A stretch of DNA of 64,000 nucleotides from positions 89,714,001 through 89,778,000 of the forward strand of contig JANJGN010000021.1 of the NCBI GenBank assembly GCA_026770705.1, in the 5' to 3' direction. The notes beneath the pieces are model-generated. The model did not search any database and was not told the origin of the DNA. It saw only the letters and a program-made list of their open reading frames with translations. The position numbers and the translations under genes are program-made. This document shows positions 1-64,000 of this stretch, one piece after another. Each line of letters starts with the position of its first letter. Positions within the stretch are counted from its first letter, which is position 1. The stretch comes from Isurus oxyrinchus. Lineage: Eukaryota.

Positions 1-1630
1 GCCTTACTATTGATTTTCAGAATCTGCCCTGCCATCTTCAATGATTTAAACGCACGATTTGTTCCTCTGCTCACTTGATTCCTTTAGAATTGTATCCGTT
101 AGTTTATTCCGCCTTTCCTTCTATCTTTCGAGGAACTTGCGTCACTTTATACTACCAGACTTTCACTTTTATATCCCCGCCCATTCCACCATCCTATGAC
201 CTCTGGAAGCCTAACCCTATCTTCCTCACAGTTCACAATACTTGCATGTTTTGTGATCTCTGCCAATTTTGAAAATGTGCTGCGTGAACCCAAGCCTAGG
301 ATATTAATATAGCTTAAGAACAGCAGTGGTCTGAATTCGGGCACCTGGGGAACCCCAATACATATTGTCCTCCTGTACAAAAAAAAGCACAACCATTTAC
401 CTATACCTTCTTTTCTCTGTCCTTTCCATGTTAGGACTGTGCTTTGTTATTCTGCCTTCAGATTTGCTGGCAAGGCTGTTATGTGGCACTTTGTCAAATG
501 CCATTTGGAAGTCGATTTGGACAACATAAACAACATTACCCTCATCAACTCTCTGTTTTACCTAAAAAGAAATCTCCATAAAATTAGTGAAACTTGATTT
601 ATCATGAACAATATTTTGTTGGTCCTTAATTTACATTTGTCCGATTTTCTTCCAGATTATGATTTATGCCCGTTTTCCTATCACTCTGGTTAAACTGTCT
701 GGAATGTAGTTATCGGGTTTGCCTTTACACTGTTTCGAACCGTGGTGTACCATCTGAATTTCTCCAGTCCTCTGGCTGTATCTAAGGAGAACTGAATATT
801 TGCGGACAGTACTCAGCAATTTCCAGCCTTAGTTCCCTCAGTATTCTCGGATGCATCTGACCTTGTTCTAATGACTAATAAACTTTAACTAAAGCTTAAT
901 ATTATCATACATCCTCTTTATCGCTTTTACTAATTCATTATCTGCATGACTTCGTCTTTCACCATGGCTTTGGCAGCATCTTTTTTCTTGGTGAAGAGAG
1001 ATGCAAAGTACTGATAAAGTATGCCAGCCATGTTCTGTTCCTCCTTTTGTGACGTCCTTTTTGACCCCTAATCCCTCTTCTTCCCCTTTTTACAACCCTC
1101 TAACCATGTATATGCCTAGAGAAGACTTTGCAATTCAATTTTATGCAAGTTGCCAGTCTCATATAACAAGCTCCATGCTGCTCTCATTTTTTGCTTCAAT
1201 TCCCCTCTTTACTTTCGATATTTAGGTTGGTTCTCATCTGAATTGTCAAGCTGACATTTGCCATGCGTACTGTTTTTCTGTTTTAATACTCTATCTCTTT
1301 CTTTATTCTGGCTTTGTTAATCCTACATTTTCCTCTCGCAAGAATAGAGCTAGGCTGTACCTGAAGTGCCGCCTATTTAAAGATAGCCCATTGTTAAATT
1401 ACTGCATACCGTGTCAATTTGGTATTCAATTTACTGGCGTCAAATCTATTCGCACCCTATTGAAATTTCAACACAGTACCCAATTGCTTACCTTTAAGTT
1501 ATTTATATATTTCTCCTTGTTAGTTTCCATAGCTAACTTAAACATTTATGATCTTATGATTCTTTGCCCCTAAGTGTTCTCCAAATAATGCACTTGTCCC
1601 ACTTCACTCCACAAATGCAGATTCAACAAT
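1..1630 (-). mobile_element. Decayed CR1-clade LINE (RT region and upstream part of ORF2)
   Basis: Minus ORF 147..392 reads GVPQVPEFRPLLFLSYINILGLGSRSTFSKLAEITK, a decayed CR1 RT motif GVPQGSVLGPLLFLIYINDL...ISKFADDTK. Flanks continue as CR1-like sequence with many stops. Confidence 0.85.
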
Positions 1631-1724
1631 TTGGTTCTGAGTAAGGAGGCGGACTTATTATTCATTAGTTGGAAGAAATTAAAATAATGCAATGACAACC
1701 CTATTTATTCTAATTTTATTTCAG

Positions 1725-1751
1725 ACACCAGTTCAGTAAAAAGAATGAAAG
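1725..1751 (+). CDS. 27-nt phase-1 coding exon of the B30.2 gene (xTSSVKRMK)
   Basis: Acceptor ttttatttcag| and donor AAG|gtaagt. Length 27 nt. The final G plus TT from 8228 gives GTT (V) in frame with the PRY domain. Short phase-1 linker exons before the B30.2 exon are typical of butyrophilin/TRIM genes. Confidence 0.7.
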
Positions 1752-3439
1752 GTAAGTGTTTTCCAACAATATGGATAACCCAGCAATTCCCTGAGTACTT
1801 TTCTTTCTCTTGTAGCTGCATGCAACGATCGTACAAAAGCAAAAACAAAGCAGTTATAAGGGCAGGAAAGTTTTTTTGATGTTAGGCCAAAATGGGTCTT
1901 AGCGAACGAAAAAATCAGTATCTCATCTATCAGGCTATGCTGAACAAATCGCCCAGCTTCAACCCAGACTGATCATTATTACTACTAACACTGTAATCTA
2001 GGACTTTGTTTCAGACATGCACATTTGCCTAAATAGTTTGTTGGTTGCCGAAGTTCCTCGCTGAATGCTCTTCAACGCTACTGAACTTGAAGTTATATTA
2101 GTTCTTACTAATATATATATATTAGACAATGTCACATATATTAGACAATCCCAGCTGCTTGTCCGGTCGTCCAAAATGTCATGCCTTTAAAAAAAATAAT
2201 TGCCGCCTTTCCTGCCTTCATAACTTCAGACTCGTTGAGTCCTGCTTTCTATTTTCTGCCATCACATGTCAAAAGGGAATTTGCTTATCCCGTTCTCAAC
2301 GCGGAAGCTACGATAACAAAGAAATTATCCTCACCTCTAGAAAGCCATCCTTATAAGTTTTGGTCTTGGCACATCAATGTATTCACTACAAAACGTGCCC
2401 GAAACCTACCACTTTTATACTTATTATTCAGCATTAAGAACGTTTTTTCTTTCACTACACAATGATACCCCGACTTCTGGAAAACATTTGATATTTTATT
2501 ATACTAAAACAGCAGTAATGCAGCAAACTCTTGCTCGTAATTTTGTTCCTCTTCTTGTTTTGCTCGTTAAAATGGCGGCGTTCCTGTTCCTCTTTTCCTT
2601 TCTCCTCCTTCGTCTTGTTGCTGAAATTAATCGCCCAATCTTTAGACTGTCTTTTGCATTTCAATTCAATCAGAGGCATAAAAGTACAATATACATGAAA
2701 CAAAGAATGGAATTTAACTCAAATAATTGAAATTCAGTATGACGTTTGTTTCTGTTGCACGTGCTGAAATACTATTCCAATCATTGTTAACATTTAGAAA
2801 ATTGCATTTAGTTAACAGGACACCGGATAAAAGTCAGGTGACACATTGGAAGAGCAAACCAGATATATGAATTAATATAAACTTGAATGAGGCCATTCGT
2901 ACTCATAGTTCCTCTTTAGAACTATTCCACAAGTCTCATGCCTTTTTTCTTCCCAAATATCACTGAAAAATTTCCACTCCAAAAGATTATCCCTGTTGAA
3001 GTTATTGAAGTTGCTTTCTGTCCCCCTTTGGAGAGCGAATAGAACGAATCACTGTAGGGATTTAACCCTCAACGTGGCGCGTCTGCATTCTTAAACGGTT
3101 CCCATAAGTGATGTGTCCTCTCGCTACCGACATATCCGGCATTCTTGACTATTCTATATGATGCCAAAAGCAATCATGATTTTGAACATCACTTTCAAAT
3201 CTTGCTTTAACCTTGAGAACACCAAAAGAAACGACCCCAGGTTTTCTGCTCTCTCCATGTAACTGCAATATTTTATTATTTGTTAGTAATTTAGTAAATA
3301 TCCTCTGCACTCTGAACAAGGTCTTGACATTATTGCTAAAGCATGATGCGCAGATCCGGGGGCCTAACCAGTTTAAAAAAGTTTTAGTGTAATTCCTTGC
3401 TATTGGAATACACATGTCTATTTACAAAGCCAATCATTT

Positions 3440-5790
3440 AGATTGGTTGCAGGCTCACAGAGCATACACTGGCTCGGTCTTAACCGTCTATCACTAAATT
3501 TGGCCTGTTAGCACCACTGTTGATGGACGTGAAAGGTGTATTTGCCAGAACGGTCGGGCAGCAGGTGGTGTGAGGAGCATCGTCCTCACCAATCTATCTG
3601 TCGCAGATGCACCTTGAAATGATGTTGTGCGTAAGAGTGACCGTCTCACAGCCTTTGCAGAGGCAGAGGTCCTGCCTCTCCAGGATGTTGTGTGGCACTA
3701 CCAACGTGCTTAGTGGAATCGATTCAGACCAAACCCATCATCTCAAAATTGGGCACCCCTGAGGCATGTGTGCCAACTAATGCAGCAGAAATGCATTCAG
3801 CCACAATATGTAATCTTACGGCCCTGAATAACTCGCACTCTTCCATTCATTAAAAGCCCTGGTTCAATCAGGTGCAGATGGGGACATGGAAGAAGCAGCA
3901 ACAGGCACCCCCAAAATGCGGTGCCAACCTTGTGAAGCTACAACACATGACTGAATTCCAAACAGTGAAAGCAACATCTTATAGACAGAGCTGAATGACC
4001 CGTTTACAGATGGATCAGTTCCAAAAGCTGCGGCCCTGTCAGATACAGTCGTGAATGGTTCTTACAATTAAACATCTAACTGAGGGAAGAGGTTCCGCTA
4101 ACATCCCTGCCTTTAATAATGGGGAAATTACAGTACTTCAGTGTAAAAGACATGGCTGAAACATTTGCAAATAATGGGCAATTTAATTCGCTGCCCCCCT
4201 AAAGACGCCGGCAGCAGGAAAGGCAGTATTTAGGAAATGCGATTTAGTCCACGTGATATCAAAAAGCTGCATAGGCATTACAGAAAACGCTCCGGTGCCT
4301 GACAATATAGAGGCCCTAGTACAGAAGAATTGCCCTGCCTTAAGAGCCGTGCGATAGTCAAGCACTTCGAGTACAGCCACAACGTTGCTATTTACTCGGC
4401 AATGTCTACAGTTATTAAGAAATTCCCTGTCCACTTAACAGGGCAAATCCAATCCTTCCATTTATAACCCCATTAGTCTCCTCTCAATCATCAATAAATT
4501 AAAGGACGATGGCGACGCAGCACAATAACATGTCATTTACGCACAATAACTTGTTTCTCGACGATCATTTTGGTTTCTGCCAGCGCCTTACTACTTCAAA
4601 CCTCATTACAGCATTGGTTCAAACAGGGCAAATACCTGGGTTGAGGTGAGGGGAACTGTGCTTGACATTAAGGCAGCACTTAACTGAGTATAGTTTAATT
4701 GACCCCGAGCAAAATCCAAGTAAATGCGATTTAAAGGCAAAGCTCTCAACTGGTTGGAATCATACACAGCACAAGGGAAGTTGATTGTGCAGGGTGGAGG
4801 CCAATCATCTCAGCTCCAGGGCAACATTGTAGCAGTCCCTGAGGATTGTGGCCTCGGCACAACCATCTCCAGCTGCTTCAAAAATGCATTTCTCTGCACC
4901 ATAAGGTCAAAAGTGCAGTGTTCATTATGATTGCACAGTGTCCAGTAATAATTTACACTGCACAGATACTGCAAGCAGTCAGAGTCAAATTGTAGCAAGG
5001 CCTGACAACATTCTCGCTTGGGCTGATGAGAGGCAAGTAACATTGACGCCATGCGAGTGAAATGTGATGACCATCTCCAACAAAAGAACATCTAACCATG
5101 TTCACCTGATTTTGAAAGTGATAACCTTTGCTGAATAGTAAACCATTAACGTCCTGGGTGTTACTATTTCCAAATTTTAAGAGGGGAAGCCTCATAAACA
5201 CTGCAGTTACAACAGCAAATCAGAGGCTGTGATTATGAGGGTGAATTACTCACCTCCTGACCTCCAAAAGCTTATCCACTATCGACAAGACAAGTCATGA
5301 ATGTAATAGTATACACTACTTGCCTGAATGAGTGGGCTAGAATAATACTCAAGAAGTGAGACCCCCCGGGACAAAGCAGGCCACTTTATTCGCACCCCTC
5401 ATGCCAATTTAAATATTCACTCCCTCATTGCCTATGCACAGTTACAGCAGCGTGCACCATATACAAGATGTACTGTAGCAACTCGCCAAGTCTCCTTCAA
5501 TAGCACTTTACAAACTTGCGAATTCTATCACCTAAAATAATAAAGGTCGTACACCAGCACCTGCAAATTCCCTTCTATTTCAAGCAACATTCCACCTGAC
5601 CCGGGGCTAAATCACAATTCCTTCGTGGTGACTGGATCAAAACACTGGAATAGCCTTCAGAATAGCACTGTAGATTTACCTACCCTAGATGGACTTTAGC
5701 CTTTTAGAAAGCTGTCTCACCATCAGTTTCTTGAGGGCAGTGAGGATAGGCAACAAATGTCAGAGATGCTCACATTCCATGAAAACAGAT
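3440..5790 (+). mobile_element. Old CR1/L2-group LINE, family B, long decayed copy
   Basis: Colinear similarity to copies at 23480-24800 and 51810-52890: decayed VPEDCGLGTTISSCF (VPQGSVLGPTIFSCF) and the shared 3' end gggcaat..ggataggcaa.aaatg. Confidence 0.8.
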
Positions 5791-5869
5791 TGATAAAACA
5801 CGAAACAGCCTGCCTGATAGGCATGCCATCCACCATCTTCATCACCCACTCCCCCCACCACCATTCTTA

Positions 5870-6170
5870 AGTCATTGTAAATTGCTGCTTCACCTGGAAG
5901 GAGTGTTTGGGGCCTTGGGCGTTGAGGAGGGAAGAGGTAAAACGGCAGGTGCTACACTGCTGTGATTGCATGGGAAGGTGCCCTGTGAAGGGGGTGCGGT
6001 ACAGGGGGTGATATAAGAGTGGGCCAGGGTGCCACGGAGGGAACTGCCCCTTCGGAATGCTCATAGGGGAGTTGAGAGGAAGATATGTTTGGTGTTGGCA
6101 TCATGCGGGAATCAGAAAGGATATGATCCTTTGAATACTGAAGCTGCTGGTGTGGAACTTGGGAATAAGG
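5870..6170 (-). mobile_element. Penelope-like element fragment, inverted relative to 6330-7200
   Basis: Reverse complement matches 6330-6580 (HSEGAVPSVAPW vs HSKGTVPSMAPW in equivalent frames). Confidence 0.75.
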
Positions 6171-6329
6171 GTACCATATACACGGTCTTTGAATCCAGAG
6201 ACTGGCGTGGTGAAAAATGAGGGCAAAGGAAACACTATCATAGTCCTTTGAATGCAAAGGCTCATGACAGATTTCCCTTACTCTCACCTTCCACTTCACC
6301 AGCCTCAGTATTCAAAGGACCATACTTCA

Positions 6330-7200
6330 CCATTTCCATCAATTCCAGCATGATGCTGCCATCAAACCTATATTCCTCTCACCTCACCTGTCAGCATTCC
6401 AAAGGGACTGTTCCTTCCATGGCACCCTGGTCCACTGCCCTATTAGCCTCAGAATCCCATCCCCATCTCATGGCACATTCCTATGCAATCGCCGGAGGTG
6501 TAACACCTGCCCCTTTAACTATTTCCTCCTCGCCGCCCAAGGCCTCAAATACTCCTTCCAGATTAATTGCTGATTTACTAATGCTTCTTTGAATTGGTAT
6601 GCATATTCACTGCTCACAATGCAGTCTCCTCTACATTGGGGAGACTAAACGCAGACTGGATGATCACATTGCGGAGCACCTTAATTCAGTCTGCAAGCAT
6701 AACCCGGACCTTTCTGTCATTTGCCTCTTGAATTCACCATCTTACTCCCGTACTCACATTTCTATCTAGTATGATTTCTATCTACAGAATGCCCTGCTAC
6801 AATATCCCAAGGAAGCCCAATGCAAGCTGGAGGAACCTCATCCTCCGACTTTGCAGCCTTCGGGGCCCAACATTGAGTTCAACAGCTTTAGACTATGAAC
6901 TCTGTGCTCCATTTCCAATTTTGTCAGCCTCGTGTCAATCTCCATCTTGTTCTCATGCTTTGCTTTCAGACGGCGCTGATTCTTTTTCTGCTATTAACAC
7001 ATTCTGCCATTTTACTTTCAGACAATGTTGACCTTTATACTGTTACAAATACCTATTTTACATGAAAACTTTAGACTTTCATACTATCATTACCACTCCC
7101 TTTGTCTTACATTCCATGACATCTTTGCCATTTAATCTCTTCGGCCACCTACCTATCCTTGATCTTCTATTCTGCTCCACCTACCCCTCCCCCATTTATG
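6330..7200 (+). mobile_element. Penelope-like retroelement with GIY-YIG endonuclease remnant
   Basis: 6605-6682 translates IHCSQCSLLYIGETKRRLDDHIAEHL, the YIGET..R..EH signature of Penelope GIY-YIG endonucleases. Confidence 0.85.
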
Positions 7201-7649
7201 CACGTCCGTCCCATCTTCCTCGGCACAGGTAGCCACGTACTTCCTATGTTCCTGAACTCTCTTTAGCTGGTCAAATCCTCGAACGTGCTCCCCAGAATAT
7301 GTATCAATCGAGACGATTGCCGAGAAGAATTTACGCAGAGCGAAGAACCATCGGGCCAGATCTTCTATTCTTCCATTCCCGGGGGTGGGTGTGGGGCTAC
7401 GCCGGCTGATGTGCTGAGCATGTACTGAACGATGTGCATTCCCCAGAAGTTCCCATGTGAGGACTGCACAGGACTTGCCCGGGAAGTTTACATTTTAGAT
7501 CAGTAATTACCCTGCGCCTGGAAACAGCTGAAAGTCAGATTTAATTCGGAAACTTCGCATGCTTCCGATTCTTATAGCAGAATATTTGCCCAGGAAAAGT
7601 TAGAAGGCTGAAAACCACTTCTAGCCCTTGGGTAACTATAGTACTGACA

Positions 7650-7915
7650 GCGGACCCCCTACTGGAGCTTGTGAGTACACTCTCAACACGCCCCCCCCTC
7701 CCGACCATCCCCGACTTCTCCACTACCCTCTCGAGCCTTGTACCACTCCACCACTCCGACAAACATTCCAGACCCCTGCTCACACCCCGTTCCCACCAGC
7801 AACACCCCCTTCCCACCGGCAACACCTCCACTCTCGACTACTCCCGACCATCATCCCTAACTACTCCCCAGCTAAGCTTCCATCCCCCCATCTTTCGACC
7901 CACCCTGACTACCGC
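7650..7915. repeat. C-rich degenerate minisatellite / low-complexity tract
   Basis: Recurrent cccgaccatcc, ccgact and accactcc units. Confidence 0.6.
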
Positions 7916-8227
7916 TACATTGCTTGCATTACTCTTCGCATGGTCGCGTATTTAGCATGGACGTTTGCACTAACTCAAAAGGCTACAATAATTATTTTTC
8001 CCATTGTAATGATATCAGTTGAAGTTCCCTCATTTTTGTTAATGCTATTATAGTTGCAATGTTAAAACGCTGCAGGAGACATTCCCAAAGCTTAACATTT
8101 AAATTTGCAGCAAGGGAAGATCTAGAACAGAAGGGCAAGATTGACAGATATAGAGGAGTTGTAAAACAATTCCGATAGTTCTTAATCGGTTTCTGCGCTT
8201 TAATTATTTCCATTGCTGTTTCTCTAG

Positions 8228-8748
8228 TTGATTTTGAACTGGATCCAGATACGGCAGATCCACGATTTTTGCTCGCGACAGATCATCGCAGCGTTCGATG
8301 GACTGAGAATGTACAGAACTTCACCGAAATTCAAAAGAAGTATTTTGGAACCTACGTTTTATGGGGTACTAAAGGATTCGCATCAGGGAAACACTATTGG
8401 GAGATACTGGCAGATGAAGGAACTGTTTGGTGTGTCGGTATATCGTCACTGAATTTCCGGACAAAAAAAGGAATAAGGTCATCTCCAAAAGACGAATACT
8501 GGGCTGTGCTGCTGTGGAACATAGGTAGAAGATTCTACAAAACGAGGTCAATGGGCACTTTCATTAGAATCATTGAATTGCTCAAGGTAGGAGTTTATCT
8601 CAACTGTGATGAAGGGACACTGACGTTTTATAATCCTGAAGATGATACCCCTGTCTACACGTTCACTGGAAAATTCGTTGACAAAATGTATCCTGTATTC
8701 AGATTTTTATTTGCTGAATCCAGAAATAATGGTTTAACAATAGTCTAG
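8228..8748 (+). CDS. Terminal exon encoding a PRY-SPRY (B30.2) domain of a butyrophilin- or TRIM-type protein
   Basis: Acceptor ctgtttctctag| at 8227. Frame reads (V)DFELDPDTADPRFLLATDHRSVRW (PRY LDPxTA motif) ... GFASGKHYWEI ... WCVGI ... KVGVYLNCDEGTLTFYN ... VYTFTGKFVDKMYPVF, open to TAG at 8746-8748. Confidence 0.95.
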
Positions 8749-8762
8749 TGCGTTCAGAAATG

Positions 8763-8915
8763 GCTATCTATCTATCTGCCTGTATGCCTGTCTGTCTGTC
8801 TACTTATCTATCTATCTATCTATGTATCCATCTATCTACCCGTCCATACATATGTATATCTATCTATATGTCTATCCATCCATACATGTGTATATCTACC
8901 TATATATCTATTCGT
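8763..8915. repeat. Compound (TATC/TGTC/CATC)n microsatellite in the 3' UTR
   Basis: ctatctatctatctgcctgtatgcctgtctgtctgtctacttatctatctatctatc... starting just after the stop codon. Confidence 0.9.
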
Positions 8916-9049
8916 CTGCTTTTGTTCCTTACGGATGATCGGGCGCAAAATTCAATTAAAAAGGCTAAGGAGTATTAACCTTCCTGTCAGGGGTGCTGGG
9001 GTTCAACGCGTAGGATGATATTCTTCCGTTGCGTGGGGTCATAATCAGG

Positions 9050-9530
9050 TCCCATTTAAGCAATATACTGGGTTTTGGACATCGCACTCCATGAAGGAGA
9101 TATAGTTTTCTAACGCTGCAATGTTCACCAGTATGATGTAGTGGTTGACATTTTTACATGATGAGAACATGCCACTTAAATTTGGCGTGTATTCGCACGA
9201 CACTAAGAGAAAGCGGAGCTGTCTTAAGTTTCACACGAGAAATATAGGATAATTGCGATGGAACATTTTCTTCCGTATGGGAACTAAACGATCAAGAACA
9301 ACATGGCCCTATTTGAAGGCTAAAAACAGGTTTTGCCGAAACGAATCAGGAAACACTTGAAATGCTGGTGTTTCTAGGGTAATTTCATCATCTATATCGT
9401 GACAAAGAAATATTTATTAAGAAAGTCAAAGGATATGGAGCAGAAGCGAGTAAATGGAATTGAAATGCATGATCAGCGAAGAGCTAATTGGATACCAGAA
9501 TAGGTTAGATGGGGTGAATTACTTATGTCC
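9050..9530 (+). mobile_element. Highly decayed CR1 3' fragment
   Basis: Degenerate match to the CR1 ORF2 C-terminus and 3' UTR seen at 22860-23430. Confidence 0.6.
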
Positions 9531-10669
9531 TTATTGTTTCTGTCCTCCATTTTTAGCTTTTTTTTAACGGGTGAAGAATTTGAAATTGGGAGCAATATCG
9601 TAGAAAGGAAGATTTCTAAATTTCAAGTTGTTCGTTCTAAATTCCACATTATGCTATTTGAACGAGGGGCCAATTCCTTCAATTCAAATAAGCTGACTAT
9701 CAAAAATAGTGGTTAAACTAATTTGACCTGATTTTTAACTCATTACATTATATCTGCACTCTTCATCGAATAGTTAACCTCGTTACTAGAGCTGCTCACA
9801 CATTCCAAAAAATATTTACTGATATTCCTATTCATTAACGCCACGAGGTGGACATTTCTAACTCTTTATGGCCAGGAAAGAAATAGAAATCTAATGAAGA
9901 GGAGCAGACATTTATTTATGACATGTTTCTGTTTTTTTGCATTAAATAAAATGCAGCAATGCAAAGATGGGGTGAAAGAATTAGAACCCTTTGCACCTAA
10001 GAAAATTCTTCGCCATATTGATAATCTTTTAAGCACTTGGCTAATCTTATACGAGCTATCAACTATTGTGTTGGGAATATAAAGCACTTTAACTAGCTCT
10101 TGCAAAAGATTGCATGAATCCTAAAGGCGATTTCTTTACTTTCTATTTCGCACTTGTGTCGATGTTTTGAGTTCTGTTTTCGTTGGATTTCCAGTTTGTA
10201 TGCCATTACCTAGTTGCTAAAATTTAGGATGCCCATGTATAGCCGTGCTTAACGATTGTTAATGTATTTCTATCCTGTACATGGAATCATATGCTAAATA
10301 CATAATGAAGAATTTAGCAATGCTTTCTCTGGCATTTTCTACTTTTCACTTTGTCGTTGTTTGACAAATTTATTTGCTTCTGGTTGTAAGATTACATTAT
10401 GTATAAATCGCTTTCTGCAGCATTGACACATTCTACAATCTTAAATCGCAAAATCCTGAAATTTTATTGATCAATTTTTGAATATTTAGCAATAAAATGA
10501 GGCGCACATTTCTGTTGCTTTCTTCTGGAAGATTCGGTGGCTTAAGGACAGGAAAGAAAAAAAACTCCAATGAAGAGGAACACACATTTAGTTATGATAT
10601 ATTTTTGCTTTTTTCTATATTTAAATAAATGGACCAACTGATTAGCAAGCATCATTCTGGGCTTGAATT

Positions 10670-13470
10670 GCTCCACGCCATTTGACCACAACCTCCAGAT
10701 CGGGAAGTAAGAGGAAGAAAATTTTATCTTTGCCACAGTCCCATAGGATGTCATATGTACCTTTGAGAGGAGATGTTCCGTTACTGTGCGGGGCAGAAGC
10801 CTGATTGGAGGGGTTCAGCATGGAGTTTGGGGAAATAGGGGAACAGATTTGGGAGTGGTCAACTGTTTCAAATAATTTGTTGACAGGGAGGTTGCGGATG
10901 GGATGTTAGATTTGAATGACGGTTTGGCCAGGTGTTTCTATTTGAAGTGTTGGCGGAAGATTTAAATGAGAGGTGGACAATCCTTGAGATGAGAGGACCT
11001 TTTACAATGTAGATTAATATTGTAGCCAGGAAGGGGATTTGGGTGACCTAAAGGTTAATTGGAATAAGGTTTATTGGACGTTTTATGGCTAATCTTACAT
11101 GAATTATCAAGTATTGCGTTGGGCATATAAAGCACTTTAACCAGCTCTTGCAAAAGCTGGCATGAATTCTAAAGACCATATTTTTACTTTCTATTTCGCA
11201 CTTGTGTCGATATTTTGAGTTCTGTGTTCATTGGATTTCCAGTTTGTAGCTTATTACCTAGTTGCCATGCTAAAAGATAGGGTGCCATGGATAGCACAGA
11301 AAGTCGGTCTCATGGACAAGATAAGCTATAAACGGCATAGATGACGATGTGGGGAGTAGGATTAGGAGGTTTGCGGATGACACAAAGATTGGCCAGGTGG
11401 TTAACAGTGAGGTTGTGTCTTGGGCTACAGGAAGATATAGACAGGATGGTCAAGTGGGTAGATAAGTGGCAGATGGAATTTAACCATGAAAAGTGAGAGG
11501 TGAAGGAGTAATTTGGCAAGGAAGTATTCAATGAACGGCATAGCACTAAGAAGTTCTGAGGAACAAAGGGACCTTGGCGTGTGTGTCCATAGATCTCTGA
11601 AGGCAGAGGGACATGTTAGTGGGGTGGTGAAAAAGGCGTATGGGACACTTGCCTTTATCAATCGAGGCATAGATTACAAAAGTAGGGAGATCATGTTGGA
11701 GTTGTATAGAACCTTGGTGAGGCTACAGCTGGAGTACTGTGTGCAGTTCTGTTCACCACATTATAGGAAGGATATGATTGCACTGGAAAGGGTGCAGAGG
11801 AGATTCACCAGGTTGTTGCCTTTGATGAAACATTTCAGTTACCAAGAGAGGTTGGATAGACTTGGGTTATTTTCATTGGAGCAGAGAAGACTGAGGGGCG
11901 ACCTGATCGAGGTGCACAAGATTATGAGGGGCATGGACAGGGTGAGTAGGGAGCAGCTGTTCCCCTTATTTGAAGGGTCAGTCACAAGGGGACATAAGTT
12001 CAAGGTGATGGGCAGGAGGTTTAGGGGGGATGTAAGGAAAAACTTTTTTACTCAGAGGGTGGTAACGGTCTGGAATGCAATGCCTGGGAGGGTGGTGAAG
12101 GCGGGTTGCCTCACATCCTTTAAAAAGTACCTGGATAACATTCAAAGCTATGGGCCAAGTGCTGGTAAATGGGATTAGGTAGGTAGGTCAGGTGTTTCTC
12201 ACCTGTTGGTGCAGACTTGATGGGATAAAGGGCCTTTTCTGCACCGTGATTCTGTGATAAGCTCAGAGAGGAGATGAGTCGAGTTGTGAATGAAACTAGT
12301 GAATAGTGCAAGTTCAGCCCTATACAAGTGAATAGCAATAAAGAAGGATTGGCAGGAGGTCTAGTGGAAGGTACGGACACAGCAGAGGTAGCTGAATGAA
12401 TTGTCTCAATGTTAGTGCAAAGAAGTTCATGAACTCTACACACTAGTTGTTGGAGGCGAGGGTGGAACGTTCAGACAAGAGGGGTATAAAAACATGAAAC
12501 ACAACAGAGAAAATAAACTGAGTTATCTTGCTTTCCACAATAACCCCAGAATAATGAACAATTTTAGTAGACGACAGTAGGACCCTGTGCTATTCTAAAT
12601 GGACCAGCCAGATCCGGTGGAGAATGGCTAAATCAATTGTTTACCACATCCTTTTAAGCATGTGTCCCTTGGGCATAAGGAATGGAGATGGGGGCTTGTA
12701 TCGGCTCACTGCCAATCTGAGTGATAACAGTTGTTTTTATTGGAGACTAAGATATCAAAGGTAGAAGTGAGGATGCAGTTGACTAAATCATTAGCGGCAG
12801 AAATTTTGTGGGGAACGGAAGGTCAAAAGAAACAGAAAATTCAGAATTTGAAAATGCAGTTTTAAGTGAATTGGGGGATTCATTTTCCCAGGGAAGAATG
12901 CAGAACGATATAGGGTTGAAATGTGAAAGGGCGAAGTTGATTGTGTGTAATGCAAGGAAGTCAACAGAGATGATCTAATCTGTGATTGAAACGATGGGAG
13001 TAGTGAGACCTTTGAGATCCCAAGGTCAAGGGAATGGGAACATGAGTTTGGGAGTTTAACTTGAGGGAGAGATTTAGGGAGGATATCAATGCAGTGAATT
13101 TAGAGGAGAGAGAACACGCTGCATTGAGATAGAGGTTGACAACACTGAGGAAGGGAAATACTGATGAAATCCAGGATGATGAAAAAATTCATAACGGGAA
13201 GGGAGGGCCTAAATGATTTTGAAAGAGAGGCTAAGAGGGGTGGAAAACTATGAGAAGGTCAAAGGAGGACAAAATTTCAGAAGACAAGGGGTCAGGTTAA
13301 GGTGTGATCTTGTGATTAGCATCACACTGCCGCCATGGCAGTTTTGACGAGGGCAATGATGGAAGTTTCAGCCAGGCTGCGAAGCTTAATTAAGGGTGAA
13401 AGTGTCATCATCCTTCAGCTATGTTTCTGCGTGCAGTGTTCACAGGGTCAGCAGATGACTCGGGCTGGAA
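10670..13470 (-). mobile_element. Old L2-type LINE interrupted by insertions at 11087-11295 and 11328-12255
   Basis: Minus strand 10670-10770 gives TSPLKGTYDILWDCGKDKIFFLLLPDL (L2 RT ETALxKVTNDIL...LLxLLDLSAAFD). Purine-rich L2-antisense sequence resumes at 12264. Confidence 0.7.
11328..12255 (+). mobile_element. Relatively young 5'-truncated CR1 (HER1-like) LINE with target-site duplication
   Basis: Open 221-aa ORF 11513..12178 (EQRDLGV, LYRTLVR, LEYCVQF, ERVQRRFTR, RRLRGDLIE, FFTQRVV) is the CR1 ORF2 C-terminus. 3' tail gattctgt. GATAAGCT flanks at 11320-11327 and 12256-12263. Confidence 0.95.
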
Positions 13471-13694
13471 GAAGATAGTAATTTTAATGAGAAAAATAAT
13501 TGTGCAACTCTTAATACCTGCAATTTCCATTTTGGTGGTATCGTTGTAATATTACTCCATCAATTGGAAAAAACCTGTTTCATCCCATGCGAATGTTCTC
13601 ATAACCTTCCTCTTCAGCATTCCTGAAGTATAGGCAAGGCTGTGCTGCTCTTATTTGTTATCATATAATGATAGGTGTTGTACGTAAATAAGTA

Positions 13695-14107
13695 GAATTC
13701 TACTTCTACCTCAGGACGTCCCTTCACCTCATCTCCAACGAAGTATTTCTCAAGTGGAGTCACTTTTGCAATTTAAGGGAGAAAGTCAGCTGATGTGAGC
13801 ATGGTAAAATGCAACAGAGAGAATTGAAGTAAATAAACATTTTTTAGGCTCTCACCTGAGGGCAACGTATTAGTCATGGCACAAAGGGACCTTCCCCATT
13901 TAAATTTGAATTATGTCGTGCGAACATTTATTTTTCCCAAGAGCACACGTGGTTCAATGTCTCGTTCGAAAGACAGTGATTACAGCAGTTTTGCACTCCT
14001 TCAATGTTGCATTGAAGTGTAAATCTGGACCATGTTATCAAATAATGAACTAGAATTTGAACACGCAATCTTCTAACGCAGATTGTGGAGTATTACTACT
14101 AAGCAAG
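13695..14107 (-). mobile_element. Decayed tRNA-derived Deu-domain SINE (SacSINE1-like)
   Basis: ggttcaatgtctcgttcgaaagacagt...gcactccttcaatgttgcattgaagtgt followed by atttgaacacgcaatcttctaacgcaga (antisense B box) resembles the shark DeuSINE head. Confidence 0.65.
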
Positions 14108-14214
14108 TTAATTTTCTGGTGCCATGTTTTACATAAGTTTTACATTTAGCGACCATGGCATATCAACTTTCATGGTCTTTGATCGCAGCCAACATTTTGG
14201 TGCTTTCCTCAAAT

Positions 14215-15035
14215 GTTGTACATTTTATGCTTCTAACACTGACGGTCTATTTCCTCCGTTGTCTCCTTCTTGATTTGCTACATTTAATTTTACCAGTCAC
14301 TACAAGTACTTCGAGTTTATCACTCCCAAGTACGTGTCCAAATAATTGTAGTTGCCCCTTGGTAATTATCTGCAGAAGATTTTCTTGTGTGCCAATTTTC
14401 CTCAAAACATTACCTGTTAGATGGGTATGTTGTTCAACCAACACTCATCATGTGTCTCCGAAACCGAGTCTCTGTTACTTTTAAGTTACCTTTCATGGCC
14501 TGCTTATATTATAACATGCGATTCCATATAGTAATAGTGACCAGAGATAGTATTTGGTACTCTCCTTATATTTCCTATAGATATGTTCATATTTCTAAAG
14601 TGTTCTCACATTTTTGTGAAGGTTGGTTCTGCCATTGTTTTACACTTCCCAATGTCTCAATTGTTTTCCCTTCAGGTGCTATACGAAAATATGAACTTGG
14701 AGCAGGAGTAGACCTCTCGTGTCTGCTCCATCATTTGATAAGACCATGGCTGATCATGCCGTGACCTCTACTTTCCTGTCTACCCACTGTACCCTTTGAC
14801 TCCTTTGATACAAACATAGGAATTTGCAGCAGTAGTATTAGGCTACCCATAGAATAAAATGATAATGCTTGTTTTATTTCTTGTGATAAGCCAGTATACG
14901 GATACCATGGTTACCATGCCTACCGTTTTACTGCAGTTTAATGATAATCCATATCTGTTACTCTTTGTTATAGTTGTGACCAGGAGTCTTTGTAGATCTC
15001 CTCCTGCAATGTAATAGCTAATAAAACAGTTGACA
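14215..15035 (-). mobile_element. RTE-clade LINE, 3' part (after YADD), with a short CR1 3' end inserted at ~14685-14840
   Basis: TVLLA...DLQRLLVTTITKSNRYGLSLNCSKTVGMV and QLQLFGHVLGSDKLEVLVVTGKIKCSKSRRRQRRK are RTE ORF C-terminal motifs. Confidence 0.85.
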
Positions 15036-15039
15036 GCAG

Positions 15040-16240
15040 AAATCTTGGAACTGATAATATAGCTAAATTGACAAAGCAAGGGGGTGTATATGATGCAGCA
15101 AAAGTAAAATAGATAAATGAATAATGTGAAGGAATTGCAGGGCTAGAGGAAAAGTACATTCAAAAGATGTATAAAAAGATGGAACAATTTACCAACTCTA
15201 GGAAAACACTCTAGTGGAAGCAATTGGATTAGGCAAAATATTGCACGATATAGTGAAGGAAAGTGACATCATGAGAAAATGGGAATAATATACAGAAGAA
15301 CTATTATCTGACAAAAGACGGGGAAGAAAACTTTGCAAAGAGAATAGACGGGCCACATTTATGAAGTAATGGAAGATATCAAGAAAATATAGAAGGGTAA
15401 ATCTATGGGACCAGATGACATTTGTGCAGGAAATAGATTGGCTTGAGAAGATTTTAGATATGACGTGATGACACAATTCTACAATTAAATGCTCAACGCT
15501 GGCTTAATTGTAAGTTTGTAATTATGGTACTGCCTAAAAGACCATTAGTAATAGAATGGAACTTCATAGGAGAACCAGTCCCATGGTTCAGAGAATCAAT
15601 TTTATTCCAAGAACGATTACGAGAATTAGACCAGAGCCATCATAAACATAATCTGCAAGTGCTGGTAAATGGGATTAGGTAGGTAGGTCAGGTGTTTCAC
15701 ACGTGTCGGTGCAGACTCGATGGGCCAAAGGGCCTCTTCTGCACGGTGATTCTGTGATTCTGTGATAATATGGGTCTATTGAAGGAGCACCAACAATAAA
15801 CGCATCATCTGTGTTAACAACTATTAGCGGTAGTCCAAAAACATCAAGGCCAAGATTTTACGGCCTTCCACCCGGCGGGATATTACGTCTCATCCAAATG
15901 AATAGAGATTTAAATGTCTCGCCGCATCTGCGCAGTGGGTGAGGGGGGAGTGGGCGGGAGGTGGGGGGGGGGGGGTGGTGTGGCAGGGTGGGTGTAGGGG
16001 TGTTGGGTCAATGGTAGGGGGCTGGGGGAGGCACGCCTGGCTCAAGACATTTCAATGAGCGAGGCGCTCTGAAATGATACATAATTTGGACCTAGAAGTG
16101 AAAGAGAACTGCGACAAGGTTGTGTTCTGTCACAGATCTTTTTAATCTTTACAGTGAAATGATTGTCAGATACCTATCAGATTTACTAGCATTTTCAATA
16201 GGTGGATAGGTTATATATAACCTAAAACATTTGGTGACGG
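15040..16240 (+). mobile_element. RTE-clade LINE, upstream RT part in the opposite orientation; contains a CR1 tail and a G-rich insert
   Basis: 16110-16240 reads RQGCVLS/DLFNLYSEMIVR...IGG*VIYNLKH, i.e. the RT up to the YADD position. Confidence 0.75.
15655..15768 (+). mobile_element. CR1 (HER1-like) extreme 3' fragment
   Basis: Close match to 12157-12258, ending gattctgtgattctgtgat. Confidence 0.9.
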
Positions 16241-16244
16241 TAAT

Positions 16245-16640
16245 TATGGCAGTTGGAGAAGAAAATGTGTAACAAATACGATTTGTTTGGTGGTATCATC
16301 ACGCTTGAGTTGACAGAGATGGCAGAAAATGAGTATAACGACTTGTGGAGTGGAAGTGGAGAACATGAGAAAACCTATCCGGTTCTTTGAGGGAGGGGAA
16401 GGGAAGGGCAAGAGTTTCTGTTTGAATGTTTTACTCACTAATCATCTCTTTCTATTTAATTGTTGTACATATTTCAGTTTTCTCTTTACCTGTAGTGCTT
16501 AAAGTTTTTACTACACCCTCTTCCCTTTCAGTGTTTTCAAAATATTATCAGCTAACATTTTCACTTCAGCATTCAGTGCCCCCAACGCCAACCCCTCCCC
16601 TCAACTCCATCAAATTAATATGTGGAAGTCGTTGTAAGCG
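16245..16640 (-). mobile_element. Penelope-like fragment
   Basis: 16245-16400 resembles 6060-6110 and the reverse complement of 6330-6400. Right boundary uncertain. Confidence 0.55.
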
Positions 16641-18579
16641 TCCTATTTATCCTTTCTGTTAGAACCCAGGGCCTAATCCAGTGGAGTGGAACACATAGCA
16701 ATGGTACGGCCCCTTTCAGACCCAGTGCCATAATTCGTGCCCCATGAAATGGTTTAACTCCTTACCGCATTATTCGTGTTCACCGCCCTAGTCCCCTTAA
16801 ATTTATTATGTAGTTGGTTAATAATCGGAGAATATAGCCCATATATTTTTCCTTTATCTTAGCTAATGGATTCAGCACTTCTTGATTATTTTTCTCCATC
16901 TTGTTGGTAGCAACATGCATCAAATTGTTAAATGATTCTCTTATATGATATCTTTTGAAGTCCGTTTGATGTATTCCTCACCTTGACACAAGTTATGCGA
17001 TATACTATGTGAAACTCTTGATTTTATTTACACACAATGGTATCCGTCACTCACGTTATACGGTATCCCAAAATGTTAGTTTCCACAAGCACTCAGTTTA
17101 ATTTCCTTTTCTTGGCATTATGACCGATCCTTCACACAACAAAATCGTCCTGATTTACAGGTTATGAATTTCTTTGCCTGTGTCTCTGGCTCTGCCTCAT
17201 AGAGCTGTTAGGCACACCGTTGTCAACTGTGATAAATGAAACACATTTATCTTCCCTGTTACAGATTACTTTCCCCGACCTTCTTCCATTCAACCTCAAC
17301 CCTTACACTGCATACAGACTTCTGAAAGTACTATACAAGTTCAGTTGCACCTGTTCCTATCATGTCAATATTTGACTCTTCACCTTGAAAGACCTAAACT
17401 CCATACAATCGCATCATAGCTGTAAGAATGCATTAATAAAAAGGCAATTTCCAGATTACACGCTCTAAAGTTGAACAGAAATCTTCACACTTCAAATTGC
17501 TGACGGGGCATGAAGAAGAAAAAACTGAGCAAGAGAGCATAGGGTACTTTAGCATGTGCGTTTTCAGGAGCAAATCATCATAGATTGAACTCTCGGATCA
17601 GCAGTGCTTAAGGGGCTGCTTTTCAACGGGAGGGCAGTCACTTAATTCTGCCACATTTCCCAGCATAAGGAGGAGCCCAACACCAGCAATGGCCGACGAT
17701 GACAATGAAGATTACCGTAGGTCAAAGCTGTAATACATCTGCCCTCTTGAAATTTTTTCTGTGAACATCAACTACTTTAGATTGCATGGAATATCTGCCA
17801 CAGCAGTGAAATATGCTTAGTGAGATGTCAGCAATCCGTCATCTTCGCTATAACTGTTGTAAAGTGCGAAGAAATAGCATTGGAATTTACTCATGTGCTT
17901 GGTTCCCAAGTACAGTGCATCACAGGCTGTGTACACGAAGCCCTGTGTGCTCCCCGTCATAAAGAAGCCATGTTTGTGAAGATAAAGTGTTTCCATTCTT
18001 TAATTTATAACTTGTTTATAACCACAAGCGCAGAGTCATGCAGGTTTGTAATGGACCTCCTGGCACTTTGAGTCAGGCAGTCCGAAGGGGCAAGTACTTC
18101 TGTTGGACACTTAATCATATCTGGCTCATGACAGCTGTCACAAGTGCGACATAGAGTTGCAGAATTGGGTTATCAAGTGAGTCACGTATCGCTGTTTTCC
18201 ACTTAGCAAAAGGTTTGTGCCCTTAAGCAACGCTTCCACTGAGTTGACATATCTTCAATCACCTTCAGTATAACGCAGAAATATGCTCAATTGTTTTCAT
18301 GCTTGGTGCATATTTTCTCCCATGCAGTTATTCAAAGAATTGCTTTCACGATTGTTAAGCAGGAACAAGTAGAATAAAAAGATGAAGAATAGGATTCGGA
18401 GTCAGGGATCGCAGAAGTATAGAGAGATTACAGATCGTCAGAGGACGTTATTGAAAATTGATTCTGCTGATCCTTTATCCATACTTTATCCAACACTAAC
18501 ATCACTACATCCATTTGACCCAGTGCTTACGCTTATCATGTTTACGCGTTCAAGATGTAAAACGTTTGTGTCCCGCTAA

Positions 18580-18990
18580 TACCAGATTTTGCGGTGAACA
18601 GCGAAGCCAGGGTGTTCACCGCCGACTGCACACGCACATACACGCAAACAAAACAAACTGAATTCACCCGGTTCGTGGACTGCAGCAGAAAATTACTCTT
18701 TCTGCTGTAGCATGGCATTAGTGACGAAACTAGTGAAGAGGCCTAGCTGCGAGGGGCGTTGCCTGAAGCAACGTCGCTAACCCCGTCCCCAGATGAAGGC
18801 ACGGCCTTTGAGAGCATGCAGTTCCTGCAATGTTCAGTTGATTTCTTTATTACCACTTTAAATAGTTTTGAACACTTAAAAAAACACACTTAATTAGTTT
18901 TAAAATATTGTGTAAACTTTCATTTCGATAGTTTATATAGTTTGCATCGATGCAAATTGCCATTTTAATACATTTTTCAATTTAAAAGAT
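18580..18990. mobile_element. Probable non-autonomous DNA transposon remnant
   Basis: CpG-retaining segment with internal palindromes (gcggtgaaca...tgttcaccgc; gcgttgc...gcaacgt) followed by an AT-rich tract, similar in style to 43590-43772. Confidence 0.4.
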
Positions 18991-20489
18991 AAAGAGTTCG
19001 TGAAATATGGATGACTGTTCAGTGAAATGGCTGCAAACGTCAGTTAGCTTTGGGTATGGCGCCGGTAAGTACTCAGGTCTTATCTCCCATCTGAAACCCT
19101 AGTGAAATACATTGGAGCTCTGCATTTGTTGTTATTCCTGAGATGACTAGCTAGGCAAAAAATATGTACTTTGCAATTCTCGATCAGTTGAGGGGGCTCA
19201 TCATGCCCGGGAAACTTCCTTAACATGGGATGGCCTGGTCATTCTGAAATATGTTAATAAGCCTGGCACAGTGAGGACCGATCGCAATCATAGTGCTGCA
19301 GGTTACTGTAGACAGGCACCAATACAAACGAAGACGTTTTATGTAGTTGGTATGGCGATAATAAAGAAAATGTAAATACGCGAGGAGGCAAGAAGATAAG
19401 ATATCGTGCAGACGGGCAAGCCAGCCACTACAACTCTAATGTATACAACGACTGGTAAACAACACCCAGCGACGTGTTATCTGTTGCTGTGCACGCATCT
19501 GCCTCAGAAGAGATCAGTTTCCTGGTATAGAGAAGATGCAGGAGGATATCGGCTGCCAACTGTTGTAGAGTGGATGTATTTTTCTATTTTGGGATTTTAA
19601 ACAACAGACACATTTGGCTGGGCGATCATCATTGTCTTTTTTGAGGGAATGTTGGTGTGTTATTTATTGAGAATGAGTACTACAATTTACTCTTTGTATT
19701 CTATTTGAGTCTTTTGTTCTTACAGGTTAGTCTGTAGTCATTGTTGTTTCAATCTGGTTCGGGACAAATAACTTATGTTGAAACGTAGACGAAATTTGAA
19801 ATCCTAGATACTAAGAAAATAAAGGTACAATATTCCACAGTTTTAAACAAAAAGAAGAATTTTACTGCAAAAGAGTGAACAAAGCAAACAGTCAATATTG
19901 TCTATCCTATAATCCATCTGCCAGAAATGACACGAGTCAAACATGAATTTAACAGGCAATCTGTGGTTAAACACACATCACAATCTGCACACCAAATGGG
20001 TAGACACAACCAATATAGATCCCTTTAATTTCTCAGCAGCCCACCCAGTGCTGCAGGTTACCTTAGACAGGCACCAATGCAAGCACAAAATCCTTCCAAT
20101 TCTCTCTTCCCCGTGAATGATTTCAGTTCCTCTCCTTCGAGGATTTAGCCTCTGATTTACCTTTGACAGTGAATCCAACTCAGCTGGAAAGCTCCCTTGC
20201 TTCTTCTGCCTTCAATGAGTTGTCAGGCAACAGGACACCATCTTAAATTGCCTAAACGACTGTTCACCTCTCGGCTTCACAATCCATTATCCCGAGACTG
20301 CATGCCACTGAGTTTACATGGCTGCACTTCGGCATCGAATCACTGGCACAATCCCATCTCTCTAGCTGTACTGAGCAACCAACCACTGGTTATGGCCTTT
20401 TCTTTGCCTCAATTCCCAACTTCACGGAGCAGGCATCTTTTCAACTTCACTAAACCCACAATGACTTCCTCCCTTTACTATTTCTAATC

Positions 20490-21545
20490 GCTACCAAAAT
20501 GATTGTATACCCAGATTCTTCAAGCTAAGTTCGTCTTTCAGTGCTGATTTAATGCCATCATTAATTAACAGATGTATCTCACCAACTTTTACCATCTTCC
20601 TGTTATTCCAATATGTTAAATACGCTTCAACATTTAGGTGCCAGCCTTGGTCACCTTTAACCATGTCTATATAATGTCTATCACTTAATACATATTTATC
20701 TCTATCTGTGTTAATAACTCATCCCTCTTTTTACAAATGCTGCGTGCATTCAGATACAGGTCCTTAAACTCTTTATTTTACTTTTGTGATCTCTGGCCTT
20801 ATCGGCTGGTGAACCTTTAGGATTCTATGTTCCATCCTTCTTTCCATTCTCTGGTAATCATTACCCAAATTTCTGCCCCGACCTATCACTTTGTTGTTTC
20901 CCTTTACTTTACTACCTTGCCTCTCATACGATCCCTTCCCCTCATTACTCAGGCTAAAACCCTCTCTATGGATCTAGTAATACAATTCGCCAGAACACTG
21001 GTCCCAGCACAGTTCCACAGTCCAAGTACAGACTGCCCTAAAGATACAACTCCAACATTCCCTAGTACTGGTGCCAGTGCTCCATGAGTTGAAACCCATC
21101 TTTTGCACACTTACCTTTGAACCATCCATTAAGATCTCTAATCTTATTTACCCCACGTCCATTTGCTCATGGATCCGGTAAAAATCTAGAGATTACCTTT
21201 AACGTTCTGCTCTTTATATTTAGCTCATAGTTGCTCATACTCTCTCAGCAGAACTTCTTTCCTAGTCTTATCTATGTCGTTGATACTACGTGAACTGCAG
21301 GAACCAAATCTTCCCCTTCCATTGCAAATTCCTCCCCAGTCAGAGCAAGTGTCCCGAACCAAGGCACTGGGCAGGCAACACAGCTGTCTGCATTCTCAGT
21401 CTCGGTTGCAGAGAACTCTGTCTATGCCTCTGATTATACCCCTATTAGCAAAATATTCCTATTTACTCCCTCCGCTTGAGTGGTTTCCTGTACCACAGTG
21501 CCATGGCCAGTTAACCGATTCAGCCAGCAGCCCACGCTCTCATGC
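20490..21545 (-). mobile_element. CR1 5' portion: ORF1 esterase remnant and start of the ORF2 endonuclease
   Basis: Antisense of tgcgtgcattcagataca gives LYLNARSI (APE start). Upstream LCCLPSA and GFQLMEHWHQY are typical of the CR1 ORF1 SGNH-esterase region. Confidence 0.75.
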
Positions 21546-22049
21546 AAACAAACTGAACGAACCCCAAATGGGACACCATTAATCCGGGGAACTGCAACAC
21601 ACTTCTCCCTTAGCTATGTGGATACATGCCAAAGTCAATGAAATCAGAAAATTACATCAGTTACATGATTAATGCAGGCCCTTGAAGTGCTCTTTGAGAT
21701 GTTGCACATGTACAAGTTAAATTTGTGCAGCACTTCAATCTCCCTTGTGTGCTAAATATTTATTTTAGTGCCTCAAAGGAAACTTGGACGTGGAAAGCTG
21801 TTGAACTTCTGCTGAGTGCACATTTGATGTTATTTGATAGCATTGATGCTCGCTGGTTGTTGGGGAGCTGGCTGCAGTGCTCACAATTTCCATCAGGCTC
21901 TATAATCCTAACGAGATTCTGGACTCCAGAGTTATGATGGAAGTGGTAGCAGCATAAATTGAAGCTGTGAACAGCAGGGTCTGTGGCAGCAAGTCCCTGT
22001 GCTGACCACTCTTCCCAAGATTGGATTGTTTTGATTAACTCCATTATTC

Positions 22050-23440
22050 AAACAGAGATGAAGCCAGGAAGCGGGAAACTACAGGCCAGTTAGTTTATCA
22101 TTCGTCTTCGGGAAAATATTTGAAGCTATTATTGAAGAAGTTATAGCAGGGCACTTGGATAACCCCAAGATCATCAGGCAAAGGCAACTTGGTTTGAGAA
22201 AAGGAGATCTTGTTTAACCAATTTATTTGAGTTATTTGCGGAAGTAACGTGCTGTGGATGAAGAACAGCCGGTAGATGTACTGCACTTAGATTTCCAGAA
22301 GGCATTTGATAAAGTGACACATCAAAGATTATTGATGAAAATAAAACTCATGGGGGTAACAAATTGGCATGGATAGAAGATTTGCTGTCTAACAGGAAGC
22401 AAAGATGAGGCATAATTGGGTCTTTTTCAGTTTCGCAAGCCATAACGAGCGGCGTGCCACAGGGAATGTTGCAATTTATATAAATGACTTGGATGAAGGA
22501 ATTGAAGGGATATTTGCGAAAATTTGCTGATGGCACAAAGATAGCCAGGTAAACAAGTTGTGAAAAGGACATAAGGAGGCTACAAAAAGATATCGATATG
22601 TTACATAAATGGGCAAAGATCTGGCAGATGGAGTATAATGGGGGGAAATGTGAAATTGTCCATCTTGGCAGGAAGAATAAAAGAGAAGCATATTATGACT
22701 CACCATGAATGAACCAAAGAGGGATCTGGGTGTCCTAGTGCATCAATAACAAAAAAGTTAGTATGCAAGTGCAGCAAGTAATTAGGAAAGACAATGGAAT
22801 GTTATCATTTATTGCGAGGGGGATTTGAATACAAAAGTAGAGAGGTTATGCTTCAGTTGTCCAGGGCACTAGTGAGACCACATCTGGGGCACTGTGTACG
22901 ATATTGGTCATCTTATTTAAGGAAGGATGCAAATGCGTTGGAAGCAGTTCAGAGAAGGTTTTTTTTTTACCAGACTAATACCTACAATGGGTGGGGTTGT
23001 CTTATGAGGAAAGGTTGGGCAAAATAGGCCTGTATCTGCTGGAGTTTGGAAGAGTAAGAGGCGACTTGATCAAAACATACAGGATCCTGATGGGTCTTTA
23101 CAGGGTGAATGCGAACAGGATGTTTCCTCTTGTGGAAGAATCTAGAACTCGGGGGCACTGTTTAAAAATAAGGGTTGTCCATTTAAAACAAAGATGAGGT
23201 GAATTCTTCACTCAGAGGGTCGTGAGTCTTTGAAACTCTCTTCCTGAAAAAGTGGTGGAAGCAGAGCCTTTGAATATTTTTAAGGCAGAGGTGCACAGAT
23301 TCTTGGTAGGCAAGGGGGTGATAGGTTATCGATGGTAGATGGGATGCAGATTTCAGGTTGCTATCAGATCAGCCATGATCTTACTAAATGGTGGAACGGG
23401 ATCAGGATGCTGAATGGTTTACTACCGCCCCTTGTTCGAA
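22050..23440 (+). mobile_element. CR1 LINE, RT to 3' end, frameshifted
   Basis: NYRPVSL, LDFQKAFDKV, GVPQG, KFADGTK, LVRPHLGHCVRYWS, RGDLIKTYRIL motifs and a CR1 3' UTR. Confidence 0.92.
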
Positions 23441-23479
23441 TATTTGTATGTTTGTAATGCCCCGTCAGTGTACTTTACA

Positions 23480-24800
23480 TCATCATTAAAGAGATAGAAG
23501 GGGTCATCAATAGCGCTACCAAGCGGCACTTGCTTAGTAATAACCTCCTTATGCACACTCCGTTTGGATTCCACCAGGGTCACTGAGCTTCTAACCTCAT
23601 TCCAGCCCTGGTAAGACATGGACAAAAGAGCTGAACTCCAGAGGTGAGGTGAGAGTGATTTCCCTTGATATCAAGTTAGCACTTGACTGAGTGTGGTATC
23701 AAGGAACGCGAGCACAACTGGACTCAATAGCATTCATTGGGAAAATTATCCACTGTTTGGAGCCATACCTAGCATAAAGGAAGATGGCTGTGGTTGCTGA
23801 AGATCAATCATCTCAGTTCCAGGACATCATTGCAGGGGTTCCTCAGGGTAGTATTATAGGCCCAACCATCCTCAGCTGCTTCACTAATGACATTCCTTCC
23901 ATCATAAGGTCAGAAGTAGGGGTGTTTACCGATGATTGCACAACGTTCAGCCCTATTCTCGACTCCTCAGACACTGAAGCAGTCCAAGTCCAAATACAGC
24001 AAGATCTGGACAATATCCAGACTTGGACTAGAAGTTCCCAGTAACATTCACGTCACACAAGTGCCAGGCAATGACCATCTCCAGCAGAAGAGAATGTAGC
24101 TATTGCCTCTGACATTCGATGGCATTACCATCGCTGAAAACCCCACTATGAACATCCTGTGGGTGACCATTGACCAGGAACTGGACCAGCAGCATAAATA
24201 CTTTGGTTACAAGAGCAGATCAGAGGCTAGGGATCCTATGGCGAGTAGCTAACCTCTTCACTTCCCAAAGCTTGTCTACCATCTACGAGGCACGAGTCAA
24301 GAGTGTGATGGAATACTCTCCATTTGCCTGGATGAGTGCAGCTCCAACAATACTTAAGAAGCTTGACACCATCTAGGGCAAAGCAGCCTGCTTGCTTGGC
24401 ACCCGTTCCATGACATTCACTCCCTCCACTGTCGACGGACAGTGGCACAGTGTGTATCATCTACAAGATGCACTGCAGAAACTCGCCAAATCTTCTCAGG
24501 CAATATCCTCCACTCCCAGGGCCAATACCATCTAGAAGGACAAGGGCAGCAGAAACACAGGATTGCCACGACCTGGAAGCTCCCCTCCAAGCCACAAAGC
24601 ATTCTGATTTGGAAGCATATCGCTGGTCCTTCAATGTTGCTGGGTCAAAATCCTGGGACTCCCTCGCTAGCAGGACTGTGGGTGTACCTACGCCACAAGG
24701 AAGCAGCAGTTCAAGAGGTAGCTCACCGCATCTTCTCAAGGGCAATTAGGGAAGGGAAAAAAAATGCTGGCCAAACCAGTGATGCTCCACTTCCAATAAC
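23480..24800 (+). mobile_element. CR1/L2-group LINE family B, RT to 3' end
   Basis: ORF 23784..24044 AGVPQGSIIGPTILSCFTNDIPSIIRSEVGVFTDDCT; TIYEARVKSVMEYSPFAW; family 3' end. Confidence 0.92.
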
Positions 24801-24814
24801 TAAGTAAACAAAAT

Positions 24815-24900
24815 TGGACTCGAAACATTAATTCTGTTTCTCTCTCCACAGATGCTGCTAGACCTGCTAAGCTTTTGCTCAACTTCTGTTTTTGCTCCTT
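24815..24900. mobile_element. Short Penelope-associated repeat terminus
   Basis: cgaaacattaattctgtttctctctccacagatgctgc is the reverse-complement counterpart of 63460-63500. Confidence 0.55.
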
Positions 24901-25394
24901 TACAATTACCTGATTATCTAACACTGGCTTTTACACACCTGAGATTCACGTCCTTGCTTATAATTAGCTTGGATTTGATGGGCAAAGGTAGAGGGAAAAC
25001 AATCACCGGATCAGTCTCCTCTCTGCTTCTTTAGCCTCATTTTATGAAGCTCCGTAAAAGCCATGGTCTTGACCAAACATTTGCAGATAGCGCTAACATC
25101 TCATTCCTTGTTTCTGATTCAGATTTTGTTTTATAATGCTCCTCTGATGTACCATTCGTTAAAGTGCTCTTGAAATACAAATTGTTGTTGTGTATGCCAC
25201 TGACAGCTGCAAACAAAGATTTGACGTATATGAGCAAGGGGACGTGCTGTCGCCAGGCGCAAATTCTAGGGGGCGCTATCTACAGGTTACCTCTGGTCGA
25301 GAAACAGGGAAACTCAATGCTGAACTATCACACGCATTTGAAATGTGCATTGGAATGTCATGCAATGCATGTACAAAGTATTACAAAATATGCA

Positions 25395-26620
25395 TAGCAT
25401 ACAGATAGGCCATTCAGCCCAAACGATCTACGTTGGCATTTATGCTCGACATGTGCCCCTACCACAAATCTTCATCTAACACAATCAACATATTCTTCAA
25501 TTCCTTTCCCGCTCATGTACTCAGTTCGCTTTCCATTAATGCATCTAAGCTGAAGTATTCCATGTGGTAGCGAGCTGCACTTTCCAAGCACCCTCGGACT
25601 AAACAACTTTCTTGCTAGTCGATGTATTAGTGACTATCTTATTTTTATGGTCCCAAGCTCTGCTTTCTCCTGAAAGTACAAACCTCCTTGCCACGCCTAC
25701 TCTACCAAAACTTTCATGGTCATGGAGACTTGATGGTGCACCCATCAGTCCAGAGATTAGAGTTCCAGCCTGCTTAATTAATTCTGACAGTTATGACTTC
25801 TTAGTTTCAATAGTTCTTGCTGATCATTTTAACATCTTCTCGAGTGTTATCTGCCTTTTCAAACTACGGAGATAAGGAATGTTAACAGTACTACAAGTTC
25901 CATACCTGTTAAACATATTTTCTCTTCTACCCCCTAGAAATGGACACCAGCGCTTTGTTTACTTTAGTTGGTTTGAGTATCTTGAGTCACCACTTTTAGT
26001 CATTCGTGTATCTGTGCCCTAGCCAATTCCATTCAAAAAATTATATTCCATGAGTATATGCCCCTCGTATTATTGCTGTCAACAATGTGCACCACTTGTG
26101 GCCATGCTGGAATTATTTGACAATTACACGCCTATTTTGCAAATTCATTCATGTCCGAATGTATTAAATACAGCCTGCAATTCTGTGGCATCCAAAATCT
26201 TTGTGCTTGCACTCTCGATTCCAGAGTACAGATGATACATGCAAATTATGAGCGGCAGTGCTCTCGTTTCTCAATCTTTTCTATTTGAAGTAACTGCGTC
26301 CATTCCCTATTTTCTGCCTTTTTTTCATTTGCTTGCTACAATTACTGAGTGTTCTCTCCTCTCCATATATTCAGATTCCGCCCCCCCAAATCTATCATAG
26401 GGTAGTTATAGGGTAGATGAATATCCAAGTTTACTACATAAACCGACTTAAACCTATCTAACCTCTCTCTTACTTCTTCGTACAATTCAACAAGATTAGT
26501 CAATCTTGACACCCCGCCGAAGGAAACGGTGCTGGCTACTCTTCCTTATTTTTTCAATTTCCAGATTTTTTCCATTGCGTCGCTGAAAAAAGTTTCATTT
26601 ATCTTCTAGTCACTAACGCT
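25395..26620 (-). mobile_element. Decayed CR1 fragments
   Basis: Begins with an antisense CR1 tail (aggccattcagccc) and continues with degenerate antisense ORF2 sequence. Confidence 0.55.
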
Positions 26621-26769
26621 AAGCTAATTAAATGAAATGGATGCTACTTTCCCAGGCTTCTGATATTCAAAACCATTTTTGCACCTGTTATTCAAGTTCA
26701 ACATACCACTTAACGTCCTTTTTTTTTCCGTTCCATATTGATCGAGTATTTTCTGTGCTCTTCGAAATT

Positions 26770-27620
26770 TCAATGTACCGGAAGTAGACATTCTATTTTC
26801 TCAGATGGTACTAGATTTATGAAGCGCACACGATCGAATAATACGCCCTTTGTACACCCACACTGTGCTCTTATAACGTGGCCAAAGAGTTTGATTATTA
26901 ACCTGTAAATCCTTCTAATATGCATAAAGCAGCCGGTTGGAGGGGGATAGCCTCCCATCAGTTATGCTTGATGCGGAGTGGCGTAGCTGAAGCTATAGAC
27001 CCTGGCGATAGGCTGGCGACATTTCCTAGGGGAAAAAAGTGCCACGGAAACACATTCGCATGTGCTGTGCCTGCCTCATGTGCCACTAGGCACGAGAAAG
27101 AAATATAGGAAAAGATAAAGCATGCATCCTTCTTAGGAAATTGCATCAACGGTAACTTGAAATAATCCATCTCACGCCATTGGACAACTCAAGTCGCCCC
27201 TCCCGCCCTTGTTTATACTTGGATAATGCTTTGTAAACAATGTGACTTATTTGTAACAACTTGCAGTTTCCTTATTCAGCAAGGTTATTCAAGGAAAGCA
27301 TGATACACATTGTTGCTACACTCAGTTTGTCAACATATCCGTAAATACAGATAATTGTACAGAACGTTCCACTACCTTTGCAAAACTGACTCATGAAGTA
27401 TCGTATTTTAGCTGAACGGTGGTGAAAAAATGGACCATAACATGATTGAATGTAGAAACGTAGGGATATTAAGACACACTAATGTACGTGCAATTATTTG
27501 TAGTCTTTACAAAGGTAAATGAAAATATGGGCGTTAAACAATGTAAATCATAAACTAATAAGGGATGCTGTATTTGCATAATGCGTTGTTTGAGTCATGA
27601 CTGATGCATTTCACGCAGCT
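26770..27620. promoter_or_regulatory. Candidate promoter/enhancer in a repeat-poor island
   Basis: ETS ACCGGAAGT 26777-26785; GC box ~27195-27208; forkhead TGTAAACA ~27232; AP-1 TGACTCA 27387-27393 and TGAGTCA 27591-27597; octamer ATTTGCAT 27572-27579. Motif evidence only. Confidence 0.35.
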
Positions 27621-29292
27621 GCTGGTATGTTGCCGTGTTTATTTTTAAACAGAAATGCAGCTAATGTTCGTCCTATGCAATGCTTAAATTACTGAACCTT
27701 TTTATTAGTAAGTGTTATTTATTTTAGTGCACCTTTAAAATGCACAGTGCGAGGAGCTGGTTTTCTTTTGTAAGAAGGTATCGATTTCTTCATTACGGAT
27801 CAGGGCATCGATTCCTATTAGAAAACAAGGCTGTCAGTAAATATTCATTTACACTTCAGGTCATTGCATCAGAGCTGAGGAAATGTATTGAGGTAATGCA
27901 GGATGTAATTCCGCAGAAGAGTCGTTGACACAGTTTTATGTACCCCCTTCCTTGCCGATTCATATTAACTTGTGGATAGAAGGCATACACTTCATTTAAT
28001 CCGGATAGCCACAAAAATCAAAGGGCGTTTAAAATGTTATTCCTGATGTTAAAATGCAAACATGAGTGACTGTTACATTATAAATGCTTGTTTTGTAATG
28101 AAATGTATTTTTTCATTTTGCAAAAAAAGAAACGCGTGGTAGTAGTTATCTTTCAGAAAGCTCATATTCGAGTGAGAAATGCATCTGAGCGACCATTTCG
28201 CGTGTTTTTGTTCCGCAGGAACAATCCCTTCTTTTGCGAGAAGGTGTCTCACTTTTCTTTGCAGCTAAGAAAAATACACATGAAAAATGTATTTGTTTAC
28301 TTGGGATAATGAAACAGGTTGTCTGTTGATTAATATTATCCATGTGTACTTGTAAATATCAGCAAAGCATTGGGAAGCTTGGGGAAAGTCAAAGTTACGT
28401 ACAATAAGTTAAAGTATTGCACCATACGGAAATCCAGGTGTGGTAATCTACACCTTAGTCCATGGGTTTAAATTAATTGACCTTGCTGAAAAATAGGAGG
28501 CTTCAACAATAATCATTGGTTCATAAGTTTCAGTATAAACAATCCCAACAATTCCAACGTCGTCCAGTGCCAAGATGATACCAAATCTGATCTGTAACAG
28601 AGATAAATCAATCAATAATCAATCCAAAATGTGGCCTTTAATTATCCTTGACAGAAAGCATTTACTCTACGTGGACACAAAAACTTGTGGAGCATTGCCG
28701 CAGAAAGTGCTTACAGGTATCCCTCTTTAGAGAAGCATTGCATACTCCTCTAAAGCGGATACCTCTAAGCACTTGGAGACCAGAGTACATTTGCCAACAA
28801 AACAGAACTCGCTTCCCAAACAGTATAAATTTGTTGTCTCCCTTGGTTTTGTATTCTTGCAAAATGTCCTGTTCAGTGCAAAACGAAAAGCTTCTTTTTT
28901 CAGCAACACTGATGGAGATTTGTTGAATGATGAAGTTATTCAACTCCAGGGAAAAGCGTCAAATTAAATATTCCTGCTTCCATAGGGCTGAAAAAGATTT
29001 CGCGTATTTTCAATAGTCATGCAAGTAATGCAGGCATTTATAAGGGGAAAAACACATTTTCCAAATTCCCAGTTAATCGATAATTTACACTGATTAAAAT
29101 ATTACAATAAACTTTGCAAGTCCCTTTCACAGCGTGAGCTATTTTAAAGTGATACACACCAATATTCATTTCATGAAATCCAATAGATGAGTGTAGAATT
29201 TGGCAGAAATATCTAGTTAGAATCATTCTCTCGATTTTAATTTCAGCAGATTGTACGTACTGAGGAAGCTGGTTAGCGAATTATGCATTCTC

Positions 29293-29692
29293 AGAATCAC
29301 AGAATCATAGAATCATACAGTGCAGAAGAAGCCTTTCGGCCCATTGAGTCTGCACCGACACGTGAGAAACACCTGACCTACCTACTTAATCCCATTTACC
29401 AGCACTTGGCCCGTAGCCTTGAATGTTACGACGTGCCAAATTCACATCCAGGTACTTTTTAAAGGATATCCTTCCTATAATGTGACGACCAGAACCGCAT
29501 ACAGTACTCCAGCTGTGGCCTCACCAAGGTTCTACACAACTCCAACATGACTTCCATACTTTTGTAATCTATGCCTCAATTGAAAAAGGCAAGTGTCCCA
29601 TATGCCTTTTTCGCCACCCAACTAACATGCCCCTCTGCTTTCAAAGATCTATGGACACACACACCAAGGTCCCTTTGTTCCTCAGAACTTCC
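29293..29692 (-). mobile_element. CR1 (HER1-like) 3' fragment with an internal deletion
   Basis: Reverse complement of 11550-11775 joined directly to 12117-12255; tail agaatcacagaatcatagaatcat. Confidence 0.92.
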
Positions 29693-30293
29693 TTGTGGCA
29701 GACAATTTAAAGCCTCTGCACAACATTGAATATCTACAACGTTAGAAACTTTGTAGTGATGGCTTTTAGAAAGCAGACTAAAAAGCTCATGGGATATTGA
29801 TTGTAACTGGAGACCTCCCAGCAACAAGATTTTCTCTCAATGGGTAGTACAGCTGCCACAAATATTGGAGTAACTATCCCATGTTCTTGAAGGCACTGTT
29901 CGTTAACAAATCAAAAATGAAATTCGAAGACTAAGCCCATCAAGTATTCAATCTAACCACCAAGTATGACTATTCTTTCCTGCGTTTTCTTAAAAAAACA
30001 TTTTATAAATACGAATGTGAGTACCAAACTTTCCTAGATCTAAAAGGTCAAGCGGTGCACTGCATTAAATAGTTACGTTTAATCGCTAAGAATCGATCTG
30101 TACCTGATTAAAATTATATATAGGCAAAATTACCATTATCTTCCAGCTTTCAACTCATTAAGATAAAGCAAATGGTGAATCCATCTGCAGTCATCAAACA
30201 GAAATCGTCACACTCAATTGATCTTATAAAAAGCAGAATGGGCACATGTTAAAAAAAGATGCACAATGACCAAATTGTGGAATGTTGAATTAG

Positions 30294-30340
30294 ATGTTCT
30301 TTTGTCTAAACTGTTCTGGGGACATTAAAATACTGGCAAG
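30294..30340 (+). other. Candidate exon (possible first coding exon, MFFCLNCSGDIKILA)
   Basis: Consensus donor AAG|gtaagt at 30341 and ATG at 30294. No recognisable homology. Confidence 0.25.
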
Positions 30341-30359
30341 GTAAGTATTCAGAATCGTA

Positions 30360-30830
30360 ACACACCTTATAAATTGGAATGGGAGGAGCAACAACGCGCC
30401 GATTGAATTCTCTGTATTTGCTCTAACACAACATTCAATCGTTTTTAAAGACCTCTATTAGGTCACAACTCAGCCTTTGTTTTTAAGAGAAAAAAGTTAC
30501 CCTTCTTCTCAATCCTTTCCTGACATAAATATGCACGCATTTCTGGAATCATCTTTGTAAATTTTCTCTAGGCTCTCTTAAGTTCCTCAATGCCCTTTTA
30601 CTAATATGGAGAGCAGAATAGCATGCAACACTCAAATGATGGTCTAAACAAGGTTCTATGCAGATTTAAACTTACCTACTTTTCAATTATATCGTTCTAG
30701 AATTAAAGTCTAGAGCTTCCTTTGCCTTTTCAATAGCCTTGGTGACCCATGTCACAACTTTTAGCGAATGATGTTTACACTCCTAGGTCCCTTTGTTCAT
30801 CTAACTCACGTAGGCTTGTACCTTCCAAGA
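30360..30830 (-). mobile_element. Decayed CR1 3' fragment
   Basis: Antisense CR1 C-terminal sequence (ggtccctttgttc = EQRDL; aaggttcta = RTL). Confidence 0.65.
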
Positions 30831-31004
30831 AATAGGTAATAAGTGAAATTGCCTTATCTTGTGGGCTCAAGAGAGGCCACGCCTTAGACCAAGAAATTAA
30901 ATGATCCAATGTACTGCCTTCCTTATGCTTGGGCTGATTTGCATTGTCAGCAATATAAATGCAAGTTCAGAAGCAATTTTCTTTCGTCATTGTAATCTGT
31001 TCAG

Positions 31005-31039
31005 CACAGCAAATCAGACATAAACCATTGCATCCAGAG
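31005..31039 (+). other. Candidate small exon (35 nt, or 30 nt from the alternative acceptor at 31010)
   Basis: Pyrimidine tract plus ttcag|cacag| acceptors and donor GAG|gtgagt. Confidence 0.35.
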
Positions 31040-32774
31040 GTGAGTGGGTTTTTTTTAAAATATAAAAGTTATTAGAAGGTGAAATTAAATTTCGAGCAAT
31101 TGTAAAACAACTGGCAATGGAGAGACAGCCTTTTAAATAGGAGTCTAATTTTTCTTTTCAGTATGAAAAGTATAGGCAGCAAAGATAAATAAAGGTTGAC
31201 GTAACTGCCACTGTTCATTGAGTTTCTACCATTGTTCGAATTGAATTTCCTTGCAGTATTGTGTAAATTATTTAACATATCGTTTTTGGAAGTTATGAAA
31301 TACGATGATTTTTTTACAAAAGAATTACACATATATTACCATATGATTAAAATATACGTTTGCCTAAAATTTAAAGTTATTTTACTAATTGTGTAAATAT
31401 TTAACCTATTTGAAGAGTGACCCCAAAAAATTCTTAATGGGACCGAATTCTCCGTGCTCCCAGCCCAGCGGGAAGGCATCACACACAGGGGCTATAAGTC
31501 AGAAATTGCAGATATGACAGTTGGCACAATTTTCCTTTATTGGTACTAATACGTAAAAACCATGAACAGTGCATTTGCGATAATCTGACAAACTGATAAT
31601 CTGAACGGCGGAATTGCAGAGATGGAATCACGGACAGTGTTATCATAAACATTTCTGTCTAACTGGTAAACGTAAAGGTTACGGGCCTGCTATTCAAGAG
31701 CAGGCGGCGATCGTTCAAAATGTCTGCCGTATGAAGAGAATTGTGACTGCGGATAAGGCATTTGTGTTCGTTCATATGTTGTGTAGCAAATAAGGGCGCA
31801 TTGTGCACAAAGTTTCACCTGGTTGGTGATTTACTTTTCAAATGTCGGGTAATATGACCGAAATATCACTAACAAGAGGTCTTCTCGACCAATATCATTA
31901 TTCTTCTTTTGCGCTGGAGGCACTATCTGTTGAGTATTTGGAGTGTGTTGGCATTATGCTACCTCATTCCACTTAGATCTGCATAGCGCACCTTAACATT
32001 CAATTTGACAATGGGCATCATGATGATATAATTATTTGCCTTGATAGAGAAAAGGCCAGAGCATTCATGGATGTTTGTCTAATCCATGATGATGCAATTT
32101 CCTTCCACCAATTATCACGTTTTCTACCTCTCCCACCACCCCACCCAGTTCGGAAGTTTCCTCCGTCGAGTTTTCTCTCCCACTCAAAGATGATCAGGCA
32201 AGTCTCTGGAGTACCTAACCTATTGTTTTTTTTTAACCTTAGGCATGCATGGGTCCCTTCCTTTGCAGAACGTATGTTCTATTTACACCATTGATAATGA
32301 AAACAACCTTGTGTTCCATTGCCTTTCCCAATTTCCTTAACAACAAGTCGCCCCACCATCCCTCAACGCCACTATCCTAGCTATGTATTCAAAGGCACTT
32401 AACGACACTATCCATATTAACCACTTTCTCACCTTTAATAATCTGAAGTAATTGGGCATGATTATGTTATTCTTCCTCTCTACACGGAGTAGAATCTCAT
32501 AGCACCGTATTTAACTTCATAACGCATCGTTTCTAGGTTGATGATAATTGTGTTATCCTTTGTTCGCTTGTCCCAGAATAACATATTCTTTCATGGTTGA
32601 GGTCACAGCTTGGGACACAATGCTTAAGTAGAAGAATTACCAAAATGAATACATAACCCGATTATAATAAGCGTTTTTTAAAAACTGTCCAACACAACCA
32701 ATGATTCCATTCTCGATGTCCTGACCGAAAAATATTGACACCATTTACACGACGCGAACCTTTGCATTTTTTAG

Positions 32775-32801
32775 CATCATTTCCCAAGGTGCTGCAAGTG
32801 G
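32775..32801 (+). other. Candidate 27-nt exon
   Basis: tttgcattttttag| acceptor, TGG|gtaagt donor, open in all three frames. Confidence 0.45.
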
Positions 32802-33269
32802 GTAAGTGTAATTACTGCGATATTACCGTCCTTCTACACATCATTGACAAATATAATGCGCAGAAGAGCTTGTGCAATGGTCCAAGGCAAATTAAATGCT
32901 AATTCATTTCATGGGGAATTTAGGACATGCAATAATGGCTGGTTGCAGACCAGTTATCCAATTAATCTTTCATTTAGAATTTTATCTCAGGATCTGGTAC
33001 GTTATTTTAACACTCACTCCTCAATGAGAATCTTATTAAAATCCGTTTTGCAAATTCAAGAAGGTAGCAGTTAAATATAGCTGTTCATGTCATAGAAGTC
33101 TTACCAGATTTATATATAGGGACACCAGGTAGGAATAACTCACATATAAAACAGAATTTGAATGATTTGCAAGCCAACAAACATTAATTGATGTAAGTAT
33201 GACCGGTCCATTGTTGAGGCAGCGGTTTAATAATTGCCTGAAGAAATAGGGCAGAAATTTTGATGGAAC

Positions 33270-33815
33270 GGCAATATGATAGTCCAGTGGTCATGTCAAT
33301 GAACTAGTAATCCAAGAGATGTTCATTCAAGTATTAGAGTTAATAGCAAACAATGCAAGCAGCAAGTTATAAAATGGTCATAAAACGCAACGGAGCACCA
33401 ATGTCCCTTAAAGAATAAAACGTTATGTTCTTAACCTGTGTTCTCCATGCTTGCCATTTCTGTGGATGGTGTCTGGATACACACCTGAAATGCCGTAATC
33501 TGCAGGGCTATGGACCAAACTTTGGAAAGTGGGATTAGGCGGGGTGGCTCCTTTTTCGGCCGGCGCAGACACGTAGGGCCAAGTGGTGTCTTTCTATTCC
33601 AAATGTTTTTTTTATGATTCTGTGATTCTATGTGACTCTGAAACTTCAGGGGTCAACATCGTGTCAGTCCCTACAGCTGTGTAATTTGGGAGTACCTTCA
33701 GCACGCAGACCACATTGCCTGAAGAAGGCTGAACATCACCGAATTTTCACTGGCAGCGAGGTTTGGGGAATAAATGCTACTCTGGCTAACGATACCCATA
33801 ATCCTAAAATTAATA
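33270..33815 (+). mobile_element. SINE/family-B 3' tail with a nested CR1 3' end (33495-33630)
   Basis: CR1 tail ending gattctgtgattctatg lies inside sequence that ends with the family-B terminus gggaataaatgctactctggctaacgatacccat. Confidence 0.65.
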
Positions 33816-34339
33816 ATTTAAAAGCACCATATGTCATGTTAATTCCAGGACGATAATTGCTGTGCAAGCAAAACTGTACATTTTCCATGGGGACAAAATT
33901 TGTAAAAATGTATCCCAAACAGCAGTTCAACAATAAGAACAGTAGTAACAGTCATTTGATTTGACCCTGAATGTTATCATCTATAATCTTGATATATGAG
34001 AAAAACACTTCCTGATGAAAGATCAGTCACTAAGCCTTGAAAAACAGGATGCTTCTGAACATCGTAATATTATAACTCGTTCTATTGGACATAACTGATT
34101 GCTTTGATAGCATAAGTATTTCCGACATTCAAGGAAGGCACAGATTTCGGAATGACTTTCCACAAGAATCCGGCCCTTATTCATGACTAGTTTCATATCT
34201 TTGACATATTGCAAGGAGACGTGTTGGTAATCTTTAAAGCATGCCCTGGTTTTACTATTGCATGCACTAAAGTGAACGCTTTTACAGCAGGAGAGAGGAT
34301 GTAAAGTTAATACACTTTCATTTCTATTGAAAATTCAGC

Positions 34340-36840
34340 TTGGCAGCATTCTAATAAGATGCCCCATAGTAGACTAATGAGCAAGGTCAGAAAATGTGGA
34401 ATCAGGGAAAAGTAGCAGAATAGATTGCTTGCTGGTATCAAGGCAAAAAAAAAAAAAAACAAGAGTGGGAGTAAATGGTCACAGAGGCTGTTCTACAAGG
34501 ATCAGTACTGGGCCCACTCATGTTCACAATTCACATTAACGATTTATACATTGGAATTAAGAAAACACACAATTTCTAAATTTGCAGACGAAATGAAATT
34601 AGGGGGTGGAGGTGTGGTGTGCATTGCGGTGATAGCTGATACTTAGCTGCACTGTAAAAATATAGGAGGACTTAGGAAACTTGTAGAATTCACAAACAGT
34701 TGACAAATCAAGTTCAACAAAGATAAACATGAGATACAACATAGCGGTAGAAAGAATAGGGGATTCCTTTACTACTTGGAAGGCATGAGTCTTGGTTGAG
34801 CAGAGGAACAAAGGGATCCCCGTGCACACATGAAGTGATCACAAAAGGTTGCTCCACTGGGTAGAAAAATCACACACAGAAGAATAAACACGGGCTCATT
34901 TTTAAAGGGTTAGACTTGAACAGCTTGGGGAGTTATATGAAAAAAATAACGAACTTTGGTTAGACAATGCCAAGAGATCTGCATGCAGTTCTGGTCGTCA
35001 TATGATGAAAAATGATATGAAGGCACGGGGGAGTTTGAAGAGATTATTTACAAGGATGACACCGGAAATTAGATGGTGCAAATGTCATGCAAAGATGAAC
35101 AGGCTGGGTCTCTTTTCTCTTGAAGAAAATCAGGCTGAAAGGTAACCTATTGGAAGTATTTAAAATTATGAAAGATCTTGATAGAGAATTTATCCACTTG
35201 TGGGGAAGAGCATAGTTAAAAGATTAACTGCAACGTAGAGTGGAACACAATGTTATGTTCTGAAGGTATACGTGTAAAAAAAGACAGCTCAGCACAGCAT
35301 AGATGGAGCGGATTAGGAAGCACAAAGAAGAAAAAAAAAGATCTTTCAGATACACCGGGCGTGACAATAGTTGTTAGCTGTCTTTTCTAAAGAAGGGGGC
35401 AACGTGACAATGAACAGGAGTGGCAGGTAAATGTTAAGGATAGAAAAAGATAAGGAAGTAGTACTAAAAAGATAGACTGGCAGTAGAACAGTAGCCCCAT
35501 TTAGATAGGTGCATCTAGATTGCAGATGACATTAAGTGTAGAAATAGGCGAAGCATTGGGCACAATTTATCAAACTTTGTTGGCTATGGGAGCTGCTCGA
35601 GAGGACTGGAATATTGAGAATGTTATATTCCTGTTCAGAAGGCGGAGAGAAATAAGTTAGTCAACTGCAGGGCAATCAGCCTTACCTCAGTGCTGGAGAA
35701 GCATAGATACATCATTATCTGGTGCAACATTAACCGTCACTTGGAGGAACAAGGATTAATAAATGACAGTCAACGTGAAATTGCCAAATCCTGTCGGGCA
35801 AACATGAATGGTTCTTCAGTTCACTAAAGGAGAGTTGATGGATGTCAGGCAATTAGCGTCGGGCATGCAGACATTCCAGAAGCTATCATTAATGCTAATG
35901 CTAGACGTGTTAGCAAAGCTAAAGACCACGGTATTAAAGATACGGTAGCAGCATAGATCAGAATTAACTTAGTGACAGAAAGCTGTACGTAATGGTATTT
36001 TTTTTTTGGATATTAGACTCTTGTGTAGTATAGAAATGTATTTGCAGAGGAGATTGTAACAATCACTGCTCTTTCTAATATATATTACTGAACTGGATTT
36101 CGATCTAGGGGGCATAGTTGCAAAGATTGTAAATGCTACAAGACAGGTAAATTCAGTAAACTGTGCAGTTTGGGAAGTCAATTTTGGAAACGTGAAGATA
36201 CATAACAAAACATTAATTGCACAGGTGCGCAAAATGGTGTATTTTGGAAAGGTAAATGAAAAGGGACAAAATAAATTAAATATTAGAATATTATATCTTT
36301 TGAATAAACAGATAAATCTCATTCACATGCACACAATATTGAAGGCGTTAGGCCAAGACGGCAACACAGTTGATAAAACATATGGGAAATTTGGTTTGTT
36401 GGCAGACATAAAGTATAACAGCAAAACATTCAAGGAAACTTTTACGAATCACTTGTAGTCCTCAGGCATGTAATTTTGCACAATTATGATCACTACCCTA
36501 TAGATAGGATACCATGACTTTGGAGATTGGCAGATGATATTTACCAGAATGATATTTGGGATTAAGAAATTTATTTATGTAGATAGGCTAGAGCAGCTAG
36601 GATTGTTCTCCATAAAGCAAAGAAGGTTAAAGCGAGATAAAGATGTACCATGCTTGAGAACTTAACAGTTCATGGTACCAAAGAACAATAAGAGGCATAT
36701 GCATATAAGTACATACCGCTTCTGGAGACAAGGTCATGACTGACCAGCCTGGTCGAATTCTTTAAAGTGGCCATCAACTAGTAGATGACTGGGGAATACT
36801 GTATATTTGGGGGTTCAAGGATTTATTGATGTGGTGCCTT
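34340..36840 (+). mobile_element. Cluster of decayed CR1 copies (about 34340-35220, 35400-36640, 36720-36840)
   Basis: QGSVLGPL (caaggatcagtactgggcccactc), ISKFADEMK, EQRDP, NCRAISLTSV and CR1 C-terminal remnants. Confidence 0.8.
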
Positions 36841-37079
36841 GCAATTGACTGTATTGAATAACTGCAATGGACACATGTATGAGCTCAGAAATCTTCCCGC
36901 CGGTTATGGACTATCCAAATGTACTTGCTGGATAATATTTGTTTGGATAAATACTAAATGCGCTTTTTCTCCTGAAGTAGTGCTACCAATTTTACTAACT
37001 ATACATAGTCATGGCAACTCTCAACTCACTTACTATAATCTACAAATCTTTTTGCCTTTCTTTCCTTGTTCGTCTTTCG

Positions 37080-38250
37080 AGGTAAAGATGACCATGTTCA
37101 TTGTCTATGGTGTTTGATAGGGTTCCTGTGAGTATATCAATGACTGCAGACAAATGAGTTTTGGGCGAGATGCTGGCAATTCTTCTCTGCCTCTGACATG
37201 TACTTGCTTTTGAAGGAAGCCACACTATATTTGATTTGGTTGTATCAAGTGCAGCGATCCTGGGCGAGATTCTCCCAGGACTTGAAGTCGATGGCATAAC
37301 TCTCAACTGAAGCCTTCAGAAGGTCCTTGTAGTGCTTCATATGGCCGTCAGGGTAACGCACTCCAATCTCAAACTCTCCATAGAAAATTCACGTTGGTAA
37401 ATGAATGTTAGGCATTCTGGCTGCATGACAAGACCAACTCAGTTATGACTGTCTCAATATCATCTGGATGCTTGGCATGCTAGCTCTGGTGAGTAACTTA
37501 GTGTCTGGCATTTTTTTCCTTCCATCTGATCTCCAGAAGCTTCCAAAGGCAAGTCACATAGAAGCTGTTGATCTTATTGTCGTAACACTGGTACACAGAC
37601 TATGTCTCGCATGCGTAAAGTGTAATGGATAGGACTATTGCTCTAAAGACTTTCAGTTTGGTAGGTAGAGTTTCTTGTCTTCATGCCTAGACTGATTTTC
37701 GAAATCTACCATGAACAGTTGCTTTTACAATTCTTGCATCTGTCTCGTCGTCAATATATACAGTTCTGCCGTGATCAGCAAACTTATAAACTGCTGGCAG
37801 TTCCTGGTTATGGATTGAAATATTGGGCTTGAGATAGGGGTTCCTGAAGCACTCTGGTACACGGCTTCACTTTTCTTCATGGTTATCATGAGGCTGAAAC
37901 GTTTACATGCATTGAAGAACAAGATCATGCTTCACTGTCTGTCCAACTCTGAACTGGCATCTAGTTCATAGTCATGAGCAAAGTGAAAATCAAGAAGTAT
38001 GTTATTGGACACTTGGTCTTTGCCTGGAGCCGTGTCTGATTGAGCAAGTTCCTACAGGTGCAATATTTGATTGTAATGCCAGGATCAGCATCGAGGACTA
38101 CATTAAAAAGCATGGCGGAGAGAAAAAAAATGCTGACGAGGCTTGGAGGTAGCATGCACCCTGTATAACTCCATCGGTGACTGCGATTGGTTAGAAGACT
38201 CATCATTCAGGACACGCACTGACATGCATTCATGAAACTATCGAAACATT
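37080..38250 (-). mobile_element. RTE (BovB-like) LINE, RT to 3' end
   Basis: GCMLPPSLVSIFFLSAML...PGITIKYCTCRNLLNQTRLQAKTK and IFYGEFEIGVRYPDGHMKHYKDLLKAS match RTE-BovB-type motifs. Confidence 0.88.
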
Positions 38251-38809
38251 GTCATGAATTACTTATAATTGTTTCTGCACTGTCACATGGAAACTGTGGA
38301 ATGTCTAACTTTTTCCTAATTTTCCACTGTCGACTACTATGCTGAAGCCCATTTGTGTTTTGATTTTATTATAACTGGTGTAAGCATTCATAAAAACGCT
38401 TCAGCTCTATACGTGTGCTATGCGACTCAAATCATCTCGCCATAGAGGATGCAAGTAAAATTATGTTGTTTGTAACAAATTCACATTTAACCTCTAATCC
38501 AGCGATACAGCATATAAAAAACACCATTATTTCCAATTAGCCATTTGAAATCGGGAATTTGCAATTGTTCTACAGCTCAATCATAGTACAATGATAAGGT
38601 TATGGGACCACAGACGGAAAGTCAGGAGACAGGAGTTTAAGTCACATCCGACAACCAGTAGCTTTTAAATTCAATTAACTAAAAAATGAATATGAATCAA
38701 GCAAACGTTTCACAAATGGTGACAGGAAACAACCGGATGGTCAGACAGCTCTACATGTTTCATTAATGTCTTTTAAGGAAAGAAATCTGCAATGGAACAG
38801 GCGACCATA

Positions 38810-40860
38810 TATTCGAATTTGGAGCAGGAGTTATCTATTTCGCCCCTCGAGCCTGCTCCACCATTCAATAAAATCATGGCTGATCTCATTGTGGCCTCAA
38901 TTCTGGCTATGCCTGATAGATTCTTGACTAACAAGGGAGTCAAAGGTCATATACATTTTCCTTAAAAGTATCCAATGGCGTTTCTTCCACCGTTCTCTGG
39001 GAATAGAGTTCCGGAGATTCAGGACCCTCTGTGAGAGAAAAAAACCTTCTAATCTCCATGTTAAATGGATGGCCACTATATTTTTAAATTGTGTCCGCTA
39101 GGAGAAACATCCTTTTAACATCCACTCTGTCAAGTTACCAAGGTTCTTATATGTTTAAATAAGATCGTCTCTCAATCACCTAAATTCAAAAAGATAGAGG
39201 CGCAGCCTTTCCAACACTTACTCCCAAGATAACCCTCGATCCTGGATACCAGTCGAGTGAACCTTCTCTGAACTGCTCCAATGCATTTATATTCTTTCAT
39301 GAATAAGGAGGCCAACACTGTATAAGGTACGGTAGGCGTGGTCTCACAAAGCCTCAAACAACGGTGGAAAAATGGCAACATTTATATTCCATTCCCTTTA
39401 TAATAAACGATAACATTCCACTTGCCTTCCCAATTAATTGAGATACATGCACACTAATTTTTCCTGATTCATGAAGCAGGCCATCCAGATCTCTTTATAC
39501 CTCAAAGTTCTGCAATCTCTCCACATTTAAATAATATGTTGCCTTTCTATACTTTTTGGCAAAGTGGACAGGTTCACATTTTCTCACATTATACGCCATC
39601 CGCAATTCTTTTCCCACACACTTATCCTATCTATGTCTTCTTGCAGACTCTTTTTGTCCTCTTTTTTCATTCATTTAAGGGATGTATGCCTCGCTGGCTG
39701 GCTAGCATGTATTGCCCATTCCTAACTGCCCTTGAGTGGGTGGTGGTGAACTGCCCTCTTGAAACGCTGTGGTCTATGTGCTGTAGGTACACCGAAGTGC
39801 TGTTAGGGAGGGAGTGACTCATAACTTACGTTCCTACCTATCGTTATAACATCAGCAAATTTAGCAACTATACATTTGGCACCTTCACCCAAGTCATTGA
39901 TGCAGCTTGTAAATAGTTGATGCCCGGATTGATCCCTGTGGCACTCCATTCGTCACAGCTTGCCAACCTGAAAAAAACAATTATGCTTACTTTGTTTTCT
40001 GTTAGGTAATCAATCCTCTATCTATGCCAATATGTTACACCTTACATCGTAAGTTCTGTCCTTTGATGTGACACATTGTCAAATGCCTTCTGGAAATCTA
40101 AGTACAGCACATCCACAGGTTCCCATTTATTCACATTGCTTGTTACTTCCTCAAAAGGACTGCAATAACTTAGATTTCCCTTTCACAAATCCAAGTTGAC
40201 TCTGTCTGATTGGATTGAGATTTTCTATGTGCCCCGCCCTAACATTCTTAATAATAGATTCCAGCATTTTTCCAGGTGTTAAACTGGCTAGCCTATAGTT
40301 TGCTGATTTCTATCTCCCTTCTTTCTTACATAGAGGATTCCCTTTCGCTAATCTAATGGGACCTTTCCATCTACTATCCTAGCAGCCACTTATTTTAAGG
40401 TCCTAGGATGAAGTCTATCGAGACAAGCAGGCTTGTCAGCTTTTAATTCTAATAATTTTCTCAGTACCCTTTAACTGGCTTTTGTAATTGTTTTAAGTTC
40501 CGCCCTCCCGTTCACCTCCTGATGCACTGTTATTTCTGGAATGTTATTTGTATCTCTACTGTGAAGGCAGACGCAAAACATCTGTTGAGTTAATCTGCCA
40601 TGTCGTTATTTTCCATTATTACTTCCCATTCCTACTCTCTAGAGGACAAAGGCTCAATTGTCTTGCTCTTTTCCTTTTTAAATACCGGTAGAAACATTTG
40701 CTATCTGTTTTATTTTGCATTTATAGCTAGCTTCTCTGGCATCCTAATTTCTTCCTCCTTATTTTTCGTTTAGACAATTTTGCTGTTCTTTGTATTCTGT
40801 CCAATCTTCCGACATGCCACTCAGCATTGAAGAATCATATGCTTTTGCTTTCAATTTGAT
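38810..40860 (-). mobile_element. CR1 LINE (same subfamily as 22050-23440) with a family-B 3' end inserted at ~39665-39815
   Basis: Antisense of the 22050-23440 element (ggagcaggagtt...cgagcctgctccaccattcaataaaatcatggctgatc; gtcaaatgccttctggaaatctaagtac = YLDFQKAFD). Confidence 0.9.
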
Positions 40861-40959
40861 ACCATATTTATTATGCTTAGACTGGATAGGATGTCTGCTC
40901 AGGGTGGCTTCCATCCTACGTGGTTAAAGGAAATGGGATTGGAGACAGCGGAGTGGCTT

Positions 40960-41760
40960 GCCATAACCCTTCAATCTGCCCTAGGCGTGGGCAGGTGGCA
41001 GAGGATTGGAAAGTGGAAAATGCGACAAACCTATTCAAGAGAATAGGTTTACTAACCTTTACTAACTGCAGGTCGGTCAGTTTAACATCATGGCTAGGTA
41101 AGTTCTTAGGAACAACAATTAGGAAAGAAAATCATCAGCAGAGTAGTTAGCAAAGCATACAAGGTATTATGTGTTATAGTTCGTGGTATTGAACACCAAA
41201 GCAGGTAAATTGCGCTGAACATTTATAGACACCTGTTTAGGCCACAGCCAGATTATTAAGAGAAGTTCTGGTCACCACACTTCAGGAAAAATATAATTTT
41301 GCAGAGGATCTTTAGCAGAATGGTTCGTTGGATGAGAAATTTCAACTACATGGCTAGATTGGAGATGCTGTGCGTACTCTCCTTATAGGAAAGTAGATTG
41401 AGTGAATATTTCAGAGTATGCAACATTTTGATAGGATTAACAGAGGTAGAGAAAAAAGTCTGTTCATATTATCTGATGGTACAATAACTAGGGGACACAG
41501 ATTTAAGGTTGTGGACAAGAGATACAGCGAGGAATCGGTGAAGGACCTTTTTTTACAAAGAGACTGTTAAAGAACCTGCACTTGCTGCACATGAGAGTGA
41601 TGGATGCAAAACGTTGGTGGATTCAAAATAAACTTGCATAGGCATTTGAAGGTAAATAAAAGCTTAAAGTGAGAGAATGGGATTCATCTGATTTCACTCT
41701 GGAGAGCTGTCATAGACTGGATGCGCAGAATAGCTTTATTTTGTGCCTTATTGATTCTGT
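40960..41760 (+). mobile_element. Decayed, internally deleted CR1
   Basis: EDWKVENATNLFK...NCRSVSLTS, followed by C-terminal and 3' UTR remnants. Confidence 0.8.
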
Positions 41761-42404
41761 GGCTCCTGACAATACAGTGTACGTACACCACAGGGTTACA
41801 GGAGCCCAGGAAGCTGACTCCTCTCTACCAAAGCAAGGGCAATTCAAATGGCAATACATCCCCTCCTTACTAACAGCGATAGATTGAATGAACCAAAAAA
41901 AATCAGCAATATTGAAATGATCTCATTCTTCACCGACCAGCATACGTGCCTTTAGAGTTAATGTTACCTAAGATCCCTTTATTGAGGGCCGCACTGGAAC
42001 AGCATCATTCCCTGGTACCCAAAAGCCTGACTCACTGGAACTGACTGTCTGGAAACCCACGCAAATATTCCTACTGTGACCTGTTGGCGTGTAAACGTGG
42101 GCTGATTACCCGGTACTTGCCCAGTTACTTACAATGTTCTAATTAGAACTGAACTTCCAGCAGGCTCTAAGTCAGAGTGCCCACAACAAAACTGCACCCA
42201 CCCCCAACACTGGCTTTGGGGTTGTCAGGTGAGAGGATGTGGTTCTGAGGAGAGGCGTGGAGATGCAAGTGGAAGCGGACATGGAAGCGGAGGAGGCGTG
42301 GGGCGAGGGGAGCGGTGATAGGTTTTGACAGGGAGTGGGTGGGTAGCTGCTCGAATTAAAAGTTGAATAACATAAAAAATGACAATAACTCTAAGCAAAT
42401 GGAA

Positions 42405-43590
42405 ATTCGGAGAAACACTTGTAGACACTGGCGAACACTTGCACACGCTTAAAATCAGTTAAAATCACCAGCAAACACTTGTGAACCTTTGCAAAGTTCG
42501 TGTGAACACTTAACAACATAAGAACTTACGACTTAAGTGCAGGCCCTAAGACCTGCGTTACAATTCCTTAAGATCATGGCAGATCTGACTGTGGCATTAA
42601 CTCCATTGTCCTCCCTTCCCCAATAACTCAGGAGTCCCTTGTAGATAAAATAAAATATCTAACTCAGCCTTTAATATGTTCAATGGCCCAGCCTTAACTA
42701 TTGTCTGGGTGCATAAGGGACTTCAAAGATTATAAGCACTCGAAAAAAATCCTCCTTATCTCAGTCTTTAATAAGAGACCACTTATTTTGAAATATATGT
42801 CCATATATCTTTCCCCACATGTTTTCAGCATTTCCCCTTTAATTTCCCTCGGAATAATATGTGTCAAACAGATTATTCAGTTTTTTTCTGAACTCCAATG
42901 ATTATTAGACCATATTCCTCAACCATTCTTCATAAAACAACCCGTTCATCCCAGAAATAAACCTAGTAAACAAGGCAAAGCACTTAAATGAATAACACAT
43001 GGAGGCCCTTGAAAATACTTGTAGGCACTTGGAGGTTCTTGCAAACACTTCCAATAATGTATATAGATATGCTATAAAACACTTACGTGGACTTGGTAAC
43101 ACCACTAAATATTTGAGCGTACTGAGAAGAAACACATAAAAACCCATGTAAAGTCTCGAACGCACTTTGGAGTATATAAAAGGGCTTTACAAGCACTTAA
43201 GATCACCTTGAAACAATTGAAAGTAACTGAAAGCATTTAAAGCACTTGAAGCTCTTGAACACACCTGAAAGCATTTTCAAGTGCTTAAAACACTTAAAAT
43301 CATTTAACAGAAAAAACACCTATAAACACTTGAAAGCATTCGAAAGTACTTATCAACAACTACTGCACTGCAAGTCCCCGTGAAACATTCATAATTTTTT
43401 TGTAAATAACTGAAAGCACTTAATATAATTAAAACACTTAAACACCTGAAAACTCTCGGAAGCTCTTGTAAGCTCTTGTAAACGTTTAAAACACTTGACA
43501 ACACTTTAACGCAAACTTCGAAGAGCAACTGGAAGTGATTTCAAAATGTTGAAATAGTTAAAAACAGCTTAAAAACGTTACAAAACTCCT
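42405..43590. repeat. Degenerate ~10-bp tandem array (consensus about AAACACTTGA / AAAGCACTTG), split by a CR1 3' fragment at ~42515-42970
   Basis: Many variants: aaacacttgt, gaacacttgc, aaagcattta, aagcacttga, agctcttga, aaacacctga, aaacacttga. Confidence 0.8.
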
Positions 43591-43831
43591 GCCTCCAATT
43601 ACGTTTTCGGAGACGTAACTTCGTCGCATCTGCACCTTACCACTAGCCCTTCTGAATTACTTTGACGACGGTTCCATTGATGGAAGAGGCTGTCCTGGCT
43701 AACAAGTAGTTAGCAGCACAAATTCAAACGTGGTTAACGGCGTGTGCTATGCCACTTAGCTCAAGAATTAGGCTGACATAAACCAGAGCCAATGCTCTTT
43801 AAGCCATGTTACTCTCTTTCTGAAACGATCT

Positions 43832-44134
43832 TCAACCACTGAAGCCATACAGGGTCCGCCCCTGGCGCTTCAGGGTGTAGACAACATCCATGGCCATCAC
43901 TGTCTTGTGCTTGGCGTGTTCAGTGTAGATGACCAAGTCTTTGATAACATTTTCCAAGAAAACCTTCAGGACTCCGCGGACCTCCTCGTAGATGAGGCCG
44001 GAGATGCGCTTGATGCCCCCGCGGCGGGCGAGGTGCCAGATGGCCGGCTTCATGATACCCTGGATATTATCGCGAAGGACTTTGCGGTGCCACTTGGCTC
44101 CGCCTTTTCCCAGCCCCTTACCACCTTTCCCTCA
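43832..44134 (-). pseudogene. H4: Histone H4 pseudogene (residues 3-102 plus stop; ATG-S-G missing; R3 codon is TGA)
   Basis: Indel-free 101 codons: [99 protein letters not shown]. Confidence 0.96.
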
Positions 44135-45039
44135 CTTATCCTTGGACTGTTGTAACAAGCTGTGCGCCCACCCCCTCCCCCTCCCCCGCCCCCTCCCTGC
44201 CCGCCTCCCGCCGCAACCCAACCCATGTCAAATCCACTGCCATTGCTCAATTTCTGCACCATTAGGCCCGTTTGCGTCCAGGAGGCTAACATTTGGCCGG
44301 ACTTTTGTGGTTACTGACAAAGCGGAGGATTTCTCCATTGACCATTTCAAAACTTATGAACTTGCCTTGTTCATTGGTTTGAGCAAGAATTTCAACTTCA
44401 TGATGTAGAACATTACAGCAGCGCGATGATCAGTGAAGTCTTGTAGGGATGGACATTCCATGTGACAGACCAGTGACATCACAAACTGGACAAACGCCCG
44501 TTGTGGTCAATTTTTTTTTTTTAGCTCAGATACAGTTCAGTTTCTCCTATAATTTTAAAGAAAAGCACATGTAACAACTTTTAAATAGTTCATAAAGTTT
44601 TAAATGCTTTAACAGACTATGACTGCCAAGTGACTGCCTCTCGGAAGCACGTTGGTGAAATGGCTTTGCTTTGTAACAGGAGCTGATTGCCCATAGTGAG
44701 TCTTGCAATACTTAATAATATCGGATAAAAGAGCAAACAGTTGCTTTAAAAAAAAACTCAGCTCCCTTGCCACACCAGGAGCACACGAATAACTGCCCAT
44801 CCCCTACCATCCTGGTCTGAAAATGCACAGAATGTGCTTGGAGTGATTCAGAAGTTGTTTCCCATACTTAATTCTTCAAATATGTACAAATATATGCAAA
44901 TACCAAGATTTATCATGTTATTAGAGAACTAATACAAAGCCCTATCAGCAAAGGTAGAATTAGAAAACACGTGTTTTTCCGCTTTTTTTCAATAATTTAT
45001 TATTTATCTGCAGTAAACTTCCATTTCCCCCTATTGTCT

Positions 45040-45210
45040 TTTTTATTCATTCAAGGGATGTGGGCTTCTCTGAATAGGCCAGCAGTTATTGATCATCCCT
45101 AACTGTCCTTGAGAACGTGGTGATGATCTGCCTTATTAAACCGTTGCAAGCCATGTGGTGTAGGTATACCCACAGTGCTGTTAAGAAAGGAGTTTCAGGA
45201 TTTTGACAGC
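45040..45210 (-). mobile_element. Family B LINE 3' end
   Basis: Reverse complement of the terminus at 47860-48025. Confidence 0.85.
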
Positions 45211-45429
45211 CTTACAGTTATATTAAAGTTGTTAGTAGTTAATTATTGGTATTTTCATTCTAGTTTGAACCCTTCTATAATTACTGCTAAGCTCATAATT
45301 AGTCAAATCTGCAGTGTTATGGCACAGTCGATGTTAAATGCTAAGTTTTTCAATTTGCAAAGGGAAACTTGGAACTGTCGCAGCTTGTTTTGTAATTTGT
45401 ATAAATTTTGAGATCATGCCCTGAATTCA

Positions 45430-46181
45430 GTAGCAATAAGACCCCCAAGGTTTATAGGTTTTTACAAAACTAGGTTCAACATTTATGCAGAGGGAATGCC
45501 TTTAAATGCATACATTGATCTACAAATTACTACTATGATAACTTCTAATTCCCCCACTTAATCTGACTTATAGTTACACTTTTTTAGAAAAGACCCAGGC
45601 AAATTAAACGATACCCTGAGCAACTGAATTCAGCGTTAGTTCTCTTAACTTCAATCCCTGAAGGCAGCATGGTACATATAGGCTGCAGTCGTTTTACACT
45701 TTTTGAATCTTAGACTGCCTTCCCTTACACACAGCCTCCACTCCTTTATACATATTTTCCTCTTTGATACAAATTCCTATTGTTTCACCGTATCTTTTGA
45801 ACTTTACTTCTCTACTAACAAAAAATCTATCACAGTACCAATTCCACCAGTAATCTTTTTGGAAATATAAATAAACACACTATTTCTTACTACTTCTGCT
45901 GGCTAGGTATACATTGCACCCGGTCCTTTGAACTGAAGCCACACTAGTTTATTTAAAAGTGCAAATTGCCCCCGTTACACATCACATTCAAAAACATCCC
46001 TATGTTTACCTTATTAAGATTTCAAACTTAATTTCTCTTCTTACATCAAAGCACCCAGACTAGCTGCCTCCAATTCAATTAAGTCTCTCTCACAAGCACA
46101 GACACATATAGACACATAAACTCAGGCTCTCTTTTCAATAAATTCCAATAATGTTATGGGCATTATTAGATCTTCCTGACA
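45430..46181 (-). mobile_element. Possible solo LTR
   Basis: Minus strand starts TGTCAGG and contains TATAAA (~45745). The other terminus and a target-site duplication are not clear. Confidence 0.3.
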
Positions 46182-47689
46182 ACTGCAATATAAGCCCATA
46201 GAAATCAAAGTCGGCCTTCTGAGCCCTCTATGTCACAAAATAAAAATGCAAAGATCTTCCATCAAATAATTAATTTCAACCTATGTTTGAGGTTAATATG
46301 CCTTTTTTAAGATTCTTGTAATTATTCTGTGGCTCAGAAGGTCAGCTTTTGCTAAATAATGGAGATATACACCCTTACGTATAAGCAGCTTTGAGGAAAT
46401 CATTTTGGAACAGAATGGGATATATCTCGGAAGTTAATTTCAACGGAGGCTGCTGGATTGTCATGTGACATTCAGTGCTATAATGCTTGGTTAGCATTAA
46501 CGGTTTTGACAGGAACATTTTCAGCGGCCTTAAAACAACTCTGCATCATTATTTTGAAATGTAGACACTGCATTGCCTTGCCTGAATCACCCTCAGAGCA
46601 AAATAATCAGGCTTCTTCAAGCGCTTTATCTCGTGGTGCTTTTTTTCGGGAGAGGATGGTCCAGGTCATTACACGGACAAGTTGACAACTGTTCCTTTCG
46701 ATCTTCTTCGTAGACCTTGCTAGTCAGCATTAATTAGGCTCTCTGGATAGTTTGTCTCATCTGGTGACTTCCTTCAGTTTGGAATGGGTTACCTGGCTGT
46801 GTGTTTTTCAGCACTGGTGCAAACATGGCTAACTGCATCAATTTTTTGGATCATAAATATGTGTGGAATCGGTTTCTACAGATTCATCCTGCGATTTTCT
46901 TCTACAATATTTACAAAACTAAAATGATTTAAACATTTATGAATCAAGTTTGCAGCACTTTGCATCACATAGCCTTAGTATTTTATGTGGTGATATTTTT
47001 CTTGAAAATTGCAACAAAAAATTGTAACTAAGTTGATGTCCAAAAAAGAAACCTAACACAAGCATGAAATTGATAAACATTGCTTCTGTCGGTGCCTTTC
47101 TAATGGTGGCCCTATGACTGCTCCAAAAGACACATGTTAAACATCAGCTCTAAAATTATGCTAAAATTAGCAAGTAGGGCAAGCAGCCCAATTGGACTAA
47201 CTACAGTCCCTAGCAGCGGAACGTCATTCGAGCCTTACGGGGAGTGCAATTTCGGAATCTGGTGAAACTGTGCCATTTTGTATACAGAGTCAGTTGCGTC
47301 TCTCTTCCAACACTCAATAGCTTGAATGTATCAGATGAGATATTCGTTGCTGTTGGTAACACAAGGTCAAGGCCTTATTGCAGGCGTCGCCATTCTGTGG
47401 CCCTGTGGAACAATCACCTGGGTGGCAGGTAGCATTTCATCCAATTAAAGACGGAATTCTTTGAAACTGGCGCCGTTCTTGCCTCAAGCAGCCGAATGCC
47501 CAACAATTTTTTTCCACCCCTGTTTTCTTTATGCTTCAATAGCTTTGGTGACAGCAGGAAGAACGTGCCATATGATGAGGCTCTGATGATTTTAGTTGTA
47601 AAAAGCTGTCCACGTTTTCAGAACTTTCTATCATTATAGTCATATGGAATTGTTAAACTTTTCCATGTCTATGCCATAATATAAGTCAA

Positions 47690-48025
47690 TCAGGAATTCA
47701 CCACGGCTCCTTCGACAGCCTTCCAAACCCAAGACTATTACCATCCAGAAGGACAAGGGCAACAGATGGAGGGGAACACCACCACCTGAAGTTCCCCTGT
47801 ATGACACTGACCATCCTAACTTGGAAATATATAATTGTTCTTTCACTGTCGCTGTGTCAAAATCCTAGAACTCCCTCGCTAACAAGAATATGGGTGTACC
47901 TGCACCATGGACTGCAACGGTTCAAGCAGGCAGCTCATCACCACCCTTCTCAAGGCAGCTAGTGCTGGGCAATAAATGCTGGCCTAGCTAGCGAAGCCCA
48001 CATCAAGTGATTGAATAAAATAAAA
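47690..48025 (+). mobile_element. Family B LINE 3' end (in duplicated block, copy 1)
   Basis: Matches 24480-24800 and 49315-49640. Confidence 0.9.
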
Positions 48026-48829
48026 CTCAAAAATATCCAAGAAAATGGCTCAGCAGACAATGAGCTAACGATCTAACTTCGGGTGTAGCACACATGACAT
48101 AATGACATGTAATACAGTAACAATAATTGCATTTATGATGAAGTTCAACTGTGAATATGTGATCGAAGTGCTTTAACTTATATACATATATTGGATCTCA
48201 TCAATATTCAATGTGATTGCCGCGAAGACTTTGAGAAAAGAATTAAAACTAACTTAACACATTAACAGAATCATAATCTGTTTGGATGATTCGCTTCTCA
48301 GCAACTTCCAGGCCAACCAAAATACCATAACTGCGTCGTTCATTCCTTCCTACTTTTACGTAGATTTCCAACATAACTTGTCCTGTTTTTGATTTCGCTA
48401 GGCGTTCACTTTTATTCTCTTTAATGCAAAATGCTTTCAGCAATGATTAAGATAACTATTCATCACGAAAGTAGGTTCATTATTTTATATGTAAGCCTCT
48501 TTAAAACATAGGGAAAAGGCACACTGACTAATCACAAAATAACGATTCAAGTACCTTGGTTTCTTTGCAAAATTATGTTGTTGTACATGAAATTATATGA
48601 TTTAATGGTTTTGCTTTGCTGGTGCAAAAATACTGAAACATTTCACTGCATGCGTAATGCAATAAGGAGCCCAGTTAGTGTACATGGATAGAGTTTCATT
48701 CAGAATATGCCAAAGCTTGTGTTCCACCAGAAAAACGTCAAAGCTTCCCGTCCCGTCTGGTTGGACTTGGGACCTGGCCCCTCACTTTGCCTCGAAGGTT
48801 GGAAGGCAACGATAAACCAGCAATAACAC

Positions 48830-49640
48830 AGACACAGTCCATGTCCAAATGCAACAAGGCCTGGACAATATCCAGGCTTGGCTTGACAAAGTGGCACGTA
48901 ACATTCGCGCCACATAAGTGCCAGACAATGACCATCTCTAGCAAGAGAGAACCTAACCATCACCCCATTACGTTCTATGGCATTACCATCATTGAATCCC
49001 CCACTATCAACACCCTGGGGATTTCCGTCGACCAGAAACTGAACTGGATTAGCCATATACATACTGTGGCTACAAGAGCAGGTCAGACGCTAGGAATCCT
49101 GCGATGAGTAACTCACCTCCTGACTACCCAAAGCCTGTCCACCATCTACAAGGCATAAGTCAGGAGTGTGATGGAATACTCCCCACTTGAATGGATGGGT
49201 GCTTCTCCCAATAAAGGAGTTTGACACTGCCCAAGGCAAAGCAGCCCGTTTGATTGGTACCAAATCCACAAACATTGACCACCGATGCACAGTAGCATCT
49301 ATAAGATGCACTGCAGGAATTCACCAAGACCCCTTCGATAGCACCTTCCAACCCATGAACACTGCCATCTGGAAGGACAAGGGCAGTAGATAGATGGGAA
49401 CACCACCACCTGGAAGTCCCCCCCCGCCCCCCAATTCACTCAACATCCTGCCTTAGATATACATCGTCGTTCCTTCACTGTCGCTGGGTCAAAATCCTGT
49501 AACTCCCTCCCTAATAACAATGTGGGTGTACATACATCGCATGGGCTTCAGCGGTTGAAGAATTCAGCTCACCACTATCTTCTCGAGAGCTGCTAGGGTT
49601 GGATAATAAAGCTGGCTCAGCCAGCGAAGCCCATATTCCA
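48830..49640 (+). mobile_element. Family B LINE 3' part (in duplicated block, copy 2)
   Basis: KWHVTFAPHKCQTMTIS...LGISVDQKLNWISHIHTVATRAGQTLGILR and the family 3' end. Confidence 0.92.
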
Positions 49641-49918
49641 CATAAAGCACAGAAATATCCAAGAAAACGGCTCAGCAGACAATGAGCAAATGACCCAATT
49701 TCCGGCATCGCACACATGACATGACATAATGACACGTGACACAGTAACAATAATTGCACTTATGATGAAGTTCAACTGTCAATATGTGATCGAAGTGCTT
49801 TAACTTATACATATCAGCTCTCATCACTATTCTTTAATTGCCGCAAAGAGTTTGAGAAAAGAGTTAAAAAGAACTTAACACATTAACATAATTGTTTTCT
49901 CTTTGGATAATTTGAAAG

Positions 49919-50035
49919 ACCTGGAAATGGATGAGAACAAAGATCCTGGGTCAGCGATTACTGCTGAAAGTAACACAGCTGAAGATGAAAATTCGAAGGA
50001 AGAAATGAAACTCAGCACCAAAATGACTACAAAAG
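49919..50035 (+). CDS. Candidate 117-nt symmetric phase-1 exon encoding an acidic, low-complexity peptide
   Basis: ttgttttctctttggataatttgaaag| ... AAG|gtaatg. Frame xLEMDENKDPGSAITAESNTAEDENSKEEMKLSTKMTTK is open; sequence is purine/GAA-rich against AT-rich flanks. Confidence 0.5.
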
Positions 50036-51809
50036 GTAATGATGTATAACGATTATGACAATATTGTTAACTGTCTGGTATAAGGATAAATCTACACAAA
50101 TTTTAAAGAAAATGAAATCAGATTGAATTGTTTTCAAACTGTTCTTAATATTTGAATTTGTATGATTTAAAACATCTTTGAAAATACTGCTAACGAGATT
50201 AGTGAATGAATGTACAGCACATTAATAAAATTACTCTCAACGATTTCAACATAGTCATTGAATTGCAGCGCCCACATTGTTTTGCTTTAGTATCAGTAAG
50301 TGTTCTTACATGGCCAGCAACACCTTTACAAGTCCAACATTCATAAAAGAACGATAGATGTTACTTTCCAGGTAATGGATTTTCTTAACCCATCTGGGAT
50401 TTTATATATTCGGGTTTTAACAAATTATGTCGAGCACTTAGCACAAGACCGAATGCTTTGGCTTCATTGTATCCCAGGTACTGAGGTATTGAGAATAACA
50501 AGTTCTACAATGCACGAATAAAACATGCAGAGCTTCTGACTATCTTCAGGAGAAACAATAACCCTCTGTTCAGAATTTGATGCCCACTTTTTGCCATGTG
50601 TCTGACGGAAATGGTGCATCACTTAACCTGAATCCTTTCCACTTGACTCTAAGTAACCTGGTTAGATATGCACGCAACTTCTTCCCCTGTTGATCATTTT
50701 TCTCTCTTCTTGCTTTTATTACAAATCATCCCTCCCATCTTAGTGTAGAATCACCATTCGAACTCTTCTCACTGCTTCGTGCCTTCTCTGTATTTGGCAT
50801 CCTGTGTCACACAGGACTCTGTGCTTTCTGTACTTCCATGTAGGTGGACATGATCCCAAGCAATGAAATGCATATAGGTCATACGGAGCCTTCTGAAACA
50901 TTTATAATTCAGGAAACACGTGCTTCAAACATTGAGTTATTTGAAATAAGAATGTAATTTTTAATTTACTATTATGAGCTTTTGATTTATTCATCGGAGA
51001 AAAATAATATCTTTAAGTGATATACCAATACTTAAACTATTTTCTACCAATTATTGTGGCTCACATAAGGACAGAATAAGAGACGAAATAGGCCAAATGG
51101 TTCCTTTGTCTGCCATTCGATAATATCGAAACTTGAGAACATAGGTATAGGAGTATGTGATTTTGCCCCTCGTGCCTGCTCTGCCATTTACTGGGACCAT
51201 ATTTGATTTATGACCCAATCCATACGTGCTTTTCTAATACATCTTTTAACTCGCCTGGGTATCAAAATTTCTATGAATCTCAGGTAAAATTAACAATTGA
51301 CATTCAACTAACTCAATTCAATTCTTTCGTTGAAATCCCAGAGTAGACGATAAAGATGTTCCGAAATGTGATTCTACTGGCCTTTCTCCTTCGCAGTCGA
51401 ATGCAGTCTTCAATCTGAGGCACTCACGGGGTTAGGCTTCCCAGTCTGAGTTCAGAGGCAGAAAGGCAAAAGGCGTTCTGAACCAATTGTGGGGAGTTCA
51501 GTCATCGGGGCCAGCGAGTTCCTTACATGGAAGCTTTCAGCTTGTTTAAGCATTTCCTCTAAACTCTGCCCCTGCCAGGTGAACGTACAATGCATTTCTT
51601 TCAGTGATCCACCATGGCGAGGCTGTAGCTGGTAGGGAAGCTATGTCAATATTTAACCTACCAAGTTAGTCTGTGTTCTTAACTTTGTTCCTGGTGTTAT
51701 CAACTAGCTGCAAGTCGATTATTAGTCCCATGCTTATGGTCTGACATTCCAGCCAAACGAAAAATCAGCATCTCCTTTCCGTTTATCTGTTTTGTTTGCT
51801 TACCTGGAG

Positions 51810-52890
51810 CACTAGAAAAACTGATGTCAGTAGGAATCTGGGGGAAAACGTTGCGTGGCTGGAGTGATATCTAACAGAAAGGAAGATGGCTGTGGTTGTT
51901 GGAAGTCAATCATTTCAGTCCCTCGAAATCACTGCAAGACTTCCTCAGGGTAGTGTTCTAAGCTTAAATATCTTTAGCTGCTTGATCAATGACTTTCCTT
52001 CCATCATAAGGTCAGATCTGGGGATGTTCACTGATGACTGCACAATTTTCAGCACCATTCACAACTCAACAGATACCGAAGCAGTCTGTGCCCATGTGCT
52101 GCAAACCTGGAACACATTAAGTCTTGGGCTGATAAGTGGCAAGTAATGTTCGTGATAGATATGTCCCAGAAATCTGCACAAACCATCTCCAATAACGGGG
52201 AGTCTAACCATGACCCTTTGGCATTCAAGGGCATTACCATCACTCAGTGCCCAACATCCTGGGATTTTCCATTGATTGTAGCTAGGAGAGCAGGTCAGCG
52301 AATTGGGATTTTTGCAGCGAATAACTCACCTGGTTTCCTCCCAAGGCTTGTTCACTAACTACAAATAGCAAGCAGAAATGTGATGGAATACTCCGCAGTT
52401 GCCTGGACGATTGTAGCTCCAAAAGCACGCAATAGGCTTGACAGCACTTCAGACAAAGCAGCCCATTTGATGGCATGCCATCCACCACCTGCAACATCGG
52501 CTCCCGCAAACACCGACGAACAGTGGCAGCAATGTGTTCCATCCACAAGATGCACTGCAGCAATTCCTCAATGCTCCTTCAATATCACCTTCCAAACTCG
52601 TGACCCCTACTAACCATAAGGACAAAGGCAACATATGCATGGCAATTCCACAACCTGCACGTTACCCCTAAGCCACATTCCATCCTGACTGAACTCTATC
52701 GCCATTCCTTCACCATCCTTGCGTCAAAATCCTGGAATTTCCCTCCTGACATACTATGGGTGTACCTGCACCACCTGGACTGCAGGGGCTCAAAAATAGA
52801 TCCTCCAGCACCTTCTCAGGGCAATTAAGGATGGATAATAAAAAAATGCTGACCTAATCAGTGACACCTTAATCCATGAACGAATATAAA
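51810..52890 (+). mobile_element. Family B LINE, RT to 3' end
   Basis: ORF 51886..52146 LPQGSVLSLNIFSCLINDFPSIIRSDLGMFTDDCT. Confidence 0.92.
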
Positions 52891-53789
52891 AAATGAGCAG
52901 TCACCCTGAGCTCCAAGCAACCTTTGAAGCAAGTGGAAAATAACGGCTGAGCACTTTACTGGTTGGGGTCATCCCGACTTAAGGCGGGTGATAGCTGACC
53001 AGTGGCAAGCGATAGTCCTTCCCACCACTGGGCACATCCCACACCATCCATTCTCTGTGTCAATGAAGTTGGTCTTCTCATTTGTTTATGCTGCTTCCCG
53101 TTTTGCCTTAACATTACACAGTGATAGCGCAGTGTCTGGCCAGAGTGCAAGCCTGGTCAAAATTACCGCCAAAACGTCATGAATGTCTGACTTGGAATGC
53201 AGAGTACACAGAATGCAAAGTACAAAGTTTGGGACTGGATTTGTTTTAGGAATTGTTGCAAAGATTGCATATTTAAACATCAGTCCACCTATCATCTCAA
53301 CCTTAGATTTTGTGTCAGGATTTGCTCTGTTGGCTTTCAACTCTCCCGATGAATCAACTTCGCCCTTTGACCAGGGCTTATTTCATGTGCACTGGGGCGT
53401 GCCTAAACACTGGCGGACCTGCAAACTGCATGCCTGGGAGATATAATTCCGCCAAGTTCCTTGGAAGCTTTTGCCTGAGTCTGTGCGAGATGCAGTTTCC
53501 GAGTGTCGTGATGGTGAGGCACAATACAGGACTGTTCGATGGAGAATCTGTGTACTGACAGGGAGAGCGTTAGGCATTTTGCTTTCCTATTTTGCTTTGC
53601 TGCTAGTCAGTTGTGTAGACTGACAATGAGAAGCAAAGGTAACAAAACAAAAAAAAATTCTGGAAGTACGTTAACCTTTCTTTACCCATTCACACTTGAT
53701 GCATCACATCAACCTGTTGGACACACTGCAGAGTCCCCTGGATATTTGCTTCCACCAGGAGGTTTTTTGTAACTTGGGTTTTCTTTCAG

Positions 53790-53875
53790 AACAAACCATG
53801 CTGAAAGCTTTCTTGGATACATCGTTGACAAAAAAGTTATCAGTATCAGCTGAATCTGACTATTCCCAGACGTGA
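53790..53875 (+). other. Candidate terminal coding exon (phase 1, EQTMLKAFLDTSLTKKLSVSAESDYSQT*)
   Basis: Acceptor ggttttctttcag|, phase-compatible with 49919-50035. No homology recognised. Confidence 0.25.
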
Positions 53876-54137
53876 TTCTTTCAACATCATTCCCAATGCA
53901 TGCAACTACCACAGCCCTGACTGCGATCACTCGCTGGAGGACGCCAGAGTTAGGAGGTAACGTCTGAAGTTTTCCATTCAAACTGGAAAGGTCACCCTCC
54001 TATCAAACTCAGTCATACTCCCTACCCAGACCAAAACCAATGAATCGATTCGTCAAATGCTAGATCCATTTTCACACTAACCGTCGAAGGTAAATGGAAC
54101 ATAATAGCATACACATTTTAGAATACCACATTCTACA

Positions 54138-54239
54138 AATGGAACAGAAGAGAGGAAAAACGCTGTTTCTTTGGAGGGGAAAATTGGTGTAATTGAACCT
54201 GTCATTGAAGCCGAACGATGCTCATTAATTGCAAGATAG
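54138..54239 (+). mobile_element. Tigger/pogo transposase N-terminal HTH fossil
   Basis: ERKNAVSLEGKIGVIEPVIEAERCSLIAR* resembles the CENP-B/psq HTH start RKxISLEEKLxVI......S.IAR. Confidence 0.45.
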
Positions 54240-54249
54240 ATACTGGTGA

Positions 54250-55840
54250 GAAGGCACTGAATGCACTATGGGCTGGTCGGAGTAAAGTCCAAGGTTTGCA
54301 GGCCCTGCACCAATGATTACTAACTACAACAGTTCCAGAATATACAGATACCCTCCGACACCAGAACTGCTAGGGTGATGTTTGATGTGATTAAAATGGC
54401 AACATGTCCATCCCCAAAGAAAGCAGCTCTACAGAAAACAAAGCCAGAGAAGTCATCGTTGGCTGCAATAAACAGTTGGAGAGATAGGTAGAATAATGCC
54501 TTACGTTGTACTTAAAAGAGAACACGGTCACTGAGGAAGCTCCATGCACAATAGACAGTCTGACACAGTGAAATGCAGAATTGCCATGCCTTCACAGCCT
54601 GGCAGTTTCAAGAGAAATGCTGTGAAGAAATATATTACCTTCATCATAGACATGCAACCATGTAAGAAACAGTGGCCAGTTTAAGCTACAAAAGGAAATT
54701 GGCTGTCCGCTGAATCTATTCAGTGTAATGATCTCCAACATGATGGGTAATGTCAAGTACGACATTGGGACTTTCTGATATGTGGAGTGGCGTCAAGCAT
54801 GGTTGAATGCTGGTGCCAACGCTCTTTGGCATATTCTTATCTTTGCTGCTGTCATATGCCTTCCATTCATCTGCAAAGCGGCACTAATGTTTAAACTGAA
54901 CTGACGGAAAGTTATTCAGTATTTCCCGTTTGATAACCAAGACAGAACAGACCAATTCCTCATCAGAGTGTTGTTTTTCAACGTCGATGGTACCTATCAT
55001 TCCATACCGAGGACCACCTTCAGGAGCAAATTGACTAACACGCCGGTAAAGAGCTTGGTTTTCTCGTCAACCTACATCAGATAGGCAAATACCATGGTCG
55101 AGGACTTTGCCATGCTACAATAAATCAGCCGTGTTAATATGACACTGGAGTCTGTTAGTTGCATTGCCTATCTAGGCTTTGCAACAACCAGCAATCCATC
55201 ACTTGATGCCGAAACCAATGTATCATTTGCAAAACCAGCAGCTGTTCTGTGAGGCTGAGTAAGAGAGTATAGAAAATCAGGAATGCAGAATTGTGAGAAT
55301 ATATAGCCTGCACCCTCGATGCTCTTCTGGTCAGCAGTGAGGCTTCGACAACTTACGGCTGAGCTTTTTCAACCCTTGGTGTCTCAGATGTATCCGCAGG
55401 ACAAGTTCATAAAATCAGAGGCACTGGAACATCTATCTTTATCGGTATACATACATCCCAGAGCATGTGATAACTGCGTTCATTGATGGATGGCGTCCGC
55501 ACACAATGACCTCCTGTGCCATGAACGGATGAATGGGTCACGACCTGCTGGGTGCCCATACCTCTGCTACAAGGACATCTACAAGTGATGTATGAAAATG
55601 GCCGACACTGACAACTGGGAGGCAATCACCGAGTGCCATGGCCATTGGAGGCTGACAGGCAGGAGGGGCACTGGAAGAGACATGAGGTAAGAGAAGCTAA
55701 GCTAGGCGAGAAGAATGCCCAAGGAATAGAGAGGCCAATGAATCCTATGCCTTCACAAACCCCTCTCTTGATTTTCAGCAAATCTAGCACAGACTGCCTT
55801 GCTGGAGTGGAGTTCCTGAGTCACATTCAATTCTACTCAC
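54250..55840 (+). mobile_element. Decayed RTE (BovB-like) LINE
   Basis: 54785-54930 reads SGVKHG*MLVPTLFGIFLSLLLSYAF...TDGKLF; later remnants match the RTE C-terminus. Confidence 0.78.
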
Positions 55841-56469
55841 CGTCCCAATTCCCGTTGGAAATGATAAATGTATGGAGCTGTAAATGAGCAGCGAATTTGC
55901 TATTGGATGCAATCAGCGATGAACGCTTGCCTGATGATACCTAATTTACACTTCCCAACTCCCATATACCATCAAAGCATAGTCATTGGTTTTGCTTTAC
56001 AAAGCACATTTGTTTTGTATGAAAGTTTAATAAAAAGTTATTTATGTCACGTTTCAGATCCAACTGAGATCAAGTATCGCCCAGTGCAATCAGGTAAATG
56101 AACTTACTTTTACACAAAGCTCCAAACCCTAATGTGGTCACACCTGTGTTTGAATGGCAGTTTTGGGAGAGTTCAAGGGTTGATATATTATGGTTGCAGA
56201 ACAATGTTCAATTTTCAAAATTGTGTGCACACCCAGACAAGTTCGTGCATCAACTAAAAATACTGATCATTTCTCAAGTCTAACGAGTTCTTAAGATGTT
56301 AAAGACAATGGACTGAATTTCCCATGGCCATTTGAGGCAGGCTAGGAAGGAACAAGGCTGGCAACATGACAGGCGAAGCTTCTGGATGGAGACCAATATT
56401 TTTCTCTCCGCTATGGCGTATTCCAGCAAGGGAGAAATAAAACACCCATCCTTTATATCAAAGATCTTC

Positions 56470-57112
56470 TAATCACCGACTGCCCCAAATTTAATATGCT
56501 TGGGTCATCATTGCCCATTGGAATGGCCATATAGATATTGTGGCTGAAAGAGCTAATCAGGGGTTGGGATTTTTGCGGCGCCTATCTGACCTGCTGACTC
56601 CAAAACCTTGTCACTTATCTACAAGGCATGTGTCTGATGGAATTCTACCCACATGCCTGGAGAAGTGCCCCTACGAAACTCAAGAATTGCGTCATTCTCT
56701 AGGTCAAAGTAGGACCGTTTGATTAGAATTCCCCTGCCCTATTTTAAGACTATTCGGCAGGCCCACCCTTTCTCCAGTATCTACTATCTTCAAGATGCTC
56801 TGCAGCACCTCCTAAATTCATGAATTCTGCCACCTGGTCGGACTAGAGAAGTGCTCTGTAAAACCACGTGCTGAAAACTCCCCTCCAATACCAGACCATT
56901 CTGATCCTGACTTGATACAGCATCAAGGTTCTTTCAAAGTCTTTGTTTCATAATCCTGGATCGTCTTCCATAACAGAACTGTGGGTGCACCGACAATACA
57001 TGAAGAGCAGTGACTCAAGAAATCAGCTCTGCGCCACCTTCTAAAAGTCAATTAGCGATGGGCAATAAATGTTTTTCCCCCGTTGACGTTCATATACTTT
57101 GAACGAATAAAA
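56470..57112 (+). mobile_element. Older family B LINE 3' part
   Basis: VAERANQGLGFLRR and terminus gatgggcaataaatg...gaacgaataaaa. Confidence 0.8.
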
Positions 57113-57369
57113 GTTAGGGGAGAATTAACATTATAGCCGGAATTCTGTTCTCATGGTTGGTGTCCCAATGATGTGTGTTAGGGCTAGGGGCAAAACTGCT
57201 CAGCCACCTGTGGGACCCAGCGCACAACAATATGGGGTGAGGCAACTAATTGATTGCAGTCAGTGTTGAGCTACCTATTAAAAAGGGCAGCCCAGCCCCA
57301 GACGTTGCTAGCCTGCTCAGCAGTCAAAGTGGCACCACCTTAGCGGTGGCCATTGATCATACGATCACA

Positions 57370-58670
57370 GGAATTAGCAGCAATTATGGACCATTCAGGC
57401 CCTCAGATTGCTACACCCTTCACTATGATCAGAGCTGATTATATTGTGCCCATAACCCAACTTTCCTACCTCTTCCTCATAACGCTTGACGAGTTGCTTA
57501 CCAAACATTTGTCGTACTTCGCCTTGAATGCATTCAAATACACTGTTCTCCAGTGGAAAAGAATTCCACAGATTGATGATCTTCTGAGAGAAGAAATACC
57601 ATCTCAGCTCAACCTGATATGCGAAACTGTGCCGCCATGTTGTAGATTACACCACGAAGGGAAACATCCTCCCAGCCCCTATTCAGTTAAACCCCCTCAG
57701 AATCTTATGTTTCAGTAAGGTCTCCTACCATTCCCTGAATCCCTATGAGTATAGGCCCAACCTGCTTAACTTTTCCTCATAACATTCATATTCGGAATCA
57801 GCATAGAGAATCTTTTTTGAACTTTTTCTAGTGCAAATATTTCCTTGCTTAAGGAAGGAGACCAAAACTCTGCACAGTATTCTAGTTGCAGTATCTGTAC
57901 AGTTCTAGCAAAATATCCCTACATTTATATTCAATCTCATTTGCAACAAAAGGCCAAAATTGCATTTGACTTCTTAATTGACTATTATGCCTGCACGTTA
58001 TTTTATGTGATTCATGTACAATGACACACATTTCACTCTTCTCGTGCAAATTGCTGCAGTCCCTCTCCATTTGTATAACAGTCTGCTGTTCTAGAATTCT
58101 TGGAAAAATAGACAACATCACTGTTTACCACATAATGCTCCACTGCCAAATCTTTGCATCATCAGCAAATTTGGCTCGGGTGCCTTCATTTCAGTCATCA
58201 ATATATATTGGAAATAGGTGAGATGCCAGCGCTGATCCCTGGGACACTCCACAAGTGATAGTGCGCCAACCTGTAAATGATCAATTTCTCCCAACTATCT
58301 ATTCCCTGTTTGTTAGTCAATCCTCTATTCATGCTGATGCATCATCCTCAGCACCACAATCTCCCGTCCTGAGTAGTAAGCTTTTATGTGGCATTGAATG
58401 CCTTTGGAAATCCAAAAATAAAGCATCTGCTTATCCAACTGTATCCACCCTGTTTGTTTTGCACCTTCAAAGAACTCTAACAAATTTGTCAAACACGATT
58501 TTCCGCCCACAAAACCATGTTAACTCTGGCTGATTTTTTGAAAATACTTTGGTAAATACCCTGACACCACCTATTTAACAATCGATTACAGCAGTTTTCC
58601 CAATGACAGATGTTAGGCCTATAGTTTCTGTTTCCTGTCTCCCTACTTTCTTGAAGCAGATGTGTTACAT
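57370..58670 (-). mobile_element. CR1 LINE, 3' end to RT
   Basis: KSCLTNLLEFFEG; gatccctgggacactcc = GVSQGS; IEYKCRDILLELYR. Confidence 0.9.
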
Positions 58671-61600
58671 TTGTGGCATTCTGGCACGAGTGGACTATTT
58701 GGGAAGTTAGGGATTGTTGCTACTGCACATGGGCGAAGAGGACACCGTTCCAGCACACACCCCAGCTAAGTAAGTGTTGAGTGAGGACGCTGTGGCTAGG
58801 AATCAGCCAAGGTGCATTGGGGTAGCTGGAAGTGAGGGGGGTGGGGTGAGGGGGATACTGCGGTGTGGAAGATGAAGGTGAACTCTGACGTTGCCGTGGG
58901 AGCAATCTTGGATGCCAGAGATCCCTCAGTGACCTGAAAAGTGCCCAGACCCCCATCCCACCCGCCTCCTTGCCCCCACAAGCCCGCTCCAGTCTTGTAT
59001 TCTTTCCTTGGCCAAGGAAGCTCCGTTTACAACGCGGCCAAACAGGTTGAGCATCAATCTGCAAATCTTTCTAACTTTACCAACCACAGGCGGTAAGAGC
59101 AGAAGCATTTCCTAGTAAGCCATGCGATGGAAGGAATGTTGGAGATTCCACCCTCAGTATTTCTCGCTCCAGACGTGCAAGTGCATGTTGAGACAGCAAT
59201 TCGGGGTGGTTGGCTGACTAATTGCTGCAGAATAGATTGGTGTACAGCATTCGATCCCACTTCAGGCTGCATGTGGGTCATGGCACTATGCATCGGGCTT
59301 GTCTTCGGGCTGATAACTGAATAAGATGTAAACGCCATTTTTCCCGTTAATACAACATGCATACGTCTTTTCTTTATTAAAATAAATTGCGATTATTAAC
59401 TGCTAAACCAAAAATGTTTCATGGGTGTTCCGTAACTTCACATTGTGCTAATCACTTTTAATGGTTTCACCATATTCTCCATTTGTTTTTTCAAAACATA
59501 TTTGTGCATTTTAAAACTTGATAACATATCATTTCAGGTGTTCAAAGACTTATTGAGATCTTGTGTAAGCAACAATTCATAAATCATTTGACTTCAAAGC
59601 TAGCAAAACTGCTGAATGCAAAACCTAGTGAATTGTTGTTCGGGTCAGATTATTGTCAGGTACATTCAAACTCTTTTAGCATCACCGACCACCGTAGAGT
59701 GTTGTAATACAATTGCATAGTTTAAAACATGCTGTAATTCAATACGCAGTTGAGTAACCATTGTCCAAATTCTGTGGCAAGCATTCTCTCTTCACCTTGC
59801 TAATGCCCATCTATTAAAATTGACAGGGTATTGAGCGGACCTTCCTGTCATCTGGCAATAGGTCCAGGCTGGCATATTCGACAGGGAATCCGTGCTGTCT
59901 TTGAGGAGGCTAGGAAACAGAAAGTTTCTTCTTCCATTCATATTGAAAAATACTTATCGGACACGCAGAATCCAAACCAAGAATTATGGCACAGGACACG
60001 TTAATGAGGCTTCAATCGTGAATACAAGTGGAAATAAATTTTGGGAGATACAGACATATTTAGAACAAAAGTAAAAAAAAAGAAAATATTAATTTTCAAT
60101 CTCCATCGCATTTTCTTTTCCAAATTAATGAGAATGCACGCTTGTGAAATACGTTTTGAACTCCAGGGAATATGTTTAGCAGAAACAATTGCTCAAAGCT
60201 CACACACCACCGAATGCACCCGCCCTAACTGTTTTTATTAGTGTGGAGTGAATTAGAAAGTGCACAGCATTGAAGTATTTCCAATGCCCAGCTTATTAGC
60301 GAGGGCTGTAAAAATGCACTCTGTAGAGAAGCAACTTGATCCTTGCGAAAATTTTATGTGTGTGGGCGTCAGAAGTTGCTGACCGATTTATCTCATAATA
60401 ACAGTGAGCATTGATAATCTCACCATTATCAATGCAGAAGCCTGGGGCGTTACTTTGAATGGACATCCTTGGATATAAGCAGGCTTTCGCCTGGAACATC
60501 AGAACCAATGTTAAGCACATATTCCTGAAATTTCTTTCTTCGTATTTTATGCCTTGCATTTTTGCTGTGTTCCACCCAATAGCCCATATGCAGGCTTCAG
60601 AACAAGCCAGTCTAGTGTTGTTTGGCATCAGAATGGTTCTCCACGTGGTTAATCACCATTATAGATGGATTAAGATTTTTAAAAAATCATTGGTCTTTAT
60701 AAAATAATAAACCCCCTTGAAGGTGTGAATTTATAACAAAGAACTTTGGAAAATTAACTCCTATTTGCATTATCCTGAATTTTAATTTTGAAATAGGAAT
60801 CTGGGAGCTTAAGGTGCGAAAAAGATCGAAATATATTTGCCTGTTGAGGGTGTAATAAATTATAAGCAAACTGAAGATTTATTTGTGAAGAAAAAGTGGT
60901 CTGCATTGCTTTGAAGAACTGTTTGTCAACAGCTTAGTGGTTGCAAGTTTACCCATTGATATTAAAGTTTATTTACGATGATGTGGTCTAACCACTACGC
61001 TATCTCTTAATTTTCATCGTTGCTGCTTCTCCCCCTTTTCAAGGGAAAACTCATATCTTCAGGGTGCTTTACATACATCACTTCCTAAACAACTGTCCTA
61101 AATAGCCAATGTTTACACAGAGGACAGCCTAATTCCACACACATTCTCTGTCCCTGTCACCTAAGTATCTTAGAGTAACAGAGTCATAATCTCAAACCTG
61201 GTTCAGATGCAGGGTAGATGAATTTGAAATTATTTAATCGGGCAGACACTCCAACGAAACGAGTCATATACCCACCATACTTTTTCAATTAGGTTATAAA
61301 ATCTGATGGTATCTATAATCAGCATTGCACCGGATCCCATCAGTCTTTAGGCGGATGTGTTAGTTTAAAATTGCCCCGCTTTCCAACAGTAATATTCTCT
61401 GTCCAAAGTAAGAGAGCGCAAAAATTACCGCCTGAGAATCGTGCAGCAGGAACTATTCTAGAGCCCATACCACTGCTGCATCATCAATATTTGCAGCGCA
61501 GAACTGGTAATATCTAGTCGATTTGTCCACAGTTTTAAGTCTACTTTTATTCATGACATTGCCAAAGAGATTTAAATAAAAACTTTTAACTGTCTTGTTG

Positions 61601-62299
61601 CTTTAGCGAAGTATTGAAGAAACATGTATGAATTTTTAATTGATTGTATATTTCCGAAATACTTTATGGAATGACTCCATGGTGCATGGTCTAGGGAGAT
61701 TTATGCATGTTGTTTTACATTTAAGACGTTTCAGAATAAGTATATTGTTCTTAACAAAATTCTATATTGTTCTCACACAGTGCCAAGAAGAACGAAAAGA
61801 GGTGATCAAAATAGCCATTGAATCTTGCTCCAGTGCAGACTGGATATGCTCTTCATATGAAGCATTTAGCAAATCAATGGATGCGTGCCTTGCTGATGAG
61901 TTCTCTGATTAATTGATATTAATAGGTTTTACTGCTTCTCCAACGTTCTTTGAAGTACAATAATTGAAAATATTTTGCGAGACATTACACTTCGAGTTAC
62001 ATTTCCACTTTGTTAAAATTATTCTGACTTAGCAACTTTGCTTCTGATGGCATCCAAATGACATTCATCAAAGTCATAAGGAGCATCACTGTTGCCGAGA
62101 ACCGTCTTGTGACTTCATAATTCTTAAAAAAAGCTCTGCTCTATTATTGAACTGGATGAGACGTCTCTTGACTTGCTCCATCCTTATTGCCAGAGCATCT
62201 CCTGCAATGGCTTCTCTTGCCACTCCCACACCTCCTGCACTGTTGATTCTGAAAAGAGTCTTAAAAATTCATAGCTGCCCCTCTATTTCGTGTTTCAAA

Positions 62300-62770
62300 G
62301 AATCGTAGAAGATTCCAGCAGAACAGGAGGCCATTCGGTCCGTCTTAGCTGTGCTGGCTCTGAATGTGAATTTCACCTGCAGTCCCGCCTTCTCCCCATA
62401 ATCATGCACATTCTTCCTTTTCAGATAATAAGCCAAGCTCCTACCTAATGTCTCGATTGAACCTGAACCCAACTCTTTCTTTTTCTTAGACAGTCCTGCC
62501 GGATTGAGGATGATTTGTTTCCGTTCGGGTTAGATTGGTTTGAGATGGCTGCTAAGTCCAATGTGCGATCTACAGAGACTGCTACATGTGGGGTAGGTGG
62601 CGATTGAGGAATAGAAGAGATAAGTTGATTGCAGTCCTTGGCTCCCTCTCTAGAGCCTCAAATTCACCTCTGCATGCTCCTGACGAATTGCAGCTGGTGG
62701 TAATACGCCAGCGTTTTCAATTGCCTGCTCTAGGTTTTCCAAGTCTCAGAAGGATGTAGGAGAGCAGAGA
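62300..62770 (-). mobile_element. CR1 3' tail (62300-62470) followed by an RTE-like 3' tail
   Basis: acaggaggccattcggtcc is an antisense CR1 tail. gctaagtccaatgtgcgatctacag..ctgctacatgtggg is the antisense of the RTE terminal Cys/His segment. Confidence 0.6.
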
Positions 62771-62799
62771 TCACAATATAGATGTTCTATTTGTTCTTA

Positions 62800-63440
62800 A
62801 GCTCAGCATCAGATCTCAAATCCTTTCCATCAACTTACGCCCTATGTCCACATCTGTAATATCACTGCTACAGGTTTTCTGCTGCTGACAACCTCTTCTA
62901 TGCCTTAGTTAGCTCCAGGCCCGACTTTTAAAATGATTTCCTGGCTATGATCCCACGAATCACTTTACAAAATCTTGAGTTCATCAAAATTCGTGCTGCC
63001 AGTTTATTAACATTATCCCATTGATCCGCTATCATTGTGCTCTTGACCGGCGTGCATTCTTTTAAAATTCTTATTCTTCTGTGCAAATTCAAACACGATC
63101 CCGCTCTTCCTATCGTTTGAAAATGTCTCCGGCCTTACAGTCTTCAGATATAAATGCGCTCCATTTCTGCGTGCCTGATATTCTTTGCTTTAACTTTGGC
63201 GGCCGTGACTTCAGTTCCCTAAACCCTGCATGTTGGAACGCATTGTGTTACCATTTCTGCTTCTCTATCAGACTCTCCTGCTTTAAGACGTTCATTAAAA
63301 CGTCCTCCGGATTTTGCTCACCAAACTTTTGGCTCGTGCAAGCATCTATTTGTGTAAACCTTTTGCAAATGATGCTTTTCTGAGCACCGTGGGGAATTAT
63401 TTGTGACGCGAAAGGCAGCATATAGATGACGGAAGTGCTG
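62800..63440 (+). mobile_element. L2-type LINE 3' end
   Basis: HALVSSRPDF...LQNLEFIKIRAASLL-like remnant, then GGRDFSSLNPACWNAL (GGRAFSxxxPxLWNSL) and an L2-like tail. Confidence 0.75.
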
Positions 63441-63454
63441 TGTATAGTCAGAGG

Positions 63455-64000
63455 GTAAGGCAGCATCTGTGGAGAAAGAACAGAACCAACCTTTCGGTTC
63501 TATGAAATTTGGTCAAAAGTGAAATAAAAGAACAAATTGAGATGCATTGTGTACTGCACCGACCCAGGGAATGTCCTAGGGAAAAAGAACACGAGGGAAG
63601 GTATATGATATGACAAAACTAGGTCAGGTGAAATATCAAAGGGCAGATATGGCAATGGTTCTCAAAGAGAAACTGGAGATAAATCAAAAGAAGGTGTAAA
63701 TATAAATAACAAACTCACACCTGTTGACACATGAAGACAGGGGCTAGGAACTGAAATTGCTGAAATCCATGTTCAGTTAGGAAAGTTGTAAAGTTCCTAA
63801 CCGGGAGATGAGGTACTGTTCATCGATCATAAGCTGATTTTCATTGCAAAAATATAGGGCAAAGTGAGAATGAAAATAATAGGCGACAAGAAACTTATTC
63901 CCTTGCTTGCAAACTGAACGGAGGTATTCCACATCGAATTTGATTTGATCTCCTTAATTTAACAGGTCCCACAATATGTGTAGTGAATAATGTATACTAA
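63455..64000 (-). mobile_element. Decayed Penelope-like fragment
   Basis: 63750-63990 is antisense to the GIY-YIG region and downstream sequence at 6600-6890. Confidence 0.6.

Follow-up and report, generated by a model that had tools for sequence, protein, structure and literature searches.

A decayed, tailless histone H4 retrocopy in Isurus oxyrinchus and the intact H4 variant gene of the same genome

A stretch of 64 kb (64,000 nucleotides) from the 4.98-Gb genome of the shark Isurus oxyrinchus, hereafter the window, contains a decayed histone H4 reading frame that raises the question of its origin. A first-pass annotation described it as an orphan pseudogene whose ancestor carried V54, K67 and S69, residues that it likened to those of apicomplexan H4, and offered two explanations: a parasite or protist H4 integrated into the germline, or a so far undescribed H4 variant family of one lineage, spread by transposition. 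The reading favoured here, to which we would give a probability of about 0.85, is that the element is a dead, 5'-truncated, tailless mRNA copy of an intact H4 variant gene of the host, likely made by a LINE reverse transcriptase, and that germ cells or early embryos likely contain the variant in abundance. As a tailless retrocopy the pseudogene is nothing unusual; the actual finding is the gene from which it derives.

The H4 frame lies on the minus strand and encodes residues 4-102 between two stops (translation of 43832-44134), within a full element that spans 43808-44133. Its parts and flanks are as follows.

43832..44133, minus strand: coding part of the H4 variant retrocopy, starting at base 2 of codon 3 and running through the stop codon; no start codon
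43834-43832, minus strand: stop codon of the H4 frame, from the translation
43808..43831, minus strand: initial 21-24 bases of the 3' UTR of the parent; no poly(A) after it
44133..44134, minus strand: 5' truncation junction; the T at 44134 is flanking DNA
43981-43979, minus strand: codon 54, GTC (Val), present already in the parent variant
43942-43940, minus strand: codon 67, AAA (Lys), decay of the parent's AGG (Arg)
43936-43934, minus strand: codon 69, TTG (Leu), CpG decay of the parent's TCG (Ser)
43450..43807, no strand: 3' flank, with one genome match only
44135..44500, no strand: 5' flank, with one full-length match in the genome search

The remaining matches of the 5' flank are 43-48 bases long and fall within a G-rich simple repeat at ~44167-44214. 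Much of what had been read from the letters holds: the H4 pseudogene and its stop codon are there, codons 54, 67 and 69 are GTC, AAA and TTG, and searches of the 64-kb window for other histone genes and for a sequence similar to the histone stem-loop were both empty (Rfam was likewise negative for L001). The 3' end falls 13-16 bases short of where the parental stem-loop would start, and no target-site duplication (TSD) was found at the copy, the best exact match being 3 bases. A function for the copy was considered and rejected, since it has neither a start codon nor a stem-loop and carries R17W, R35W, R36H and R78H; judged from its sequence, it has no likely function. A decayed, AT-rich tandem repeat of 38 bases (43191-43276, surroundings 42980-43590) adjoins the insertion, and a PRY-SPRY exon of the TRIM or butyrophilin type is found at 8179-8745 on the plus strand (E 3e-13).

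Decay of the copy has been concentrated at CpG, as the annotation proposed. Eleven of its 17 private changes are CpG transitions, that is, 11/54 CpG bases are affected vs. 6/248 other bases; CpG transitions account, among others, for R17W, T30M, R35W, R36H, V43I, R78H, T82M, A89T and G101S, and also for S69L. One proposed transition does not belong to this group. The supposed change of R3 from CGA to TGA marks the truncation junction: codon 3 reads AGA in the parent and in most sister copies, and the apparent TGA consists of the flanking T at 44134 and the GA of that AGA.

The element is not an orphan. An intact parent gene is located on the same contig, 26 Mb from the window (L004, G000:C21:115,680,752), and the copy shares parental sequence up to ~24 bases beyond the stop (to 43808-43811). 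The parent has a TATA box, an open frame and a histone stem-loop that scores 40.4 bits against Rfam Histone3 (RF00032; cut-off 34), and is intronless with the stem-loop at its 3' side, as in a replication-dependent histone gene. Its protein differs from canonical H4 at 2/102 residues, T54V and A69S, and keeps R67; in coding DNA the variant and canonical H4 genes are equal at 266-268/312 bases. The window copy agrees with the parent at 275/302 coding bases, or 91%, compared with 238-242/302 for 12 canonical H4 genes and 249/302 for a second H4 variant. At the 43 sites that separate the parent from canonical H4, the copy is parent-like at 37, canonical-like at four and neither at two. No second parent gene was seen among the best 40 of 435 candidates or in the 380 kb around the parent, and in a DNA search of the genome the matches were almost all confined to the H4 part of the query (best 40 of 421 candidates). 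The named proteins closest to the genome's histone genes are those of lamniform sharks. By these comparisons, descent of the window copy from the host's own H4 variant gene can be regarded as demonstrated.

How, then, should the apicomplexan resemblance be understood? It is real: V54/K67/S69 occurs in an H4 of Theileria (P0002) and I54/K67/S69 in one of Cardiosporidium (P0310), which is what might be expected if a parasite or protist H4 had entered the germline and then decayed. However, the window copy shares its 3' UTR and synonymous sites with the host parent, and lacks R77 and S89, which are common to the apicomplexan proteins P0002, P0065 and P0310 (Babesia included). The same protein is, moreover, present in other elasmobranchs. 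The residue counts cover the 36 near-full sister copies, the five short ones being excluded: V occupies position 54 in 33 copies, R occupies position 67 in 33 (with K in just two), and S occupies position 69 in 28 (with L in five). Given these counts and the parental residues, V54 and S69 were inherited and K67 arose by decay, so the likeness to the Theileria and Cardiosporidium proteins amounts to convergence plus one private change. The annotation was therefore right about an ancestral S69 (TCG, as in the parent) and mistaken about an ancestral K67. By a condition that the annotation itself had named, apicomplexan origin of the window copy is refuted, since the host has an intact gene encoding V54 and S69; horizontal origin of the copy has hardly any probability left. 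An ancient transfer of the parent itself is opposed by its being only two residues off canonical H4, by its metazoan stem-loop and by S69 in two neighbouring H4 genes. What survives of the original proposal is a lineage-specific H4 variant dispersed by transposition, with V54/S69, not V54/K67/S69, as its signature. An assembly chimera or contamination is just as implausible. No single contig covers the whole stretch, and the 5' junction is crossed by 27 reported bases only (in X1, X2 and X5), below the 31-base rule of the method, because the adjoining simple repeat was skipped. The 3' junction, however, is crossed by contigs of X1 and X2, which extend 46-49 bases over it and may be the assembly's own sample, and by X5 and X10 from a second organism (30-33 bases); X5, which differs at 29/841 bases, crosses the 5' junction too. 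Long residence in the host, as the annotation argued, is consistent with the CpG decay and some 40 sister copies.

Since the junctions are present in a second organism, the insertion is likely older than the split of the two species. In a tree of 46 rows, from which four canonical genes were left out, the copies form a ladder that leads from old copies through the window copy to the young copies with the parent, with values of 98/92 and 98/93 at the forks around the window copy (the bootstrap is rough). When the majority sequences of the old copies (19) and of the young ones (12) are set against the parent, 27 coding positions differ, although some weak majorities are themselves CpG decay; 26 of these differences are silent, and the remaining one is at a CpG hot spot. 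A single master gene was thus altered at silent sites only while it was shedding copies. Over this history, the GC3 of the parent lineage increased from 0.66 in the old copies to 0.83 today.

The ends of the sister copies reveal what kind of molecule was copied. Forty-two dispersed loci were examined, and 41 of them align to the parent (L059, a pattern match, failed to do so and was dropped); L050 is one more likely copy. At least 41 dispersed copies bear parental UTR sequence. The 5' start is at -25/-26 in 14 of the 41, and five of these start within one base of a duplicated target site, so that -25/-26 is the likely transcription start; the TATA box is included in none (0/41). At the other end, 29/41 copies stop at +19 to +28 after the stop codon and 39/41 before the stem (+37). 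Histone mRNA is cleaved five bases after the stem-loop, and one copy (L056) ends exactly at this mature mRNA end, at +57, five bases beyond the stem-loop. A poly(A) run abuts the junction in none of the 41 copies; two (L027 and L062) were flagged as A-rich, in neither case next to the junction. As in copies of a transcript, UTRs are in, the promoter is out and the flanks are unlike those of the parent; the copies are RNA-derived and tailless. Two of them, L002 and L008, have their upstream flank in common and may not be independent events. Three others (L011, L020 and L060) directly follow one position of a common repeat (within ~20 bases), and a common repeat likewise lies upstream of L002/L008/L025 and of L022/L051; this arrangement might reflect template switching to repeat RNA or an insertion hot spot.

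TSDs of 8-16 bases accompany 11/41 copies, as opposed to 5/1640 mismatched flank pairs in the control (threshold, 8 or more bases), and in seven of the 11 the TSD overlaps the mRNA end by 1-7 bases. Internal priming in the single-stranded 3' UTR of the variant's stem-loop-bearing, non-polyadenylated mRNA would have taken place at a nicked genomic site, and target-primed reverse transcription would then have copied the mRNA; the insertion later decayed, mostly at CpG. We infer with considerable confidence this sequence of internal priming at a nick and target-primed reverse transcription, and the putative copying enzyme is likely a LINE reverse transcriptase. The copy ends, the TSD overlap and the lack of poly(A) fit the internal-priming model of tailless retropseudogenes set out in the available part of PMC5322556. 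The mammalian L1 target consensus, TT/WAAAAWW, is not evident by eye at the 11 TSD sites; the family thus works like the therian L1 class and is not filed as part of it.

The parent belongs to a mixed cluster of divergent stem-loop histone genes, with 23 stem-loops in two parts (G000:C21:115.352-115.421 Mb and 115.626-115.691 Mb; L088-L095 and L034-L041), which lies apart from the canonical arrays on contigs C37, C40 and C48. Besides three H4 variants, all with S69 (V54/S69; S1T/I65/S69/R79/L84; I65/S69), it comprises three H2A genes that encode a single protein, five genes of H2B type, an H3 gene with Q125H and some eleven H1-like genes, of which several are arginine-rich. Six of its proteins have exact matches in other sharks. 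One H2B-type gene (L035:5805-6235; C21:115,635,805) has a C-terminus that is shifted relative to the intact copy at 115,352,175-579, through either a frameshift or an assembly error. An H1-like stem-loop gene (L037:660-1274; C21:115,650,660), with copies at 115,685,6xx and 115,421,0xx, encodes a product without a Pfam linker-histone match, in which a Gln/Glu run replaces part of the globular domain. Among the neighbours of the cluster (88/335 open frames scanned), a SAPC2-type exon (L032:5543-6154, minus strand) and a TRAF/MATH exon (L044:257-1195, minus strand), which flank its second half, were alone informative and are candidate synteny markers.

Retrocopies are not spread evenly over these genes. 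With 21-base junction patterns allowing one mismatch, the variant H4 gave 37 dispersed matches (control 0; its pattern was designed after copies had been seen) and one cluster H2B gene gave 31 (control 0). A DNA search with the cluster H2A found 37 dispersed copies among the best 40 of 744 candidates, and all nine examined were real. By the same kind of search, the H1-like gene at L037 has six dispersed copies, which terminate just ahead of the stem-loop. The cluster is not uniformly affected: junction patterns gave one dispersed match for the H3 gene (L090:8519-8926; C21:115,378,519) and 10, against five in the control, for the second H4 variant. Canonical H4 yielded 153 matches; among the 100 listed, 79 are on C37, C40, C48 and C83 and 21 are dispersed on C1-C23. 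All eight dispersed matches sampled are real copies, which means that canonical H4 also leaves tailless copies. One variant gene has accordingly left more copies than at least 79 canonical array matches together, a difference of about a hundredfold per gene, in which the figure for canonical H4 is a minimum, since the C37 and C40 genes are one base off the pattern and 53 of the 153 matches lie outside those listed. At one locus (L076:831-1705; G000:C10:79.64 Mb), copies of the H2B and H2A variants are arranged head to tail with 10 bases between them, and an 11-base duplication encloses the H2A copy; the two copies may stem from a single double event or from two insertions at one site.

Two other explanations accept both the parent and the RNA origin. 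Copies without a TSD might be cDNA or RNA patches captured in double-strand-break repair, without a LINE endonuclease. In 30/41 copies, among which are the window copy and the whole group of 13 young near-full ones (L002, L003 and L005-L015), a TSD was not detected, and the 5' ends are ragged, from -17 to +11. However, the 3' ends of these copies share the narrow window of the TSD-bearing ones, and the young short copies L024 and L051 do have TSDs, of 11 and 10 bases; some LINE clades produce short TSDs or none. Capture during repair is therefore improbable. It is a different matter whether copy number reports on transcript abundance or rather on mRNA stability or ease of UTR priming, the variant being an ordinary replacement or housekeeping isoform with near-neutral substitutions. 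Copies can arise from any gene active in dividing germ cells, V54 and S69 each recur singly across eukaryotes (23 and 22, respectively, of 209 fetched H4 proteins), and T54V and A69S may be near neutral. This explanation is nonetheless doubtful, as H4, H2A and H2B, whose 3' UTRs are unrelated, share an excess that the neighbouring H3 does not show, and as the protein has stayed constant across sharks, and nearly so in skates, despite drift at synonymous sites.

The excess in three genes with unrelated UTRs favours abundance over sequence-specific priming. Retrocopies are inherited only if the mRNA is present in germ cells or in embryo cells that precede the germline, and the copy counts point to the cluster histones as a germline or early-embryo set. 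The variant and the H2A and H2B of the same cluster were probably a main histone source in the cells that transmitted the insertions; H3.3 may supply H3 in those cells. Whether these were male germ cells or, instead, oocytes or cells of the early embryo is close to an even call. The testis is favoured by analogy, because the testis H4 (H4t) of Oikopleura dioica has A69S and the cluster has arginine-rich H1-like genes; in the part of PMC3156773 available, residue 69 of H4t is said to be buried and to point towards helix 3 of H4. The main alternative is maternal storage in oocytes, for which zebrafish Slbp2 provides a parallel (PMC6239174, as far as its available text goes). A run search found no RNA run with more than 0.06 of the query words: metagenome RNA runs had 0.04-0.06 and two presumed-RNA runs 0.00.

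The variant is not confined to Isurus. The identical protein occurs on 23 contigs; it is named in Chiloscyllium punctatum and Rhincodon typus, has Elasmobranchii as its UniRef taxon and is databased as 'histone H4-like', and two more accessions point, by their neighbouring accession numbers, to Scyliorhinus torazame and Amblyraja radiata. Skate proteins also carry V54 and S69, among them P0068 and P0070; in those of Rhinoraja and Leucoraja the two residues occur together with S1T. In the region search, 100% identity was found in just two skate proteins among the 120 of 7216 proteins listed; one further protein, P0287, combines V54/S69 with other changes. Consecutive accession numbers in three sharks suggest that the linkage of the H2A and H4 variants is conserved. 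Sharks and skates separated more than 250 million years ago. The parent is a non-allelic H4 isoform kept by purifying selection. A skate variant-like H4 that lacks the start Met (P0087, located on a contig of 170 Mb) and five H2B variant-like proteins of the basking shark, spread over five further contigs (P0376, P0378, P0379, P0381 and P0382), suggest that the same retrocopying takes place in other elasmobranchs.

Comparable systems are few. Human tailless retropseudogenes, among them 51 5'-truncated histone copies (Noll et al. 2015, PMC5322556), resemble the shark copies, as far as the source is available, in their non-polyadenylated source RNA, absence of oligo(A), preferred internal single-stranded 3' ends, TSDs overlapping the RNA end and 5' truncation; they differ in that the process was dated to the therian ancestor and its L1, in the target consensus, and in that a TSD is missing from most shark copies. 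The H4t of Oikopleura is >3200-fold testis-enriched and present in sperm, according to the portion of PMC3156773 at hand; like the shark variant, it has A69S and belongs to a separate cluster of divergent histone genes, but it carries V21I and L22M and no T54V, and its testis expression was measured, whereas that of the shark variant is deduced from retrocopies. A69S likely arose independently in the two lineages. Human H4.G (H4.7, H4C7) is another vertebrate H4 variant in a replication-dependent cluster; the accessible sections of two reviews (PMC11742582, PMC8015243) describe it as 85% identical, C-terminally truncated, polyadenylated and unable to form stable nucleosomes, as well as the sole human H4 variant, H4 variants being infrequent. 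The shark variant, in contrast, keeps its stem-loop and all but two residues and is conserved in sharks and skates. Within the same genome, canonical H4 genes are also intronless, stem-loop-bearing sources of tailless copies; they differ in T54, A69, other UTRs and far fewer dispersed copies per gene. Two shark genome papers, in the parts available, touch on histone clusters in passing, and no H4 variant of sharks was found described in the literature covered, nor were any histone retrocopies from sharks, most subscription papers being outside the search. A vertebrate-wide retrocopy survey requires exon junctions and drops families with more than five paralogues, according to the available text of PMC13320880, and a survey of that type would miss histone retrocopies.

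Taken at its broadest, the parent would be part of an undescribed germline histone set of elasmobranchs: an H4 with T54V and A69S and its own H2A and H2B, kept since the shark-skate split, with A69S independent of Oikopleura H4t, mRNAs exceeding those of the canonical arrays, and copying without poly(A) by a non-mammalian LINE for tens of millions of years. The chances for and against this full picture seem evenly balanced. At the least, the parent is an H4 variant of long standing in elasmobranchs, and its germline signal, though indirect, is sizeable. A vertebrate variant with the same sequence in different shark orders, and almost the same in skates, would stand out among H4 proteins as an old exception maintained by selection, and the occurrence of A69S in a second chordate opens this residue to tests in nucleosomes. 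Through the retrocopies, the range of tailless retroposition reaches beyond therian mammals; they also provide a record of germline transcription and of the synonymous evolution of their parent.
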